Shown piece after piece: positions 1 to 64,000 of a DNA stretch of 64,000 nucleotides. The translations under genes and the position numbers were made by a program. The notes below the pieces were generated by a model. That model searched no databases and was not told the DNA's origin. It was given only the letters and a program-made list of their open reading frames with translations. Numbering within the stretch: position 1 is the stretch's first letter; each line of letters begins with the position of its first letter. The stretch is from a virus, in IMG/VR virus record IMGVR_UViG_3300008108_000011, positions 64,001-128,000 of that record; one strand, 5' to 3'.

Positions 1-1014
1 AATGCTCCATCTGTAAGTATTTCTGTAAACCCTTCTTCTATTATTAATAATGGATCATCTTCAGCAACATTATCTTGGTCTGCTTCTGGAAACGTAAGTA
101 GTGTTAGTGTTACTGATGTAAGTAGCCCTGGAACATCAGGAAGCAGAACTGTTCAGCCAACCTCTACTAGAACATATACTATCACTGCAAGCGGTGAAGG
201 TGGAACAAGTAATGCAAGTACAACTCTTACTGTATATCAACCACCAAATCTTACGTTATCTTTAGACAGATCTTCTATTGCCGCAGGAGAATCTACTACA
301 CTTAGATGGTCAACTACTGGAGACGCAAGCACAATTACATGGACTTCTGGTGGTATTACTAATGGCAACTTGAATAGTTTTACTACAGTTTCACCAACAC
401 AATCACAAACTTATTCTGCAACTGTTTCTGGATTAGGTGGTAGTGATAGTGATAGTATTAGATTAACAGTATATCAAAGACCAACAGTTTCATTGACTGT
501 TCCAACTACATTAAATTATGGTCAACAGGGTATTATAAGTTATGAGAGTTGTTATAGCAATACATCATTAACAATTACTCCATCTTACAGTTACTCTAAT
601 TCTTCTGGATCATCAACTGTAACTGGTGATGCTATTGCTCTACCCACACCAAATTCTGCTGAAGAAGGTGTTGGAATAAATTGTGTTAGTGGAACGTTAA
701 ATACTACTATACCTTACACTAGTTCTGGTCCTAGAACAGTTACTTACTCTTTAGCTGCAGTAGGTTCTGGCGGCGATCGAACAATTACTAATAGTGTAAC
801 AATTAATATCGATGAAACTCCAGAAAATATTAATGTTCCTGAAACAGATGAGTTATATAAACAACAAGAACCAATTTATACACCAAACTACACAATAACA
901 TCAAATTATTTAGAAATTGCTGATATTGATATCCCCGTGGAGATAAAATCTAATTTTCCGATTAAAGTGGATAGAAATAGACAAGACAACTGGCAAGATT
1001 TAAGACAAATATAA
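1..1014 (+). CDS. Tail fibre-associated structural protein with Ig/PKD-like Ser/Thr-rich repeats (5'-partial)
   Basis: Frame is open from base 1 (NAPSVSISVNPSSII...) through the track ORF 370..1014; C-terminus (IDETPENINVPE...IPVEIKSN.PIKVDRN.Q..WQDxRQ) is paralogous to the next gene. Confidence 0.75.
   Translation, partial: NAPSVSISVNPSSIINNGSSSATLSWSASGNVSSVSVTDVSSPGTSGSRTVQPTSTRTYTITASGEGGTSNASTTLTVYQPPNLTLSLDRSSIAAGESTTLRWSTTGDASTITWTSGGITNGNLNSFTTVSPTQSQTYSATVSGLGGSDSDSIRLTVYQRPTVSLTVPTTLNYGQQGIISYESCYSNTSLTITPSYSYSNSSGSSTVTGDAIALPTPNSAEEGVGINCVSGTLNTTIPYTSSGPRTVTYSLAAVGSGGDRTITNSVTINIDETPENINVPETDELYKQQEPIYTPNYTITSNYLEIADIDIPVEIKSNFPIKVDRNRQDNWQDLRQI
280..378 (+). repeat. 99-bp exact direct repeat, copy 1 (copy 2 at 2012..2110)
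   Basis: GCCGCAGGAGAATCT...AACTTGAATAGT identical in both copies, offset 1732. Confidence 0.95.
436..503 (+). repeat. 68-bp exact direct repeat, copy 1 (copy 2 at 2168..2235)
   Basis: GGTGGTAGTGATAGTGATAGT...GACTGTTCC identical, same 1732 offset. Confidence 0.95.
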
Positions 1015-1015
1015 G

Positions 1016-2740
1016 ATGGCAACATACACAACAAATCAAACCGTAACAATACCAGCAAACGCAGCAAATGTTAGAGTTCAAGTTGCTGGAGCTCGCGGTG
1101 GTAATGGTGGAAATGACGGAAATCCTGGAGGAACTGGTGGTAATGGTAGAAGAGGAACTTTTTATCTATCCGATTTTACTGCTAGAACATTAACATTAAA
1201 TATTGGTCAATCTGGTGGTAACGGATTTGGGTGTGTTTCTAATAGTGGATCTGGTGGTGGAGGATCTGGAGTTGCTAGTGGTGGTAATGGTGGTCTTACT
1301 GGTCCTCAAGGATGCTCTGGTGGTGGTGGCGGCGGCGGCGGTGCTACTGGAGTATATGATTCTGTTGCTAGTGGTTGGATAATTGTCGCGGCTGGGGGTG
1401 GCGGAGCGGGTGGAGCTAGTTATCCTGATAGTTTTTTACGTGGTGGTGATGGTGGTTTTGGATTGGGTTTCCTTACTGGTGATGTAAATAGCATATCTAG
1501 AGGTGGTAATGGATCATCGCAAGGATTTGATGGGGGAGGTGGAGGTGGTGGTGGTGGTGGATGCCCAGGAGGCGGCGGTGGTAGAGAAGGAGCTGATGAT
1601 AGAGCAGGTAGATATCCATCTGGAGGTGGTAGTGGAGGTGCCAGTTCATATAATTCTAGTTATGCTACTTTGAGTGGATCTGGCGATACTCATAATGGAA
1701 GTGGTTATGTAGATATTACTTACGATTTAATTAGCCCTAGTGCCACTAGTTTTACTGCTACTCCTTCTTCAATTATACGAGGTCAATCTACTAGATTGGA
1801 GTGGACTACAACTAATACAGTTAGTGCATCAATTAATAATGGCGTTGGTAATGTAACGGTTCCTAATAGTTTTGTTGATGTGTATCCCACTCAAACTACA
1901 ACATATGTTCTTAATTTAGTTGGATATGGTAATGCAACTGGATCTGCTCAAGTTACGATTACTGTATATCAACCACCTATTTTAACTTTCACATTAGATA
2001 GAAATCCAATAGCCGCAGGAGAATCTACTACACTTAGATGGTCAACTACTGGAGACGCAAGCACAATTACATGGACTTCTGGTGGTATTACTAATGGCAA
2101 CTTGAATAGTAATGCCATAGTTTCTCCTTCAGAAAGCACAACATATTCAGCAGTTGTTTCTGGATTGGGTGGTAGTGATAGTGATAGTATTAGATTAACA
2201 GTATATCAAAGACCAACAGTTTCATTGACTGTTCCTGCAAGTATAAATTATGGTCAACAAGGAACAATATCTTATAGTAGTTCATATTCTAATACGAGTT
2301 TAATATTGCAACCTGTTTATACTTACGGAAGAGGAGTTGGAACAATTAACGGAACTGCAATAACTTTAACAAAACCAACTTCTGCTGAAAGTGGTGTTGG
2401 TATAACTACTGTTAATGGAACAATAACAACAGAAATACCATATAATACTACTGGTCCTTTTTCTGTTTCTTATACTCTTACTGGTGTTGGTGGTGGTGGA
2501 GAAGCTTCCACTACTTCAGAAATACAAATTATAGTGGATGAAACACCCGAAAATATTAATCTACCAGAAACTGAAAATGTTTATAAATTGCAAGAACCAA
2601 TTAATACACCAGATTATACTGTAACATCAAATTATCTTGCAGTTGATGGTGTTGACATTCCAGTTGAAGTAAGATCAAATAGACCTATTAAGGTAGATAG
2701 AAATCAGCAACAGGATTGGCAAGATATAAGACAACTATAA
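1016..2740 (+). CDS. Glycine-rich tail fibre-associated structural protein
   Basis: N-terminal poly-Gly domain, then Ig-like repeats paralogous to the upstream gene. Confidence 0.75.
   Translation: MATYTTNQTVTIPANAANVRVQVAGARGGNGGNDGNPGGTGGNGRRGTFYLSDFTARTLTLNIGQSGGNGFGCVSNSGSGGGGSGVASGGNGGLTGPQGCSGGGGGGGGATGVYDSVASGWIIVAAGGGGAGGASYPDSFLRGGDGGFGLGFLTGDVNSISRGGNGSSQGFDGGGGGGGGGGCPGGGGGREGADDRAGRYPSGGGSGGASSYNSSYATLSGSGDTHNGSGYVDITYDLISPSATSFTATPSSIIRGQSTRLEWTTTNTVSASINNGVGNVTVPNSFVDVYPTQTTTYVLNLVGYGNATGSAQVTITVYQPPILTFTLDRNPIAAGESTTLRWSTTGDASTITWTSGGITNGNLNSNAIVSPSESTTYSAVVSGLGGSDSDSIRLTVYQRPTVSLTVPASINYGQQGTISYSSSYSNTSLILQPVYTYGRGVGTINGTAITLTKPTSAESGVGITTVNGTITTEIPYNTTGPFSVSYTLTGVGGGGEASTTSEIQIIVDETPENINLPETENVYKLQEPINTPDYTVTSNYLAVDGVDIPVEVRSNRPIKVDRNQQQDWQDIRQL
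2012..2110 (+). repeat. 99-bp exact direct repeat, copy 2
   Basis: Identical to 280..378. Confidence 0.95.
2168..2235 (+). repeat. 68-bp exact direct repeat, copy 2
   Basis: Identical to 436..503. Confidence 0.95.
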
Positions 2741-2743
2741 ATA
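2736..2743 (+). promoter_or_regulatory. T4-type (gp55) late promoter
   Basis: TATAAATA about 30 nt upstream of the ATG at 2775. Confidence 0.8.
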
Positions 2744-2774
2744 ACATGGGAACTCATAACTAGACTGAACGAGG

Positions 2775-5699
2775 ATGCCATATCAATATTCTACAACACC
2801 GCTATACGTTGCTGAGGGTGATATTCTTCAGTTTAGATATCAAGCACCTCCTTTTTGGGATTATACCGAAACAATTACTATTCAGATTGGTGGATTAACA
2901 ACATACTGGTATGTTACTACAGTTCCAGAAGATTTTAGACCAGATCCTTTTCCTTTAAATGAAGTTAATGATGCTTTGTTGGATACATATTATTATTTTG
3001 ATCCAGTAGTATTCCAAGCAACAACTGGCAATTCAAATACTGTAACTGGATTAACTCCAACAACACAAGCTTCTGTTAGTTTGACTTCTAATTTTATCGG
3101 AACCGTTACTGATTATTCTTTGAGAATAAATGATGGAGCATGGTTTATTCCAGGATCTTCGACAACTGTTCAAAATGGAGATAAAATTGCTTTACGATTA
3201 AAATCTGGTGCTGGGAACCAAGAACTTAGAGAATTAGTTCTTGGTATTGGAACTGGGTATGAAACGTGGAGAGTAACTACTATAGCTATACCAAGAAATG
3301 AACCTATTCCATTTCCAAATTTTACAGATCTTACTGCTCAGTCATTAAACAAAGTAATTTATAGTAATGTTCTTCGTATTCAGGGATTGTTGAGACCAGC
3401 TGCTGTTCAAGTAGATAACGGCGCTTCATTTGCAATATCTAGCACAAATACAACAACTACAAATGCAGATGGATTTGATGTATTAGATGGAGTAACGTTT
3501 GGAACTACAGGAACAATTTCAAACGGTCAATATTTGCAACTTAGAATGACCAGCCCAAGCACAGAGTTTACTTCTAAAACTACTGTTTTGGGGATTGGTG
3601 ATATCACTAGTGGTTCTGATTGGGTTATCACAACAGGTCAAAGCTTATCAACTACTCCAACTAGTTTTACATTTCCTGATATTAGTGGAGCAATTGAAAA
3701 TTTCCTTCAACCATCTGCTGCTAGACCTGTTGGGGGAATAACTGGATTGGGAACTGGAATTAGTGTTCCTGTGGAATTAGTTTCAACTACTGCTTCTGAG
3801 GTTAAAGTTAAAATTAATAATTCTTCGATTGGTGTATTTCCTGCTACCGTTTCAAACGGAGACACAATAACTTTATATGCTAGATCTTCTTCTACTTTTG
3901 GGGCAAGTGTTGAGGTTAATGTGAAAGTTGGTGGAACTACGATTCCTACATGGAGAGTTCAAACAAATACAGGACCAGACACAACAGCAGATTTTACTCC
4001 ACCAACAAATAAAACAAACCAAGTTCCAGGAACTTATGTATCTAGTTCGGTAGTTAGCATTACTGGAATTAATAGGTCAATAACAATTAGTGCTACAAAT
4101 AATGCATTAATTTCAATCGATTATGATACTGCAGTTGCTGGACCCAGAACATTTGATCCTACTGTAAATACTTCATTTTATTTGGTGTTACAATCTTCTT
4201 CTTCATTAAATACTACTGTTTCTACGAGTGTGACAGTAGGAACAGGAACTACAAATAATCCATTTACGTGGTCAGTTGGAACTTATGCAGTTGCACCTCC
4301 AGCACCTAGTTACGTTGGATCTTGGTATAGCAAAAAGAATGAGAAAGTAATTAGAAATGGATCAGGAACAATCACTTCTATCCAGAAAACAAAATATGAT
4401 GGATATTCAGTGGGAACTATTTTACCAATCTTGAAAGAAAGCACAGCTGCTGGTTATGGAACTTTAACCGCTGGAAGTCTTACTGCTAGATTCCCAGGAT
4501 ATTTACTTTGTGATGGATCTTCGTATAATGTAGCAGATTATCCAGTATTGTGGGAAGTAATTGGTAATACATATGGTGGAACTGGATCATATAATACTAC
4601 AACAAAAGCATATAGTGGAACATTCAATGTTCCTGATTATAGAAATGTTAGAATGTGTGGAACTGGATTGATAGATGGTAACAAAGGATCTTCGGCATTC
4701 TTGCCAGTTGATGGTGGTAGTGTCTTTAGTGTTGGATCAACGGGGGGATTTTGGTTTGTTGATAGTGTTGGTGTTGCTGGTCCTCTTCCATACGAACAAG
4801 TCGAAGCATCTTCAAACACTGCTACTACAGGAACTACCAGCCCATTCTTTACTTTGGGAACAGTAAAAACTACTGGTGCTAACTTAGTTACAGCAGAAGT
4901 AAGTTTTACTACAATAGGAACTATTACTGCTCAGGTCGGACCAGTTTCTAGTGTCACTACTTCTGCTCCTTCGCATAGTCATACATATCTCAGTGCTGTG
5001 GTTGATGGTGATAGAGGAGATCCACTAATTCCTTGGGGAGCTAGAGCATTATTTGGAACTACTGCTGGTCCCATTGATACTGGAAATGATTACGCGGGAG
5101 AATTTCCAGATGAATCTGAAGCAACCAATGCTCCTGGTGTTTGGCGACAGTTCCTCACTGGAAGATTTCCAAATTTGGCAGCTGAATTGACTGCTGCTGG
5201 AACTTCTATTGGTGAATTGACAGGTCAGTTGACACGAGAAGGTGACACAAGAATTCAATACGAAAATCTATGGCCCAGTAATCTCACTGGATTAGATACA
5301 AGCAAATTAATTACTCTGAATACTACTGGAAATCGTGAAGTTGCTGGTGTTATTGATACAAATGCGACGACTTTTAGAATAGATGATTTTGTTTCTACAT
5401 CTGGTTCGACGGAAACACACTCTCATTATATTACAACATCCATAGTTACCAATCCATTAACTGATTATTCTTATGGAAATTCTTCTGGTTCTGGAACCAA
5501 GAATGGTTTGGGTGATGCTGCAAATACTTTAAGTATTTCTTTCAATGCATCTGAAACAGGAATAGGCGTTAATGAAGGAACTTTTACAATGAATTCTACC
5601 ATAAAAAATCCAGTTCCAGAAGTTGCTTTATCTCCAAATAGAACAGTTCCTATTTTAGCACCATTCCACAAAGTTAGATATATAATTAAAGCATACTGA
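2775..5699 (+). CDS. Tail fibre protein with tail-collar domain (gp12-like short tail fibre)
   Basis: Tail-collar motif FPGYLLCDGSSYNVADYPVLWEVIGNTYGG...FNVPDYR; C-terminal ...VRYIIKAY; repeated beta-rich domains. Confidence 0.8.
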   Translation: MPYQYSTTPLYVAEGDILQFRYQAPPFWDYTETITIQIGGLTTYWYVTTVPEDFRPDPFPLNEVNDALLDTYYYFDPVVFQATTGNSNTVTGLTPTTQASVSLTSNFIGTVTDYSLRINDGAWFIPGSSTTVQNGDKIALRLKSGAGNQELRELVLGIGTGYETWRVTTIAIPRNEPIPFPNFTDLTAQSLNKVIYSNVLRIQGLLRPAAVQVDNGASFAISSTNTTTTNADGFDVLDGVTFGTTGTISNGQYLQLRMTSPSTEFTSKTTVLGIGDITSGSDWVITTGQSLSTTPTSFTFPDISGAIENFLQPSAARPVGGITGLGTGISVPVELVSTTASEVKVKINNSSIGVFPATVSNGDTITLYARSSSTFGASVEVNVKVGGTTIPTWRVQTNTGPDTTADFTPPTNKTNQVPGTYVSSSVVSITGINRSITISATNNALISIDYDTAVAGPRTFDPTVNTSFYLVLQSSSSLNTTVSTSVTVGTGTTNNPFTWSVGTYAVAPPAPSYVGSWYSKKNEKVIRNGSGTITSIQKTKYDGYSVGTILPILKESTAAGYGTLTAGSLTARFPGYLLCDGSSYNVADYPVLWEVIGNTYGGTGSYNTTTKAYSGTFNVPDYRNVRMCGTGLIDGNKGSSAFLPVDGGSVFSVGSTGGFWFVDSVGVAGPLPYEQVEASSNTATTGTTSPFFTLGTVKTTGANLVTAEVSFTTIGTITAQVGPVSSVTTSAPSHSHTYLSAVVDGDRGDPLIPWGARALFGTTAGPIDTGNDYAGEFPDESEATNAPGVWRQFLTGRFPNLAAELTAAGTSIGELTGQLTREGDTRIQYENLWPSNLTGLDTSKLITLNTTGNREVAGVIDTNATTFRIDDFVSTSGSTETHSHYITTSIVTNPLTDYSYGNSSGSGTKNGLGDAANTLSISFNASETGIGVNEGTFTMNSTIKNPVPEVALSPNRTVPILAPFHKVRYIIKAY

Positions 5700-5706
5700 T
5701 TAATTT

Positions 5707-6366
5707 ATGACAATACAACCATATAGACCACTTGAGTTGATGCGAAATGATGCATTTACTAAATCTTCCTTTGATGATTTCATTGGGGTGTGGGAAGATT
5801 TTGTTCCGACATCATTTTGTGAAGAACTTATTCAGTATTTCGAAGATACGAGATCTTTGAATAGTAGTATTGCTCCAGGTGATTTGGAATCTGACTATCA
5901 AGAATTTGTTAGAGGTGAAGATCAGTATCAAGGAGCATTACATAGGAAAGATGTTTCTATGTTATTGAACTACCATCAACAAGAATTGTCTTATAAAGTG
6001 CATCAATTTTTAACATCTTGTGTATTGCATTACATTGTTGAGTATGATCAACTTAGGAAAGTTCCTATGTTTTCCACTGATATAAAATTTCAAAAAACTT
6101 CCCCTGGCGGCGGGTATCATTTATGGCACTATGAAAATTCTGCAGCATCACATGCTCAGAGAGAATTAACATGGATGATTTATTTAAATGATATTCCAGA
6201 TGGAGAAGGAGAGACAGAATTTTTATATCAAAGAAGAAGAATTAAACCAAAGCAAGGAACTGTTGTTATATGGCCTGCTGGTATGACTCATGTTCATAAA
6301 GGAAATACAGTTCTAACAACAGATAAATACATATTAACAGGATGGTATATTAAATCAGGAAAATAA
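5707..6366 (+). CDS. 2OG-Fe(II) oxygenase (prolyl-4-hydroxylase-like)
   Basis: GGGYHLWHYE...WMIYLND...GETEF...WPAGMTHVHKG...KYILTGW. Confidence 0.85.
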   Translation: MTIQPYRPLELMRNDAFTKSSFDDFIGVWEDFVPTSFCEELIQYFEDTRSLNSSIAPGDLESDYQEFVRGEDQYQGALHRKDVSMLLNYHQQELSYKVHQFLTSCVLHYIVEYDQLRKVPMFSTDIKFQKTSPGGGYHLWHYENSAASHAQRELTWMIYLNDIPDGEGETEFLYQRRRIKPKQGTVVIWPAGMTHVHKGNTVLTTDKYILTGWYIKSGK

Positions 6367-6369
6367 ATC

Positions 6370-7269
6370 ATGCCATATCAACCAATTTTTAGAACAGCTA
6401 TAGTTGAGGCTGATTTCTTAAATAAAATTCTGATTACAACACCAACATTTGTTGAGGCGGGAGAAAAGATTCCTCTCAATAGAGTAAATATATCAGAAGA
6501 AATTTGTGAAAGATTTTTAAATGAACAAGTAGATTCATATTGGCACTCTGAAAAAGATAAATTAGAATATTTTGTTGCATATAATGATGGAACTTACTAT
6601 TGTCAAAGAAAAAGAGTAAGGTATGATTTCGAAACAAAAACAAATTATTGGTCAACATATAATTTTAATGGAGCCTCTAAAGATCAAATAGAAGCATTAA
6701 CAAATAAAATTCTTGATCTTACCGCTGCTCTTAGGGAATATAAAATTGCTGAGTATGAGGGTGTTCTTGAAAAGATTGATCAAGAGTTTATTTTCTTTGA
6801 TCAAAGATGGTTGAAGAAATTCAGAGAAAAACAAATGATGTTATCTGCTTCTGATTGGAGAGTTCTTCCTGATGTTGAGGATTCATATCCAGGCGAAAAG
6901 GATATGTGGATAAAGTGGCGTTCTACGATGAGATCGGAGACTGTAAAGAAACCTCAGGAATTTGAAACGAATTTAGAATTTTTAAAATATTTGTATGACC
7001 ATAAGTGGCCAATAGATCCAAAAAGATATAAAGAAAAATATCCAGATTCTGATGTTGAATACCTTTCTACTGAAGATCAATGGGTTAGTTATGATAGTGA
7101 AGCATCTACTGATTTTGTTGATTCTAGACTTGTCAATATTCTCAGTTCCAGTGGTGTTTATAGAGAAAAAATTGTTGATATTAAACGATCTGTATTCGAA
7201 CTTATTAAAGATCTTAGACTGGAAGACTTCACAGAAATTAATTACGATCAATATAATATTATAGAATGA
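6370..7269 (+). CDS. Hypothetical protein containing a tail-fibre assembly chaperone-like segment
   Basis: REKQMMLSASDWRVLPDV...WIKWRSTMR resembles the R-x-L-x-SDW-x-LPD...W-x-YRQ-x-LR chaperone motif; located after tail fibre genes. Confidence 0.55.
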   Translation: MPYQPIFRTAIVEADFLNKILITTPTFVEAGEKIPLNRVNISEEICERFLNEQVDSYWHSEKDKLEYFVAYNDGTYYCQRKRVRYDFETKTNYWSTYNFNGASKDQIEALTNKILDLTAALREYKIAEYEGVLEKIDQEFIFFDQRWLKKFREKQMMLSASDWRVLPDVEDSYPGEKDMWIKWRSTMRSETVKKPQEFETNLEFLKYLYDHKWPIDPKRYKEKYPDSDVEYLSTEDQWVSYDSEASTDFVDSRLVNILSSSGVYREKIVDIKRSVFELIKDLRLEDFTEINYDQYNIIE

Positions 7270-7745
7270 TACATGAAATTGATTTACTAAATGATGATCA
7301 ACTTCAATATATTAATGATTATTTTAACTATCTGACATTTAAAGATGGAAAAATTAGCAATCCTGGTATTTTGAAAGTATGTGAAACTGTTTTTGATGGT
7401 CCAGGTATTGCAGAACTTAATGATTATTGTCAGCAAATTATTTTAAATACAAATTTACCATTTTTGGTATCTAGAATATCACAAATTTATTTTGTAAAAT
7501 ATAGCGTTGGTGGTCAATATAAAGATCACTATGATTCTAATCCTTGTGGTGGAGTTAGACCAGATTACAGTATGACTTGTTTTTTGAGTGATGATTATGA
7601 TGGTGGTGAATTAGTTATAGAAAATGAAAAATCTGTAAAATTGAAAAGGGGCAAAGCAGTAGTATATCCAGGCAATTTACTTCATAGAGTAAATAAAGTA
7701 ATGTCTGGAAGACGAGATGTTTTTATATGTTGGATTGAAATATGA
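7266..7745 (+). CDS. 2OG-Fe(II) oxygenase, PKHD-type (PiuC/YbiX-like)
   Basis: YKDHYD...SMTCFLSDDYDGGELVI...YPGNLLHRVNKVMSGRRDV. Confidence 0.85.
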   Translation: MIHEIDLLNDDQLQYINDYFNYLTFKDGKISNPGILKVCETVFDGPGIAELNDYCQQIILNTNLPFLVSRISQIYFVKYSVGGQYKDHYDSNPCGGVRPDYSMTCFLSDDYDGGELVIENEKSVKLKRGKAVVYPGNLLHRVNKVMSGRRDVFICWIEI

Positions 7746-8260
7746 CTGAAATACTGTGTTATGATAATTTTTTTGAACAAAATGAATTCAAAAAAATACT
7801 TGAATATGTGGGCAGACCTTGTTGGGGATTTGGTCATGGAACATTTGATGAATCACATCCTCAATATAAGAATAGCATTCCTTTTTGGGGTATGAATTTA
7901 GATGGAGAAGAGTATTTTACTAATTTTCTTCTAAATAAGATACAGGATAAAACTCAAACGAGATTTAAACTGCTGACAGTGTATGCTAATGGGCATACTT
8001 TTGGAACAAAAGGATCGTTTCACCAAGATTGGTATGACTATAGTGGGAGAACATTTCTTTTATATGCAAATACTGATTGGAATGTAGAATGGGGTGGAAA
8101 CACGGTTTTTGATTTGGGAAACGAAGAATATCAATTCTCTGTTCCTAAACCAAATACTGCTCTTTTATTCCCTGGTGTTATACCACATTATGCAGATGCC
8201 ACTACCAGATTGTATACTGGTTTAAGAATAACAATAGCTTGGAAGTTACTTTTGGAGTAA
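7742..8260 (+). CDS. 2OG-Fe(II) oxygenase
   Basis: FHQD...LLYAN..W..EWGGNT...LFPGVIPHYA...RITIAWK. Confidence 0.8.
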   Translation: MTEILCYDNFFEQNEFKKILEYVGRPCWGFGHGTFDESHPQYKNSIPFWGMNLDGEEYFTNFLLNKIQDKTQTRFKLLTVYANGHTFGTKGSFHQDWYDYSGRTFLLYANTDWNVEWGGNTVFDLGNEEYQFSVPKPNTALLFPGVIPHYADATTRLYTGLRITIAWKLLLE

Positions 8261-8261
8261 A

Positions 8262-8603
8262 ATGAAACAGGATTACGAAGTATTATACTTTCAAAATTTC
8301 ATAGAAGAATCTGTAAAATCTTTAGGTAAACCTGCAATTTACCTCAGATCTTATGGGTGGAACAACAGCACAGACATTCAGAAAATCAATGATTCAATGG
8401 ATGTTTATAGATCCATGCTTCCAGTTGACATGTTTAATGCACTTCATGATTCTGAATTTGTTTTTCTTTTACTAGAAGATATGGAGGAAGCAATTCAATT
8501 TTGTGAAGATACATTTCCAAAAGATCAAGCAAGTTGTGAGAAAGAATTTTATATTCATTGCTCGATAATCAACGAGCAGGGTCAAACGATATATTCAAAT
8601 TAA
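8262..8603 (+). CDS. Hypothetical protein
   Basis: Tightly packed 113-aa ORF. Confidence 0.65.
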   Translation: MKQDYEVLYFQNFIEESVKSLGKPAIYLRSYGWNNSTDIQKINDSMDVYRSMLPVDMFNALHDSEFVFLLLEDMEEAIQFCEDTFPKDQASCEKEFYIHCSIINEQGQTIYSN

Positions 8604-8604
8604 T

Positions 8605-9483
8605 ATGTTTTCAGCAGAATTCACTACTTTTCACAAGTATAATTTGAGAACAAAAGAGAAAGTATCTACGGTTTCTATTATGCCGTATGATTACACTTCT
8701 TTGTATGACCCTCAGTATCTACCAGAATTGTCTGAAAAATCTTTTGATGTATTGAAGTCTTATTGTGCATATAGATTTCTTCATACAGCCTATCCTTTGT
8801 ATGATGATGCAAAATTAGTTAAAATTGAACACTGTGATGATAATATATTAAAATATGAAATAGTAAATTCTTTTCCTTACCATTTAATTTATACTGATAC
8901 TAGAAATTGGAATCATTTTGTTTCTAGTATTCAGTGTGAAGAAATGAGATCATGTAAAAAATACATTGACAGAATGACTGACATAACTGATATTGGTGTC
9001 ACTTATTTAACATCGGTAGAATATGATGAAAATTGTAATTTTTCTTATGTGAATATATTTGATTCTGATTACAATTTAGTCGGATACGATGATAATATAT
9101 CACTTCATTCGATGAATAATTATTGCAAATCTTTTGGTGGAACTAACTTGAAACCAGTGGGAGTGATTGGTTTTTCTCCATCTGGTAATATAAAATTTAA
9201 TCTTAAACTTAATTACTATGATGGTGTCTATAGGTATGAAAAACTGTCACCCCTTCCTTCTAAAATAGAAAATACTAGTAAGTCTTCGCAAAGAGAACAA
9301 CAAATCAGTCAAATGGTTGCACATGGATTATTGGAACCAGAAGATCTTGATTTTATAGATTCTATTTCTACGGATGAAACACGCTGCGATTTCGAATATT
9401 TCCTGAACGAAGATGGTTCTATAAAAGAAATTTATGTATACAACTGCGTTGTATATGAATTTAAAAACCTTTTGGGGGCTTGA
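8605..9483 (+). CDS. Hypothetical protein
   Basis: Tightly packed 292-aa AT-rich ORF. Confidence 0.65.
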   Translation: MFSAEFTTFHKYNLRTKEKVSTVSIMPYDYTSLYDPQYLPELSEKSFDVLKSYCAYRFLHTAYPLYDDAKLVKIEHCDDNILKYEIVNSFPYHLIYTDTRNWNHFVSSIQCEEMRSCKKYIDRMTDITDIGVTYLTSVEYDENCNFSYVNIFDSDYNLVGYDDNISLHSMNNYCKSFGGTNLKPVGVIGFSPSGNIKFNLKLNYYDGVYRYEKLSPLPSKIENTSKSSQREQQISQMVAHGLLEPEDLDFIDSISTDETRCDFEYFLNEDGSIKEIYVYNCVVYEFKNLLGA

Positions 9484-9509
9484 CAAGCGGTTGACATCCG
9501 TGCTACAGT
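9480..9509 (+). promoter_or_regulatory. Sigma70-type promoter
   Basis: TTGACA-N18-TACAGT with extended -10 TG; second TTGACA at 9491. Confidence 0.55.
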
Positions 9510-9533
9510 AGCAGAGCACTGAACAAGACACCC

Positions 9534-9767
9534 ATGAAAGGCATCATCGATTACGGTGACGACGGCGTAGTTCCGATGATTGATTCGGATGACGTTGAGA
9601 ATGTCGTAGAAACCATTCTTGAGTATGTAGAGAATCGCTTTGAACTTCTTCACAAAGAAGGAGGTCGTGATCGTGACATCTTTGCTCTCGTTGAAGAGTT
9701 CCAAGAGTGGGGAGCTGCTGAGCAAGGCGACGAAATTTCTTACTTTACTTGCCCTACTTTTGGTTGA
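9534..9767 (+). CDS. Hypothetical acidic protein
   Basis: 77-aa ORF directly after the promoter. Confidence 0.65.
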   Translation: MKGIIDYGDDGVVPMIDSDDVENVVETILEYVENRFELLHKEGGRDRDIFALVEEFQEWGAAEQGDEISYFTCPTFG

Positions 9768-9772
9768 TTATC

Positions 9773-10258
9773 ATGCTTTGGAACATTGACGCTCAAAAAG
9801 TTGCTGACGGTTACGGTATTAGTCTGGATGATTTTATTGACACCGTAAACGGTAGCGGCACATCACCAATTACAGAAGTAGCAGTTGCTAACATTCTTGG
9901 TGGTCAACGTGTCGTTGGTAAACAACTTCCTTACGATGTGATTGCCAAGGAACGTATTAATCAATTGGTAGAAGTTCGTAATATTTGCAAGACACAATAT
10001 GTTTATTTTTCGCCCTCTACCGCTACTGGTAAAGGTCGTTTTTACGATGAAAATGACTACCAAAAGAAATTGAGTTCGATTGATTCTTATGTCTTCTGTG
10101 ATCTTCGTGCTCGCTTCACTGAACCTCCTAAGTTCTATGAAATTCCAGTTGACAAAGTAGTAGAATTGACGGATAATGGAACAATCAAAGATGGTAAAGT
10201 AACGGTCAAGCAATTCTTTGATCTCTTCCCCTACGAACAATACGCTCTCAAACCCTGA
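9773..10258 (+). CDS. Putative PD-(D/E)xK-fold (restriction-like) endonuclease
   Basis: ATG at 9773; PYD-x11-EVR motif followed by YFSPS..G.GR; stop is 1 nt before the MTase start. Confidence 0.45.
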   Translation: MLWNIDAQKVADGYGISLDDFIDTVNGSGTSPITEVAVANILGGQRVVGKQLPYDVIAKERINQLVEVRNICKTQYVYFSPSTATGKGRFYDENDYQKKLSSIDSYVFCDLRARFTEPPKFYEIPVDKVVELTDNGTIKDGKVTVKQFFDLFPYEQYALKP

Positions 10259-10259
10259 T

Positions 10260-11201
10260 ATGAAAACAAACATCATTCACGTTGGAGACAACATCACCAA
10301 TCTGAAGAATCTTCCTGATTCTTCTGTGGATTTGTGTGTCACTTCGCCACCTTATTATAACCTGCGTGACTATCAGAATGCAGGTCAAATTGGTGTGGAA
10401 AATACTGTGAGTGAGTATGTAGAGAATCTTTGCAAAGTATTTGATGAGATCTATCGTGTATTGAAACCGACTGGATCGTGTTGGGTCAATATTGCTGATA
10501 CATACGATAAGAAGCGTTTGCTTCAGGTTCCTAGTCGTTTTGAGATTGCCATGTGTGATCGTGGATGGCAGCTCAGAAATGAAATTATTTGGAACAAACC
10601 TAATCCACAACCAATCTCTTCGAAGGATCGTTTCTGGTCTAATCATGAGAAGTTCTTTTGGTTTGTGAAGGATGTGAAAAAATACTATTTTGATCGAGAT
10701 CCTATTCTTGTGCCACAAGCAGAGATTAGTATTCGACGCATGTTCTCTAAGAACAATGTAGATAAGCGTAAGGATGCTAATGCATCTGAAAAGGAAGGAT
10801 TTGCGATTTCATCCGTGAGTCAGGATAAGCATTATGCCCGTATGCGAGAAGAGATGGGTATCTCCAAAGATTTTGATTATGAGGCATTGATTGCTGCTGG
10901 CAAGTGCCCCATGCGACCAGAATTCAGCGTCTGGGAGGTCGCTAGCACCACCTACAAGGGCGCTCACTTCGCTGTCTACCCTCCCGATCTGATCGCCAAA
11001 CCTGTTCTCTCGTGCTGCCCCTTAGACGGCGTTGTGGTCGATCCTTTTATGGGGTCTGGAACCACGGGTGAAGTGGCAAAAGCAAATCAGCGTAAGTATA
11101 TTGGGTTTGAACTGAATCCAGAATATGCTAAACTGGCGGAGCAACGTATCGCGTCGGTCTCGGGGGCTTCTCTGGGGAAATTCCTTGACACGGTTGCCTG
11201 A
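10260..11201 (+). CDS. DNA methyltransferase, beta class (N4-cytosine/N6-adenine)
   Basis: Motif IV TSPPYY N-terminal, motif I VVDPFMGSGTTG C-terminal, HFAVYPPDLI; likely start ATG 10260. Confidence 0.92.
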   Translation: MKTNIIHVGDNITNLKNLPDSSVDLCVTSPPYYNLRDYQNAGQIGVENTVSEYVENLCKVFDEIYRVLKPTGSCWVNIADTYDKKRLLQVPSRFEIAMCDRGWQLRNEIIWNKPNPQPISSKDRFWSNHEKFFWFVKDVKKYYFDRDPILVPQAEISIRRMFSKNNVDKRKDANASEKEGFAISSVSQDKHYARMREEMGISKDFDYEALIAAGKCPMRPEFSVWEVASTTYKGAHFAVYPPDLIAKPVLSCCPLDGVVVDPFMGSGTTGEVAKANQRKYIGFELNPEYAKLAEQRIASVSGASLGKFLDTVA

Positions 11202-11213
11202 AACCTATATAAT
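11185..11213 (+). promoter_or_regulatory. Consensus sigma70 promoter
   Basis: TTGACA-N17-TATAAT. Confidence 0.85.
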
Positions 11214-11233
11214 GGTGGAAACGCGACGGATCG

Positions 11234-11359
11234 ATGACCACGCCCAACTGGCAGCACCACTCTAAGAAAGAGCAGAAGCGCACCCTGAAACCACAGGCGA
11301 TGCGTCAAGCAAAAGCTCGCAAGCAAGCACTTAAGCGTCAACTGGAGGTAATCAAATGA
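11234..11359 (+). CDS. Small basic hypothetical protein (41 aa)
   Basis: MTTPNWQHHSKKEQKRTLKPQAMRQAKARKQALKRQLEVIK; ATGA overlap with the next ORF. Confidence 0.65.
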   Translation: MTTPNWQHHSKKEQKRTLKPQAMRQAKARKQALKRQLEVIK

Positions 11360-11541
11360 CTCATTATGATCAACTGATTGATTCTATCATTGATGAAATT
11401 TATTATGTGTGGACAGAATGCTCCAGTTGGAATGAAGATGATCAAGAAACTGCAAAAGAAGCAGCACACCGTATTCTTCAACACGTAGAAGAGTTTCAAT
11501 CTGTTCGCACTAAACTTGGACAATGGAGAGCAAGTGACTAA
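11356..11541 (+). CDS. Hypothetical protein
   Basis: Translationally coupled chain, GGAGG SD. Confidence 0.65.
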   Translation: MTHYDQLIDSIIDEIYYVWTECSSWNEDDQETAKEAAHRILQHVEEFQSVRTKLGQWRASD

Positions 11542-11747
11542 TGGCATTATCTAAACAAGTAGAAGAATCACTAGACGAAGCACAATCATCATTGCGTAAT
11601 GCACTTGCATATGCAGCACGAAATGAACGTGCTGTAGTTAATCAAGGTATTGCAGATTTGATGTGTAGCATTGAAAAACTAAAATCTGTAGACCAACTGT
11701 TTGATACCCTTGATAAGTGGAAAGATGAGTCTTCTAAAAATCAATAA
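11541..11747 (+). CDS. Hypothetical protein
   Basis: TAATG coupling. Confidence 0.65.
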   Translation: MALSKQVEESLDEAQSSLRNALAYAARNERAVVNQGIADLMCSIEKLKSVDQLFDTLDKWKDESSKNQ

Positions 11748-11934
11748 ATCATCTCTGGTCGAAGAACCAGTAAAAACGACACCAGAAAATGTTAGGGAAG
11801 CAAACGAAGGATTGTTTCATGCTAAAATGACACTTCCTGCTGCAGCAAAGCATTGTGGTATGACTAAAAAAGAGATGAAACTTACATTTTTTGAATATTT
11901 GAAGTATCATCCTCCTACTTATGAACTATCGTGA
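11725..11934 (+). CDS. Hypothetical protein
   Basis: MSLLKINK...MTLPAAAKHCGMT..EMKLTFFEYLK. Confidence 0.65.
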   Translation: MSLLKINKSSLVEEPVKTTPENVREANEGLFHAKMTLPAAAKHCGMTKKEMKLTFFEYLKYHPPTYELS

Positions 11935-12457
11935 AGTAGCAGAACTAATAGCAAATCAAAATATCGTTGCTATTTTTCAAGGAAAGTGTGAAGCTGGTCC
12001 TAGAGCATTAGGAAATAGATCTATTTTATATGATCCCAGAGATCCTAATGCTCAGAAAAGAATCAATAGAATAAAAAAGAGAGAATGGTATCGACCTTTT
12101 GCCGCTACCGTTCTCTTTGAGTATGCACATGAATGGTTTGAAATGTATTCTTTACAGGATTCCAAATTCATGATGTATGCTACAAAAGCAAAACAACATG
12201 TTATTGATCTTATTCCAGGAGTTCTACATGTAGACAATACTTGTAGAATACAAACGATCACAGAAGAAGAAAATTATCATTATTATCACATTATACAGCA
12301 ATTTTATAATATAACCAATATTCCATTATTATTTAATACTTCTTTTAATTTAGCTGGAGAAGTGATAGTATATACTGAAGAAGACGCTATTTCTACTCTT
12401 GAAAGATCAGAAATAGATTATGTCTATTTTCCAGAAAAGTCATTATGTATATCTTAG
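11921..12457 (+). CDS. Carbamoyltransferase C-terminal (YrdC-like) domain as a stand-alone gene
   Basis: FQGKCEAGPRALGNRSIL.DPR...KREWYRPFA...HVDNTCRIQT...NTSFNLAGE. Confidence 0.9.
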   Translation: MNYREVAELIANQNIVAIFQGKCEAGPRALGNRSILYDPRDPNAQKRINRIKKREWYRPFAATVLFEYAHEWFEMYSLQDSKFMMYATKAKQHVIDLIPGVLHVDNTCRIQTITEEENYHYYHIIQQFYNITNIPLLFNTSFNLAGEVIVYTEEDAISTLERSEIDYVYFPEKSLCIS

Positions 12458-13434
12458 CAGTAAATATATCACATCATGCGTCAGTTTGTTTATTGCATGA
12501 TGGTGATATTATTTTCTTCTTAGAAGAAGAACGTGTTTCTAAGATAAAACACCATCCTGTTGGGGTATCACATAATTTAAAATGCTTAGAACTAATTCCT
12601 GTGAAGCATGTAGATTATTTGGTAATATGCTCAGCTTCAAAAGATAATTATATTCACAACTCTTCTGTGGTAAAACAGATATTAAATTTTCCACATTCAA
12701 ATTACGTTGAATATTCAGATCATCATCTATTTCATGCAGCAAGTGCTTTTTATAATTCTGGATTTGATGATGCTGTTTGTTTAGTTGTTGATGGTGGTGG
12801 ATGGGAAATAAAAAAATTCTATTCAGAAATAGAAAGTTTATATAGTTGTTCATATAACAATTTTGAACCATTGTATAAGCATTATTCCACTAAAAATATA
12901 ACAACCAATCATTCTTATTTGTATAAAAACGCATATATGTCTGATAGTTTAGGATCTGGTAATTTATTTCGTAGATTTACAAAACTTTTAGGTCTCGGAT
13001 ATGAATCTGGTAAACTTATGGGTATGTCTACTTATGGTTCCAATGCATATGCAGATGATTGGTTTTATTATGATGATACTATTTGTTTGTGGAGAACAAA
13101 CAATAGTATAATCAATCAAAAATTTATTAAAAAATATAGTTCGTTTACATCGAAAGCAAATTTAGCACATAAGATTCAACTTGAAACAAAATATCATACT
13201 ATAAAACTTTTAGAGAAAGCTTTTTTACATAATGATAAAGTTGTTTTGTCTGGTGGTTATTTTCAAAATTGCGTAAACAACTACGAATATGTAAAATATT
13301 TTCCATCTAAACAATTTTTTATTGATCCGATTTGTCATGATGGTGGAACTTCCATTGGCGCAGCAAAATATTTGTGGCATCACTTGACAAATGACAAAAC
13401 CTCTCGTAAACTAAAAACTCTTTATTTGGGATGA
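12445..13434 (+). CDS. Carbamoyltransferase N-terminal (Kae1-like) domain as a stand-alone gene
   Basis: HHASVCL..DG...EEERVSKIKH; DHHLFHAASAFYNS; VVDGGG; GKLMGMSTYG; SGGYFQNCVNN; HDGGTSIGAA. Confidence 0.9.
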   Translation: MYILAVNISHHASVCLLHDGDIIFFLEEERVSKIKHHPVGVSHNLKCLELIPVKHVDYLVICSASKDNYIHNSSVVKQILNFPHSNYVEYSDHHLFHAASAFYNSGFDDAVCLVVDGGGWEIKKFYSEIESLYSCSYNNFEPLYKHYSTKNITTNHSYLYKNAYMSDSLGSGNLFRRFTKLLGLGYESGKLMGMSTYGSNAYADDWFYYDDTICLWRTNNSIINQKFIKKYSSFTSKANLAHKIQLETKYHTIKLLEKAFLHNDKVVLSGGYFQNCVNNYEYVKYFPSKQFFIDPICHDGGTSIGAAKYLWHHLTNDKTSRKLKTLYLG

Positions 13435-13886
13435 TAGACTACGGTAACGAAAAACTCAATCAAATATTTCAAGATACATGGCCAAACTTAGGATGGGCAA
13501 AAAAAGACATGGATATCAAATTTGCTGGTAATTACCCAGGACCACTATATGCACCTCACCCTGATATTAAGAAAATGACACACGAAGAAATGCTTGAAGA
13601 AGCAGAGCGTCGTGAGAAGAGCAATCGTGTTCTTCAACGATATAATGACTATTACAACATGGAATGTGCTGGTTTACCTCACGGAACGCCAATCACACCA
13701 GAGCATCAACAAATTATTACTCTACAATCTATGATTGATGCTATTCGTTGTGAGTATCTTAATCGTGAATATAATGACATTGCCATTTCTGATATTGAAG
13801 ATTTGATTCAACGACTTGATGAGCAGGCAACAGCATTTCTTAAAAGAGTGAAAGAGTTTAAAGATAGTGCGGATGGTGTAGCATGA
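13431..13886 (+). CDS. Hypothetical protein
   Basis: ATGA-coupled ORF. Confidence 0.6.
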   Translation: MIDYGNEKLNQIFQDTWPNLGWAKKDMDIKFAGNYPGPLYAPHPDIKKMTHEEMLEEAERREKSNRVLQRYNDYYNMECAGLPHGTPITPEHQQIITLQSMIDAIRCEYLNREYNDIAISDIEDLIQRLDEQATAFLKRVKEFKDSADGVA

Positions 13887-14065
13887 GTAGATTCACTAAA
13901 AATCCAGACGAGATTGTGCTGGAAGATATTAAAATGTTTCATTATGAAACGATGGAGGAAGGTCGTGCTGTGTGGATTGGCATCTATACTAACGACGGTA
14001 AAATCTACCACATGAATATCGGTGGTGACAATCTTTATGTGAATTATTCCGATGAGACTTGTTAA
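13883..14065 (+). CDS. Hypothetical protein
   Basis: ATGA-coupled ORF. Confidence 0.6.
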   Translation: MSRFTKNPDEIVLEDIKMFHYETMEEGRAVWIGIYTNDGKIYHMNIGGDNLYVNYSDETC

Positions 14066-14252
14066 ACAAACACAGTGGGAAGATTTCCTTGAGGGATATC
14101 ACAACTTCATGTATGCTTGGGATAGCTATGACACCCCAGAATTCTGGGAAGCATTGTGCTATGGATGGTATGACGAATATATCTATCCATACGATGATCC
14201 ATTTGTTATACACATCCCTTCACCACAGCGTAAACTGAGGTTAGCAGAATGA
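14052..14252 (+). CDS. Hypothetical protein
   Basis: Packed ORF chain. Confidence 0.55.
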   Translation: MRLVKQTQWEDFLEGYHNFMYAWDSYDTPEFWEALCYGWYDEYIYPYDDPFVIHIPSPQRKLRLAE

Positions 14253-14527
14253 AACTCTTTGATTACTACCACTACGAAGATTACGGGCACGAATGGTATT
14301 TCCAACTGCTTGGGTGGTATCCACATTTCGCATTGATGGATGTTGTTATTCAGTGGGATGAGTTTCCTGCCACTGAAATATTCCCAATGCTGCTGATTAG
14401 CTTCGGTAGTCGCTCACTCACAGGATTCTCATTCCGCTGGAAGTGGTTTGAGATTCGCTGTGATTTTCTCACATCTGCACCACGCAACTATGACAAATAC
14501 CATCGTTATGGAGAATCATATCAATGA
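14249..14527 (+). CDS. Hypothetical aromatic-rich protein
   Basis: ATGA-coupled ORF. Confidence 0.6.
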   Translation: MKLFDYYHYEDYGHEWYFQLLGWYPHFALMDVVIQWDEFPATEIFPMLLISFGSRSLTGFSFRWKWFEIRCDFLTSAPRNYDKYHRYGESYQ

Positions 14528-15060
14528 CTAACCCACTGATTGAAAAATACGAAGAAATCTACGGCGAGAAGAAAGAGGAAGTCGTAGAAGAAAAAAATCC
14601 GCCTCTATCTATCAAAGAGATGAAAGAAAGATACACATCATCTGGCCTGCTTGGAGGTATGGGAGATGATATTCTCTCTTTTGGTGGTGCTAATAGTATT
14701 ACATCCATCCCACCTAACACCAATCCAGGATTAACTATCAATGGTGGGTCAGAAATCATGGATAGTGGAGCATTTGTCATTCCTGCTGCTACTGTAAACA
14801 ATGGTGCCATAACTATGGATGGCAGCTATATCAGACCAAACGCATTGATTAGCAATGGCACAACTGTATCAGCACATACACCAAATACATTCATGTTGCC
14901 ACAAAACACACAGATGGATAAGCATCTGTGTAAGGTGATGGATGATTTAGCAAAAGGAAAAGCAGTGTTATCTGCTATCTCAGCAGACGTTGACACATCA
15001 TTTACTGGATTCGGCGGTCAGATAAGATATACTATTGAGATTGTTGGCAGGTATCCATGA
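14524..15060 (+). CDS. Hypothetical protein
   Basis: ATGA-coupled ORF. Confidence 0.6.
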   Translation: MTNPLIEKYEEIYGEKKEEVVEEKNPPLSIKEMKERYTSSGLLGGMGDDILSFGGANSITSIPPNTNPGLTINGGSEIMDSGAFVIPAATVNNGAITMDGSYIRPNALISNGTTVSAHTPNTFMLPQNTQMDKHLCKVMDDLAKGKAVLSAISADVDTSFTGFGGQIRYTIEIVGRYP

Positions 15061-15197
15061 ACCCGTCTGATAAGGATAAGTTATACATCACATTATTTTT
15101 ACTAATGCTCTTCCTACTTGACATGGGCGTGGTTGCTGGTGTATTATTACATGGTAAAGCAAACTTCCCCGAACTCATCAATCATCTGCGATCATGA
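15057..15197 (+). CDS. Small membrane protein (46 aa)
   Basis: MNPSDKDKLYITLFLLMLFLLDMGVVAGVLLHGKANFPELINHLRS; ATGA-coupled at both ends. Confidence 0.6.
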   Translation: MNPSDKDKLYITLFLLMLFLLDMGVVAGVLLHGKANFPELINHLRS

Positions 15198-15409
15198 GGA
15201 AAGTCACTGTAAAACCCAAATCTAGCAAGGCAAAGAATCGTCTTGCTAACATCATGGAAGGCAATCCTGTTTGTATTGTAGAACAGGATACTGGTGGTGA
15301 GTTATTCTTAGCATCAGAGAATCGCAAATACTTTATGTGGGTTAGCACCCGCACTGGCACAAATCGTTTTGGTGACAAATCTGACGCACATTGGGAGGTG
15401 ATTGAATGA
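15194..15409 (+). CDS. Hypothetical protein
   Basis: ATGA-coupled ORF. Confidence 0.65.
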   Translation: MRKVTVKPKSSKAKNRLANIMEGNPVCIVEQDTGGELFLASENRKYFMWVSTRTGTNRFGDKSDAHWEVIE

Positions 15410-15579
15410 ACTACCTTTGTCTTGTTGATGGTGTTGTTGAGTTTGGTAGCACCAGTTTGAGTGACTTTGCTCACTATCAACTGGTGTATGCTGAAGAGCA
15501 CCAAGGTGCTGATGTAGAGTATCTTACTCTCACTGATGAAGAGTATGCTAATCTGTTTCTTGTGGAGGATGAAGAATGA
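15406..15579 (+). CDS. Small acidic hypothetical protein (57 aa)
   Basis: MNYLCLVDGVVEFG...; ATGA-coupled at both ends, below the track cutoff. Confidence 0.6.
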   Translation: MNYLCLVDGVVEFGSTSLSDFAHYQLVYAEEHQGADVEYLTLTDEEYANLFLVEDEE

Positions 15580-15758
15580 AACCTAAGTTCCGTGTTATTT
15601 TAGAACAAGCAATCGAAGAAGGTGTGCGTCGTGGTTGGCATCAGGCACACAAACATGTAGAGAATCCTTTACCAAGTGCCGTTATGGAGCGCATTGACGA
15701 TGCTGTAATGTCTGCAATCTACGAATACTTTACTTTTGACGAGGAAGACTACCAATGA
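15576..15758 (+). CDS. Hypothetical protein
   Basis: ATGA-coupled ORF. Confidence 0.65.
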   Translation: MKPKFRVILEQAIEEGVRRGWHQAHKHVENPLPSAVMERIDDAVMSAIYEYFTFDEEDYQ

Positions 15759-15952
15759 CCTACGATCAACTCTACAAGCACATTACTCATTATGTTGCTC
15801 AACCATTGGATGATAAACGTAAAGCATGTTTGATTCTAGGTGCATTTATGGAGTTTATTCTTGACTGCCAAGAAGAAGGTGTTGATGCAAATACTATTGA
15901 TGTGACTTATTTTATTCACGAAAAACTTGATGAAATTGAGGCAGTAAAATGA
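15755..15952 (+). CDS. Hypothetical protein
   Basis: ATGA-coupled ORF. Confidence 0.6.
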   Translation: MTYDQLYKHITHYVAQPLDDKRKACLILGAFMEFILDCQEEGVDANTIDVTYFIHEKLDEIEAVK

Positions 15953-16248
15953 GCGGCGGACACTTTGGAGATTGTGGTTACGATTACTACAAGGTAGCAC
16001 AGTTTGCTGATGAGTTGGAAGTAGAGATTGAGAATAATGGTAAGGCGAGGTATGAAGATCGCACTTATGGTTATGAATGGTATCCCAACCATGACCCTGA
16101 TGTGATTGATGTTTTACGAGAGCAAATCCCTAAACTGCGTAAGATGGCAACGATTATGAGAGACATTGATTATCTTTACAGTGGTGATATTGGTGATGAC
16201 ACTTTCCTGCTGCGTATGAAAGAAACGGAGGCTAAATATGACTTCTAA
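15949..16248 (+). CDS. Hypothetical protein
   Basis: ATGA-coupled ORF. Confidence 0.65.
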   Translation: MSGGHFGDCGYDYYKVAQFADELEVEIENNGKARYEDRTYGYEWYPNHDPDVIDVLREQIPKLRKMATIMRDIDYLYSGDIGDDTFLLRMKETEAKYDF

Positions 16249-16420
16249 AGTAAAGTTTGTTTATGTGACCCGCACGATTGACCCAAAGACACGCATTCAT
16301 TACTTGGATGCGATTGACGAGAATGGTCAACACTGGATGGCAGAAATGTCACACAAAGAAGAGCCATGGTTGTGCTTCACTGATGTGTGGAAGAAAGATG
16401 TGCAGGTGCCTTATGATTGA
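16238..16420 (+). CDS. Hypothetical protein
   Basis: Packed ORF chain. Confidence 0.55.
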   Translation: MTSKVKFVYVTRTIDPKTRIHYLDAIDENGQHWMAEMSHKEEPWLCFTDVWKKDVQVPYD

Positions 16421-16727
16421 AACTTTGATTGCTGGTCTTACTTGTGGACTTGCTACATATTATGGAGTCGGAGATGGATTTCATGGACAAAAAACCGCTA
16501 ATGGTGAACGGTTTGATGCTTATCGTTGGACTGCAGCTCATCCTTATCTGCCTATGGGTAGCAAAATACGGGTGACGAATCAAGACAATGGCAAACAAGT
16601 AATTGTTAGAGTAAATGATCGTGGCCCTTATTCTCATGCTGATTTGGATCTCTCTTATGCTGCTTTTGCTCACATTCAACCTGCGCGTAAAGGTAACGCT
16701 ACCGTCTGCTGGAGAGTAGTAGGGTGA
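16413..16727 (+). CDS. rlpA: RlpA-family (DPBB) septal ring lytic transglycosylase-like protein
   Basis: ATYYG..FHGQKTANGERFD...TAAHPYLPMGSKIRVTN...VIVRVNDRGPY...LDLSYAAF; likely start 16413. Confidence 0.88.
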   Translation: MIETLIAGLTCGLATYYGVGDGFHGQKTANGERFDAYRWTAAHPYLPMGSKIRVTNQDNGKQVIVRVNDRGPYSHADLDLSYAAFAHIQPARKGNATVCWRVVG

Positions 16728-16876
16728 CTGGAGTTGCAGCATGGGTCTTGACAATGTGCTTGGAGGGTAATATACTGTGTGTGCGTGGTCAGGTTCCTCC
16801 CACTAAATATTACGAACCTGGCAAATCCTGTTACATTGAAGGAGTCTTTTACGAATCATGCCCAAAGCGAAACTGA
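16724..16876 (+). CDS. Small Cys-containing hypothetical protein (50 aa)
   Basis: GTGA-coupled; MTGVAAWVLTMCLEGNILCVRGQVPPTKYYEPGKSCYIEGVFYESCPKRN fills the apparent gap. Confidence 0.5.
   Translation: MTGVAAWVLTMCLEGNILCVRGQVPPTKYYEPGKSCYIEGVFYESCPKRN
16748..16776 (+). promoter_or_regulatory. Sigma70-type promoter
   Basis: TTGACA-N17-TATACT. Confidence 0.65.
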
Positions 16877-17232
16877 TTGCTATTCTTTCTCTCTTTATTG
16901 CTTCTCCTGCATTCGCACAACAACAAATTTATCGCCCATTTCGTTATGAAACTCCTTGCCTCTTAGAGCAGGGTATTCAAACCTATCCTGATACATGTGT
17001 TGTGATTGAGACTCGTGAAAAAGGTGGGGCACTTCGCACTCGTAATATCTTTTCTAATAAGCATGGTCTGACTATTAAAGGTCGCTTTGACAAAGAAAAA
17101 GGTTATATGACTTGGGATAGTCACAACAAGTTTGAATATGAGTGGGAATATAAAGTTGGTGGCAATAATGATCTCGGTGCATGGACTTATGTGATGCCTG
17201 GTTTCCTTGTTCAAAACGTTAGCTGGGATTGA
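16858..17232 (+). CDS. Hypothetical protein with signal peptide
   Basis: MPKAKLIAILSLFIASPAFA signal-peptide-like N-terminus. Confidence 0.7.
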   Translation: MPKAKLIAILSLFIASPAFAQQQIYRPFRYETPCLLEQGIQTYPDTCVVIETREKGGALRTRNIFSNKHGLTIKGRFDKEKGYMTWDSHNKFEYEWEYKVGGNNDLGAWTYVMPGFLVQNVSWD

Positions 17233-17233
17233 G

Positions 17234-18037
17234 ATGATTGATTTCAATGACATAAAAAAAATATTTTCTGAATCCGAATGGGATATCGCTTATCTTTCTG
17301 AAGAAAATTTAAAAAGATCTTCTAGTGCTCCAATAAAAGTTAAATTGCATGTATTTGGTCATGATATGACCAATGCTATTCATGCCACGTCACCAAATGG
17401 TATTATATTAGCAAAATATTCTACAGAATCAAATGATTATTCTTTATATACAGAATCTTATGACAAATTACTGAATCTTTTTAGTAAGGAAGATTTTGTT
17501 CCTGCTTATGTTAATTTTAAGGAAGCTGCAATACTATCTGGTTTTGGAGCAAGAGCTAAAAATTCATTAGTTTACAATAGAAAATTTGGTTTTCAATGTA
17601 AATTTTGTGTCTATATTTTTAGAGATAAAATAACAAATCATGAAATATTAAAACCACAACGGCAAACTTTAGATTTGTGTGAAGAGTGTGAGGATTGTAT
17701 TATAAATTGCCCTGTGAACGCTATTCATGAAGATTGGGTTGATGCTGAAAAATGTGATAATTTTATTGGATATGGAAATGATCCAAATATTTCTTCTTTG
17801 AAATGGTTTTGGTATGAAAAAATGAATCCTAAAAATGTTTCTAAAGAACAAATATATCAATGGGATTCACATGCGAAATATGGAAAAAATATTCTTTGGG
17901 GGAATGGTCTAGATGGTTTCTATGAATTAACAATCGAAGGATTGATGAAAGATGGTAAATCGGTGAAGATACCTCATTGCAGAAAATGTCAAGAACAACC
18001 AAAATGTAGTAAAGCTCCCTTCATCAATGAACAATAA
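17234..18037 (+). CDS. QueG (epoxyqueuosine reductase)-like 4Fe-4S protein
   Basis: KEAAILSGFGARAKNSLVYNRKFG; CEECEDCIINCPVNAI...AEKC; CRKCQ; likely start 17234. Confidence 0.65.
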   Translation: MIDFNDIKKIFSESEWDIAYLSEENLKRSSSAPIKVKLHVFGHDMTNAIHATSPNGIILAKYSTESNDYSLYTESYDKLLNLFSKEDFVPAYVNFKEAAILSGFGARAKNSLVYNRKFGFQCKFCVYIFRDKITNHEILKPQRQTLDLCEECEDCIINCPVNAIHEDWVDAEKCDNFIGYGNDPNISSLKWFWYEKMNPKNVSKEQIYQWDSHAKYGKNILWGNGLDGFYELTIEGLMKDGKSVKIPHCRKCQEQPKCSKAPFINEQ

Positions 18038-18317
18038 AAATATGACTGAAATCCATTTATTCGTGCAGGAAGGATGTAGACCCTGCTTGTATGCTGAAAC
18101 ACAACTGAAGAAGGTTGATGGTTGGGAGAATGTTGTCACCATCACCAACGCTAAAGAGGGCAAACAGTGGACTCAGTTTGCTACTGATTGTGGAGTAGTT
18201 GCAACACCAACTCTAATTGCCTTGATTGATGGTGTAGTGGTTGCTAAGATTGAAGGGTCGAATAACATGACATCAGACTTTTGGAGGGCTACGGTAGAGA
18301 AGCATGGGAATGTTTGA
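18027..18317 (+). CDS. Thioredoxin/glutaredoxin-like protein
   Basis: CRPC active site, cis-Pro motif GVVATPTLI. Confidence 0.8.
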   Translation: MNNKNMTEIHLFVQEGCRPCLYAETQLKKVDGWENVVTITNAKEGKQWTQFATDCGVVATPTLIALIDGVVVAKIEGSNNMTSDFWRATVEKHGNV

Positions 18318-18699
18318 TTACTTTCGTTCGTCCTATGATTTGGGTGAGCAGTTTACAAATGTGGTGTGTCAAACCAAAGATATTGAGGATGGTATTGGTG
18401 GCACAATGACAGACTATTGGTTAGATCCCAATGGTCTGTTATGGTATCCAAGCTATATTGGATGTCACACAATGGAAATCTATGAAGAAGGTCATCCAAA
18501 GTATAATCCAGATAGAAAGTTTTTAAACTTTGAATGGATTCCAACAGGCGTTCGTGGTAAGTATCAACCATGTATGCTTACAAAGTATATTGAAGTCTAT
18601 CCTGCCAACTGGAAAGGCAAATGGGAAGATTGGCCTCGCTTGCGCTTGCACCTGAAATATGGTAAACTACAAGACCACACTGATGTGACAGGGCGATGA
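18304..18699 (+). CDS. Hypothetical protein
   Basis: MGMFDYFRSSY...CQTKDIE... Confidence 0.7.
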   Translation: MGMFDYFRSSYDLGEQFTNVVCQTKDIEDGIGGTMTDYWLDPNGLLWYPSYIGCHTMEIYEEGHPKYNPDRKFLNFEWIPTGVRGKYQPCMLTKYIEVYPANWKGKWEDWPRLRLHLKYGKLQDHTDVTGR

Positions 18700-18998
18700 G
18701 CACAACAACTTTCACTTACAAAAGCGACGAACTGGTGTGCATGGGTGAACGCTACCCAGGCAAGACACTGACAATCTCAACAAAGTGTGACGACCTCAAT
18801 GCACACGAGTTGCTTGACATTTTTAAATCTTTCATGTTAGGATGTGGTTATGCCGAAAAAAGTTTCTACGATGCCTGCTACGAAGTCTGCCAAGAACACC
18901 CGCGCTATCGCCAAAGCGGAAACGGATCAAAACTGGGGCAAACTGACAAAACAGAAGAAGGATACAAAGATCCCTACACCTACCCAACAGGAATGTAG
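18696..18998 (+). CDS. Hypothetical protein
   Basis: ATGA-coupled ORF. Confidence 0.55.
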   Translation: MSTTTFTYKSDELVCMGERYPGKTLTISTKCDDLNAHELLDIFKSFMLGCGYAEKSFYDACYEVCQEHPRYRQSGNGSKLGQTDKTEEGYKDPYTYPTGM

Positions 18999-19230
18999 TC
19001 TTAAACTCAGCAATGACCCCGCTAAGTTTCCTCACACTGGTTTCCCTATTCGTCTAGAATACAAAGACGGCAACGACAAGAAAACCTGCTGGTTTCAATG
19101 CTACGACCACTACATTAAACATATCACACGATACAAAGTAACTGACTATGAAGCAATCACGAATGATGTGGCGCTGGTGGGCAAAAGCACTGGGGCAAAA
19201 AGCAAGCAACAAAGATCACGAAGCAGATAA
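18871..19230 (+). CDS. Basic hypothetical protein (start uncertain)
   Basis: Only frame that covers the 18999-19147 gap; NDPAKFPHTGFPIRLEYKDG..KTCWFQC. Confidence 0.5.
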   Translation: MPATKSAKNTRAIAKAETDQNWGKLTKQKKDTKIPTPTQQECSLKLSNDPAKFPHTGFPIRLEYKDGNDKKTCWFQCYDHYIKHITRYKVTDYEAITNDVALVGKSTGAKSKQQRSRSR

Positions 19231-19474
19231 GGTTGCTATCATTCGCACTATTATCTTCGCTACATATCTTGTTACCAACTGCTTTATTGTAGCTGGTGTA
19301 ATCAGGCACTGGAATGACAAACAAACTATTAACATTGAAATCTATGAAACTCCAAACTATTCCGAAGTCTTACACTCAGAAGGATGGAACAATCTGGGAG
19401 TGGCAAGAAACACCAGAGTTGAGGGCGTATATCACTCAGCAACAATCAAAAATCGCAATGGTGAATTTGAATGA
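19148..19474 (+). CDS. Hypothetical membrane protein
   Basis: WRWWAKALG..., hydrophobic IIRTIIFATYLVTNCFIVAGVI. Confidence 0.6.
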   Translation: MKQSRMMWRWWAKALGQKASNKDHEADKVAIIRTIIFATYLVTNCFIVAGVIRHWNDKQTINIEIYETPNYSEVLHSEGWNNLGVARNTRVEGVYHSATIKNRNGEFE

Positions 19475-19707
19475 ACCTCCCAAACGAGCATCCTGAAATC
19501 GCAGAACATGAATGGATTGATGATACATTCCGTGTTGAAGAGACTCGCTGGAAAACTTACAGAAGTTTTTCCAAAGATGGTAAAGAACTCGTCACCTCAT
19601 TACAGCGAGACTCTTGTATTAATGCAACCAGATTTTACCTTAAAGGATGCCAAGAAGGTTGGGTTGCTACCCAAACATATGAGGGCACAGTAGGTGGAAA
19701 ACTCTAA
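19471..19707 (+). CDS. Hypothetical protein
   Basis: ATGA-coupled ORF. Confidence 0.65.
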   Translation: MNLPNEHPEIAEHEWIDDTFRVEETRWKTYRSFSKDGKELVTSLQRDSCINATRFYLKGCQEGWVATQTYEGTVGGKL

Positions 19708-19861
19708 AGATTACCCATACCATGAGCTAGACCCAACTACGCCATGGTATGAGTTTTTAATGTATTGTGAGATTTGTCATCAGTTGGGAGTTAAAGACCA
19801 ACCTAAGTTGGGCAGATATCATGCATATCGTAGGTATTTAAAATACATGGGAATTATATAA
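19694..19861 (+). CDS. Small hypothetical protein (55 aa, GTG start)
   Basis: MENSKDYPYHELDPTTPWYEFLMYCEICHQLG...; fills the gap. Confidence 0.5.
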   Translation: MENSKDYPYHELDPTTPWYEFLMYCEICHQLGVKDQPKLGRYHAYRRYLKYMGII

Positions 19862-19937
19862 TTGTTACAAAGTGTAAAGTAAATAAAAATAAAGTATTAA
19901 GAAATCCCCATTTATCAGCAAATCCACATAAAATACT

Positions 19938-20120
19938 ATGGTAACCGCCAAAGAAACCATGACAGATCAAGAATGGAAAGAACTGACAGAAATGCGAGAT
20001 TGTATTCGCAAATCGGGTTCAGTTACTGCATTCGACAGCAAATACATGGAACATTATACTTATCTTCTTGCTAAATCTCTTCAAGGAAAAGGTGATGGAG
20101 TAGTATACAATGACCGATAA
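19938..20120 (+). CDS. Hypothetical protein
   Basis: ORF after an AT-rich spacer containing TAAATA. Confidence 0.6.
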   Translation: MVTAKETMTDQEWKELTEMRDCIRKSGSVTAFDSKYMEHYTYLLAKSLQGKGDGVVYNDR

Positions 20121-20289
20121 AGAACGCTTGACATTTCTTGAAGATAAGGTTAAAATTCTTGAGCAAGAAAATATAGAAACTACCAACGCATTATATGAGC
20201 TGGAGAATCGTCTTCAGGCACAACTTGATGCGTTGATTAATTATACTATGATGAATAGAAATTGGGAAGAACCAAATGACGTATACTGA
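20110..20289 (+). CDS. Small coiled-coil protein (59 aa)
   Basis: MTDKERLTFLEDKVKILEQENIETTNALYELENRL... Confidence 0.6.
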   Translation: MTDKERLTFLEDKVKILEQENIETTNALYELENRLQAQLDALINYTMMNRNWEEPNDVY

Positions 20290-20458
20290 AGATTCTCTCA
20301 CAGTTACTGAGAATGAAGATGGCACACTTGGAATTGAGTGGGATTCAAATGACCCAAAATATATGTTCTTAAATGAAATGACGCAAGATGAGTTGCAAAA
20401 ATATTTCACTAGGGCTCTGGAAGAATTCATTAAACAATATGAATCTACAGGATCTTAA
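20276..20458 (+). CDS. Hypothetical protein
   Basis: Packed ORF chain. Confidence 0.6.
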   Translation: MTYTEDSLTVTENEDGTLGIEWDSNDPKYMFLNEMTQDELQKYFTRALEEFIKQYESTGS

Positions 20459-20462
20459 ATAT

Positions 20463-20753
20463 ATGGCACAATATAGTGATGAAGAACTGATGCAAATGGA
20501 ATACGATGCCATGAAGAAAGAAAGAGATTCTTGGCGTCGTAACTTTGAAGAATTAAAAATTAAATATCAAGAACTTCAAAATTTATTTGTAGAGACAGAT
20601 GATGAACTTAACGAGTATCGTGATAAGTTCGTTAATGAATCTATTCAGCATGAGTATTTGAAGAATGATTATGGATATTTGATATCGGATATGGAAGAGC
20701 TAAAGAGTAGAGTATCTGTTCTTGAAGCAATGCTAAAAAATTTAAATGCCTAA
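20463..20753 (+). CDS. Coiled-coil hypothetical protein
   Basis: Heptad-rich; likely start 20463. Confidence 0.6.
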   Translation: MAQYSDEELMQMEYDAMKKERDSWRRNFEELKIKYQELQNLFVETDDELNEYRDKFVNESIQHEYLKNDYGYLISDMEELKSRVSVLEAMLKNLNA

Positions 20754-21339
20754 TATAATAGAAAGATTTTGTTTCCGAGAGATTATAACTAAGTTTGCTG
20801 GTTGTGAATCAGTGAATGATAGTTGTGTCTCTTTTGTGTATGAAATGTTAAATGATAACAATGTTCGCAAGAACAAGTTATCAATTCGTGAGGGTGTGCA
20901 ACTGAGAGATATGCACACAAATGAGACATGGTGTGAGTTGTTTGAGAAAAATGTATCTGCAATATATGATACCGCATCAGATTGGATAAAACATTCTTGG
21001 TCTATTGATGATCTATCTGATGTTGCATTTGGTATAAACAATATGTGGATCAATTATAGCCCGCCAGGTGCATATAATGTGTTACATCATCATCCACATG
21101 CAAATATATCTGGTGTTTTCTACTTGAAAGCAGAAGAAAATTCAGGTGCAATAGTATTTCCACATCCATTTCCTCATGAGCTAAGTGCATCTAGATCACA
21201 TAGAGTATATCCAGAACCAAACACAGGATTACTATTTTACAGTGGATTGCAGCACTACGTTGATGTAAATCATTCAGATGCTGATAGAATATCCGTATCA
21301 TTTAATATAATGGTAACTGATCGCTCTCATCGTTTCTGA
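20746..21339 (+). CDS. 2OG-Fe(II) oxygenase (TIGR02466-like)
   Basis: MWINYSPPGAYNVLHHHPHANISGVFYL...LQHYV...DRISVSFNI. Confidence 0.85.
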   Translation: MPNIIERFCFREIITKFAGCESVNDSCVSFVYEMLNDNNVRKNKLSIREGVQLRDMHTNETWCELFEKNVSAIYDTASDWIKHSWSIDDLSDVAFGINNMWINYSPPGAYNVLHHHPHANISGVFYLKAEENSGAIVFPHPFPHELSASRSHRVYPEPNTGLLFYSGLQHYVDVNHSDADRISVSFNIMVTDRSHRF

Positions 21340-21392
21340 TAAGTAACACTAATCGATCACCTATTGACTCCTGCCTCTGGATGCCCTATATT
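21339..21392 (+). promoter_or_regulatory. Class A early promoter
   Basis: ATAAG-N5-CTAAT-N10-TTGACT-N17-TATATT. Confidence 0.8.
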
Positions 21393-21415
21393 ACCTAGGT
21401 AATCGAGAGACACCG

Positions 21416-21541
21416 ATGCCTGACACCTACGGATTCGGCGGCGATGCTATCACCTTCCTTGGTTTGGTTGGTGTTGTATCTACGCTGATCATTGTTGTTA
21501 CTTCTTTCCGACGCTACTACAATTCTCCTCTTCGCAAATGA
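21416..21541 (+). CDS. Small membrane protein (41 aa)
   Basis: MPDTYGFGGDAITFLGLVGVVSTLIIVVTSFRRYYNSPLRK directly after the promoter. Confidence 0.6.
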   Translation: MPDTYGFGGDAITFLGLVGVVSTLIIVVTSFRRYYNSPLRK

Positions 21542-21678
21542 CTTACGTTGTTAAACTCTACGTTGGTGGTAAAGTCTTTGATGAAGAAGTTATTGCCACC
21601 AACCCACAAGATGCGCGTGAAACTGCACTTGCTCGCAATCCAAAAGCTAAAATCGTTGGTGTTAATGTGAAGTTCTAA
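21538..21678 (+). CDS. Small hypothetical protein (46 aa)
   Basis: MTYVVKLYVGGKVFDEEVIATNPQDARETALARNPKAKIVGVNVKF; ATGA-coupled. Confidence 0.6.
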   Translation: MTYVVKLYVGGKVFDEEVIATNPQDARETALARNPKAKIVGVNVKF

Positions 21679-21769
21679 TGAACATTGTTGACCTTTCACT
21701 GCTTGCCACCTTTGTTCTTTTAGTGGGTGGCATTGTGTTTTTCTTCAAAGCAATTTACCGTTAATCATC

Positions 21770-22159
21770 ATGGCAACTCGCTCTCGCATTGGTATTCAAC
21801 TCGCTGACGAATCTGTGCTCTCAGTGTATCACCATTGGGATGGTTACCCTGAGTGGCTGGGTCGCATTCTTCGCACTCATTACAACACCAAAGAGAAAGC
21901 TGCTGAACTCATTGATGGTGGCGACATGAGTGTTGCTTGGAATGATGATCATCAACCAGAGTATTATTCTGCTCGTGGTGAAGATTGCCCTCCTCGCCTT
22001 GATGAAAACAAATATGGTTATCTGTGTGGTAACAACTCTGGTGAAGAGTATGCTTACCTGTTTGTAAACAACGAGTGGGTGTGCTATAATCTTCACCTGT
22101 TTGAAGAAAACACTATGCCTACTGTCGCTGAAATCCCTACTGGTGCCCTTGCTGTTTAA
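21770..22159 (+). CDS. Hypothetical protein
   Basis: MATRSRIG...SVYHHWDGYPEWLG. Confidence 0.75.
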   Translation: MATRSRIGIQLADESVLSVYHHWDGYPEWLGRILRTHYNTKEKAAELIDGGDMSVAWNDDHQPEYYSARGEDCPPRLDENKYGYLCGNNSGEEYAYLFVNNEWVCYNLHLFEENTMPTVAEIPTGALAV

Positions 22160-22174
22160 TTTTTGAGGTAAATT

Positions 22175-22588
22175 ATGACTCGTTACAAGGATCCTAACAC
22201 TTCTGTTGCTATTGTTTTTGGTTCTGGATTTTTAGTTGTGGTTACTCTACTGTTTTTCGGTGGCCCACAATATAATGTTTGGCAACAATCGCTAGCTGGT
22301 AAAGCAGAACTTCAGAAAGCAGAATATACTCGTCAGGTAGCAGTGTTGGAAGCACAAGCAAAGAAAGATAGTGCTCAACAACTTGCTGAAGCAGAAGTGA
22401 TTCGTGCTCAAGGTGTTGCCAAAGCAAACCAAATCATCGGTGATAGTCTGAAAGATAATCGTGAATATCTTCAGTATCTGTATATCACTGGTATTGAAGA
22501 TGGCGCTAAGAATGGTAACGTGACCATCTATGTTCCGACTGAAGGTGGAATGCCTGTTCCTACTCTGTCATACGATAAGCAACGCTAA
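22175..22588 (+). CDS. Membrane-anchored coiled-coil protein (SPFH/Band-7 C-terminal-like)
   Basis: N-terminal TM helix, AEAEVIRAQGVAKANQIIGDSL...YLQYLYI. Confidence 0.65.
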   Translation: MTRYKDPNTSVAIVFGSGFLVVVTLLFFGGPQYNVWQQSLAGKAELQKAEYTRQVAVLEAQAKKDSAQQLAEAEVIRAQGVAKANQIIGDSLKDNREYLQYLYITGIEDGAKNGNVTIYVPTEGGMPVPTLSYDKQR

Positions 22589-22629
22589 TCAATCAGGGGG
22601 TTGACCCCCTCCCCTTTTTCCCCTATACT
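22575..22629 (+). promoter_or_regulatory. Class A early promoter
   Basis: ATAAG-N5-CTAAT-N11-TTGACC-N17-TATACT; -35 lies in the loop of hairpin AGGGGG/CCCCCT. Confidence 0.8.
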
Positions 22630-22647
22630 ACTAAGGTAATCAAAGGA

Positions 22648-22821
22648 ATGGCATTGAACTACTTCAACACCAACATTGTTGCTCGTCACGATGATATCAT
22701 GACTCTGAATGCTTGGCAGGTTGATTTCTTCAACATGATACTCAATTTTCCTTGGTTGAATGATGCCGAGCGTGACTTCTACGAGGATGAAATGGCATCC
22801 TATCTTTGCTACGACGTTTGA
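22648..22821 (+). CDS. Small hypothetical protein (57 aa)
   Basis: AAGGA SD, first ORF after the promoter. Confidence 0.55.
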   Translation: MALNYFNTNIVARHDDIMTLNAWQVDFFNMILNFPWLNDAERDFYEDEMASYLCYDV

Positions 22822-22853
22822 TTCTTTTCCAAAACACTTCGCTTTTTTTTATT

Positions 22854-23027
22854 ATGACTAACCAACTGATGATTTCCATGCTCAAGCAAGCTAACACTGG
22901 CGAGGAAATGCTGAATGTTCTTGATGCTATCACTAGTGTTGATGAAGAAAAAGAAACTGTTGCGTTTGCTATGATGCCTAGTTCTGGTATGATTCTCAAC
23001 CACAAGGGTGAAGAAGTAGTGTTCTGA
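22854..23027 (+). CDS. Small hypothetical protein
   Basis: MTNQLMISMLKQANTGEEMLNVLDAI; likely start 22854. Confidence 0.55.
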   Translation: MTNQLMISMLKQANTGEEMLNVLDAITSVDEEKETVAFAMMPSSGMILNHKGEEVVF

Positions 23028-23042
23028 TTTATTAACATGGGG

Positions 23043-23071
23043 TTGCCAGATCCCCTCAAAACTGGTATAAT
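23043..23071 (+). promoter_or_regulatory. Sigma70-type promoter followed by a 5' hairpin
   Basis: TTGCCA-N17-TATAAT; TGCTCAAA/TTTGAGCA stem at 23079..23105. Confidence 0.7.
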
Positions 23072-23128
23072 ACTCTCATGCTCAAAGCGAATTGCAATTT
23101 GAGCAACCACATTATTTAATTAAACACA

Positions 23129-24178
23129 ATGAAAAAAGTTAAATTTGTTCCTGGTCAAGACTTTGATGTGACAAGTCTTGAAGTAACTGCAGAGGATGGC
23201 CCTACTCTGCGTCTCCTTGAATTTAAAGGATTTAGTGTTCGACGAGTAGATGAGATTGAAGTCTCAAAGTGTAACGCTCCTCGTAAGACAGAATATACTC
23301 ATGGGAATGTTGATGTTCTTGAAGGTTCGATGAAAGAAGGTTGGGCAGTTAAACTGTGGCCTCTTGCTATCTTCCGTTCTGCTGATGGCACTGAAGTATT
23401 GTTTGATGGTCGCCACACTCTTCGTGCTATGAAGAACATTGGAGTTTATTCTGCTCCTGTTGCTATCTATGAGCGTGCGGTGACAGGTAATCCTGTGCTG
23501 GATTCTATGTCTGATGAAACTGCACTGGGTTTGATGGGTCTGTTTATCAACGCTACTGAGGGTGGATATGTAAACGCTGTTCAGTGTGATTTCACTCGCA
23601 TGATTTCTGCAGCGTGTGCTGATGAATCTATCCCTCTCACCAACAAGAATGTTCGTCTGCTGATGGATATTTGTGGCGTGAATATTCGTTATAACCATAA
23701 ACCAACTGTTACAGCTATCTATAACGCAATCACCAACCAAACAACTTCATCTGTGCGCGTGTTCAATACTACGAAAGAAGAAGTGAAGAAGTATATTACT
23801 GACAACCCGTTCTTTGGTTATAACAACACTTCTGATGAAGATGGTGTAACTCTTCGCACGAAGATCATCGACCACCAGTTTAACTATCGCTACGCTGGTG
23901 ATATTCTTCGATGGTATTTCGAGTCTGAGAATGGTCTTCGTGTTGCTGTTTCCAGCAAGGCAGGAGATGAGAAGAAAATCGAAGACGAACGCGAAGAGAT
24001 CTTGTCTTATATTGAAGAGATTTATCTCAACAATGCCAAGCATTATGCATCTCGTTTGCGTGAGAAATTTGGTTCTCTGATTAACCTTCCCGAACCTTCT
24101 CTCGATGACTTGAATGGTCTTGAACTTTGGGGAATTCCTCAAATTGAAGGAGAAAATGCATCAGTTCAGCTCTTCTGA
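23129..24178 (+). CDS. Hypothetical protein with ParB/Srx-like N-terminal motif
   Basis: P..IF.....EVLFDGRHTLRAM resembles the ParB-N DGxHR motif. Confidence 0.5.
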   Translation: MKKVKFVPGQDFDVTSLEVTAEDGPTLRLLEFKGFSVRRVDEIEVSKCNAPRKTEYTHGNVDVLEGSMKEGWAVKLWPLAIFRSADGTEVLFDGRHTLRAMKNIGVYSAPVAIYERAVTGNPVLDSMSDETALGLMGLFINATEGGYVNAVQCDFTRMISAACADESIPLTNKNVRLLMDICGVNIRYNHKPTVTAIYNAITNQTTSSVRVFNTTKEEVKKYITDNPFFGYNNTSDEDGVTLRTKIIDHQFNYRYAGDILRWYFESENGLRVAVSSKAGDEKKIEDEREEILSYIEEIYLNNAKHYASRLREKFGSLINLPEPSLDDLNGLELWGIPQIEGENASVQLF

Positions 24179-24186
24179 TCTATAGC

Positions 24187-24241
24187 ATAAGCAACGCTAA
24201 TGGGCAGGGGTCTTGACGATCCCTGCTTTTTCCTGTATATT
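24187..24241 (+). promoter_or_regulatory. Class A early promoter
   Basis: ATAAG-N5-CTAAT-N11-TTGACG-N17-TATATT; -35 lies in the loop of GCAGGG/CCCTGC followed by a T-run. Confidence 0.8.
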
Positions 24242-24263
24242 ATATTTGTTGAAACGACACGGC

Positions 24264-25514
24264 ATGAAACTTCGCTCTCACCAACCTCGCACCATTGCCG
24301 CCATGCAGAAAGCATGTAAAGGCATTGTAATTCAACCTACGGGTGCTGGCAAGACTCTAGAGCAGATTCTGCACTTGCAGGGGCGTCTAGATGCCTCTCA
24401 GAGCGGTCTTACTGCAGTAATTGTTGCTCCGCGTCTGCTCCTGTGTAATCAATTGTCTGACGAATATCTGCAGGTAATTGACACCAAGAAGGTTCACATT
24501 TTGCACGTTCACTCTGGTGAAACGCACCACTTCAGCAGCACCAAATCTGATACGATTGCACTGTTCAACAATACTGCTCGTGCTGCTGGTGAGTCTTGCC
24601 TGATCTTCACCACCTATCATTCTCTGCATCGTATTGTTGATGCTGGTATTGATATTGATGTTGCTTACTTCGATGAAGCACACAATGCTACCAGCAAGCA
24701 ATTCTTTCCCAAGACTGCTATGGTATCTGAGATGGCAAACAACTGCTATTTCTTTACTGCAACGCCTCGTCATTCTAAGAATCCGAAAGGTCGTGGCATG
24801 AACAACTCTCTGGTGTTTGGTGATGTGATTGAGATCACGCCTGCACAGGAACTGATTGAGTCTGGTAGCATCATTCCTCCCTCGATTCAGATTCACGAAC
24901 AACCTGCAGTTGCTCGCACTAAAGCTAACGCTCACGAGTGTGATGCCAACACTGTGCTGGAGATTGTAGACAATCTCGATGCTGAGTCTGGGCAGAAAGT
25001 TCTGATCGCTGCACCATCCTCCAAGATCATTTGGAACATGGTTGCTGCTACTGCACTGCTGCAGGATCTATCTGAGCGTGGTTACGATGTGATGCACATC
25101 ACTGCTAAGCACGGTGCCTACGTTAACAAAACCAAAGTGAACCGTGAGGTATTCTTTGACACGCTGACTGCATGGGGCAAAGACCCCAACCGTAAGTTTG
25201 TGGTGTTTCACTATAGCATTCTGTCTGAGGGTATCAATGTTCCTGGTCTGACGCATTGTGTGCTGCTTCGTAACCTCAACATTGTGGAGATGGCACAAAC
25301 CATTGGTCGTGTAATCCGCATGAATGTGGATGATGCGCGTGATATTGCGGAAGGCAAACTCACTGCTGGTGACCTGGGTAACTATCGCAAACCGTTTGGT
25401 TTCGTGACTGTGCCCATCTACGGTAACTATGGCGCACAGATTCAGAAGCGTCTGCAGAATGTTGTAGATGCTATCTTCGTCAAGGGTGTGCCGCCCACTT
25501 CCATTATTGCATGA
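24264..25514 (+). CDS. Superfamily 2 (DEAD/DEAH-like) helicase
   Basis: LRSHQ; PTGAGKT; VAPRLLLCNQL; YFDEAHN; FTATP; LSEGINVPGL; QTIGRVIR; likely start 24264. Confidence 0.9.
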   Translation: MKLRSHQPRTIAAMQKACKGIVIQPTGAGKTLEQILHLQGRLDASQSGLTAVIVAPRLLLCNQLSDEYLQVIDTKKVHILHVHSGETHHFSSTKSDTIALFNNTARAAGESCLIFTTYHSLHRIVDAGIDIDVAYFDEAHNATSKQFFPKTAMVSEMANNCYFFTATPRHSKNPKGRGMNNSLVFGDVIEITPAQELIESGSIIPPSIQIHEQPAVARTKANAHECDANTVLEIVDNLDAESGQKVLIAAPSSKIIWNMVAATALLQDLSERGYDVMHITAKHGAYVNKTKVNREVFFDTLTAWGKDPNRKFVVFHYSILSEGINVPGLTHCVLLRNLNIVEMAQTIGRVIRMNVDDARDIAEGKLTAGDLGNYRKPFGFVTVPIYGNYGAQIQKRLQNVVDAIFVKGVPPTSIIA

Positions 25515-25599
25515 GTGTCAAGGGGCGGCAGCATGACCTGTTGCCCCATCCCTGCAGCCAGATCACCGAAAAAATCAAAAGTATAATATAGGAGACACA

Positions 25600-25815
25600 A
25601 TGATCACCAAAGATGGATATGCAGCAGTGCCATGGGGCACCAGATACGTTATACTTTACAATGGAGAGCAGATTTCAGACGTTGCGACGGCGGAAGAGGC
25701 GGTAGCATACATTCGAAATGCTCAAAAAAGCACGAATCAAAAGCAGCCCCGATCGACCACCCCCAAGACCCATAAGAAAAGCAAATCGAAAGGGCGCTTG
25801 ACACTCGACCCCTGA
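25600..25815 (+). CDS. Hypothetical basic protein
   Basis: AGGAG SD, TATAAT at 25582. Confidence 0.65.
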   Translation: MITKDGYAAVPWGTRYVILYNGEQISDVATAEEAVAYIRNAQKSTNQKQPRSTTPKTHKKSKSKGRLTLDP

Positions 25816-25826
25816 TCCCCTATACT
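25772..25826 (+). promoter_or_regulatory. Class A early promoter
   Basis: ATAAG-N5-CAAAT-N11-TTGACA-N17-TATACT; shares 24 bp CCCCTATACTACTAAGGTAATCAA with the 22620 promoter. Confidence 0.8.
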
Positions 25827-25851
25827 ACTAAGGTAATCAACGGAACACCCT

Positions 25852-26124
25852 ATGACTGACTATCTGCTCATCACCTTCGGTCCTGCTGAAGATGTAGAGC
25901 GTAACGGTTGGTATAACTGCAAAGAGCGTTTTAATTACAAAGGCGCTGCTATTCGCAAAGGTCTTGATTCTCTTTGCATTGGTGGTTGTTTTGGTTATGT
26001 TGTGATTGAAGAGGGTGAAGATTGGTGGGAAATTGTTGATGAGTCTGGCACTGAGAATGCTAGCATCACTGCTAATCGCTTCACTTTCACTGTTCAACCT
26101 GCTCCCAAACTGGTGATGGTCTGA
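25852..26124 (+). CDS. Hypothetical protein
   Basis: First ORF after the promoter. Confidence 0.65.
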   Translation: MTDYLLITFGPAEDVERNGWYNCKERFNYKGAAIRKGLDSLCIGGCFGYVVIEEGEDWWEIVDESGTENASITANRFTFTVQPAPKLVMV

Positions 26125-26285
26125 TGAGAACCACTTACATTTTCCTTGTCTTTATTGGCATTTTGATGTATAATGTTTTTCTGATTCAACGTGATCAAAA
26201 AATGTTTGAAGCATACGATAAAGCGTGTGCTACACTACCTCAACCTCACCCTGATTGTCACTATGCAAAACAACAACCTCGATGA
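26124..26285 (+). CDS. Small membrane protein (53 aa)
   Basis: MRTTYIFLVFIGILMYNVFLIQRDQKMFEAYDKAC...; TGATG coupling. Confidence 0.55.
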   Translation: MRTTYIFLVFIGILMYNVFLIQRDQKMFEAYDKACATLPQPHPDCHYAKQQPR

Positions 26286-26409
26286 TGCTTTACTCGATAT
26301 TGATGAATATCGTGAGAAAGAATTGATTGATTACTATGTGGAAGATCTAGAGCGTCTTGCTGCAGAAGCACAAGTGACTGTAGATTATTACATTGCAGAG
26401 TTTGTATGA
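26263..26409 (+). CDS. Small acidic protein
   Basis: ...YVEDLERLAAEAQVTVDYYIAEFV. Confidence 0.55.
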   Translation: MQNNNLDDALLDIDEYREKELIDYYVEDLERLAAEAQVTVDYYIAEFV

Positions 26410-26561
26410 ACACACTCTCGATTCCTAATCTTCTTTATGAAGAATTGATCATGCTACAGGATATCATGGTGATGCTCGACAAATCTGATTTTGCATCAAA
26501 TCTAGATCCTACAGAGCGTGAGATCTTCAATGACCTTTACACTAAGATCATTCAATCATAA
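26406..26561 (+). CDS. Small hypothetical protein (51 aa)
   Basis: ATGA and TAATG coupling. Confidence 0.55.
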   Translation: MNTLSIPNLLYEELIMLQDIMVMLDKSDFASNLDPTEREIFNDLYTKIIQS

Positions 26562-26779
26562 TGGATAAAGTATCACACTGCCCAGCATGTAATAGTTTAT
26601 GGCATACGCTAGCTATACCTGAGCATTTACATGATCAGTATTCTCCACCATACTATTACAGCACAGTGATTGCTGTTCAATCATGGGAGACAGATCGCAC
26701 ACATTACTATTTGTGTCCTGATTGCGGAACCAAATTTGACCTTTGCGGAACTGTTAAGAACGATGACGCCAACGCTTGA
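26561..26779 (+). CDS. Zinc-ribbon protein
   Basis: CPAC...CPDC. Confidence 0.65.
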   Translation: MDKVSHCPACNSLWHTLAIPEHLHDQYSPPYYYSTVIAVQSWETDRTHYYLCPDCGTKFDLCGTVKNDDANA

Positions 26780-26780
26780 C

Positions 26781-27080
26781 ATGAGCTGGCATCCCTGGTA
26801 TGATGCTCTCAGTTCAGACAAACCAATGATCGACAACAACAGCGGTATTCTCTACCAACGCAACTTCAAAGAGTTGGTATGGTATCAAGAGTATATCTAT
26901 CAGAATGGTGATCTGATTGGTGAGATCTTTACTAACATCGATGGTGTTGGTTACAATCTCAAGAAAGCAACAAATGTAAAAAATCTGCATGGGCAGTCTA
27001 TTGTTGTGATGGAAACGATTGCACAGTTCAATACTGTTGCAGATGCCAAAGAGTTTGTTAATCAAGCAGGAGGTCTTTGA
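26781..27080 (+). CDS. Hypothetical protein
   Basis: Likely start 26781 (MSWHPWYD...). Confidence 0.55.
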   Translation: MSWHPWYDALSSDKPMIDNNSGILYQRNFKELVWYQEYIYQNGDLIGEIFTNIDGVGYNLKKATNVKNLHGQSIVVMETIAQFNTVADAKEFVNQAGGL

Positions 27081-27311
27081 TGACTAACAAGATTGTTGAT
27101 TTATTGATCCTTGAATTGAAACTCTATATAGAGGGTCATACAGCAGCATCCATTTCAATTGAAAACTATCGCCGTGGTATTGCCACGCTCTACAAATGAT
27201 TACTACTATCATGGCTGCATTTGCGTTTGGTTATTGTGTCACTGATATTATTCAAAACTATCGTGCCAACAAACGCATCGAACAATTTGTCAAAGATCTG
27301 GAGAAACCCGA

Positions 27312-27515
27312 ATGATCACTCTACAAACCATCAATCCCACCACCTATAAAGTGGTTCTTCAAACCGAAGATCTTACTGAAGAAGAGCGCACTAAACTGAT
27401 CAGAAAGCGTGACTTCTTCCCTGCTGAGTTTGTTCACGCACTCATTGATCTTCTCCCACCTGATCAAACATTTGACACATACGATCACTATAACATGACT
27501 CTATATGTCAAATGA
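27312..27515 (+). CDS. Hypothetical protein
   Basis: Packed ORF chain. Confidence 0.6.
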   Translation: MITLQTINPTTYKVVLQTEDLTEEERTKLIRKRDFFPAEFVHALIDLLPPDQTFDTYDHYNMTLYVK

Positions 27516-27726
27516 ACAGCAATACAATGAATTAATCGATTGGGCGGGGGATCGTATAGATCTCCTGCTCTCTCGTAGTAAAGCATGTAAAACATCACAA
27601 CGTAAAACAACACATAGACTGAACGCACAAGCATTAGAAGAAGAGTTCTTTGATTGGTTCGCTGCTAGACATTCAGACTCTACTCAAAATGTTCTCTTCA
27701 TACCCTATCATGGAAAACTATCCTAG
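27505..27726 (+). CDS. Hypothetical protein
   Basis: Packed ORF chain. Confidence 0.55.
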   Translation: MSNEQQYNELIDWAGDRIDLLLSRSKACKTSQRKTTHRLNAQALEEEFFDWFAARHSDSTQNVLFIPYHGKLS

Positions 27727-28345
27727 GTGCTCTACTGTAGGTGTCATTCAAACTCACCTACCACATACAATCATTGATACAATTAGAACTGAATGCCACG
27801 CCTACGATAATCAAATCAAACAAGCAAACACATTCAATAATAATACTAATTACCGTAAGACATTCATCAAAGCAATATCATCCTATGAATGGTTCGCTGG
27901 TATGCTCTGGCATTATATCTCACGAGCTAATAGAGAGAACTTTCTATTTGATATCACCTGCCTAGAGAATGAAGGATTAAATCATCTCATCTATCCTCCT
28001 GGGCATTACTATCATTGGCATCAAGATCAAGCATTGACATCATGCCTTCGCCCAACAATACTACCATCAGTCTATAACTCTACAATACAAGAGTCTTTGA
28101 CTGTAGAACACCAATGGATAAGAAAAATTTCTTTCTCATTACAACTAACAGATAGTAATGACTATACAGGGGGCGATCTACAATTCCATAATAATAATTA
28201 CACTAAGGAAGGAGTAATCACTGCACCTAGAGAGAAAGGATCATTGATTATATTTGATAGTAGACTATCACATAGGGTAACAAGAGTAAGAGAAGGAACA
28301 AGAGAAGCATTGGTAGGATGGGTATTAGGACCACGATGGAAATAG
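27710..28345 (+). CDS. 2OG-Fe(II) oxygenase, PKHD-type
   Basis: YYHWHQD...RKISFSLQLT..DYTGGDLQF...IIFDSRLSHRVTRVREGTREALVGWVLGPRWK; likely start 27710. Confidence 0.88.
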   Translation: MENYPRCSTVGVIQTHLPHTIIDTIRTECHAYDNQIKQANTFNNNTNYRKTFIKAISSYEWFAGMLWHYISRANRENFLFDITCLENEGLNHLIYPPGHYYHWHQDQALTSCLRPTILPSVYNSTIQESLTVEHQWIRKISFSLQLTDSNDYTGGDLQFHNNNYTKEGVITAPREKGSLIIFDSRLSHRVTRVREGTREALVGWVLGPRWK

Positions 28346-28386
28346 TTTTCCACAGGGTTGTGGAAAAAGTATAGAGTTTTTCCACA
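28346..28386. promoter_or_regulatory. DnaA-box cluster 1 (3 boxes)
   Basis: TTTTCCACA at 28346(+), 28359(-), 28378(+). Confidence 0.7.
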
Positions 28387-28542
28387 GATTTAAATGTGTT
28401 AAAAAATAGTATTGGGTTTTCTATGTGCTTCGTAGAATGTGTCTACAAATAGTCTGATGATACTGTGAAAGGTCTCAGAATCTTCAGAGTTGTTGTAGTC
28501 TTAGCACGCGAGCTAACGAGTTGTCAAGCGTTTGTCACAAAA

Positions 28543-28686
28543 CTCAAAAATCTCAAAAAACTCAAAAATCTCAAAAACGACAAAACTGAGATTTCTGAGA
28601 ATTCTGTATTTCCAAGGTTTTTTGAGTTTTTTCGAATTTTAAAAAACTTAATTTTTTAGTTTTTTGAGATTTTTGAGACTTTTGAG
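28543..28686. repeat. Inverted array of 9-bp-periodic CTCAAAAA units
   Basis: CTCAAAAA at 28543/28552/28561/28570; TTTTGAG units at about 28620-28686; perfect 20-bp IR 28543..28562 / 28658..28677. Confidence 0.9.
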
Positions 28687-28722
28687 AATTTTAAAGTCTT
28701 ATAATTATAACTTATCATTATA

Positions 28723-28776
28723 ATAAGGGTTACTAATCAATAAAGGGTTGACAAACCATCGAAAATACAGTATTAT
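28723..28776 (+). promoter_or_regulatory. Class A early promoter
   Basis: ATAAG-N5-CTAAT-N10-TTGACA-N17-TATTAT. Confidence 0.8.
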
Positions 28777-28803
28777 TACTAAGTAATCAATCAAAGACAT
28801 CGA

Positions 28804-29046
28804 ATGACTGTCAAAAACTACACTGATCTTCCTAGTTCTGCTATCAAAAACATCACTATTGATACTGTAAAGAACACTGTATCAGTAGAGTATACTACTG
28901 GTAACAAACAGTATACTTACAGCACCGAAGATGCTGAAGGTTTTGATCAGCAACTGCTGTCAGAATTCGACTCTGATGATATCTCAGTGGGTCGATTCAT
29001 GAATCAGAGCGTCACAAATGGCACTCTGAATCTGCTTGTTGACTGA
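28804..29046 (+). CDS. KTSC-like domain protein
   Basis: SSAIKNI..D....V.VEY..G..Y.Y...S.GRFMN. Confidence 0.5.
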   Translation: MTVKNYTDLPSSAIKNITIDTVKNTVSVEYTTGNKQYTYSTEDAEGFDQQLLSEFDSDDISVGRFMNQSVTNGTLNLLVD

Positions 29047-29151
29047 CCCTACCACAGATAAATACGTTTGTCAAGGGGTAAAGACACCAATTTGGTTGTC
29101 AATATCCCTTCCAGACGATTCTAGACACCTCTCAGAGAACATTTCAAACCG

Positions 29152-29316
29152 ATGGCTAAATCCAAAGCAGGAAACTACAAGGATAATTTCTATAACGAAT
29201 TCGATGAATTCGAAGAGCATGAAGTAGAACAAAAGTATGGTGTGAAAGTGAAGAATATTGGTCGCACTCCAAAGAAACAGAAAAAGCTTAAATTTGATGG
29301 TGATTTTGAATGGTAA
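29152..29316 (+). CDS. Small charged hypothetical protein (54 aa)
   Basis: MAKSKAGNYKDNFYNEFDEFEEHEVEQKYGVKVKNIGRTPKKQKKLKFDGDFEW; ATAAATA late-promoter-like site at about 29058. Confidence 0.55.
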   Translation: MAKSKAGNYKDNFYNEFDEFEEHEVEQKYGVKVKNIGRTPKKQKKLKFDGDFEW

Positions 29317-29329
29317 TCTAATAAAATAG

Positions 29330-29393
29330 TTTTCCACAGATATACTAAAACCTGTGGAAAACTTTCAATAGTTTTCCACAACCCTGTGGAAAA
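29330..29393. promoter_or_regulatory. DnaA-box cluster 2 (4 boxes)
   Basis: TTTTCCACA at 29330(+), 29353(-), 29372(+), 29385(-). Confidence 0.7.
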
Positions 29394-29398
29394 CTCTC

Positions 29399-29475
29399 AT
29401 AAGCCCCCCTAATCAGACCCATAAGCAAAGGTGATGGTTAGGGGGGTTGACTTTTGCCCCGATCTGACCCATACT
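29399..29475 (+). promoter_or_regulatory. Class A early promoter with two upstream boxes
   Basis: ATAAG-N5-CTAAT at 29399, ATAAG-N5-GTGAT at 29421, N11, TTGACT-N17-CATACT. Confidence 0.75.
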
Positions 29476-29499
29476 ACCTAAGTCAACAGCAAACGACCC

Positions 29500-29811
29500 A
29501 TGCGCCTCATCGAACGCCAAATGAACGCTGCTATCACCAACAGCAAAGATTGGCAGAAAGACAATACCATGGTGAGCAACGCTGATGGTGTTTCTTTCGT
29601 GTTTCTTCATGGTAACTGTATCGCCCAGATTGGTGATACGTTTGTGCGACTGTTTGATGGTGGTTGGCAAACTAACACCACCAAATCTCGCCTGAATGCT
29701 ATCCTGACTGCACACGGCAACGGTGAGCGTGTTTTCCAGAAGAATTTCAATTGGTTTGTTAGCACTGCTGCAGGCGATGTTGAGTTCGAATCTGGTATGC
29801 TTCTCGCCTGA
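29500..29811 (+). CDS. Hypothetical early protein
   Basis: MRLIERQMNAAI...LHGNCIA...DGGWQTNTTKSRLNAIL. Confidence 0.7.
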   Translation: MRLIERQMNAAITNSKDWQKDNTMVSNADGVSFVFLHGNCIAQIGDTFVRLFDGGWQTNTTKSRLNAILTAHGNGERVFQKNFNWFVSTAAGDVEFESGMLLA

Positions 29812-29851
29812 ACTTTACACTACATACTAACTGAAACCCATGGAGGATTAC

Positions 29852-29980
29852 ATGACCATTTCTGAAATGTATCAAGAGATTGTTGATCAAGAGGTGGCAG
29901 ACATTTTCCTTGATAGTGATAGTTTGATCGTTGACGATTATGCTCTCGAAGATGTAATCGAAGAGGTCTACGATTTGTAA
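29852..29980 (+). CDS. Small acidic protein (42 aa)
   Basis: GGAGG SD; MTISEMYQEIVDQEVADIFLDSDSLIVDDYALEDVIEEVYDL. Confidence 0.55.
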   Translation: MTISEMYQEIVDQEVADIFLDSDSLIVDDYALEDVIEEVYDL

Positions 29981-30083
29981 TACAAACTGATCAGCCGCCC
30001 GACCAGTTGGGGAACTGTCACACCACTGGTCGCCGCGGCCACCCCCTGCCCTTATACTATAGAAGTCAAACGCACCGAGACCT

Positions 30084-30212
30084 ATGTGGGATGAGATCCA
30101 AGACATGCCTGGTGAGATCTTCGATATCGAAGATTGGGGGCACCCCCTAGCAGAGTGCTGGCACGATATGGAGCTGAATGTGCCAGATGAAGAGGTGGCA
30201 CAGGAGGGGTGA
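30084..30212 (+). CDS. Small acidic protein (42 aa)
   Basis: MWDEIQDMPGEIFDIEELGHPLAECWHDMELNVPDEEVAQEG after a class B promoter. Confidence 0.55.
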   Translation: MWDEIQDMPGEIFDIEDWGHPLAECWHDMELNVPDEEVAQEG

Positions 30213-30264
30213 CCCTCCCCCCTCTCCTGCCTCTATACTGATCAAGTCAACCACACACGAGACC

Positions 30265-30432
30265 ATGACCCGCTTCGAAGTTTACGTGCCCTCTGCCCCT
30301 TACGAGTCCGAGAGCACCTGGGATCTCGATCGTGCCTGGGATCTGTGCCTCTCGCTGAGCGAGGAGTTCGGATACGCTCAGGTTCGCCAGGATGGTATCA
30401 TCCTGGGAGACTACACCAACGGGGGTGTGTGA
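30265..30432 (+). CDS. Small hypothetical protein
   Basis: MTRFEVYVPSAPYESESTWDLDRAWDLC...; start after the promoter. Confidence 0.65.
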   Translation: MTRFEVYVPSAPYESESTWDLDRAWDLCLSLSEEFGYAQVRQDGIILGDYTNGGV

Positions 30433-30512
30433 CACTCTAGAAACTGGCACAAGGGGTCACCACAGACCCCACCCTGACCCTCTATACTGATCAAGTCAAC
30501 CAAACAAAGCAA

Positions 30513-30941
30513 ATGACCGTGACTCTGACCTCCAACTATCGTGACATGCTCGCTGCTGCCACTGTTGAGAAGATCGATGAATTGCTCGATGAGAACTATG
30601 CTCTCGATGACATGCTCGAATTCATCGATGAGCGTAATGAGAACGATTTTGTAGCATACTATGAAGAGTATTGCCGTTGTGGTGAAGCAATCGGTTACGA
30701 TGCTGTAGATGCTCTCATCGATGAGATGGGGTGCGTTTCTGACATCGAAGGGTGTGATGATCGCTTCCGTGGTTGGTATGAATCGACCGCTGATTTCGCT
30801 GAAGAGTTTTATACTGATACCTACGATGTTCCCTCTGCATTGGTGATCGATTGGGAGGCAACTTACGATAGCACCCTCCGCTACGATTACACTGCCTGTG
30901 AGAAAGGTTATCGTCAGGTGGCGATCTTCTCTGATTACTGA
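30513..30941 (+). CDS. ArdA-like acidic anti-restriction (DNA mimic) protein
   Basis: Very D/E rich; FRGWYESTADFAEEF...VPSALVIDWEATY..LRYDY resembles the ArdA C-terminal domain. Confidence 0.6.
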   Translation: MTVTLTSNYRDMLAAATVEKIDELLDENYALDDMLEFIDERNENDFVAYYEEYCRCGEAIGYDAVDALIDEMGCVSDIEGCDDRFRGWYESTADFAEEFYTDTYDVPSALVIDWEATYDSTLRYDYTACEKGYRQVAIFSDY

Positions 30942-31023
30942 GTGACAGTCTGAGAGGTGGCACACGCTGCCTCTCAGCACCCCATCCTAGCCCCTATACT
31001 GATCTCAGTTCAAACGACACACG

Positions 31024-31224
31024 ATGTTCAAGGCATTCACCCTCGGATCTACCGCCATCAGCAAGATGACCGCCGATCCTATCACGGGCACCGTTCGCGT
31101 TCGCTTTCGTGGGGGCACTAAGTTCTACCGCTTCGAGAACGTCTCCCGTCGCGCCATCGTGGCGATGCTGCTGCGCCCTCCCGTGAGCATGGGCCAGTGG
31201 GTAAACCGTCACTGCCTCGCCTGA
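31024..31224 (+). CDS. KTSC-like domain protein
   Basis: STAIS...D...GTVRVRFRGG..Y.F.NV....I..LL...SMGQWVN. Confidence 0.55.
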   Translation: MFKAFTLGSTAISKMTADPITGTVRVRFRGGTKFYRFENVSRRAIVAMLLRPPVSMGQWVNRHCLA

Positions 31225-31269
31225 TCAGGTCGCCTGACCCTGTAGACTAATCACATCAGCAAACAACCC

Positions 31270-31431
31270 ATGAGAATCGAAGTTCGTTACCAGACTCCCT
31301 ACAATGCTTGTGAGTGGCGCTCGCAGTGGTTTAAGGATCTGGCAGAGGCAGAGCGTATGGTAGAATTCTATCGCTCCTGTGGGTCACCCTCTCACATCGC
31401 CCCTTCCTCCCTCGCTCAGTTCGATCGCTGA
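31270..31431 (+). CDS. Small hypothetical protein (53 aa)
   Basis: MRIEVRYQTPYNACEWRSQWFKDLAEAERMVEFYRSCGSP... Confidence 0.6.
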   Translation: MRIEVRYQTPYNACEWRSQWFKDLAEAERMVEFYRSCGSPSHIAPSSLAQFDR

Positions 31432-31438
31432 TTCTACC

Positions 31439-31579
31439 ATGCCGAACCTCATCCGCCTTTCCCTGGTCGCCGCCATCTGCCTGATGTTCGCCAACACCCT
31501 AGGATCGGTGTTCGCCCTAGCCCAGACCCTAGACCGTGTGACAGCCGAGAAGGTGGCACAGATCGCCGCCATCGACTGA
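31439..31579 (+). CDS. Small membrane/secreted peptide
   Basis: MPNLIRLSLVAAICLMFANTLG... Confidence 0.5.
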   Translation: MPNLIRLSLVAAICLMFANTLGSVFALAQTLDRVTAEKVAQIAAID

Positions 31580-31618
31580 CCCCGACCCTGTAGACTGATC
31601 TCAGTTCAAACAAAGCAA

Positions 31619-31792
31619 ATGACCAACCCCAAGATCGACCTCGCCGCCATCATGGCAGACTACACCACCCGCTACAATGAGATGCAGGCACGGTCTGCCG
31701 CCAACCGCCAGGCATTCGCTGAGGGTCGCCCCTTCCCCTTCCCCGCCCCCGAGTGCCAGTCTGACACCTGGAACATCAGCGACCGCCACTGA
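31619..31792 (+). CDS. Small hypothetical protein (57 aa)
   Basis: MTNPKIDLAAIMADYTTRYNEMQARSAANRQAFAEGRPFPFPAPECQSDTWNISDRH. Confidence 0.6.
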   Translation: MTNPKIDLAAIMADYTTRYNEMQARSAANRQAFAEGRPFPFPAPECQSDTWNISDRH

Positions 31793-31838
31793 GCGGCGCT
31801 GCCTGTAGAATTCTCTCAGTTCAACCGACAGACGACCG

Positions 31839-32033
31839 ATGATCCTCAGCATGGCATCCGACCTTCAGACCCGCCGCATCGTGTGGGCAGGTCGCAAGAC
31901 AGAGACCGCACAGCAGACCATGGGGCAAGATCTGCCCCTGACCGTAGAGAGTGAGTGGATCGCGGGCGCTTACTCTGACCGCTGGCATGATGAGGCGATC
32001 GCCGCCCTGCCCCTGTTCACCCACGCCGACTGA
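31839..32033 (+). CDS. Small hypothetical protein
   Basis: First ORF after a class B promoter. Confidence 0.6.
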   Translation: MILSMASDLQTRRIVWAGRKTETAQQTMGQDLPLTVESEWIAGAYSDRWHDEAIAALPLFTHAD

Positions 32034-32036
32034 CCC

Positions 32037-32231
32037 ATGAAAAAAATCGAGCGCGAGCGCCTGATGATCATGACCCGTGAGGGATGGGCAGAGAAGCGAC
32101 GCACGGGAGGGCACATCGTATGGCAGCACCCCCGCTATGGCACAACCACCACCAGCGCCACGCCCAGCGACATTAACTCACTGCGACAGATCGAGCGCCA
32201 GCTGCGACGCATCGCCGCCGCTGCTGCCTGA
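32037..32231 (+). CDS. HicA-like (dsRBD-fold) mRNA interferase homolog
   Basis: L...EGW..KRRTGGHIVWQHP..G..TT..TPSD...LRQIERQL. Confidence 0.65.
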   Translation: MKKIERERLMIMTREGWAEKRRTGGHIVWQHPRYGTTTTSATPSDINSLRQIERQLRRIAAAAA

Positions 32232-32247
32232 CCCGCCATCCTAGCAC

Positions 32248-32275
32248 ACTGCCCCCTAGGGGGCAGTTATTTTAT
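32248..32275 (+). terminator. Intrinsic terminator closing the GC-rich island
   Basis: Perfect 20-bp palindrome ACTGCCCCCTAGGGGGCAGT followed by TATTTTT. Confidence 0.75.
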
Positions 32276-32481
32276 AACGATACCGTTATGGCGGCGCGGC
32301 CGAGCGAAAAGTCATAGATACTATTAACCTACAAAACTTTGAAAACGCTCGATCGATTACACGTTCATAAAAAAAATTTTTCCCTAACAAAATGACTCAA
32401 AAAACCTCAATGAGCACAAAGACCACAACAGCAGAGGAATTCGGATATATTTGGATGACTTTGAAGGAACTCGTAAGGATC

Positions 32482-32511
32482 TTGACAAATCGCACATAGA
32501 TACACTATAAT
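32482..32511 (+). promoter_or_regulatory. Sigma70-type promoter
   Basis: TTGACA-N18-TATAAT. Confidence 0.65.
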
Positions 32512-32723
32512 CTGTAAGACTTTTAGTGTTTGAACAAATAAGTCATGTTGAAATAGATCTCAGAAATATGTGTATCTACGCCACTAGTGACCTTGGAAGA
32601 CGTTTAAGAATTTCATTTTATACGATCGAACACTTTCAGTATGCCTGCCAGCGATGCCATCAATGGCTACCCACTGAAAGAATTCGTAGATTCTGAACTA
32701 TATAAAAAAGATTCCATAAAATT

Positions 32724-32930
32724 ATGAGTAAAGTATATCAATCAACAGTAGAATACAACGAAGATTTCAACGAATACTACCTAACGATTCCCGACGAGCT
32801 TTTAGATAATCTCGGATGGGAAGAAGGGGATGTATTAGAGTGGCATACAAATAAAGATGGCACTGTATTACTCGAAAGAGTAGATGAATATTTTGATGGA
32901 GAGAATGAGAGTGATGACGAACAATCCTAA
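32724..32930 (+). CDS. AbrB/MazE (SpoVT)-like DNA-binding protein
   Basis: YLTIPDELLDNLGWEEGDVLEW...DGTVLL. Confidence 0.75.
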   Translation: MSKVYQSTVEYNEDFNEYYLTIPDELLDNLGWEEGDVLEWHTNKDGTVLLERVDEYFDGENESDDEQS

Positions 32931-33219
32931 GAAAATACAATACAAGGTAGTTGATAAAAGCGGAAACGTTGTAAGTGACGAAACGTTTGAAGATTACGAA
33001 AAACTAGCAGATCATATGCTAGACATAGCAGACAAATATTATCAAGGTCTTTACACCGTAGATGATAGCGTTAATATTTCAACGTTTGATGAGTCTGGAG
33101 AATTAATTTATGAAGACACTGCAAGCTTTGGAAGCAATGTAGTAACAAACGAAGAGATGGAAGATGAATTCAGAACAGAATCAAAGCGAAGAAATTCAGG
33201 TCAAGGATTTGGCAGTTAA
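32914..33219 (+). CDS. Acidic hypothetical protein
   Basis: Likely start 32914. Confidence 0.6.
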   Translation: MTNNPKKIQYKVVDKSGNVVSDETFEDYEKLADHMLDIADKYYQGLYTVDDSVNISTFDESGELIYEDTASFGSNVVTNEEMEDEFRTESKRRNSGQGFGS

Positions 33220-33403
33220 ACTACTTGGTCTGATTGATGCATTAAGTGCAAGAATCAGCAAGTTAGAAGAAAAAATGCCAGAAACTTTTGATATTTTTTA
33301 TCGCCCACCTGGCGCTGAGAGTCATCAAAAGTTACACTTGTCATTAGACGAGTTATATGGTAAAATAAATAGTATTGAGACGCGACTTAACGATGCCAGG
33401 TAG
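33164..33403 (+). CDS. Hypothetical protein
   Basis: Coiled-coil N-terminus, IFYRPPG motif. Confidence 0.6.
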   Translation: MNSEQNQSEEIQVKDLAVKLLGLIDALSARISKLEEKMPETFDIFYRPPGAESHQKLHLSLDELYGKINSIETRLNDAR

Positions 33404-33728
33404 AGTTGTTGCAACTTTCACAGGTTCTGACAGTGGTGGTATTTGCCCATGTGTAACACCACCACAGACACTCTCACCACCTGCGCCAGATAGGAGAGTC
33501 TTTGTGAATAAGATTCCTGTTATGGCGGCTGGTGATGTTCTGTCACCTTCCCCTGGGCAAGACTGCAGTAGTGAACCATCACCATGCACCTCACCAAGAA
33601 CCGTAGTGTCAGCTGGCAGAGTTTTCGTGAATAAGAAGCCAATTGCTCACATTGGAGACATTCTCAATCAATCAACGAACATAAAGATCGTTGGAGTTCC
33701 ATCACAAGTATTTGCAGGAGAATCATAG
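33393..33728 (+). CDS. PAAR-motif spike-tip protein (gp5.4-like)
   Basis: Two RVFVNKxP(V/I)A..GD repeats, Cys/Pro rich; upstream of gp25. Confidence 0.8.
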   Translation: MPGRVVATFTGSDSGGICPCVTPPQTLSPPAPDRRVFVNKIPVMAAGDVLSPSPGQDCSSEPSPCTSPRTVVSAGRVFVNKKPIAHIGDILNQSTNIKIVGVPSQVFAGES

Positions 33729-33730
33729 TT

Positions 33731-33877
33731 ATGGCAAAAGCAAAAATCGGTCTGGTCAAAACGAATTACGTGCCAGGCAAACCTAAAATGACCAGTCAAG
33801 GTCGTTCGAAGAACACAAATCTTGCTGCGACTAGTCGAAATGGTCGCAAAAAGCGTTATCGCGGGCAAGGAAACTGA
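33731..33877 (+). CDS. Small basic protein (48 aa)
   Basis: MAKAKIGLVKTNYVPGKPKMTSQGRSKNTNLAATSRNGRKKRYRGQGN. Confidence 0.7.
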   Translation: MAKAKIGLVKTNYVPGKPKMTSQGRSKNTNLAATSRNGRKKRYRGQGN

Positions 33878-33881
33878 GATC

Positions 33882-33905
33882 AAGCGCCTTTTTGGCGCTT
33901 TTTTT
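33882..33905 (+). terminator. Intrinsic terminator
   Basis: AAGCGCC-TTTTT-GGCGCTT followed by a T-run. Confidence 0.8.
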
Positions 33906-33999
33906 GTGAAAAAAATCAAAAATTTGCGATAATTCTCGGTAATTTCGGGATAGCAACCCCGTAAAAAGTTCTGTTTTAATCAATTTTGAGGAAAAACAG

Positions 34000-34191
34000 A
34001 TGGCAAAATACCAAGTAGACAGAGATATCTCGTATATGAGAGAACATTGGGGCACTACGAAGCTCATTACAGACTATGGGGCGCTGACTCCGACAGATAC
34101 TAAGAAGAAAAACGACCCACCTACAGATAGAATGTCTAGACCTTGTGGCGGCAAGGGAGGATTTGATGATTATGTAGAGAGATGGCACTGA
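34000..34191 (+). CDS. Hypothetical protein
   Basis: GAGG SD; MAKYQVDRD...MREHWGTTKLITDYG...CGGKGGFDDYVERWH. Confidence 0.7.
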   Translation: MAKYQVDRDISYMREHWGTTKLITDYGALTPTDTKKKNDPPTDRMSRPCGGKGGFDDYVERWH

Positions 34192-34208
34192 AGCTCCGTC
34201 AATCTGGG

Positions 34209-34228
34209 TATAAATAATGGTATAAATA
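34209..34228 (+). promoter_or_regulatory. Tandem T4-type late promoters
   Basis: TATAAATA at 34209 and 34221, upstream of gp25. Confidence 0.85.
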
Positions 34229-34238
34229 TGGTATTTTT

Positions 34239-34634
34239 ATGCCGATCAGCAGGTCTTTTAAAGATATTAGTATAACGTTTGACAAGAATTTCGTGACCGA
34301 TGATCTTGCGGTCACGAAAGATTTTAATGCTATCAAACAATCGGTTAAAAATTTGGTTACTACTGTTCCTGGAGAGCGATTTTTTAACCCAAATATCGGA
34401 AGCAGAATCACAGATCTGTTATTTGAACCATTAGATTTTATTAATGCAAATTTAGTTAAGTCTGAAATTACTTATACCATCAATGCATTTGAACCAAGAG
34501 TAAAATTAATTGATGTAACCGTTGATCAAAACATGGATGATAATGGTTATGATGTTCAAGTAGAATTTGAGGTTATTGGTTTACCAGAAAAAACTCAAGA
34601 ATTAACATTTTTTCTAGAAAGAACTAGAGCATAG
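34239..34634 (+). CDS. gp25: Baseplate wedge subunit gp25
   Basis: FKDISITF...AIKQSVKNLV.T.PGERFFNPNIGS...FEPRVKL. Confidence 0.93.
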   Translation: MPISRSFKDISITFDKNFVTDDLAVTKDFNAIKQSVKNLVTTVPGERFFNPNIGSRITDLLFEPLDFINANLVKSEITYTINAFEPRVKLIDVTVDQNMDDNGYDVQVEFEVIGLPEKTQELTFFLERTRA

Positions 34635-34639
34635 AATCA

Positions 34640-36445
34640 ATGGCATACAATCAACTAACAAACTTAGATTATTTTGATATAAAAAATGCTCTTAGAGACT
34701 ATCTAAAAGCGAACTCTGACTTTAGTGATTATGATTTTGAGGGTTCTACTCTCGGTATGCTATTGGATGTTCTGGCATACAACACGTATTACACGGCATT
34801 TAATGCCAATATGGTTGTCAATGAAGCATTTTTAGATTCTGCAACTGTAAGAGATAATGTAGTATCGTTAGCTAAGCAATTAGGATACACTCCTCGCTCA
34901 GCGGTTGCAGCACAAGCTGCTGTTGATTTACGTTTATCATTGACTTCTAGCACTACATTACCAGAAACAGTATTTTTAAAGAGAGGTAATGCCTTTGTTT
35001 CTAATGTAAATGATTCATTGTATCAGTTTGTTATTGTTGATGATGTTCAAGCACAGGTTTTACCTAGCAACGAAGTCTATTTTCCTGGATTGAAAATTTA
35101 CCAGGGATCTTTTGTTAGTAACAAATATACAGTATCGTCAACTGATCAGTTTACCGTAATACTACAAAACGCTGGAATAGACATTACCAGTATTAGAGTT
35201 AATGTATATCAATCATCAACATCTTCTACTTTCGAAAAATTCTATCAGTCTGATAATATTTTAAATGTAAATCCAGATTCTGCTTCATATTTTGTCAATG
35301 AAGTAGAAGATGAGAATTACAAACTTAGCTTTGGTGATGGAGTTTTTGGTAAGAAACTCACTCCAGGGCAAGTTGTTGAAGTTAGTTATATTGTTACTAG
35401 TGGAGCAGAAACAAATGGAACTAGTAATTTTACATTTAATGGTATAGTAACGGATGTTTCTGGCAATACTACATTTTTATATAATGTAAGTAATTTTACA
35501 TTATTAACAAGAGCATTTGGTGGTGCTGCTATTGAAAGCATTGACAGTATTAAGAGAAATGCTCCTGCAATGTATGGAACACAAAATCGCGCAGTAACTG
35601 CTACTGATTATACTGCTATCATTCGTAGGGCATATCCAGCAGCTGCAGATGTTATTACATATGGTGGAGAAGAAGCAGATCCTCCAGAATATGGCAAAGT
35701 TAAAATTTCTGTCAAACCTAGAAATTTAACATATCTTTCATCATACACAAAAAATTTAATTCTCACTGAGATTAAGAAGTTTTCCGTTGCATCAGTTGTT
35801 CCTGAGTTAGTTGATGCCTCTGTTATTTTTGTTGAACTCTATAGCAGAATATTTTATGATCAAACTATCACAAATCAAACATCAGATGCGATCAAAGGAA
35901 AAGTAATTGAAAATTTATCAAAATATATTGAAAGTAGTGACACGGAAAAGTTTGGTGGTAAGTTTAGATACAGTAAATTCATTAGCACCATTGATAGTTC
36001 AGATCGCTCTATTAGATCTAATCTCACTGATATTGTAATGAGAAAGGATTTTTATCCTTCATTAAATAATAATGCATACTATGAACTTTGTTTTAGTAAT
36101 CCATTTGATGACGATATTGATACCCAGACTTTGACTTCTACTGGATTTGTTGTTCAGCAATATCCAAATTATGTTGTATACCTTGAAGATCGTGGCGAGA
36201 AAATAGTTCTCTATCGATTAGATTCTCAAACTGGAGATAAAATTGTATTGAATGAGAGTCAAGGATTGATTAATTATGCTAAAGGTGAATTAAGAATTTA
36301 TAATTTAAATATTATTAAAGGAACTTTCTCCGATAATAAAATTGAAGTAAGACTAAAACCACAATATAATGACATCATCGCAAAAAGAGAAATATTTTTG
36401 GATGTTGACATCGATAAAAGTTCATTCACCCTTATTCAAGAGTAG
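34640..36445 (+). CDS. gp6: Baseplate wedge subunit gp6
   Basis: LDYFDIKNALRDYL...DYDFEGS.LGMLLDVLAYNTYY...FLDSA..RDNVVSLAKQLGYTPRS; QNRAVTATDY. Confidence 0.93.
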   Translation: MAYNQLTNLDYFDIKNALRDYLKANSDFSDYDFEGSTLGMLLDVLAYNTYYTAFNANMVVNEAFLDSATVRDNVVSLAKQLGYTPRSAVAAQAAVDLRLSLTSSTTLPETVFLKRGNAFVSNVNDSLYQFVIVDDVQAQVLPSNEVYFPGLKIYQGSFVSNKYTVSSTDQFTVILQNAGIDITSIRVNVYQSSTSSTFEKFYQSDNILNVNPDSASYFVNEVEDENYKLSFGDGVFGKKLTPGQVVEVSYIVTSGAETNGTSNFTFNGIVTDVSGNTTFLYNVSNFTLLTRAFGGAAIESIDSIKRNAPAMYGTQNRAVTATDYTAIIRRAYPAAADVITYGGEEADPPEYGKVKISVKPRNLTYLSSYTKNLILTEIKKFSVASVVPELVDASVIFVELYSRIFYDQTITNQTSDAIKGKVIENLSKYIESSDTEKFGGKFRYSKFISTIDSSDRSIRSNLTDIVMRKDFYPSLNNNAYYELCFSNPFDDDIDTQTLTSTGFVVQQYPNYVVYLEDRGEKIVLYRLDSQTGDKIVLNESQGLINYAKGELRIYNLNIIKGTFSDNKIEVRLKPQYNDIIAKREIFLDVDIDKSSFTLIQE

Positions 36446-36450
36446 GATAA

Positions 36451-39400
36451 ATGGCATCTAAGGTAAGAAATCTATCATCCCTGGTAGACAAGCAACTACC
36501 AGAATTTATTTCGTCAGAATATCCTAAATTTTCTGCGTTTTTGCAAAAATATTATGAGCACCTTGAATTAACGGGTGAGCCGATAGATTTAATCTCAAAT
36601 CTATCGAAGTATCGTGATATCGATACTTATGAGAAAAATTTACTGAAAGAAAATACATCACTTACTCAAAATCTAAGTGATTCTGCTACTACGATCAACG
36701 TAGAAAGCACTGTCGGATTTCCATCCGAAAATGGATATGTATTAATTGGTGATGAAGCTATATTTTACAAGTCAAAAACCAATACTTCATTTCTAAATTG
36801 CTATAGAAATGTAACTCATACAACTAAACTAGGTGATTTATATACAAAATCTGATATTACTACAGTTGATTACTCTGATATTGGATCAGGTAAGCAACAT
36901 CTTACTGGAGATCTAGTCTTAAATATCAGTAATCTGGTATTATATGCTTTAGTTAGAAATTTTGAGCAAGAGTATCTTGGAGCATTTCCAGAAAAATCTT
37001 TAAAGAATGCCGTTGATAAGTCAGTTTTAATTAAGAACATTAAAAAGTTCTATGCAGCAAAAGGAACTGATCAATCTATTCGTTTTATATTTAACTCGAT
37101 TGTTGCAAAAGAACCTAACGATATTCCAACAGTATACTACCCAAAAGATAGCACATACAAGTCGTCTAATGGTCAATGGATTGATAAGTTTGCGTTAAAG
37201 GTAAGAGTAATCTCTGGTGATATCAGTAAAATTATTGGCGAAAAAATTATTCAAGAAGAAAACCCATTTGACTTGAATGTAAGATCTGCTTTTTCATATG
37301 TAGACAATATTATTGATATTGGTGATAATTTTCATGAAGTAATTTTGTCTAGAAATGATATTGTTGGAGAATTTGCTGTTTCCACAGAAACATACCTCAC
37401 AAAAAACTTATTATCAACGGATTCGACCAACAAGAGAATTAATGTTTATTCTACTTTAGGATGGAAACAGCAGTCTGGTCAACTTATAATTGGAAATGAA
37501 TTAATTACATACAAGCAAAAAAATGTTTCTCAATTTGTTATTGACTCTAGAGGTGTATTACCATCAACTTACACAGTAAATGAACCTGTATATAATTATT
37601 CTAATGTTTACTGTGATTATATTGACGGTTCTGGCACAAAACAAAGAGTTAAGCTATTAGTATTAGGAATATTATATTCATTAACTCCATCAGAGTCTTT
37701 ACCTTATTCCAAAGAAGATGATATTGTTCAAATATCAGATTCTGGGTTTGAAACTAGAGACACTATTATTTTTGATAAATTTTCAAATGATACAAGATGG
37801 ATTATCAATGAAACTAACACTATTCCATCATCAGATCATGCAAATATTTCTTCTCAATTATCTGAGATTATTTCTGATGTAACTGCAGTATATGAAGATA
37901 ATCAATATTATTATATTGCTACATCTGGATATCCTTCTCACAAAATTGGAAAGGCAAATTGGGGTGTTACATTTTTAGATCAGAAAAAATTAAAACTAAT
38001 CAAGAAAGTTCCATCGGCAACCACAGAAATTTATCCAACACCTTCTAATGAAGTTGGAATTTTTGTCAATGGAACAACTGCTAGATCTTTCAAAGACACT
38101 GATGAAAATTTGATTGTTTTTGGAGAAATTCAAAAAATAAATTTAACTAATCCAGGAAGCGGATATAAAAAACCTCCATACGTTTTGGTTCAAGATGGAG
38201 CAGGATCTTTAGTAGCATCTGCAGAAGCAATATTAAATGGGGAAGTTATCGATCGCATTGAAGTCGTAGAATCTGGTAGTGGATTTTTCCCACCAGTTCC
38301 AGTAATTACAATTACTTCTGGAAGAGGAGCTGTAATTACACCTGTTGTTACTGGCGATAAAATAACTAGTTTGAAAATTATTAATCCAGGTGAATATTAC
38401 TCTTCTCCACCTCAAGTGGTTATTAAAGATTCTACTGGAAAAGGTAGATTTGCTAGATTTGAAGCTGTTGTTAGTGATGATGGGCAAATAATAGATTTCA
38501 AAAAATTAGACGAAGGAAAATTCTACACTCAGAGCACTACGACAGTAGAAATAATTCCATCTGGGAGTGGTGCCACTGCAATATCCAGTGTTAGATCTTG
38601 GAGAAGAAATTTATACAACAAACATTTCAATAATTTAGATAATGATAACGGATTTTACTTTTTAAATAATGATATATCTTTAGAGTATGGTTATAGCTAC
38701 TTAGCAAATCCGAAATCATTAAGAATTGCTTTATCTGATAATTTAGATCAATCTGGTAATATAACAAACACATTATCACATTCTCCTATTTTAGGATATG
38801 CATTTGATGGCAATCCAATATATGGTCCATATGCATATTCTGATCCATCTGATCCTACAACATCTATAACTAGGATGACTTCTAGTTATTCTTTAAATAA
38901 TAGAAGACCCAGCGGACCATCAATAGTAACATATCCTTTAGGTTCTTTTGTTGAGGATTATCAATATAATCACAGATCTGGTTCTCTAGATGAAAATAAT
39001 GGAAGATTTTGCGTCACCCCTGATTACCCAGAAGGAACATACGCTTATTTCTTGACAGTAGACTCAACAGGGCAACCAGCTTTCCCATATATTTTGGGAA
39101 ATAATTTTTATTCTCTTCCAGTAGATTCAAATTATTCCAAAAAAATATCACAAGATGATATTCCTACTAATATTATAAGATTAAAAACTCAAAAAACTCC
39201 TAATGATGGAAAAGGAGCACAATCTTATATTAATACAATTTCTAGTGGTTCGATTTCTTCTGCTTTAATAGAATATTCTCCCTCCACATTTTCAACAGGT
39301 AGTTTAATTGAAGTTAATTCATCTGGAACTGATGGTAAAGATTTATTAGCACAAGTTAGTTCTGTAAACGGAAAAAATGTAACTTCTATCCAATCACAGC

Positions 39401-42400
39401 AAACAAAAGCAATAAAATTTACTACAGAAAATCCCGCATATTTTTTTGCAGATAGTATTATTACACAAAGAAATACTAATGCAACTGGAAGATGTTTGGG
39501 GAATGTATTTGATGGCAAAACTATAGTATTATATAATGTAAATGGATCATTCAATGATGTTGATGATTTATATTCTTCAACTGTAGTCTATAATTTGTTA
39601 TTAGACAAAGAATCTGATTATACAAGAGGAGAAACTTTAAGTTTAACTAATGGCAAGCAATCTATAATTATCCGAACAGAGAATTCTTCATTTGTCGTAG
39701 CACAAAATTTATTTGAAGACGGGGAACCTATTATATTCACAAATAGTTTTTCTGGAATAATTGCAAATCAAATATACTACATTACACAATCAACCGCAAC
39801 CACATTTAAAGTATCAACTAGTATTGGTGGAACTGCTGTTGTAGTCACAAGTAATAATTCTCCTGGAGCAGTTGCTATTAGCAGAAAGGCAACAGGATTA
39901 ATTTTAGAAACAACAACTAATAGAAATTTAGTTAAAGTGCAATTATTGCAGGGAAATTTTGCAATTGATTCTGAGTATTTCTTAAGAAGCACTTCATTAA
40001 ATGATACTATTGGTAGTAAAATATCACAAAGATTTATATTAAGTGACGAAATTATTCCATTATCTTTAAATGATAAAGTTGCTATTGTATCCACTTCACA
40101 AAATCATGGTGTTGGAATAGGTGACAGAGTTAATGTGTCAGTGGATCCCAATGACAATACTACTGAGACTACATTATACACCAGAGCAAGAATTTATCAA
40201 AAAGTAAAACTGAATACCATTAAGTTTACAAAATATATCAATGATACTGGTATTGGAAAGTTATTTACTTTAAATAACGGAAGTTATAAAAATAATAATG
40301 GAAATATAGTTGGCGATTACTCTAGTGGAGGAAATGCTACTTTTACACAAGTAGAGTTAATTTTTGCAGATATTACAAAATGTAGAGATTCCGAAGGAAG
40401 AATTGTAGGTGATTCTAATTTAGCTGTTATAGGAAGACCAGGAAATCCAAACAATGCAAGAGCAACGATAAGCGTAACCAATGGAGTAGTTACTAATGTA
40501 GTAATTACTTCTAAAGGTATCGGATACAAACGAGGTGATTTTTTAACGGTTTCTCCATCATCTTTGAATAGAAGTCAATCTTCAACTTCAACTAGATTTT
40601 ATTTTGCAGAAGTTCAACATGTAGGTTTTGCTCAGCAAGAAACTAGGTTATTTTTGAATGATGTAACTTCTATTTCACAAAATGATTATTTACAAATAAC
40701 TGATGAAATTGTAAAGGTAACAAATATTAATACAGCAAATTCTTATGTAGATGTTCAAAGATCTCAATTAAACACTGTTGCTGTAGATCATTACAATACT
40801 CAACCTGTATCTAGCTATAGGGAGAGATATAATTTACCTGTAAATTACCATATTGGCAATACAAATTCTGATGCGTATGTATTAAATTACGATGACGAAA
40901 ATCAAGAATTAACTTTAGTTTATGAAATTTCAAATACTCTTGTTAGTATAAATCCATTAGTTTCTGGATCTTCATTTTTTGACAACAGTTCTCCCAAAAA
41001 GTTAATTGTAGTTGAAGAAAATATCCAAAATCCAGAATACAAATTCGAATTTTCTTATGATAATACTACATGGTTGACCAATCCAAAATTAAAATTACAA
41101 GAATATTACAAATATAAATTCGATACTTCTCATTACACATTACGTGGTAGTTTCTTGGAATTTTCTCCTAGTAAAAACTACAATATAATAACTACAGAAT
41201 CTAAGAGAAATGATATCTTACCTGGCAATGCGGGGTCATTTATTACACTAAAAATTGGGTATGGATCAGATATAGAAAGCAATAATTATTCTACCAGAGT
41301 TCCTATAAATTATAGTTTGTATTTTTATTTTGATAAGAATTCAAGAATATCTTCGGATGATTCATTTTTGAGAATTATTCCAGATCCACTACAAGGAAGT
41401 AAAACAATTTCATATGTAACAAATACTAGTTTTGTGTATGAGATGGATTCATATCCTCAATATGATGGTTCTGGGATTATGAAATATACTACTTCAGCTG
41501 GTCTAGCAGTTGGTAGTATTGCAACCGTTGGTATTATCAACCAAGGATTGAATTACAAAGAATTACCTACAGTTACTGGTGTTAGACCATCAGTAGAAAA
41601 TGAATGCATAGCAGAAGTTGTTTGGAATTCTACCGCTAAAAACATCACATCTGTAATAATTTCTAATCCAGGAATAAATTATGTAAAACCAAAAGCAGTA
41701 TTGATTTCATCTACTGGAGAAAACGCAGAATTTAATATTATTAAAAATCCTGATGGATCTATAAGAGGAATTACAGTAACAAATCGAGGAAATGGATATC
41801 TTTCAAAACCAGAAATTAAGATAGTAGAATCAAATGTAAAAATTTATTTTGAATCATCCAATATTGGAGTTCCGAATAGTATAAGGATTTTATATAACGG
41901 AAAAAATTATGGTAATGATAGAAGTATTCGTAAAAAATATTCATCTCCTCTTATTCTAAAACTCAAGCAAATTAGTGCTGGATCTTTTGCTGATGGAGAA
42001 AGAATTGAGCAGTATGATGGCAATACTTTAGTTGCTAGTGGTTATGTTGCTTCCAAAGGATATAAAAATAACACAAACATTTTAAGATTAGAAAGAGTCT
42101 CTGGGCAGTTTAAAAATAATTTGCAAATTACTGGAAAAAATAATTATGCAACTGCAGTTGTTTCTAGTTCTTTTGCTTCATTATTTGATTCTGATATAAA
42201 ATCATATTATGATAATTTGGGATATTATGCATCTGATCAAGGGCAATTGAGTTCGAATAATCAAAAGATAACAGATTCCTATTTTTATCAAGATTATTCT
42301 TATGTAATTAAATCAAAAACTCCAATAGATGTTTGGAGAAATTTAATTAAACAAACTGTTCATCCAGCTGGATTTCAGTTATTTGGAGAAGTTTCTGTTG

Positions 42401-45400
42401 AAAGCTCTACTGATGTAAAATTACCACAATCACAACCAAAACAAGAAAAGTCTTCCATAATACAATTATGGGATCCTGTAAAAAATAAAATTTCAGTAGA
42501 AAATAGTTACAGAACAATTACCCAATCTTCTATAAGATTAGGAGACATCAACTTATTACCAGGAAAAGGTTCTATATTCTCTCCATCATATGATACTGGA
42601 GAAACTTCTTCATATGAATTTAAATTGGTTCCAGAATTTAATGGATATTTTGATAATAATGGAAATTTAGCAGGAAATAAAACATTTACCGCAGTTTTAC
42701 TTGGATCAAATACTCCTTACTCAATAATTAATAAAAATAATGTTTTTATTACTATTGATGGTGTATTACAAGAACCAGGAAAATCATTTGATATAGTAGC
42801 TGGTCAAATAGTATTTTCACAACCACCATTAGGATATAGAAATGGATATACTAGATCGGCAAATATTGTTAGTGTAAATAATGGTTATATTTACGCAGAA
42901 ACTGCAAATGCATTTTCTTTAAATGAACCTATAATATTTTCTGATAATTTCTCTACCGTATCAAAATCACAACTTTATTATGTTGTAGAAGTTAGTGGAT
43001 TAGGATTTAAAATTGCATTGGGAACTACTGGGACTCCTCAAGCAACTCCAATAAATCTAACAAATGTTTCTTCTATTTCTGTAGTAGCAACTAGTCAAAT
43101 TAATCCTGGAGATCCTATTACATCTAATCAATATAGAGAAGGTGTTGATACAGCATCACAAAAATTTGTTGGTAGAATTATTAGATTTAAAGATACTTCT
43201 TTAAATTCCCAATATTTCAAAAAAATTGCAAATATATCATCGCAATTTAATGGACAATCTACAGCATTTGATTTAAGATATGAAGATAATACTCCCGTAT
43301 CATTGTCTTCAAATGAAAATTTGATTGTTTCTATAGATGGTGTAGTTCAAAGATCTGGTGTTTCTCCTTTACTTCCATTAGACAGATCATACTATATTAG
43401 AAGAACAGTTACACCAAATCAAATTGTATTCATAGAACCACCAAGATCAGGACAATCTTTCCATGGAATATCTGTAGGTTCCTATGAAAGACTAAAAGTA
43501 GATTACAGTAGAGTAAATGACATCCGAAGAGGACCTTTCTTATTACGTTCAGCTGTCACAAACAAAACAGTAACTATAGACAATGATAATAATGTTTTAG
43601 TATTTGTAGATGGAGTATTACAAAAGAGAAATAAAACATATATTATTAGAGGAGCTAATATAACATTTGTAGAACCTTTGAAAAAAGGTCAGGTTATTAA
43701 TGTAATCTATCAATATGGCAGAGATTATATTAGATCATTAACTACTTTTAATTACGAAACTACACCTTTTTATAATAGATATGAAATTATATTAGATGGA
43801 GAATATCAAAATATATCAGATGGTGGAAGATTAAAGTCAAATACTGCTAGAGGAATAGTAGTAAAGAGTTATTTTAATGGATTGAATACTGTTTTATTAG
43901 TAGATTCTTATAATCAGCAGTTTATAGTTGATGAAAATATTGCATACAAAAATCCAATAGATTCTTTTTATGATTTTACTATAAATTCTTCTGATATTAT
44001 TTCTATAAGTTCATTCGAAGAAAATGAAGATAGACAAGATATTTTAAGAAAATCTACCATAGGTTGGTTAAATGGCACACAAAAACATCCATCAACTGAT
44101 TTTATAGAAATAGGTGATTCTATTAAAATTGATGGTGAATCTGAATTCAGAACTATTTTAACAACTCCTTATGATGCAATAAAAACAGATTATAGAAATA
44201 CAGATAATCTTTCATACTTTGCAAAAATTGGAACATCAAATTATGATGGAGTTTCTAGAGGAGAAGGATTAGATATTGTAGCAGAAATCGAAAATGGTAA
44301 AGTTGTTTCTCTACTATGGAATAAAATTGAATGGGATGAATACGTCACACAAAGAATTTTACCATCACCACCTGGATATGGTTATGAAACAGCTCCTCAA
44401 TTAGTTTTTGTAGCACAACCACAAAAAGATGAGGGTGGATCAATTGTAGCAGAAGCTCAAGGTGGTGGTGCTAAAGCATATGCAGTTGTAAATAATGGAG
44501 AAATTATTGATATTGTTCTATATGATCAGGGTAGTGGATATATTGCCCCACCAAGAGTATATGTAACTAGAAATTATCAGGTATTAAGAAAAGGAAGAAA
44601 TATTGAGACAAGTTTAGTAGTTCTAGACATGTCTCCAAATGTAATTGATGCTAGAACTCTTTATATAACTTCAGGTGATATTGTAGGAAGACCACAACCT
44701 CCAATTTTAACAATATCTTCATTTATTCTTTTAACGCCACTAGAAGCATCTAGAGATATTACAGCAATTATACAAAAACAAGTAGATGTTGCTGCATCAA
44801 ATCAAAGAATCTTGCAGCATACATCTACGATTGATTTGAGTATTAGTATAGCATCTATTTCAGCAAGAACTGATATATACACTTCTTCTATTGAAACTCC
44901 TTTATCTAATGTTGTTATTGGATCCCAAAATAATGTAAGTTTTTCAAATACACTAACAGAATTACAATCTGGTATTAGAACTTTCTTAAAAGTTAATTAT
45001 TTACTAGCATACAAATCTATTCATGCTACTGGAGCATATCTAGATGCTTCAATGGATCTTGATGATACTATTGCATATGTAACAACTACAGAGAAATTTA
45101 AATCATTTGGCAAATTATTGATAGGGGATGAAATAGTATCATATACTTTAAAACAAAATGATCGTTTCTTATATCTAACTAGAGGATTAGACGGCACTAC
45201 CATAAAAAATCATCCAGCTGGTGAATTTTTGAGACAATATGGAGATGATGTATCTATTATTAGTGCTGGAGTATCATCTGCAGAATCTATCGCTCAAATT
45301 CAAGTAGTGGGCGGTGGAGTATCTCAAGTATCATTTGGCATTGAAGAAATAATTCAAATTGAATTGGATCCTATAGATGTTTTTACTGACATTGAAATTG

Positions 45401-46206
45401 TAGATATAATTCAGTCAACAAAAGTATGCGATTCGGTATTATCCGTAAATATTTCTCAAACTAGTTTTATTGATATTGGTCTAGATATTTCAATAATAGA
45501 ATCTAAAATTACCAAACAAATTACATTAATACAATCAACTGGATTATCAAATATACAAGTAAATACCATTACGCAAATTTCTCCTTCGGTAGAAAGATTC
45601 TATAAAACTGGATTTATTGATTATTACATCGAATCTATCTTATTTACGGATCCTATTATTCAAAGAAATTTGAATGCTGTTGTATTAAATAATCCTAAAA
45701 ATGAGGTTACCAGAAGATCGGGAAGTATTATTGCAGTAAATAATGCAGTGTCTAATGATGAAAATCTCACATCTTATAGTGTAGGTACTGTTGGCAATAA
45801 TCTAGGGATGTTAAATGATTGGTATAGCAATGATAATGGATATACAAATGTATCTGGATTAACATTTAATGAAATAGAAATTAATTATAATCAATTCACA
45901 ATAAAAGATTTTGAAGAACCAAATCTATCTTCTATATCCTCATCAAGATCGGTATGGAATCTGGCATATCCATCAATACAAAATCCAGTTACAATCTCTT
46001 CCACGAATGGAAATATTAACTCTACTGTAACTGCACAAAAAACAACAAATTTTGCTGCTAGTGGATATTTTTATCACAGTGATGGGTCTAATTATGGTAT
46101 TGTTCAATATACAGGAAAAACTTTAACATCATTTACAGGTTGTTCTGTTTATTCTGGATCAACAACTATCACTAATACTTCTCAGATTATACCATATTCT
46201 ATCTAA
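36451..46206 (+). CDS. gp7: Baseplate wedge initiator gp7 (3251 aa, multi-domain)
   Basis: QLPEFISSEYPKFSAFLQKYY; KFYAAKGT; ITDSYFYQDYSYVIKS...HPAGFQLFGEV; position between gp6 and gp8. Confidence 0.85.
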   Translation: MASKVRNLSSLVDKQLPEFISSEYPKFSAFLQKYYEHLELTGEPIDLISNLSKYRDIDTYEKNLLKENTSLTQNLSDSATTINVESTVGFPSENGYVLIGDEAIFYKSKTNTSFLNCYRNVTHTTKLGDLYTKSDITTVDYSDIGSGKQHLTGDLVLNISNLVLYALVRNFEQEYLGAFPEKSLKNAVDKSVLIKNIKKFYAAKGTDQSIRFIFNSIVAKEPNDIPTVYYPKDSTYKSSNGQWIDKFALKVRVISGDISKIIGEKIIQEENPFDLNVRSAFSYVDNIIDIGDNFHEVILSRNDIVGEFAVSTETYLTKNLLSTDSTNKRINVYSTLGWKQQSGQLIIGNELITYKQKNVSQFVIDSRGVLPSTYTVNEPVYNYSNVYCDYIDGSGTKQRVKLLVLGILYSLTPSESLPYSKEDDIVQISDSGFETRDTIIFDKFSNDTRWIINETNTIPSSDHANISSQLSEIISDVTAVYEDNQYYYIATSGYPSHKIGKANWGVTFLDQKKLKLIKKVPSATTEIYPTPSNEVGIFVNGTTARSFKDTDENLIVFGEIQKINLTNPGSGYKKPPYVLVQDGAGSLVASAEAILNGEVIDRIEVVESGSGFFPPVPVITITSGRGAVITPVVTGDKITSLKIINPGEYYSSPPQVVIKDSTGKGRFARFEAVVSDDGQIIDFKKLDEGKFYTQSTTTVEIIPSGSGATAISSVRSWRRNLYNKHFNNLDNDNGFYFLNNDISLEYGYSYLANPKSLRIALSDNLDQSGNITNTLSHSPILGYAFDGNPIYGPYAYSDPSDPTTSITRMTSSYSLNNRRPSGPSIVTYPLGSFVEDYQYNHRSGSLDENNGRFCVTPDYPEGTYAYFLTVDSTGQPAFPYILGNNFYSLPVDSNYSKKISQDDIPTNIIRLKTQKTPNDGKGAQSYINTISSGSISSALIEYSPSTFSTGSLIEVNSSGTDGKDLLAQVSSVNGKNVTSIQSQQTKAIKFTTENPAYFFADSIITQRNTNATGRCLGNVFDGKTIVLYNVNGSFNDVDDLYSSTVVYNLLLDKESDYTRGETLSLTNGKQSIIIRTENSSFVVAQNLFEDGEPIIFTNSFSGIIANQIYYITQSTATTFKVSTSIGGTAVVVTSNNSPGAVAISRKATGLILETTTNRNLVKVQLLQGNFAIDSEYFLRSTSLNDTIGSKISQRFILSDEIIPLSLNDKVAIVSTSQNHGVGIGDRVNVSVDPNDNTTETTLYTRARIYQKVKLNTIKFTKYINDTGIGKLFTLNNGSYKNNNGNIVGDYSSGGNATFTQVELIFADITKCRDSEGRIVGDSNLAVIGRPGNPNNARATISVTNGVVTNVVITSKGIGYKRGDFLTVSPSSLNRSQSSTSTRFYFAEVQHVGFAQQETRLFLNDVTSISQNDYLQITDEIVKVTNINTANSYVDVQRSQLNTVAVDHYNTQPVSSYRERYNLPVNYHIGNTNSDAYVLNYDDENQELTLVYEISNTLVSINPLVSGSSFFDNSSPKKLIVVEENIQNPEYKFEFSYDNTTWLTNPKLKLQEYYKYKFDTSHYTLRGSFLEFSPSKNYNIITTESKRNDILPGNAGSFITLKIGYGSDIESNNYSTRVPINYSLYFYFDKNSRISSDDSFLRIIPDPLQGSKTISYVTNTSFVYEMDSYPQYDGSGIMKYTTSAGLAVGSIATVGIINQGLNYKELPTVTGVRPSVENECIAEVVWNSTAKNITSVIISNPGINYVKPKAVLISSTGENAEFNIIKNPDGSIRGITVTNRGNGYLSKPEIKIVESNVKIYFESSNIGVPNSIRILYNGKNYGNDRSIRKKYSSPLILKLKQISAGSFADGERIEQYDGNTLVASGYVASKGYKNNTNILRLERVSGQFKNNLQITGKNNYATAVVSSSFASLFDSDIKSYYDNLGYYASDQGQLSSNNQKITDSYFYQDYSYVIKSKTPIDVWRNLIKQTVHPAGFQLFGEVSVESSTDVKLPQSQPKQEKSSIIQLWDPVKNKISVENSYRTITQSSIRLGDINLLPGKGSIFSPSYDTGETSSYEFKLVPEFNGYFDNNGNLAGNKTFTAVLLGSNTPYSIINKNNVFITIDGVLQEPGKSFDIVAGQIVFSQPPLGYRNGYTRSANIVSVNNGYIYAETANAFSLNEPIIFSDNFSTVSKSQLYYVVEVSGLGFKIALGTTGTPQATPINLTNVSSISVVATSQINPGDPITSNQYREGVDTASQKFVGRIIRFKDTSLNSQYFKKIANISSQFNGQSTAFDLRYEDNTPVSLSSNENLIVSIDGVVQRSGVSPLLPLDRSYYIRRTVTPNQIVFIEPPRSGQSFHGISVGSYERLKVDYSRVNDIRRGPFLLRSAVTNKTVTIDNDNNVLVFVDGVLQKRNKTYIIRGANITFVEPLKKGQVINVIYQYGRDYIRSLTTFNYETTPFYNRYEIILDGEYQNISDGGRLKSNTARGIVVKSYFNGLNTVLLVDSYNQQFIVDENIAYKNPIDSFYDFTINSSDIISISSFEENEDRQDILRKSTIGWLNGTQKHPSTDFIEIGDSIKIDGESEFRTILTTPYDAIKTDYRNTDNLSYFAKIGTSNYDGVSRGEGLDIVAEIENGKVVSLLWNKIEWDEYVTQRILPSPPGYGYETAPQLVFVAQPQKDEGGSIVAEAQGGGAKAYAVVNNGEIIDIVLYDQGSGYIAPPRVYVTRNYQVLRKGRNIETSLVVLDMSPNVIDARTLYITSGDIVGRPQPPILTISSFILLTPLEASRDITAIIQKQVDVAASNQRILQHTSTIDLSISIASISARTDIYTSSIETPLSNVVIGSQNNVSFSNTLTELQSGIRTFLKVNYLLAYKSIHATGAYLDASMDLDDTIAYVTTTEKFKSFGKLLIGDEIVSYTLKQNDRFLYLTRGLDGTTIKNHPAGEFLRQYGDDVSIISAGVSSAESIAQIQVVGGGVSQVSFGIEEIIQIELDPIDVFTDIEIVDIIQSTKVCDSVLSVNISQTSFIDIGLDISIIESKITKQITLIQSTGLSNIQVNTITQISPSVERFYKTGFIDYYIESILFTDPIIQRNLNAVVLNNPKNEVTRRSGSIIAVNNAVSNDENLTSYSVGTVGNNLGMLNDWYSNDNGYTNVSGLTFNEIEINYNQFTIKDFEEPNLSSISSSRSVWNLAYPSIQNPVTISSTNGNINSTVTAQKTTNFAASGYFYHSDGSNYGIVQYTGKTLTSFTGCSVYSGSTTITNTSQIIPYSI

Positions 46207-46210
46207 ACCA

Positions 46211-46224
46211 TATAAATATAAATA
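46211..46224 (+). promoter_or_regulatory. Overlapping T4-type late promoters
   Basis: TATAAATATAAATA upstream of gp8. Confidence 0.85.
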
Positions 46225-46248
46225 AAATACCGTTCGGAGAACTATTAA

Positions 46249-48009
46249 ATGGCTGCTATCATTTCTGAAAAGTTCAGAATTTTCAACGCCAAGCAATTTC
46301 TGGAATCTCTTTCAGAAGGCAGTGGCGATACTGATTCAAATCGCTCAAGGATGTATTTCTTTGTTGGTAGACCTCAAGATTGGAAAGCTTATGTTGAAGT
46401 TTATGGCGTAAGTTCAACTGCTTTCTCTGTTGGGGAGGAAGTTTATGTTGGTGCTAACTTAGCTGCTGCTACTTTTAGAGGCACAGTTTCGGAAGTTTAT
46501 CCAAATAGTTTACTACTAACAACGATTGGTCCTACAGTTTCAGCAACTCCTGGTGCTGGATCAACACTAACTGGCAACACCTCTGGTGCAACTGCTAAAG
46601 TTGGCGTTTACAGATATGCTACCGAAGAAATTCCAACTGCTCCTCTTGATAACCAAGAAGAGAAGTTTGAAATGTATGATGATATGATCGCTATGAAGCG
46701 CATCACATCTTCATATGCTAGACACGTCATTAGACGTTATAATTGGGATTTAACTGTAAATCCCAAGTTTGACATGTGGAAACCTGACTATTCTGCATTA
46801 AAACTAACTGCAACTGGAGAATCATCTCTTGGTGCTGGCAAATACTCTGTAATGAACTCTTCATATGAAGTTTTTGTCTGTTTATACAATGGAACAAATC
46901 CATCAAACTTAAACGGTCAAAATGCTACTTATCCACCAGCTACTGCACCTGTATCTGGTCAAGGAACATACTCTAATGGCATTTTCAAAGAACCAAGTGG
47001 AACTGCTGGTTATGTTTGGAAGTATATGTATACTATTCCAACCGATGATGTAATCAAGTTCCTATCGACTGATTTTATGCCAATTGTTTTGGATTCAACT
47101 GTTCAATCTGGTGCTGTCGATGGTGCTATTTCAGTAGCTTTATTAACAGATGCAGGAGCAAATCTACCAACCAGTGCTACTTTATATGCAGCAATTCTTG
47201 GTGATGGATCTGGCGGTAAAGTAAAAATTACAACCAATGGTTCTGGTGCAATTACTGCTGTTGATATAGAAGCAGCTGGAAGCGGTTATACTTATGGAAA
47301 TGTTCTCCTAAAGAATGGTTATCTATTCACCAACTCTACACTTGCAACTGCAGCCACTGTAAGTGCAACAGCTAAAGGTCAAATTGAGGTAATTATTCCA
47401 CCTCAAGGTGGTCATGGTGCTGATCCAGTTCTAGAAATGAACTCGAAGCGTGTTATGTTAAATATCCGTTTAACATATTCAGAAGGTTCGGGAGATTTCC
47501 CTGTTGATAACGATTTCCGTAGAATTGGAATTCTTCAGGATCCTCTACAATATGGGTCAACAAATTATCTGACTGCCGATAATGCAACTGCTCTGTATGC
47601 CGTAAAATTAACTGGTGTTACTGGCAATTTTGTAGTTGACGAAATTATTTCGCAAACAAACAGTGGTTTGGTTTCAAAGGGAACTGTTGTTTCGTGGACT
47701 TTAGATAATGGATCAACCACTGATGGGGTTCTCAAGTATTATCAATCACCATCTCAACATACCGACAATGGTGTTGTAAGAGCGTTTGTATCAACTGCAG
47801 CAAATCCTATTGTAGGTGCTACTAGTGCTAGACAGGGAACTGTTGCTACTACTTATAATAGCACTCTACTTGGTTCCACATTTAATAGTGGGCTATCAAC
47901 TCCAGAGGTTAAGAATAACTCAGGTGAAGCAATTTATGTTGAAAACAGAAGATTAATCACAAGAGCTCCTGACCAAATCGAGGATATTAAGTTAGTTATT
48001 GAATTCTGA
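46249..48009 (+). CDS. gp8: Baseplate wedge subunit gp8
   Basis: MAAIISEKFRIFNA...YFFVGRPQ.W; GYVWKYMYTI; NDFRRIGILQDP; YVENRR.ITR..DQIEDIKLVIEF. Confidence 0.92.
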   Translation: MAAIISEKFRIFNAKQFLESLSEGSGDTDSNRSRMYFFVGRPQDWKAYVEVYGVSSTAFSVGEEVYVGANLAAATFRGTVSEVYPNSLLLTTIGPTVSATPGAGSTLTGNTSGATAKVGVYRYATEEIPTAPLDNQEEKFEMYDDMIAMKRITSSYARHVIRRYNWDLTVNPKFDMWKPDYSALKLTATGESSLGAGKYSVMNSSYEVFVCLYNGTNPSNLNGQNATYPPATAPVSGQGTYSNGIFKEPSGTAGYVWKYMYTIPTDDVIKFLSTDFMPIVLDSTVQSGAVDGAISVALLTDAGANLPTSATLYAAILGDGSGGKVKITTNGSGAITAVDIEAAGSGYTYGNVLLKNGYLFTNSTLATAATVSATAKGQIEVIIPPQGGHGADPVLEMNSKRVMLNIRLTYSEGSGDFPVDNDFRRIGILQDPLQYGSTNYLTADNATALYAVKLTGVTGNFVVDEIISQTNSGLVSKGTVVSWTLDNGSTTDGVLKYYQSPSQHTDNGVVRAFVSTAANPIVGATSARQGTVATTYNSTLLGSTFNSGLSTPEVKNNSGEAIYVENRRLITRAPDQIEDIKLVIEF

Positions 48010-48053
48010 TTATATTATATTTTTAAAAGTAAAACACCTATTCCTGAGCTAAA

Positions 48054-51000
48054 ATGCCCCAGAAGATTAATCTCAACGCGCCCCCATATTATGATGATTT
48101 TGATTCTAGTAAGGGATATTATAAAGTTCTATTCAGACCTGGATATTCCATTCAGACTAGGGAACTGACTACTTTGCAGTCAGTTCTACAAAATCAAATT
48201 GAAAATTTAGGCAGAAGTAGATTTAAACAGGGGCAGCAAGTAATTCCTGGAGAAGTATCTTTCAACAACAAATTAAATTATATTAAACTAGCATCGGTTT
48301 CCGAAGTAGCTGTTAATATTAATGGAAATATTGTATTTCAAAAATATGATATTTCTCAACTTGTTGGAGTTACTCTCCAGGGATTGTCTTCTGGAGTTAC
48401 TGCTAGCGTCATTTCTTATGCTTTTGGAAATGATTTAGAATCAGATATTTTATTTGTAAAATATACAAATAGTGGAAACGCAAGTAACGAATCTACTTTT
48501 AGACAAGGTGAAACACTAGAGGCATTAAATATTACCGATACTCCTACTTTAGTGGTTGGAACTGACGGTAGTGTTCTGCCAACGACTATTGATGTACAAA
48601 ATTATGATACTGGAGTAATTACCACTATTGATAGCCCAGCAATGGGTTTTGCTTCTGCGGTAAAAGTTCAGGAAGGCGTATATTTTGTTAATGGATATTT
48701 TGTAAATAATCATGAACAAATTATTGTTGTTGATAAGTATTATGATAAACCATCCGTAAAAGTAGGTTTTAAAATTTCCGAAGATCTTGTTACGCCAGAA
48801 CAAGACATTTCTTTATATGATAACGCAAGAGGATTTTCTAATTTCTCTGCTCCTGGTGCTCACAGATTAAAAATCGACTTATCTTTAGTCGTTAAAGAAT
48901 ATGATGCTTTAGCGGATGAAGATTATGTTTCTTTAGTAACTATTAAAAATGGAGAAGTTCAGCAATTAACCAAAACTGCTGATTACAATGTTTTAGAAGA
49001 AACATTAGCTAGAAGAACTTTTGACGAATCTGGAAATTATGTAGTAGATGAATTTCCATTAGATTTAAGAGAATATTACCAAAAAAACAACAATAGAGGT
49101 GTTTATCCTTTAAATTCAGATACTAGTTTAGTTAATGGAATTTCCCAAAGTGAAGCTAACACACTAATGGTGGCAGGTGTTGGATCTGGTAAGGCATATA
49201 TTAAAGGTTATGAAGTAATCAATAAAGATGTAAAATATTTAAACGTATCCAAAGCAAGAGATACTCTAACAAGAGAAGATACTAGAATAAAAACATTATC
49301 TCCTTCATTTTTCAATGTAAGAAATGTTTATGGATCAGTTCCATTAAATGCAGAGGGTCAAGAATTAACTGCTTATCCAAATATTTACTTGAACTCGGTA
49401 TTTAATGATGGTTCTATAGGTTACAACAATGAAGAACTGACAGCAGAAGCCAAACAGACCTTAAACAGAAGAGGAAAGGTTTTTGGTTTAAATGATGGAA
49501 TTATTACTTTATATTGCCAAAATCCAAGTAATTTTTCTAGCTACACATATCCAACACCCTCTACATTTGGCGTTTCTTTACAAAAATTATGGTACGTCGT
49601 AAATAGAGGAACTACTGCAGCAACAACGACAGTAAGAAGCATTGATCTTCTTTCGTATGCAATTGTATCTAGACCGTCTGATTTAGGTTCATCCACAGAT
49701 ACATTCTTAGAATTAACCGTTGTTGGAAATAAAGAAGATATTTTATACTTCTTGAGAGAATACGATGAAGATGATTCAGATAAGAGAAGAAAATTATTTG
49801 TTTCCGAGAATGATGCTAAAGGATTCTATTTCCAATCAGGATCTCAAACTATATTTCCATATTCACAAATCTTAGATTACAACAATTTAATAACTCCCAT
49901 TGTTGGTGTTTGCAAACCAAAAGATTTTTCTCTTCTAGAAAGAGGATCTGGGTTCAATGTAGATATTGATAAAGTTGTATCTAAGGGTAGGTTAGCAAAC
50001 GGAACTCCTTCATACAATTCAGTATTCAGATTATCATATTTCAATCCTTCATTTTTTACTAGAATTATTTTAGATCAAAATATTAATTCTAGCACATTTG
50101 AACCAGGAAAATATATTGTTGGATCTACTAGTGGTGCTTATGGTGTTGTAGAAGGTTCAAGCACATCAAAATATACTACTGGCAGTGTTTTATTCGTAAA
50201 AACTCTATCAGGAACATTTTTATCTGGGGAAACAATTACTGATGAAGGCGGAAATTCTAGAAGAATTGCTAGAGAAGGAACTATTTCGCACTTTGTTGTT
50301 GTGAAAAGAGGATCTGGATATCCTTTCAACACAACTGTGAGGATTAACGGAGTTGATTATAATAATTCATCTATAACAGTTGGTATACAAGGTAATATAC
50401 CATATAAGATTGATATTGTAAATAGAAATTTAGTTTCTCAAGTATATTCTACTACACCAGTAATCACATTTAATACTGGAAGCACTAATCCTACAGCAGA
50501 AACTTTAGTAAAAGCTGTCTTATATAGAAACACTGTTTATACTTATACACCACAAAATGTAAAATCAATGCATTGCTCTTTTGGAGCTGGCAATGCTTAC
50601 AATTTTACTGCCGATGTTGAATCATTCTCGACCTCATATATTACTAGTAAGTCTTTGACAGACTTCACTTTTTCTGGATCTATAGGATCGAAATATTTAG
50701 AATGTAATGGATTTTCTGGAGATCCATCTAATGAATTAATGCAAGGTGATATTGTTCAATTTACGGATTCAAACAACAATCCTATTAGATCTGTTGTTCA
50801 AAGTGTAGATAAACCAGAAGGATTAACAAAGTCTAGAGTTTATTTGGATAATGTTTTACGTGGAAATGTAGTTAATAGCAATTGCGTAAAAATTAAACCA
50901 AATGTAGAAAATATATCTACCTCTACTCTCGTAATTCCTTTAGGAGCAAAATATATTAGCTCAACAGTCGATTCATCAGAAGATTCTAAAATTAAGTATC

Positions 51001-54000
51001 ATTTTAGAAGAGATTTTGTAACAACTGCTTCCACTAGTGGTGGCAATGTTACTTTTGCCGCACAACTTCCATATGGAACACAAAGATTTGCAGGATTCAC
51101 TCCAGAAAATTTCTTACTTACTGTATTAGATAAAAAATCATCTACTACATTCCAATCTGGAGATTTGATTTATCTTTCATCTGATCAAGTTGTAATTGAA
51201 AATACCACAAGCAGCACAACAGGATTAACTGCTGGCAGTGTTCAAATCACATTAGATCCTGATATTTTTGGAACTACTACAAATTTTCCAATTTTAAAAT
51301 TAACTGCTACACTAGAAGTTTCGAAAGCAAGACCAAGATTAAAAACTGTTTATAGAAATAAGCGTATTCTTATTGTATCACCTGGAGATAGAATAGTTCC
51401 TCTACGAGGAGTTGATTATGATTCTGATTCAACTGATATTTTATCGTATTCGGATGCATTTAAAATCAAATACGTTTATGAGGGAACCACTCAAGTTCCA
51501 CCCGTAGTTTCTGCATCTGGAGATTTAGTAACTGGAACTGATGTTACAGAAAGATTCTCGTTTGATGATGGTCAAAGAGACACTTTCTATGATGTTTCTA
51601 GACTAGTATTAAAGCCTGGATTTGAACCTCCATCAGGTCAGTTAATTGTAGCATTTGATTATTTTGAACATTCCCAAGGAGATTTCTGTACAGTAGACTC
51701 TTATCTACACGAAGCAGGAGTCAATTTAGATGAAATTCCCGACTTTAATTCTATTGTTCATGGTAAATTATCTTTAAGAGATGTATTTGATTTTAGACCA
51801 AAAGTAGATTCGAATGCTATTATTAGTGGTTATCAAGATACTTCAATTCTTTCTGTAGAAGACTACAATAGTTTCTTTGGATCTGGCGGTATTACTTCCA
51901 GCACACCAGCATCAGATCCCAATCTTGCTTACACTATATCATTTAATCTCAAACAGTATCTAGATAGAATTGATGGGGTTTTTGTAAATAAAAAAGGAGA
52001 ATTTTTTGTTAAAGAAGGCAATGCTTCATTAAATCCAACAAAACCAGCAGATGTTGATGATTCACTAGCTTTATATTATCTTTATGTTCCTGCGTATACC
52101 ATTCAGGCAAATGATGTAAAAGTCATCACAGTGGATAACAAACGTTATACGATGAGAGATATTGGTAAGTTAGAACAAAGAATAGAAAGACTTGAAAGAT
52201 ATACTATGTTAAGTGTCCTGGAGCAACAAGCATTGAATATGCAAGTTAGGGATGATATTGGAATTGAAAGATTTAAATGTGGCTTCGTAGTAGATGGTTT
52301 CGAGAACCATAGTGTAGGAAATCTTTCATCTATAGATTATTTGTGTTCTATAGATCCACAGCAATCTGTATTAAGACCTAGATCTATAGAAAATTCACTG
52401 AGACTGAAAGAAGTTAATACTAGAGACGAACAAAGATTTTTAGATGGATATCAAAAATCAGGATCTGTAATAACTTTACCATTTACAGAAGTTAGGGCGG
52501 TTGAAAATCGTTTCGCAACTAGAAAAATTAACATCAATCCATTTGTAGTTGTTCAATATTCTGGAGATGCTTCTCTATATCCGAACGTTGATCAGTGGTT
52601 TGATCAAAAAGAATCGCCAATTATTTTAAATAATGATAGTAAAGTTTTCTCTGTATTTTATGCTAAAAATGATTCTAGAGAAGGTTTCAATAGCATTCAC
52701 AACAATTTTATAATTAACTGGGTAGGAACCGATAGAGTATTCTACAATGTTTCTCCATTGAACGAAATAACTACACTAGAAACTACAGGAACAACTAGAG
52801 ACGCATCGACTGCAAGTTCTTCTAATATAAGCCCACAAAATAATCAATTAGCGCAAGGAATTTCTTCTAAAACAGTAGGAAATGTTTCAGTCTCATCTTC
52901 GCTGCAATCTTTCTGTAGATCTGTTCCAGTTTTCTTTAAATTAACTAGATTAAAACCAAGCACAAGATTTTATGCTTTTATTGATGGTAGATCTATAGAT
53001 CGATGGATAATTCAAGATTTCAAATTCACAGGAATTGCAGGTAATTCATTAGGAACATTTAATAGTGGTATTACTACTGATGCAAATGGAAATGCGAGTG
53101 GAATGATTCTAATTCCTTCTGGGTTGCCACCTCAATCTGGATCATCTTGGTTAGGGGATGTTACTACAGTTCAATATGATACTGAAACAGGATCTCCATT
53201 GTCAATAGTTTCGGGTGTAAAGACTATTAAATTCTCATCTGATATAAATGGCAGTGTTGATAGCACCGTAGAATCTTTTGCTGAAGTTAAATATTATGCT
53301 ACAGGATCTTTCCCTGTTCAACCATCTTCTGTAGTATCTACTTCTCCAGCGATATTAAAATCGCCAGAAGGTATCCAATATATCGAAAATACAAAAGCTC
53401 AAGCAAAACCAAATCCACTATCACAAACGTTTACCGTTGAAGGATATCCTGGTGGAGTATTTGTTACTGGGTTAGATCTTTATTTCAATAAAAAAAGTTC
53501 CACTATACCAGTTAAAGCATATTTAACTAATATAGAAAGTGGAAAACCAGGAAAATATATTGTTCCAGGAAGTGAATCTGTATTAAATCCCGACACATAT
53601 TTAAAAGTATATACTAATGGAACTATTAATATTTCTCGCAATGAAACAGTAACGGGAACTTCTTCAAATGCATCTGGCCCTATTAAAGCAGTTTATGATA
53701 GAAATAATACTTTAGTTCCTGCATCAATTAATGGAGAGTTTACATTAACAAATGATCAAACATATACTTTAGTATTATCAAATCATAACGGAAGATCTTT
53801 TATTCAAAATGAAACTTTGAATTTATCTTCTTTATCCACCTACAATAATGCTCAAAATACAAACTTATCTCTTACGATTGCTAGAGATTCAGGAAGACTT
53901 ACTGGTTTAACAATTACTAATTGTGGAACTGGTTACGAATCTGCTACTCTTACTATTGAAAGCCCTCAATTAATTGGTGGTGTTAATGCCACAGCAACTT

Positions 54001-56201
54001 GTAAGGTTTCAAACGGATCAATATATGATACAGATTTAACTGTATTTGGTGCTGGATATACTGATGCACCAGCAGTAATAATTAATTTCACAGGAACCTC
54101 TGCTTCTGGAGCTTCAATTGAAGCTTTATTAGAAATAGATACTCCCGCTGTTAGAATGGGCGTTGCTGTTGATCCTGGAACTGTTTCGGTAGTTGATTCT
54201 ACTACTCCTACTAAATTTGCTTTTGAATATCCAGTGTATTTACAAAATAACACAGAATATGCTTTTGTGATTGAATCGGATTCCACCGATTACGAGATAT
54301 GGGTTTCTAGATTAGGTGAAACAGAAAAATCTACTAGTTCTGTGGTAACAACACAGCCACTATTAGGATCTGTATTTAAATCTCAAAACGTTGATTCTTG
54401 GACAGAAGATTTATTTGAAGATATTAAATTTACACTTTATAGAGCAGAATTTAATACTGAACGACCAGGAATTATTGAGTTAACAAATGAAATGCTTGGA
54501 TATACTGAACTAGATTTAAATCCAATCCAAACAGATTCTTTATCCGACACAACTGCTACATCAAAACTATTCAAAAATAATAATAGTATAGTTAAAGTAA
54601 CACACAAAGATAATGGATTTGAGTTTGGAGGTAATTCATATGTAGCATTTAAGAGATGTAATGATGTTGGTGGTCTTACTTCGGAACTATTGAATAACAC
54701 ATTATTCAATGTTTATAATGGTGGTGTAGATTTCTACACTATCACTTCTCCAACAAAAGCATCATCAAATGCTGTTGGTGGTGGAGAAAATACTCTTGCT
54801 TTATATAATAAAAAATATGAAAAATTATATGCACAAATAGCATATTTAAATTTCAGTGACACAAGTATTAATGCAGAAGTAAAAACAACAAATATTATTC
54901 CTGTAGATTCAACTGTTACTAATTACACAAATTATTCTCAATCTTCTTTCGAAAAAACTTTCTTAAATCAAGAACATTATTTTAACAATCAAAAAGTGGT
55001 TGCATCTAGAATTAATGAGTTGAAGAACTCAAATTCTATTTCTGATAGATCTTTAACTTATAAATTAACTTTAGAATCTGATGTATCTTACCTATCTCCT
55101 GTAATTGATCTTCGTTCTTCTTCGGTCAAATTGATTAATAATAAAGTAGAAAAATCTTTAGGAAAAGAAGATAGATTTGGAAGAAGAGATCAAATTATTA
55201 GTTTCTATCCAGTTTATAATTTTATTGTAGCTGGAGCAAATGTTGGTGCTATTAATGCAGGTGATGCAGGTAATCCAAAAATTATTACTGGATTCACTTC
55301 ACAGGCAAGAGGAGTTATTGTTAAATTTGATGTTTCTGCTAGCAGATTATATGTAAAGATGTTGACAGATATTTTATTCTCCCCTAGCGAAACTTTAGAA
55401 TTTGCTTCCCAACCAACATTAAGCGGAATTACAGTTGGTTCATCGGGAGTCACAGAACAATCATTTAATTTTAATTACAACTCTACTGTGATTGCAATTG
55501 ATAAAACGGATGTGACTAAAACATATGATAACGTTATTAGTGGAAAAGTAGTTCAGTGGGATGCAGAGAAGAAAATACTTACTGTATCAAACAACAAAAA
55601 TCCAATTAATGACAATTATACTGCTGCTGCAACTCCAGGGTCTGCTTATGCACGAGTTCCTTTCTCAAGTGCTTCTCAACAGCAAAGAGACATCTTTAGA
55701 GTGGGAGATTTAATTTCTTACGAAAATCAAGCATCTGATACGAAGTCATTTTTAGAAGTCAAATCTATTTCATATACTGATGGTGTATTGTTTGTTCCTG
55801 AGTTTAATAGAAATAGTTCTTCTGTAGCAAAATATGCTACTAAAGAAATTTCTATAGAGAATGCAGGAACAGGATTGGATGTTAAATTAACGGCAAATAT
55901 TTTTGAAGAAGATGATATTCAGGTTTTATATAAGATTAAAACAGTAAGTTCTCAATTTAATTTTGATGATCTTGGATGGGAATATTTTAATGGAACTGGT
56001 AAACCAGACGTGAGAGTTATTCCATCGTCTGAAAATAGTATTGCTGGTTATATTGAAGATCAAAGATCATATAAGGAATACAAATTTAGTGTCGCAAATC
56101 TTCCCGAATTCTCTTCTTTTGCAATTAAAATTGTTATGAAAAGTTCCAATCCAGTATTTGTTCCAAAAATTCAAGATTGTAGAGTTGTTGCATCATTCTA
56201 A
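48054..56201 (+). CDS. VrlC-like (DUF4815) large virion structural protein
   Basis: NLNAPPYYDDFD..KGYYKVLFRPG...QTRELTTLQSVLQNQIE; NKRYTMRDIGKLEQRIERLE.YT.LS.LEQ; PLSQTF. Confidence 0.85.
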   Translation: MPQKINLNAPPYYDDFDSSKGYYKVLFRPGYSIQTRELTTLQSVLQNQIENLGRSRFKQGQQVIPGEVSFNNKLNYIKLASVSEVAVNINGNIVFQKYDISQLVGVTLQGLSSGVTASVISYAFGNDLESDILFVKYTNSGNASNESTFRQGETLEALNITDTPTLVVGTDGSVLPTTIDVQNYDTGVITTIDSPAMGFASAVKVQEGVYFVNGYFVNNHEQIIVVDKYYDKPSVKVGFKISEDLVTPEQDISLYDNARGFSNFSAPGAHRLKIDLSLVVKEYDALADEDYVSLVTIKNGEVQQLTKTADYNVLEETLARRTFDESGNYVVDEFPLDLREYYQKNNNRGVYPLNSDTSLVNGISQSEANTLMVAGVGSGKAYIKGYEVINKDVKYLNVSKARDTLTREDTRIKTLSPSFFNVRNVYGSVPLNAEGQELTAYPNIYLNSVFNDGSIGYNNEELTAEAKQTLNRRGKVFGLNDGIITLYCQNPSNFSSYTYPTPSTFGVSLQKLWYVVNRGTTAATTTVRSIDLLSYAIVSRPSDLGSSTDTFLELTVVGNKEDILYFLREYDEDDSDKRRKLFVSENDAKGFYFQSGSQTIFPYSQILDYNNLITPIVGVCKPKDFSLLERGSGFNVDIDKVVSKGRLANGTPSYNSVFRLSYFNPSFFTRIILDQNINSSTFEPGKYIVGSTSGAYGVVEGSSTSKYTTGSVLFVKTLSGTFLSGETITDEGGNSRRIAREGTISHFVVVKRGSGYPFNTTVRINGVDYNNSSITVGIQGNIPYKIDIVNRNLVSQVYSTTPVITFNTGSTNPTAETLVKAVLYRNTVYTYTPQNVKSMHCSFGAGNAYNFTADVESFSTSYITSKSLTDFTFSGSIGSKYLECNGFSGDPSNELMQGDIVQFTDSNNNPIRSVVQSVDKPEGLTKSRVYLDNVLRGNVVNSNCVKIKPNVENISTSTLVIPLGAKYISSTVDSSEDSKIKYHFRRDFVTTASTSGGNVTFAAQLPYGTQRFAGFTPENFLLTVLDKKSSTTFQSGDLIYLSSDQVVIENTTSSTTGLTAGSVQITLDPDIFGTTTNFPILKLTATLEVSKARPRLKTVYRNKRILIVSPGDRIVPLRGVDYDSDSTDILSYSDAFKIKYVYEGTTQVPPVVSASGDLVTGTDVTERFSFDDGQRDTFYDVSRLVLKPGFEPPSGQLIVAFDYFEHSQGDFCTVDSYLHEAGVNLDEIPDFNSIVHGKLSLRDVFDFRPKVDSNAIISGYQDTSILSVEDYNSFFGSGGITSSTPASDPNLAYTISFNLKQYLDRIDGVFVNKKGEFFVKEGNASLNPTKPADVDDSLALYYLYVPAYTIQANDVKVITVDNKRYTMRDIGKLEQRIERLERYTMLSVLEQQALNMQVRDDIGIERFKCGFVVDGFENHSVGNLSSIDYLCSIDPQQSVLRPRSIENSLRLKEVNTRDEQRFLDGYQKSGSVITLPFTEVRAVENRFATRKININPFVVVQYSGDASLYPNVDQWFDQKESPIILNNDSKVFSVFYAKNDSREGFNSIHNNFIINWVGTDRVFYNVSPLNEITTLETTGTTRDASTASSSNISPQNNQLAQGISSKTVGNVSVSSSLQSFCRSVPVFFKLTRLKPSTRFYAFIDGRSIDRWIIQDFKFTGIAGNSLGTFNSGITTDANGNASGMILIPSGLPPQSGSSWLGDVTTVQYDTETGSPLSIVSGVKTIKFSSDINGSVDSTVESFAEVKYYATGSFPVQPSSVVSTSPAILKSPEGIQYIENTKAQAKPNPLSQTFTVEGYPGGVFVTGLDLYFNKKSSTIPVKAYLTNIESGKPGKYIVPGSESVLNPDTYLKVYTNGTINISRNETVTGTSSNASGPIKAVYDRNNTLVPASINGEFTLTNDQTYTLVLSNHNGRSFIQNETLNLSSLSTYNNAQNTNLSLTIARDSGRLTGLTITNCGTGYESATLTIESPQLIGGVNATATCKVSNGSIYDTDLTVFGAGYTDAPAVIINFTGTSASGASIEALLEIDTPAVRMGVAVDPGTVSVVDSTTPTKFAFEYPVYLQNNTEYAFVIESDSTDYEIWVSRLGETEKSTSSVVTTQPLLGSVFKSQNVDSWTEDLFEDIKFTLYRAEFNTERPGIIELTNEMLGYTELDLNPIQTDSLSDTTATSKLFKNNNSIVKVTHKDNGFEFGGNSYVAFKRCNDVGGLTSELLNNTLFNVYNGGVDFYTITSPTKASSNAVGGGENTLALYNKKYEKLYAQIAYLNFSDTSINAEVKTTNIIPVDSTVTNYTNYSQSSFEKTFLNQEHYFNNQKVVASRINELKNSNSISDRSLTYKLTLESDVSYLSPVIDLRSSSVKLINNKVEKSLGKEDRFGRRDQIISFYPVYNFIVAGANVGAINAGDAGNPKIITGFTSQARGVIVKFDVSASRLYVKMLTDILFSPSETLEFASQPTLSGITVGSSGVTEQSFNFNYNSTVIAIDKTDVTKTYDNVISGKVVQWDAEKKILTVSNNKNPINDNYTAAATPGSAYARVPFSSASQQQRDIFRVGDLISYENQASDTKSFLEVKSISYTDGVLFVPEFNRNSSSVAKYATKEISIENAGTGLDVKLTANIFEEDDIQVLYKIKTVSSQFNFDDLGWEYFNGTGKPDVRVIPSSENSIAGYIEDQRSYKEYKFSVANLPEFSSFAIKIVMKSSNPVFVPKIQDCRVVASF

Positions 56202-56425
56202 TGGATTATATTAAAGTTCTCGATCATGACTATCTTGTAAGAGACAACGATACTGGTGCCATTATAAATACTGATAAAAGTGTATTTGAAGATGCTAAAA
56301 AACTGCGTAATGGCAGTGCGTCTATTAAAAAACTTCAAACTGATGTTGAAGATTTAAAGAATGAGTTATCAGATATTAAAAATCTTCTAAGAGAATTTAT
56401 AAGAAATGCCAACACCAATCCTTAG
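56201..56425 (+). CDS. Small virion-associated hypothetical protein
   Basis: [13 protein letters not shown]-terminal coiled coil; coupled to the VrlC-like gene. Confidence 0.75.
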
Positions 56426-59400
56426 AAATGTAGCGAAAACCGATACTTTAGAAATACAGAGGCAGAAGATAAATCTACTGGCTTCTGATTTATTCAGCGT
56501 GCAAACTAGCGTTGGCGAAGGCGCTTTTAGTATGAGTGATGGTAGTATTCAGCAACCATCTTTGTTTTTTACTAATGCTACGGATGTTGGTATCTTTAGA
56601 GGATCTAGCGGAAAACAATTATATATTGCAGCCGAAGGCAATGCAGTTGCAAAATTTGATAAAAATAATTTAACTTCTTTACGAGATTTTAAAACATTAG
56701 TTTCGGCAGTTCCAATTGGAGCTAATGGAATTACAATTACAAGCCCAGGATCAGAATATAGTGGAGGAACTTTTTCTTCTGTTCCTCTTACTGGAGGATC
56801 TGGAACTGGAATAAAAGCTTCTCTTATTGTAAGACCTATAACAGGAACTATCACAAATGGTGGATCTGGATATGTTGGTGGATCTTATGTAAGCGTTCCT
56901 TTGACGGGGGGAAGTGGAACTGGAGCTACAGCAGATATTACAGTTTCTCCTTTCTCTGGTTCTATTCAAAATGGTGGATCTGGCGGAAATATCGGGGGGA
57001 ATGCTTCTCAAATATTTACAAATGTATCGTTAACTGGTGGTTCTGGTTCTGGAATGAGAGCCGATATTACTGTTACTACTGCCGGACAAATTGTAGCTGT
57101 TACAGGAGTAACTATAGTTAATCAGGGATCTGGATATCAAACTGGTAATGTTCTGTCAGCTGTTTCTAATACAATTGGTGGAGTTACAGGATTTCAATAT
57201 GTAATTAATGGTGTTGGTAACGTCACTCAAGTTCAGATTTTATTAGCAAACACTGGATATCAAGTTGGAAATGTTTTATCTGCTAGTAATACAAATTTAG
57301 GTGGTTCTGGATCAGGATTTCAATTTACAATAACTGGAGTTGGAGCAGTAGTTGATGCTTCTGTTACTGATGGCGGTGACGGATATATTATAGGAGATCA
57401 ACTTTCAGTAAATGCTGTTGAATTAACACCAGCAGAAACTTGGTATGTTAGGATGTGGATGACACAATTATTTGTGTTTTCTGGAACACTTCCAACAACA
57501 GGATTTAATGTTGGAGATACATTAACATATGCTGGAGAAGGAAGAACTGTTGTAAAAAGGTTTTTAAATGCTCAAAATAGAGTAGAAGCAGTTGCTGTTA
57601 GAGCTGGTGCAGAAGATGGAAATACTATTCAATTTTTCCCAAATTTATCTGCTAGTGATGGAAATGGCAATAGTGCAGTTGTCGGATCTTCTACTTCTGC
57701 ATTAAATTATTATTTTTCTTTGAATCAAAACGGTCCTTTTGAAAATATAAAAGATTTTACTTTCCAAAAAAACAAAAGATATATTTTCAATCAGACTAAT
57801 TCTTCTAACAATACACACCCAATACGATTTAGCACAACTGCAGATGGTATTCATACCGTATTGAGTGGTCAAGGGGCACAAAGAGATTTTGGTGATTTAT
57901 ACGAGGGAAGTGAAGTAAATTACGAATATACTCCTTTTGATGTTTCCATCACCCCAAATGATAATACTCCAACTACTTTATACTATTATTGTAGTAATGG
58001 TTTTGGAGATCCCGAGAACCAACATATCAATGAAGGAGGGTTTGATGGTAGAGAAGGAAAAATAACTATAAGTGGAGCAGCAACAGTAGGTGGTGGTGGT
58101 TTAGTTCTTACTGTCGGTGCTGTTAATACTGCTTCTAATATTATCCTCAAAAAGAATGGAGAATCTACATTAGGAGCTACAACAGCTTCTTCATTAACTT
58201 TAACTGGAGGATTATCAGTTGGATCTTCAACTACTTTAAGTGGCAATTTAACTATTGGATCAAATAAATTTACAGTCAATTCGTCAACTGGAAATACTAA
58301 TATTGCGGGATCTTTAACTGTTCAAGATGATCTTTCTTTCTTGGCAGATGCAGCATTTGGAGGAACTTTATTTATAGACTCTGCAAATAATAGAGTTTCT
58401 GTTAATATAGATCCTGCAGTTACACCATTAACAGAAGCGTTTGAAGTTTTTGGAGACACAAAAACAAGTGGAAATGTTGTTTTATCCACTGCTTCTGGAA
58501 AAATTGTAAAAATTGGAGATATTACTCAACTTGGAGGAACTTCACGATTACAAGTTGACGGTTCGGTTTACTCCACGCAAGGATTTTTTGCAAAATCATT
58601 ATCTGATGTAAAAAATCCTACTATTAGTTTTAGGTCTTACGAAAGATTTGGATTGTCGCATAATGCTTCTAGTTCTACTTTATCTGTAACTACGGGAAGT
58701 GGAGAAGTATTGAGATTTGGAAATTCTGTTACAACATCATTAAGAAATTTAAATTTTGATAGAGTCGATGTTACAGCAACTACATTAGTAGGAGGGGAAG
58801 GATATACAAATGGTTCTTATAGTGGATTACAACCATCTGGAGGAACTGGATCGGGATTAACTTTATCTTTAATTGTTGCATTTACTGTCAATATTACTAA
58901 TGCTGGATCTGGATATACTCCAAATACTTACGAAAACGTTCCACTTACTGGTGGTTCTGGATCAGGAGCAAGTGCAACCATTATCATTAATTCTACTGGT
59001 GTAGTAAGTGATGTAATAGTTACTAATGCTGGAACTGGATATACAGCAGGTAATACATTATCTTTCAATTATACAAATTTAATTGCAAATAACGGTGGAG
59101 TAATAGTAACTTCTACGGCACCGTCTCAAGTAGCATCATTAACTATAAATCAATTAGGTGCAGTAACAAAAATTACAATTACAGATAGTGGTATTGGATA
59201 TGCAGCTGGAGATATTTTAACTTTATCACCTCCAGGATCTCCAACAACACCAGCAACATTAACAATCAATACCACAGTTTCTACAAATACTATTAGTATA
59301 AATTCATCTACTGGCAATATTTTAGCACAATCTTTAAGCACTCTAGGTTCTGGAATTTTAATAGATAACAAACTTTCTATAGATTCAAATACAATATCAT

Positions 59401-60557
59401 CTACACAAAACGAAGATATTAATATTTCACCTGGAGCTGCATCGAGAATTCTTTCGGTTTCTGGAACAGGTGGGGTGAAATTACCTGTTGGTAATTCCAC
59501 CAATAGACCATCTGCATCAACTGCTGGTATTATTCGTTACAACACACAGACTTCTCAATATGAAGGTTCGAATGGAGTTAACTTCATTTCTCTTGGCGGT
59601 GTAAGAGATGTTGATGGAAATACTTATATTATTGCTGAGGAGACTGTAGGTGCTAATGATAATATTCTATATTTCTTCAATGATAATTATAACTCGGCAA
59701 GATTAAACCGAACAGAGTTAGAACTTACAACTGCAAATAAAATTTCTTCTAGAGATACTGATGGTAAATTTGCATGGAAGGCAAATACAGCATATCTTTT
59801 AAATGCATATGTATATTATGGAGATAATATATACAAAGTAACGACTGCAGGAACAACTTCAACTATAGCACCAACTCACACATCTGGTTCTGCTACGAAT
59901 GGAACTACAGTTCTTGAATATTATGGAGATTCTTATGGAAGTCTAGAAATAAGAGCAGATGAATTAAAAGTTGGTGTTAGATTTAACATTAATGATAAGT
60001 TAAAATTATATTCATATAATACAAATGATTTTATTCTAGAAAATCAAATTAATAATTTCCAGTTTGCTTTTGGAAATGTTTTAGGAGTTCCCGATACATT
60101 CTTAACAATAGATACAGCTGGAACTTTAAAAATTAATAAAAATTACGACACTGCTGGATCCACAAATAATCACATTCTATTAGATAAGACTCTCAAATAT
60201 ATTGAGCTAGATGATATTGCTTTAGCAACCGCCGATTCTTCACTAATTAAAGGAACCACCAACAGCGCAGCAACATCAGTATACAACACAACTACACATA
60301 AAGGTGCTAAAGTTGTGGTAGTTGCTGATAATATTACAACTGGTGATAGACATATCGTTGAATATAATGTTATTCATAAAAACTCAAATATATACGTTAA
60401 TGAGTATGGCAACTTAGATACAGGAACAGAACAATTTACCGCTTTATTTGATTTTGATGGTTCTGATAATGTTCGTGTTACTTATACATTAACTTCTGGT
60501 GTTTCTTCTGGAGACAACGTTGTGATTACTACTACCAAAACTCAAATTAAGAAGTAA
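56406..60557 (+). CDS. Tail fibre-like virion structural protein
   Basis: [19 protein letters not shown]-terminus; repeated IT.GGSGY...[10 protein letters not shown] modules; G.IRYN....YEG motif. Confidence 0.75.
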
Positions 60558-60563
60558 TAAAAG

Positions 60564-61070
60564 ATGGCAACTACTATAAAAACCTTTAATTCGGAAGGTG
60601 GGTTTGGTGTAAATCAAGTCACACTAGTTACAGATAAATTAGATATTCAGAATGTCAATACATTCAATTTAAAAAATTCTAATTATACTGATGCCTCACG
60701 AACAGATTATATTTTAAGGGGATTAAATACATCTGTTCTAACTTTAGATGGAACTTTTCCAATAACGTTAGCATCAAACACTATTAACTTTATTACTGGA
60801 TATATTGTTGCAGTTAATCCAACTGGAGTTGGTCATTATTCAGTAAAGATTGAATCTGCAGTAACATGTAATTCGTCGGGAGATGTTCAAGTTTTATCCG
60901 AAATTTTTACAACAGTAAAAGATAGCGTACCTACTGGTCAGACTTGGACAGTTGCTAGTTACGATTCTGGCACAGCAAATCAATTTAGTTACACTACAAC
61001 AAGAGGCGGAACAACCGATACTATTAAATGGATTGCAAACACCCAAGTAGTATCAGTTTCTTGGTCATAA
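60564..61070 (+). CDS. Virion structural hypothetical protein
   Basis: Ser/Thr-rich beta protein in the late operon. Confidence 0.7.
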   Translation: MATTIKTFNSEGGFGVNQVTLVTDKLDIQNVNTFNLKNSNYTDASRTDYILRGLNTSVLTLDGTFPITLASNTINFITGYIVAVNPTGVGHYSVKIESAVTCNSSGDVQVLSEIFTTVKDSVPTGQTWTVASYDSGTANQFSYTTTRGGTTDTIKWIANTQVVSVSWS

Positions 61071-61073
61071 TAA

Positions 61074-61080
61074 CTAAATA
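61074..61080 (+). promoter_or_regulatory. Late promoter variant
   Basis: CTAAATA about 40 nt upstream of ATG 61122. Confidence 0.6.
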
Positions 61081-61121
61081 ATACAGAAGAAAAAACAGAA
61101 CTCTAGAGGCATTACGAGAAA

Positions 61122-64000
61122 ATGAGTTTAGAATTTAATGCTGATAAGCAGATAATCAAATCAACAAATCCTCAACTTATTGGTAGTGATGATCTCACTA
61201 TTAGAGCTGGTTCTGGATCGGATGAAAAGGAAGTTTTTAGAGTTCAATTAGATGATACTACGAAGTTACCTCGTATTGGTATCAACCGAACTGGTCAAAA
61301 AATCGAAAAGATTTTAATTGATCAAGGATTTAATGGTAGTGGATATACTACCCAACCATCTGTTATTATTGGTCCTCCAGATCTTACTAATGGTATTCAG
61401 GCACAAGCATCTGCAATCATCTCTGCTGGTTCTGTAGTAGCAATTGTTGTTGATAATGTAGGTTCTGGATATCTTTCAGCGCCATCAGTAAGTATTCTCG
61501 GAGGCAATGGAAATGGTGCTGCTGCTACTGCATATCTAGATACTGTAGATTACGAACTAGATGTTAATGGTGCTATTAGAACATCTACTTCAATTATTTC
61601 AGATACTGCAAGAATCCTAAACCTAGATATTGATAATTTTGTAACTCCAGATGCAAAATTTCGTGCTCCATCCTTAAAAACGTATGCTAACAACACAGGA
61701 ATATTGTGGGCACCATCTACATCTATAAGTATCAATGAAGTTTGGTATTACGGTAATAATATTTACCAAGCATTAAACACAGGTCTCAGTGGAAGCACTC
61801 CACCAACTCATATTGATGGAACCCAAACAAATGGAACTGTAAGTTTCAAACATATTGGATATAGAGTATCTAGCCCTCTATTGAAAGGATATAACCAGGA
61901 TATGAGTTATCCTCGTTCTATCACGCCTCCTTTTGGTGATGACTCAGATAAAGTTGCTACCACTGAATACGTTCTAAACCTCGCTACGAATGACGTTGGC
62001 GGCCGTGTTTATGTTTCTGCAGAGATTGGCAATGATTCGAATAATGGTAGATCTGCAGCTGCTCCCGTAAGAACGATTAAGAGAGCATGTCAGATTGCTT
62101 CACAGACAAAAGGTGTCAAAGAAACAGTTGTTGTTTCTGGTGGTGAGTATGTAGAAGATAACCCAATTTCTATTCCGCCAGATTGTTCAGTTGTTGGCGA
62201 CTCACTTCGTATTGTTATTGTTCGCCCAAACAATCCGAACAAGCACATGTTCAAGTTTGCGGACAAGAATTATATTTCTGGTCTAACATTCAGAGATAAA
62301 ATTGATAGTAATGGAGATCCTATTGCTACTTGGAAATATGCTTGTGTCTTTGACGACAAGCAAAGAATTTATTATGATCCAGCATCTGGTGGAGATTTTA
62401 AAAGAGATTTTCCAATTGGTCATCAAATTTTCGGTCCTGCAAAAATTAGAGTTACTTTCCAAACAAACACTGGAGGAACTGCTATTGCTGAAAACGAATA
62501 TGTAACTGGTGTAAACACTGGTGCGGTTGGTGTTGTAACGGCAAGAACGTTTTCTAGTGGAACAGTTAGTGGAACTATAGATATTAAAGTTCTTAGTGGT
62601 TCTTTCCAAACTGGTGAAACATTTACATATCCAGGTGATGGTGCCAGATCATGGCAAGCGAATACAACTTATACTCTGAATACTATTATCTACAATGGTA
62701 ATAATGTTTATTCCGTAACTACTGCAGGAACTTCTGCTTCAACTTCTCCAACTCATACAACTGGAGCAGAATCTAATGGAACTGCGACTTTAACTTGGAT
62801 TCGTAATGTATATAACTTGATTGCTATTCAGGTAGAGTCAATTAGAGCAGAGGGAGAAGTTGTAGAGCATGTTACCGATACTACAACTACTCTACCTATC
62901 ACCAGAGTTGATGGTTCTCTCCAAGCAGATCCAACAGTTGGTGGTATTGTTCTTTATACAAACCCATTGGTAGGAAGAACAAACTTCCACAACTTCAAAG
63001 AAAACCAAGAGATTGAAATTTCTGGTTTACCAACTTCAAACCCAGATCTTTCTTCTCTAAACGGTAAGCAAAGAGTCTTCAAAATTATTAGAGATGCTGA
63101 CGGAAGATCCAGACGTATTGTTCTTTACAAGCAACTAGCGGCATTTAGTGATGTTAACTACATTCCATCGAATGCATCAGTAAAATCTGCAAACAACTAC
63201 ATTACTCTATCCCTATTAAACTCACCAAACAAATTCCCACTTCCTTCATTTGTTTTAAGACGTTACCAGGATGCTTGCAACTTAATTAGAAATAATATTG
63301 ATTTCATCAAGGATGAAACATATCTACAAATCCAGGATGAATTTAGCCCCAACTTCTCAATTTCGTCAATTCAAACAACAACTGGAACTGGTGCTGATGC
63401 TGGTTATGTAATCTTCAGAATTACTACCACTGGCAATCATGGATTCTATCTAAATGATACTGTATCCATTTTTAAGAATGGATTGAATAATAATATTAAT
63501 GGAACATTTACTGTAAGCAATAAAGTAAGTAATACAGTATTTGAAGTTAAGTGGTTAGGTGTTATTGGAACACTTGGTTTAACTTCTGGCACCATTTACA
63601 CCACAAGTTCAACTCCTGCTCTATCAGCAAGTGCTTACGTTCAAAGAGCATTCACTATTCCAAACGAAGCAAAGTGCCGTAGAGATATTGGGCATATTGT
63701 TAATGCCATCATCATGGATCTTGAGTATGGTGGCAACTATAACGTTATCGAAGCCGCCAAGACTTATAGAAATGGAACTCAAATTGGTTATGTCAGCAAC
63801 GAGATTGCAGAAACAGTAAGATCAGTAGAGATTGCTCGTAATCTTTGCATTCTTGCAATGCGTCGTTGGAGAACTGGAAACGGTCAAATAGCAGATCCAC
63901 TATATACACCAGTATATTCTAATGTAGCGCGTTATTACGACACATCAGTAGTTCAGGATACATCTAACCCTGCATGTAATGATGTTGCAAATGCTATTAC
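61122..64000 (+). CDS. Giant tail/virion structural protein (3'-partial, absent from the ORF track)
   Basis: MSLEFNADKQ... open to the window end by manual translation; YVSAEIGNDSNNG...APVRTIKRA and KCRRDIGHIVNAII.DL.YGGN motifs. Confidence 0.85.
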   Translation, partial: MSLEFNADKQIIKSTNPQLIGSDDLTIRAGSGSDEKEVFRVQLDDTTKLPRIGINRTGQKIEKILIDQGFNGSGYTTQPSVIIGPPDLTNGIQAQASAIISAGSVVAIVVDNVGSGYLSAPSVSILGGNGNGAAATAYLDTVDYELDVNGAIRTSTSIISDTARILNLDIDNFVTPDAKFRAPSLKTYANNTGILWAPSTSISINEVWYYGNNIYQALNTGLSGSTPPTHIDGTQTNGTVSFKHIGYRVSSPLLKGYNQDMSYPRSITPPFGDDSDKVATTEYVLNLATNDVGGRVYVSAEIGNDSNNGRSAAAPVRTIKRACQIASQTKGVKETVVVSGGEYVEDNPISIPPDCSVVGDSLRIVIVRPNNPNKHMFKFADKNYISGLTFRDKIDSNGDPIATWKYACVFDDKQRIYYDPASGGDFKRDFPIGHQIFGPAKIRVTFQTNTGGTAIAENEYVTGVNTGAVGVVTARTFSSGTVSGTIDIKVLSGSFQTGETFTYPGDGARSWQANTTYTLNTIIYNGNNVYSVTTAGTSASTSPTHTTGAESNGTATLTWIRNVYNLIAIQVESIRAEGEVVEHVTDTTTTLPITRVDGSLQADPTVGGIVLYTNPLVGRTNFHNFKENQEIEISGLPTSNPDLSSLNGKQRVFKIIRDADGRSRRIVLYKQLAAFSDVNYIPSNASVKSANNYITLSLLNSPNKFPLPSFVLRRYQDACNLIRNNIDFIKDETYLQIQDEFSPNFSISSIQTTTGTGADAGYVIFRITTTGNHGFYLNDTVSIFKNGLNNNINGTFTVSNKVSNTVFEVKWLGVIGTLGLTSGTIYTTSSTPALSASAYVQRAFTIPNEAKCRRDIGHIVNAIIMDLEYGGNYNVIEAAKTYRNGTQIGYVSNEIAETVRSVEIARNLCILAMRRWRTGNGQIADPLYTPVYSNVARYYDTSVVQDTSNPACNDVANAI

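Follow-up and report, generated by a model that had tools for sequence, protein, structure and literature searches.

Background

T4-like cyanophages rank among the ocean's most abundant viruses. Borrowing of a bacterial initiator is otherwise known for temperate phages and plasmids, and DnaA-box clusters outside the origin are carried by bacterial chromosomes, as in datA of E. coli and the clusters of B. subtilis. We know of no replication origin mapped in a T4-like cyanophage and of no interface through which DnaA would engage a T4-type replisome, and no published report of DnaA-box arrays in cyanophages was found.

Several described systems resemble parts of the locus studied here, which lies in a 64-kb stretch (the window) of the 192,732-bp genome of a T4-like virus of marine Synechococcus. 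In iteron replicons, host DnaA boxes, iterons and an unwinding element form the standard layout (PMC4980987). Like the origins of the P1 plasmid, F, RK2 and pSC101, the phage locus has DnaA boxes, short repeats, a potentially meltable AT-rich block, and a promoter and small genes nearby (PMC4980987). Unlike them, it has no Rep-type initiator gene, its neighbour encoding an 80-aa protein with a KTSC fold; its repeats are 9 bp long and form two inverted arrays, and it resides in a lytic T4-like phage that brings its own replisome.

In the lambda ori region, DnaA sites lie beside the origin-flanking promoters pO/oop and pR (PMC3985674), an arrangement similar to that of the phage locus, for which DnaA use is predicted. 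The likeness includes boxes downstream of a short leftward promoter (a candidate in the phage) and would extend to transcription-activated replication (PMC3985674). Lambda, however, has two weak boxes, its own initiator O and iterons inside the O gene, whereas the phage locus has seven perfect boxes and no O/P homologues.

T4 itself makes no use of DnaA and has no DnaA boxes at its origins, of which oriF and oriG use MotA-dependent middle promoters (PMC3016281). Both of these consist of a promoter and a downstream unwinding element with an R-loop primer, and oriE has iterons and an early promoter; the phage locus, in the same virus type, likewise has a promoter beside an AT-rich element, and repeats with early-type promoters (PMC3016281).

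The cyanobacterial DnaA box is TTTTCCACA (general form TTWTNCACA); DnaA binding was tested in vitro in Cyanothece, for which the gel-shift oligonucleotides are listed, and assays are reported for Anabaena (PMC4674748). The phage locus shares with the cyanobacterial oriC upstream of dnaN the same 9-mer, its flank preferences and its tandem helical spacing. Unlike cyanobacterial oriC and the DnaA-trio system (PMC8287927), it has no significant trio run, no GC-rich spacer of the S. elongatus-like oriC kind and no dnaN or dnaA beside it, its neighbours being genes for a 2OG-Fe(II) oxygenase, a KTSC-fold protein, orf54 and a Gp96-family protein.

DnaA boxes in the phage genome

Seven exact copies of TTTTCCACA were found in two clusters, at 28346+, 28359- and 28378+ (cluster A) and at 29330+, 29353-, 29372+ and 29385- (cluster B), as reported in an earlier sequence-only reading of this DNA; both clusters are indeed non-coding, and the extended form AATAGTTTTCCACA occurs three times (28341, 29325 and 29367). 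The same reading had noticed one other copy in the window, which proved to be an undercount. Two more are present, at 10394- and 12687+, giving 9 in the window compared with a mean of 1.09 and a maximum of 5 in 100 dinucleotide-preserving shuffles. Genome-wide the count is 10, with 7 of the 10 inside 1,050 bp (binomial P ~1.7e-14); the 3 copies elsewhere are as many as chance would give. Nothing credible came out of Rfam and tRNA scans covering the region, and neither a DnaA domain IV nor a DnaA-like helix-turn-helix domain was found among the phage proteins.

Organization of the locus

The features of the locus are listed in Table 1.

Table 1. Features of the DnaA-box locus and its flanks, with positions in the window
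Feature	Position	Strand	Description
2OG-Fe(II) oxygenase gene, upstream flank	27650..28345	+	ORF; Pfam PF13640, E 2.2e-12; stop codon TAG directly abuts the first box of cluster A
Box cluster A	28346..28386	.	Three perfect TTTTCCACA (+ - +); start-to-start distances 13 and 19 nt
AT-rich block adjoining cluster A, TAAATGTGT-AAAAAAATAG	28387..28415	.	Conserved in six-genome alignment; recognisable in S-PM2 and S-RIM32
Candidate leftward promoter block, GTTGTTG..TCTTAGCACGCGA..TTGTCAAGC	28491..28537	-	Near-invariant in alignment; single copy in genome
AT-rich repeat block, candidate unwinding/iteron element	28532..28745	.	Repeat families D1-D3, inverted repeats I1-I8
Sigma70-type promoter of orf80-orf54	28748..28776	+	TTGACA, 17 nt, TATTAT; 11/12 consensus matches
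orf80, small KTSC-fold protein	28804..29046	+	phrog_4357
orf54, small highly charged protein	29152..29316	+	No family match
Box cluster B	29330..29393	.	Four perfect boxes (+ - + -), paired convergently across spacers of 14 and 4 nt; follows the orf54 stop codon and precedes the next gene's promoter
GC-rich hairpin, CCCCCCTAATCA ... TGGTTAGGGGGG	29404..29446	+	Inverted repeat I25, 12-nt arms, 92% complementary; between cluster B and next promoter
Sigma70-type promoter of downstream gene	29447..29475	+	TTGACT, 17 nt, CATACT; conserved in relatives and S-PM2
orf103, downstream gene, Kyanoviridae Gp96-family	29500..29811	+	Pfam PF23790, E 1.1e-41

S-PM2 and S-RIM32 have the oxygenase gene ahead of the module too. 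In the AT-rich block adjoining cluster A, a run of four NAN triplets begins 14 nt past the box at 28378, but such a run is found at 16% of random genome positions (DnaA-trio test, not significant). The candidate leftward promoter, on the minus strand, consists of TTGACA (28527-28522), an 18-nt spacer and TAAGAC (28503-28498) preceded by TGC, and points toward this conserved AT-rich block. Its non-canonical -10 lacks the final T, and it was therefore missed by the consensus promoter scan. The block that contains it was found in 38 distinct IMG/VR loci and is present in S-PM2 and P-RSM4, and in P-SSM7 with AGTCAAG replacing TTGTCAAG.

The AT-rich repeat block has 4-5 CTCAAAAA-type 9-bp repeats facing 3-4 inverted TTTTGAG, which together make a long imperfect palindrome, followed by a TTATAATTATAA palindrome; its DNA fold is -32.5 kcal/mol (z = -4.1). 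It contains the third least stable 100-nt window of the 192-kb genome, ranks genome-wide within the three to six least stable windows of 60-100 nt, and is conserved in relatives. Arrays with a 9-bp period are found beside an AT-rich segment of low stability, as in iteron-type origins.

In the promoter of orf80-orf54, the -35, the -10 and the leader are invariant across the aligned relatives. Pfam KTSC was detected in 5 of 15 orf80 homologues (best E 1.8e-4), and the AlphaFold model of orf80 (pLDDT 85.5) had the KTSC structures 4rgi and 7x8c as top Foldseek matches (TM 0.62-0.67). Homologues of orf54 occur at the same position in S-PM2 (p064), S-RIM32 and IMG/VR relatives, the GC-rich hairpin is kept in relatives, and the orf103 region was matched by 158 cyanophage records. 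Neighbouring genes were considered as sources of an initiator and rejected, since orf80, of KTSC fold, matches no PDB sequence and orf54 belongs to no family; no adjacent Rep initiator gene was found.

Comparison with host DnaA boxes

The exact 9-mer matches the published cyanobacterial consensus (PMC4674748), which bears out its earlier identification as a cyanobacterial DnaA box. Among 350 distinct phage boxes, A was preferred at -2, G/T at -1 and G/A at +9, the same as upstream of host dnaN. Tandem boxes are spaced by 11-12, 21-22, 31-32 and 42 nt in phages and by 11-12, 22-23, 29-32 and 43-44 nt at host oriC. The head-to-head pair with a 4-nt spacer was found in at least 119 viral contigs, compared with 4 for a control pair differing by one base (TTTTCTACA-N4-TGTAGAAAA); 75 of the 119 contigs listed have two or more proteins in common with the phage.

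Differences from host origins were also observed. Boxes at the sampled high-GC picocyanobacterial oriC are mostly imperfect TTWTCCACN, unlike the uniformly perfect phage boxes, and the sampled Prochlorococcus-like oriC regions carry TTTTCTACA instead of TTTTCCACA. Of the 401 cyanobacterial genomes sampled, only one has the head-to-head N4 pair; this is a Cyanaurora MAG whose cluster adjoins neither dnaN nor dnaA. The idea that the phage array is a copy of host oriC was rejected on this ground, the pair being missing from the other 400. As an oriC signature in bacteria, head-to-head pairs gave a mixed picture; they lie upstream of dnaA in Lujinxingia and between proS and glmS in Streptococcus.

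The motif might instead be the operator of a phage protein or of another host DNA-binding protein, or its pairs might act as RNA hairpins (terminators or 3' stabilisers). As RNA, cluster B would form two strong hairpins (-30 kcal/mol, z = -8), which a terminator scan flags on the minus strand; its + - + - layout is kept in all close relatives, and the neighbours orf80 and orf54 are uncharacterised. However, about one third of neighbouring box pairs are in tandem, which precludes a hairpin, the stems never co-vary, and the exact 9-mer is kept in all 350 distinct contexts. On the plus strand, neither hairpin is followed by a T-run and no intrinsic terminator was found, and the two minus-strand candidates are weak (4-5 GC pairs). 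In flanks and phasing the boxes match those at host oriC, no DnaA-like helix-turn-helix domain was found in the phage, the KTSC fold of orf80 has no known DNA binding, and orf80 paralogues occur without boxes. We regard this explanation as unlikely.

Conservation in related cyanophages

Conservation of the boxes at the syntenic locus of related cyanophages, an expectation of the earlier reading, was observed. Clustered boxes at one syntenic locus were found in 16 of 20 isolates from Synechococcus and 1 of 6 from Prochlorococcus (26 named isolates; Fisher P = 0.0097, the genomes being related and the counts not independent). There is a single such locus per genome, in S-PM2, S-RIM32, S-RIM44, Syn1, Syn9, S-SM1, Syn19, Syn33, S-ShM2, S-SM2, S-SSM5, Syn30, S-CREM1, S-WAM1, ACG-2014g, S-RIM2 and P-SSM7; these named isolates span 14 genera plus unassigned isolates. 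Since clusters are missing from the remaining 4 Synechococcus and 5 Prochlorococcus phages, DnaA is no general requirement of the family. The notion that Prochlorococcus phages carry TTTTCTACA arrays was rejected, as no clusters of this variant were found in the 6 isolates and the variant pair occurred in only 4 viral contigs. The match to the host is therefore one of presence versus absence, not of substitution.

The boxes remain perfect across relatives while their number, orientation and spacers shift. In relatives with an orf80 of 53-91% identity, the site of cluster A holds 2-3 boxes in variable orientation (three in S-PM2 and in S-RIM32). Cluster B has four boxes in the same layout and position in 13 relative loci, and aligning seven genomes showed 27 of 36 box columns to be invariant versus 11 of 28 spacer columns. 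As these sites stand at the same place in the relatives, the virus probably docks the host initiator there; judged by the sequence evidence, binding of DnaA to the TTTTCCACA arrays is quite likely.

Boxes and AT-rich blocks go together. Box clusters generally lie near AT-rich blocks (38%, versus 12% at random positions), and of 38 loci sharing the TTAGCACGC..TTGTCAAG element, all 11 that have boxes also have the AT-rich iteron-like block, which is missing from the other 27. Within this set the TTAGCACGC element thus occurs without boxes, and the AT-rich block does not. P-SSM7 has boxes beside promoters and no AT-rich block, and the homologous locus of P-RSM4 is free of boxes; this pattern looks regulatory and was counted against an origin.

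DnaA might serve at the boxes as a transcription factor that activates, represses or blocks adjacent early promoters with no replication start; its targets would be the candidate leftward promoter and the promoters of orf80 and the Gp96-family gene, and early expression would be tied to the DnaA-ATP state, i.e. to cell cycle or light status. Every cluster is situated in an intergenic part of the early region that is rich in promoters, and 54 nt separate the end of cluster B from the -35 downstream of it. In P-SSM7 two tandem boxes directly precede a start codon, a convergent pair is placed about 65 nt away from the TTAGCACGC element, and no AT-rich block is near; turnover of box number and orientation is typical of transcription-factor sites. 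A precedent exists in lambda, where DnaA protects boxes downstream of pO in footprints and stimulates pR (PMC3985674). On the other hand, cluster A lies about 400 nt upstream of the orf80 promoter, beyond classical operator reach, seven perfect sites exceed what regulation needs, and a purely transcriptional role does not need the joint occurrence of boxes and repeat block at 11 of 11 loci and none of 27. Such a role is a serious possibility, though rather unlikely.

The 23-bp inverted repeat

The segments 28345-28367 and 29372-29394 are exact inverted repeats over 23 nt, as had been noticed. The match extends to 24 nt exactly and to 48 nt at 81% complementarity, cluster A thus mirroring the right three boxes of cluster B. 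Its significance as a feature in its own right did not survive comparison with the relatives, in which spacers and box orientations vary. The repeat exists because two head-to-head box pairs have the spacers GGGT and ACCC, and it is a by-product of palindromic box pairs.

The repeats could also delimit a 1-kb cassette that is mobile or invertible, given that they bound the segment exactly over 23-24 bp and that in the relative L252 the spacer of the last pair is flipped from ACCC to GGGT. However, no recombinase or transposase gene was found within or beside the segment, and relatives such as S-PM2, L011, L104 and L252 lack the inverted repeat, exact or otherwise. A comparison of the relatives for both orientations of the segment was negative too, since every aligned relative has one orientation and the same gene order. 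With the repeat being merely two palindromic box pairs, a cassette is very improbable.

Possible functions of the locus

The earlier proposal of either an origin or a sink for DnaA held in part: an AT-rich iteron-like block between promoters gives the locus an origin-like look, and the computed evidence does not separate origin from sink. We tentatively suggest, as the leading explanation and with somewhat less than even confidence, that the module of box arrays and AT-rich inverted-repeat block between back-to-back promoters may be a phage origin. The TTTTCCACA arrays and the AT-rich block would then serve the first, origin-dependent rounds of replication. Early promoters would be fired by host RNA polymerase, and the helically phased boxes on both sides would gain DnaA-ATP oligomers. 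Negative supercoiling from divergent transcription, with help from DnaA, could open or extrude the repeat block, at which the phage DnaB-family (gp41-like) helicase and primase would enter. The analysis shows what the boxes are, how they cluster, that they are conserved and match the host type, and that the duplex is of low stability; DnaA binding, DNA opening and any replication role are what we infer for the phage locus. A gap of about 150 nt separates the boxes from the repeat block, which was counted against an origin, as were the non-canonical leftward promoter, the lack of a recognisable gp59 and the phages that have no clusters. A check of GC skew, as had been proposed, lent no help to the origin: GC and AT skew track only the near-uniform gene direction, with no inflection at the locus.

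The arrays could alternatively be a datA-like decoy, soaking up host DnaA as phage genomes multiply and halting new rounds of host chromosome replication. Like datA, the locus is a cluster of high-affinity-type boxes outside oriC that could lower free DnaA. Seven sites of perfect consensus, compared with the mostly imperfect ones of the sampled high-GC picocyanobacterial origins, would fit a decoy, a site-counting function suits boxes that vary in number and orientation and are missing from some phages, and the locus lies among accessory early genes. Unlike datA, it is carried by a virus, and its fixed synteny, helical phasing and adjacent AT-rich block are neither sink features nor required of a decoy. 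One genome copy early in infection provides only seven sites, so that titration could act only once replication was under way, and Prochlorococcus phages have no arrays of the Prochlorococcus-type box. A decoy is therefore considered improbable.

Under the origin explanation, helicase loading was also considered. The phage genome, unlike that of T4, has no recognisable gp59, and the idea of gp59 as a loader at a cruciform was dropped for this reason. Arrays of three or more boxes were found in 8 of 10 gp59-less genomes versus 5 of 18 gp59-bearing ones. Absence of gp59 as the explanation for the boxes has only this weak association, which is confounded by phylogeny, and arrays are also found in 5 isolates that do carry gp59. 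It is still conceivable that box arrays take over part of the role of the missing gp59 helicase loader.

Implications

It is possible, though doubtful, that most T4-like marine Synechococcus phages start their first genome replication with host DnaA at one dedicated origin made of boxes and AT-rich inverted repeats. Phage replication would then be gated by the DnaA-ATP state, hence by light and cell cycle, and Prochlorococcus phages, whose hosts have a different box, would have given this up.

The conserved, single-copy, host-matched DnaA-box locus offers a precise place to test these ideas. If DnaA does fire or tune phage replication, a lytic T4-type phage would be borrowing the bacterial initiator, and a molecular link would exist from the light and cell-cycle state of the host to the daily rhythm of infection. 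Host range would also gain a new cis-acting correlate in the division between Synechococcus and Prochlorococcus phages, which parallels that between TTTTCCACA and TTTTCTACA boxes at the origins of their hosts.

Layout of the locus and number of boxes

The genes flanking the locus match those of T4-like Synechococcus cyanophages, e.g., S-PM2, S-RIM32 and S-RIM44. The sequence-only reading had reported seven copies of TTTTCCACA in two clusters and one further copy in the window. The seven were confirmed; two more copies were found elsewhere in the window (10394- and 12687+), giving nine in total, compared with a mean of 1.09 and a maximum of 5 in dinucleotide-preserving shuffles of the window. 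The complete virus record (192,732 bp, of which the window is bases 64001-128000) had ten copies, seven of which were within 1,050 bp (P ~1.7e-14), and the three outside the locus matched chance expectation. The 23-nt inverted repeat was exact as described and was part of a 48-nt mirror image, 81% complementary, that relates cluster A to the three rightmost boxes of cluster B.

Features of the DnaA-box locus from left to right, in window coordinates
Feature	Position	Description
Upstream gene		2OG-Fe(II) oxygenase; stop codon directly abuts cluster A
Cluster A	28346+, 28359-, 28378+	Three boxes, right after the oxygenase stop codon
Conserved AT-rich block		Right of cluster A
Near-invariant block TCTTAGCACGCGA..TTGTCAAGC	28491-28537	Minus strand: TTGACA, 18 nt, TAAGAC, with TGC just upstream of TAAGAC
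Repeat block		Four or five CTCAAAAA-type 9-bp repeats against three or four inverted copies, then TTATAATTATAA palindrome
sigma70 promoter		Near-consensus; between repeat block and orf80
orf80	28804-29046	Right of sigma70 promoter
orf54		Follows orf80
Cluster B	29330+, 29353-, 29372+, 29385-	Four boxes, right of orf54
GC-rich hairpin		Between cluster B and next promoter
Promoter of downstream gene		Gene of Pfam family Kyanoviridae Gp96

The minus-strand TTGACA and TAAGAC motifs form a candidate leftward promoter of non-canonical type. The repeat block includes the third least stable 100-nt window genome-wide and, as single-stranded DNA, folds far more stably than shuffled sequence (z = -4.1). 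orf80 encodes a KTSC-fold protein (Foldseek matches 4rgi and 7x8c), which also resembles a domain of HerA from SIR2/HerA antiphage complexes; its paralogues elsewhere were in cyanophage GC-rich cassettes lacking boxes. Family searches with orf54 gave no family match. On the minus strand of the orf80-orf54 spacer (29036-29151), TTGACA at 29074 and TAGGGT, separated by 17 nt, resemble a promoter; the spacer also includes a second copy of TTGTCAAG, and together these suggest antisense transcription into orf80. Immediately right of cluster B, GC content rises abruptly from ~0.34 to 0.53-0.59 in an island (29400-32300) of very small ORFs with one promoter apiece, and the box locus thus lies at a compositional boundary.

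Similarity to host DnaA boxes

TTTTCCACA is a cyanobacterial DnaA box, and in vitro DnaA-binding tests have been reported on such boxes (PMC4674748). Among the sampled regions upstream of dnaN, an S. elongatus-like genome had six TTTTCCACA and two TTATCCACA boxes, high-GC picocyanobacteria had TTWTCCACN boxes, and low-GC Prochlorococcus-like genomes (loci L329-L331, L333, L360, L361, L364, L365 and L367-L369) had five to eight copies each of TTTTCTACA. The last has a base other than C at position 6 of TTWTNCACA, a position that is usually invariant; this implies altered or relaxed DnaA specificity in the Prochlorococcus-like lineage.

Flank preferences in 350 distinct phage boxes (A at -2, G/T at -1, G/A at +9) were the same in host boxes, and tandem boxes were spaced by multiples of ~10.5 nt in phage and host alike. 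Among viral contigs, the head-to-head pair (two facing boxes, 4-nt spacer) with one base changed occurred in 4, against at least 119 with the real pair, making the variant 30-fold rarer; at least 75 of the 119 listed contigs with the real pair were cyanomyovirus-like. No DnaA-type DNA-binding domain was encoded by the phage. That the motif is an RNA hairpin or the site of another protein is improbable, as tandem arrays exist and the stems never co-vary.

In a Candidatus Cyanaurora vandensis MAG, a seven-box TTTTCCACA cluster (L334:2573-2707, 10 kb contig) including the identical 22-mer TTTTCCACAACCCTGTGGAAAA was located between glyoxalase and GCS2-family genes, with dnaN on a different contig; it may be the oriC of this organism or a separate DnaA-box cluster. 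The head-to-head pair was also seen between proS and glmS in Streptococcus mitis and S. pneumoniae (L137, L149); in Lujinxingia vulgaris (L141) it lay 280 nt upstream of dnaA. Within 400 nt of the pair at 108 bacterial loci, extra TTWTNCACA boxes were about sevenfold enriched.

Conservation among related phages

S-PM2 and S-RIM32 had three boxes at the same position and, next to them as here, the conserved block, the inverted repeats and homologues of orf80 and orf54; in S-RIM32 all five genome copies of TTTTCCACA were within the locus, as were 7/7 in another relative. IMG/VR relatives with orf80 53-91% identical kept the four perfect boxes of cluster B, while in cluster A the number and orientation varied and the boxes left remained perfect. 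Even distant orf80 homologues (26-28% identity) had three boxes 240-310 nt upstream. A mobile or invertible 1-kb cassette is essentially excluded, every aligned relative having one gene order and orientation.

Among 26 named isolates, clustered boxes formed one locus per genome where present, covering 14 genera plus unassigned isolates. They were present in 16/20 phages isolated on Synechococcus versus 1/6 on Prochlorococcus (Fisher P = 0.0097), although the isolates are related and such host-genus statistics overstate independence. BLAST with cluster B matched 87 phage records, all Synechococcus phages, and none of the ~20 gp59-positive 'Prochlorococcus phage' records in the collection.

The locus is probably a docking site for host DnaA, the sole reading that jointly covers the 9-mer, its flanks and phasing, orientation-independent use and the host-genus association. 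A decoy for host DnaA would suit the perfection of all sites; it does not fit the fixed position of the locus or the arithmetic of early infection, when a single genome copy offers seven sites, and is quite improbable.

Coupling to the AT-rich block, and a possible link to gp59

The element TTAGCACGC-N8-12-TTGTCAAG, at 28491-28537, is single copy in this genome and was found in 60 IMG/VR contigs and in several genera, mostly without DnaA boxes, a distribution wider than that of the boxes. Of 38 distinct loci with the element, 11 had boxes and exactly the same 11 had the AT-rich iteron-like block; the remaining 27 had neither. Such an element may serve as a leftward promoter of non-canonical kind or as an operator. 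Box clusters as a whole were near very AT-rich 100-nt blocks more often than random positions were (38% versus 12%, a control weakened by intergenic DNA being AT-rich in any case). The element was also located in P-SSM7 (L428:364-392) and P-RSM4 (L373:898-927); at this homologous locus, boxes were present in P-SSM7 and absent in P-RSM4, and neither had the repeat block. Regulation of promoters by the boxes, for which lambda pO/pR is a precedent (PMC3985674), fits the P-SSM7 boxes close to promoters, but is rather unlikely.

The gp59 helicase loader was not recognisable genome-wide (tblastn with four cyanophage gp59 N-termini, PF08993 and PF08994, all negative); a DnaB-family, gp41-like helicase is present outside the window (G000:C1:176904-177551). 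gp59 was likewise undetected in S-PM2, S-RIM32, S-RIM44, Syn1, S-WAM1, P-SSM7, S-RSM4 and S-SSM7. Arrays of at least three boxes occurred in 8/10 gp59-less and 5/18 gp59-bearing genomes (P = 0.016, phylogeny uncorrected), a weak association that is suggestive only.

Possible role in replication

DnaA docking could tentatively be assigned to a replication origin, on the basis of the single-copy syntenic locus, the coupled low-stability repeat block between promoters, a likeness to iteron replicons, and the fact that, to our knowledge, no cyanomyovirus origin has been mapped. However, boxes are missing from some relatives and lie 150 nt from the repeat block, a DnaA-trio test at the locus was not significant, and we know of no interface between DnaA and the T4 replisome. 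GC skew, proposed earlier as a check, proved uninformative on the origin. The iteron replicons likened to the locus are those of PMC4980987, and T4 origins operate without DnaA (PMC3016281).

No description of such a feature turned up in literature searches on DnaA and DnaA boxes in cyanophages. Extrachromosomal replication or control regions with host DnaA boxes are a known kind of arrangement; what is unexpected is the carrier, a lytic T4-like phage.
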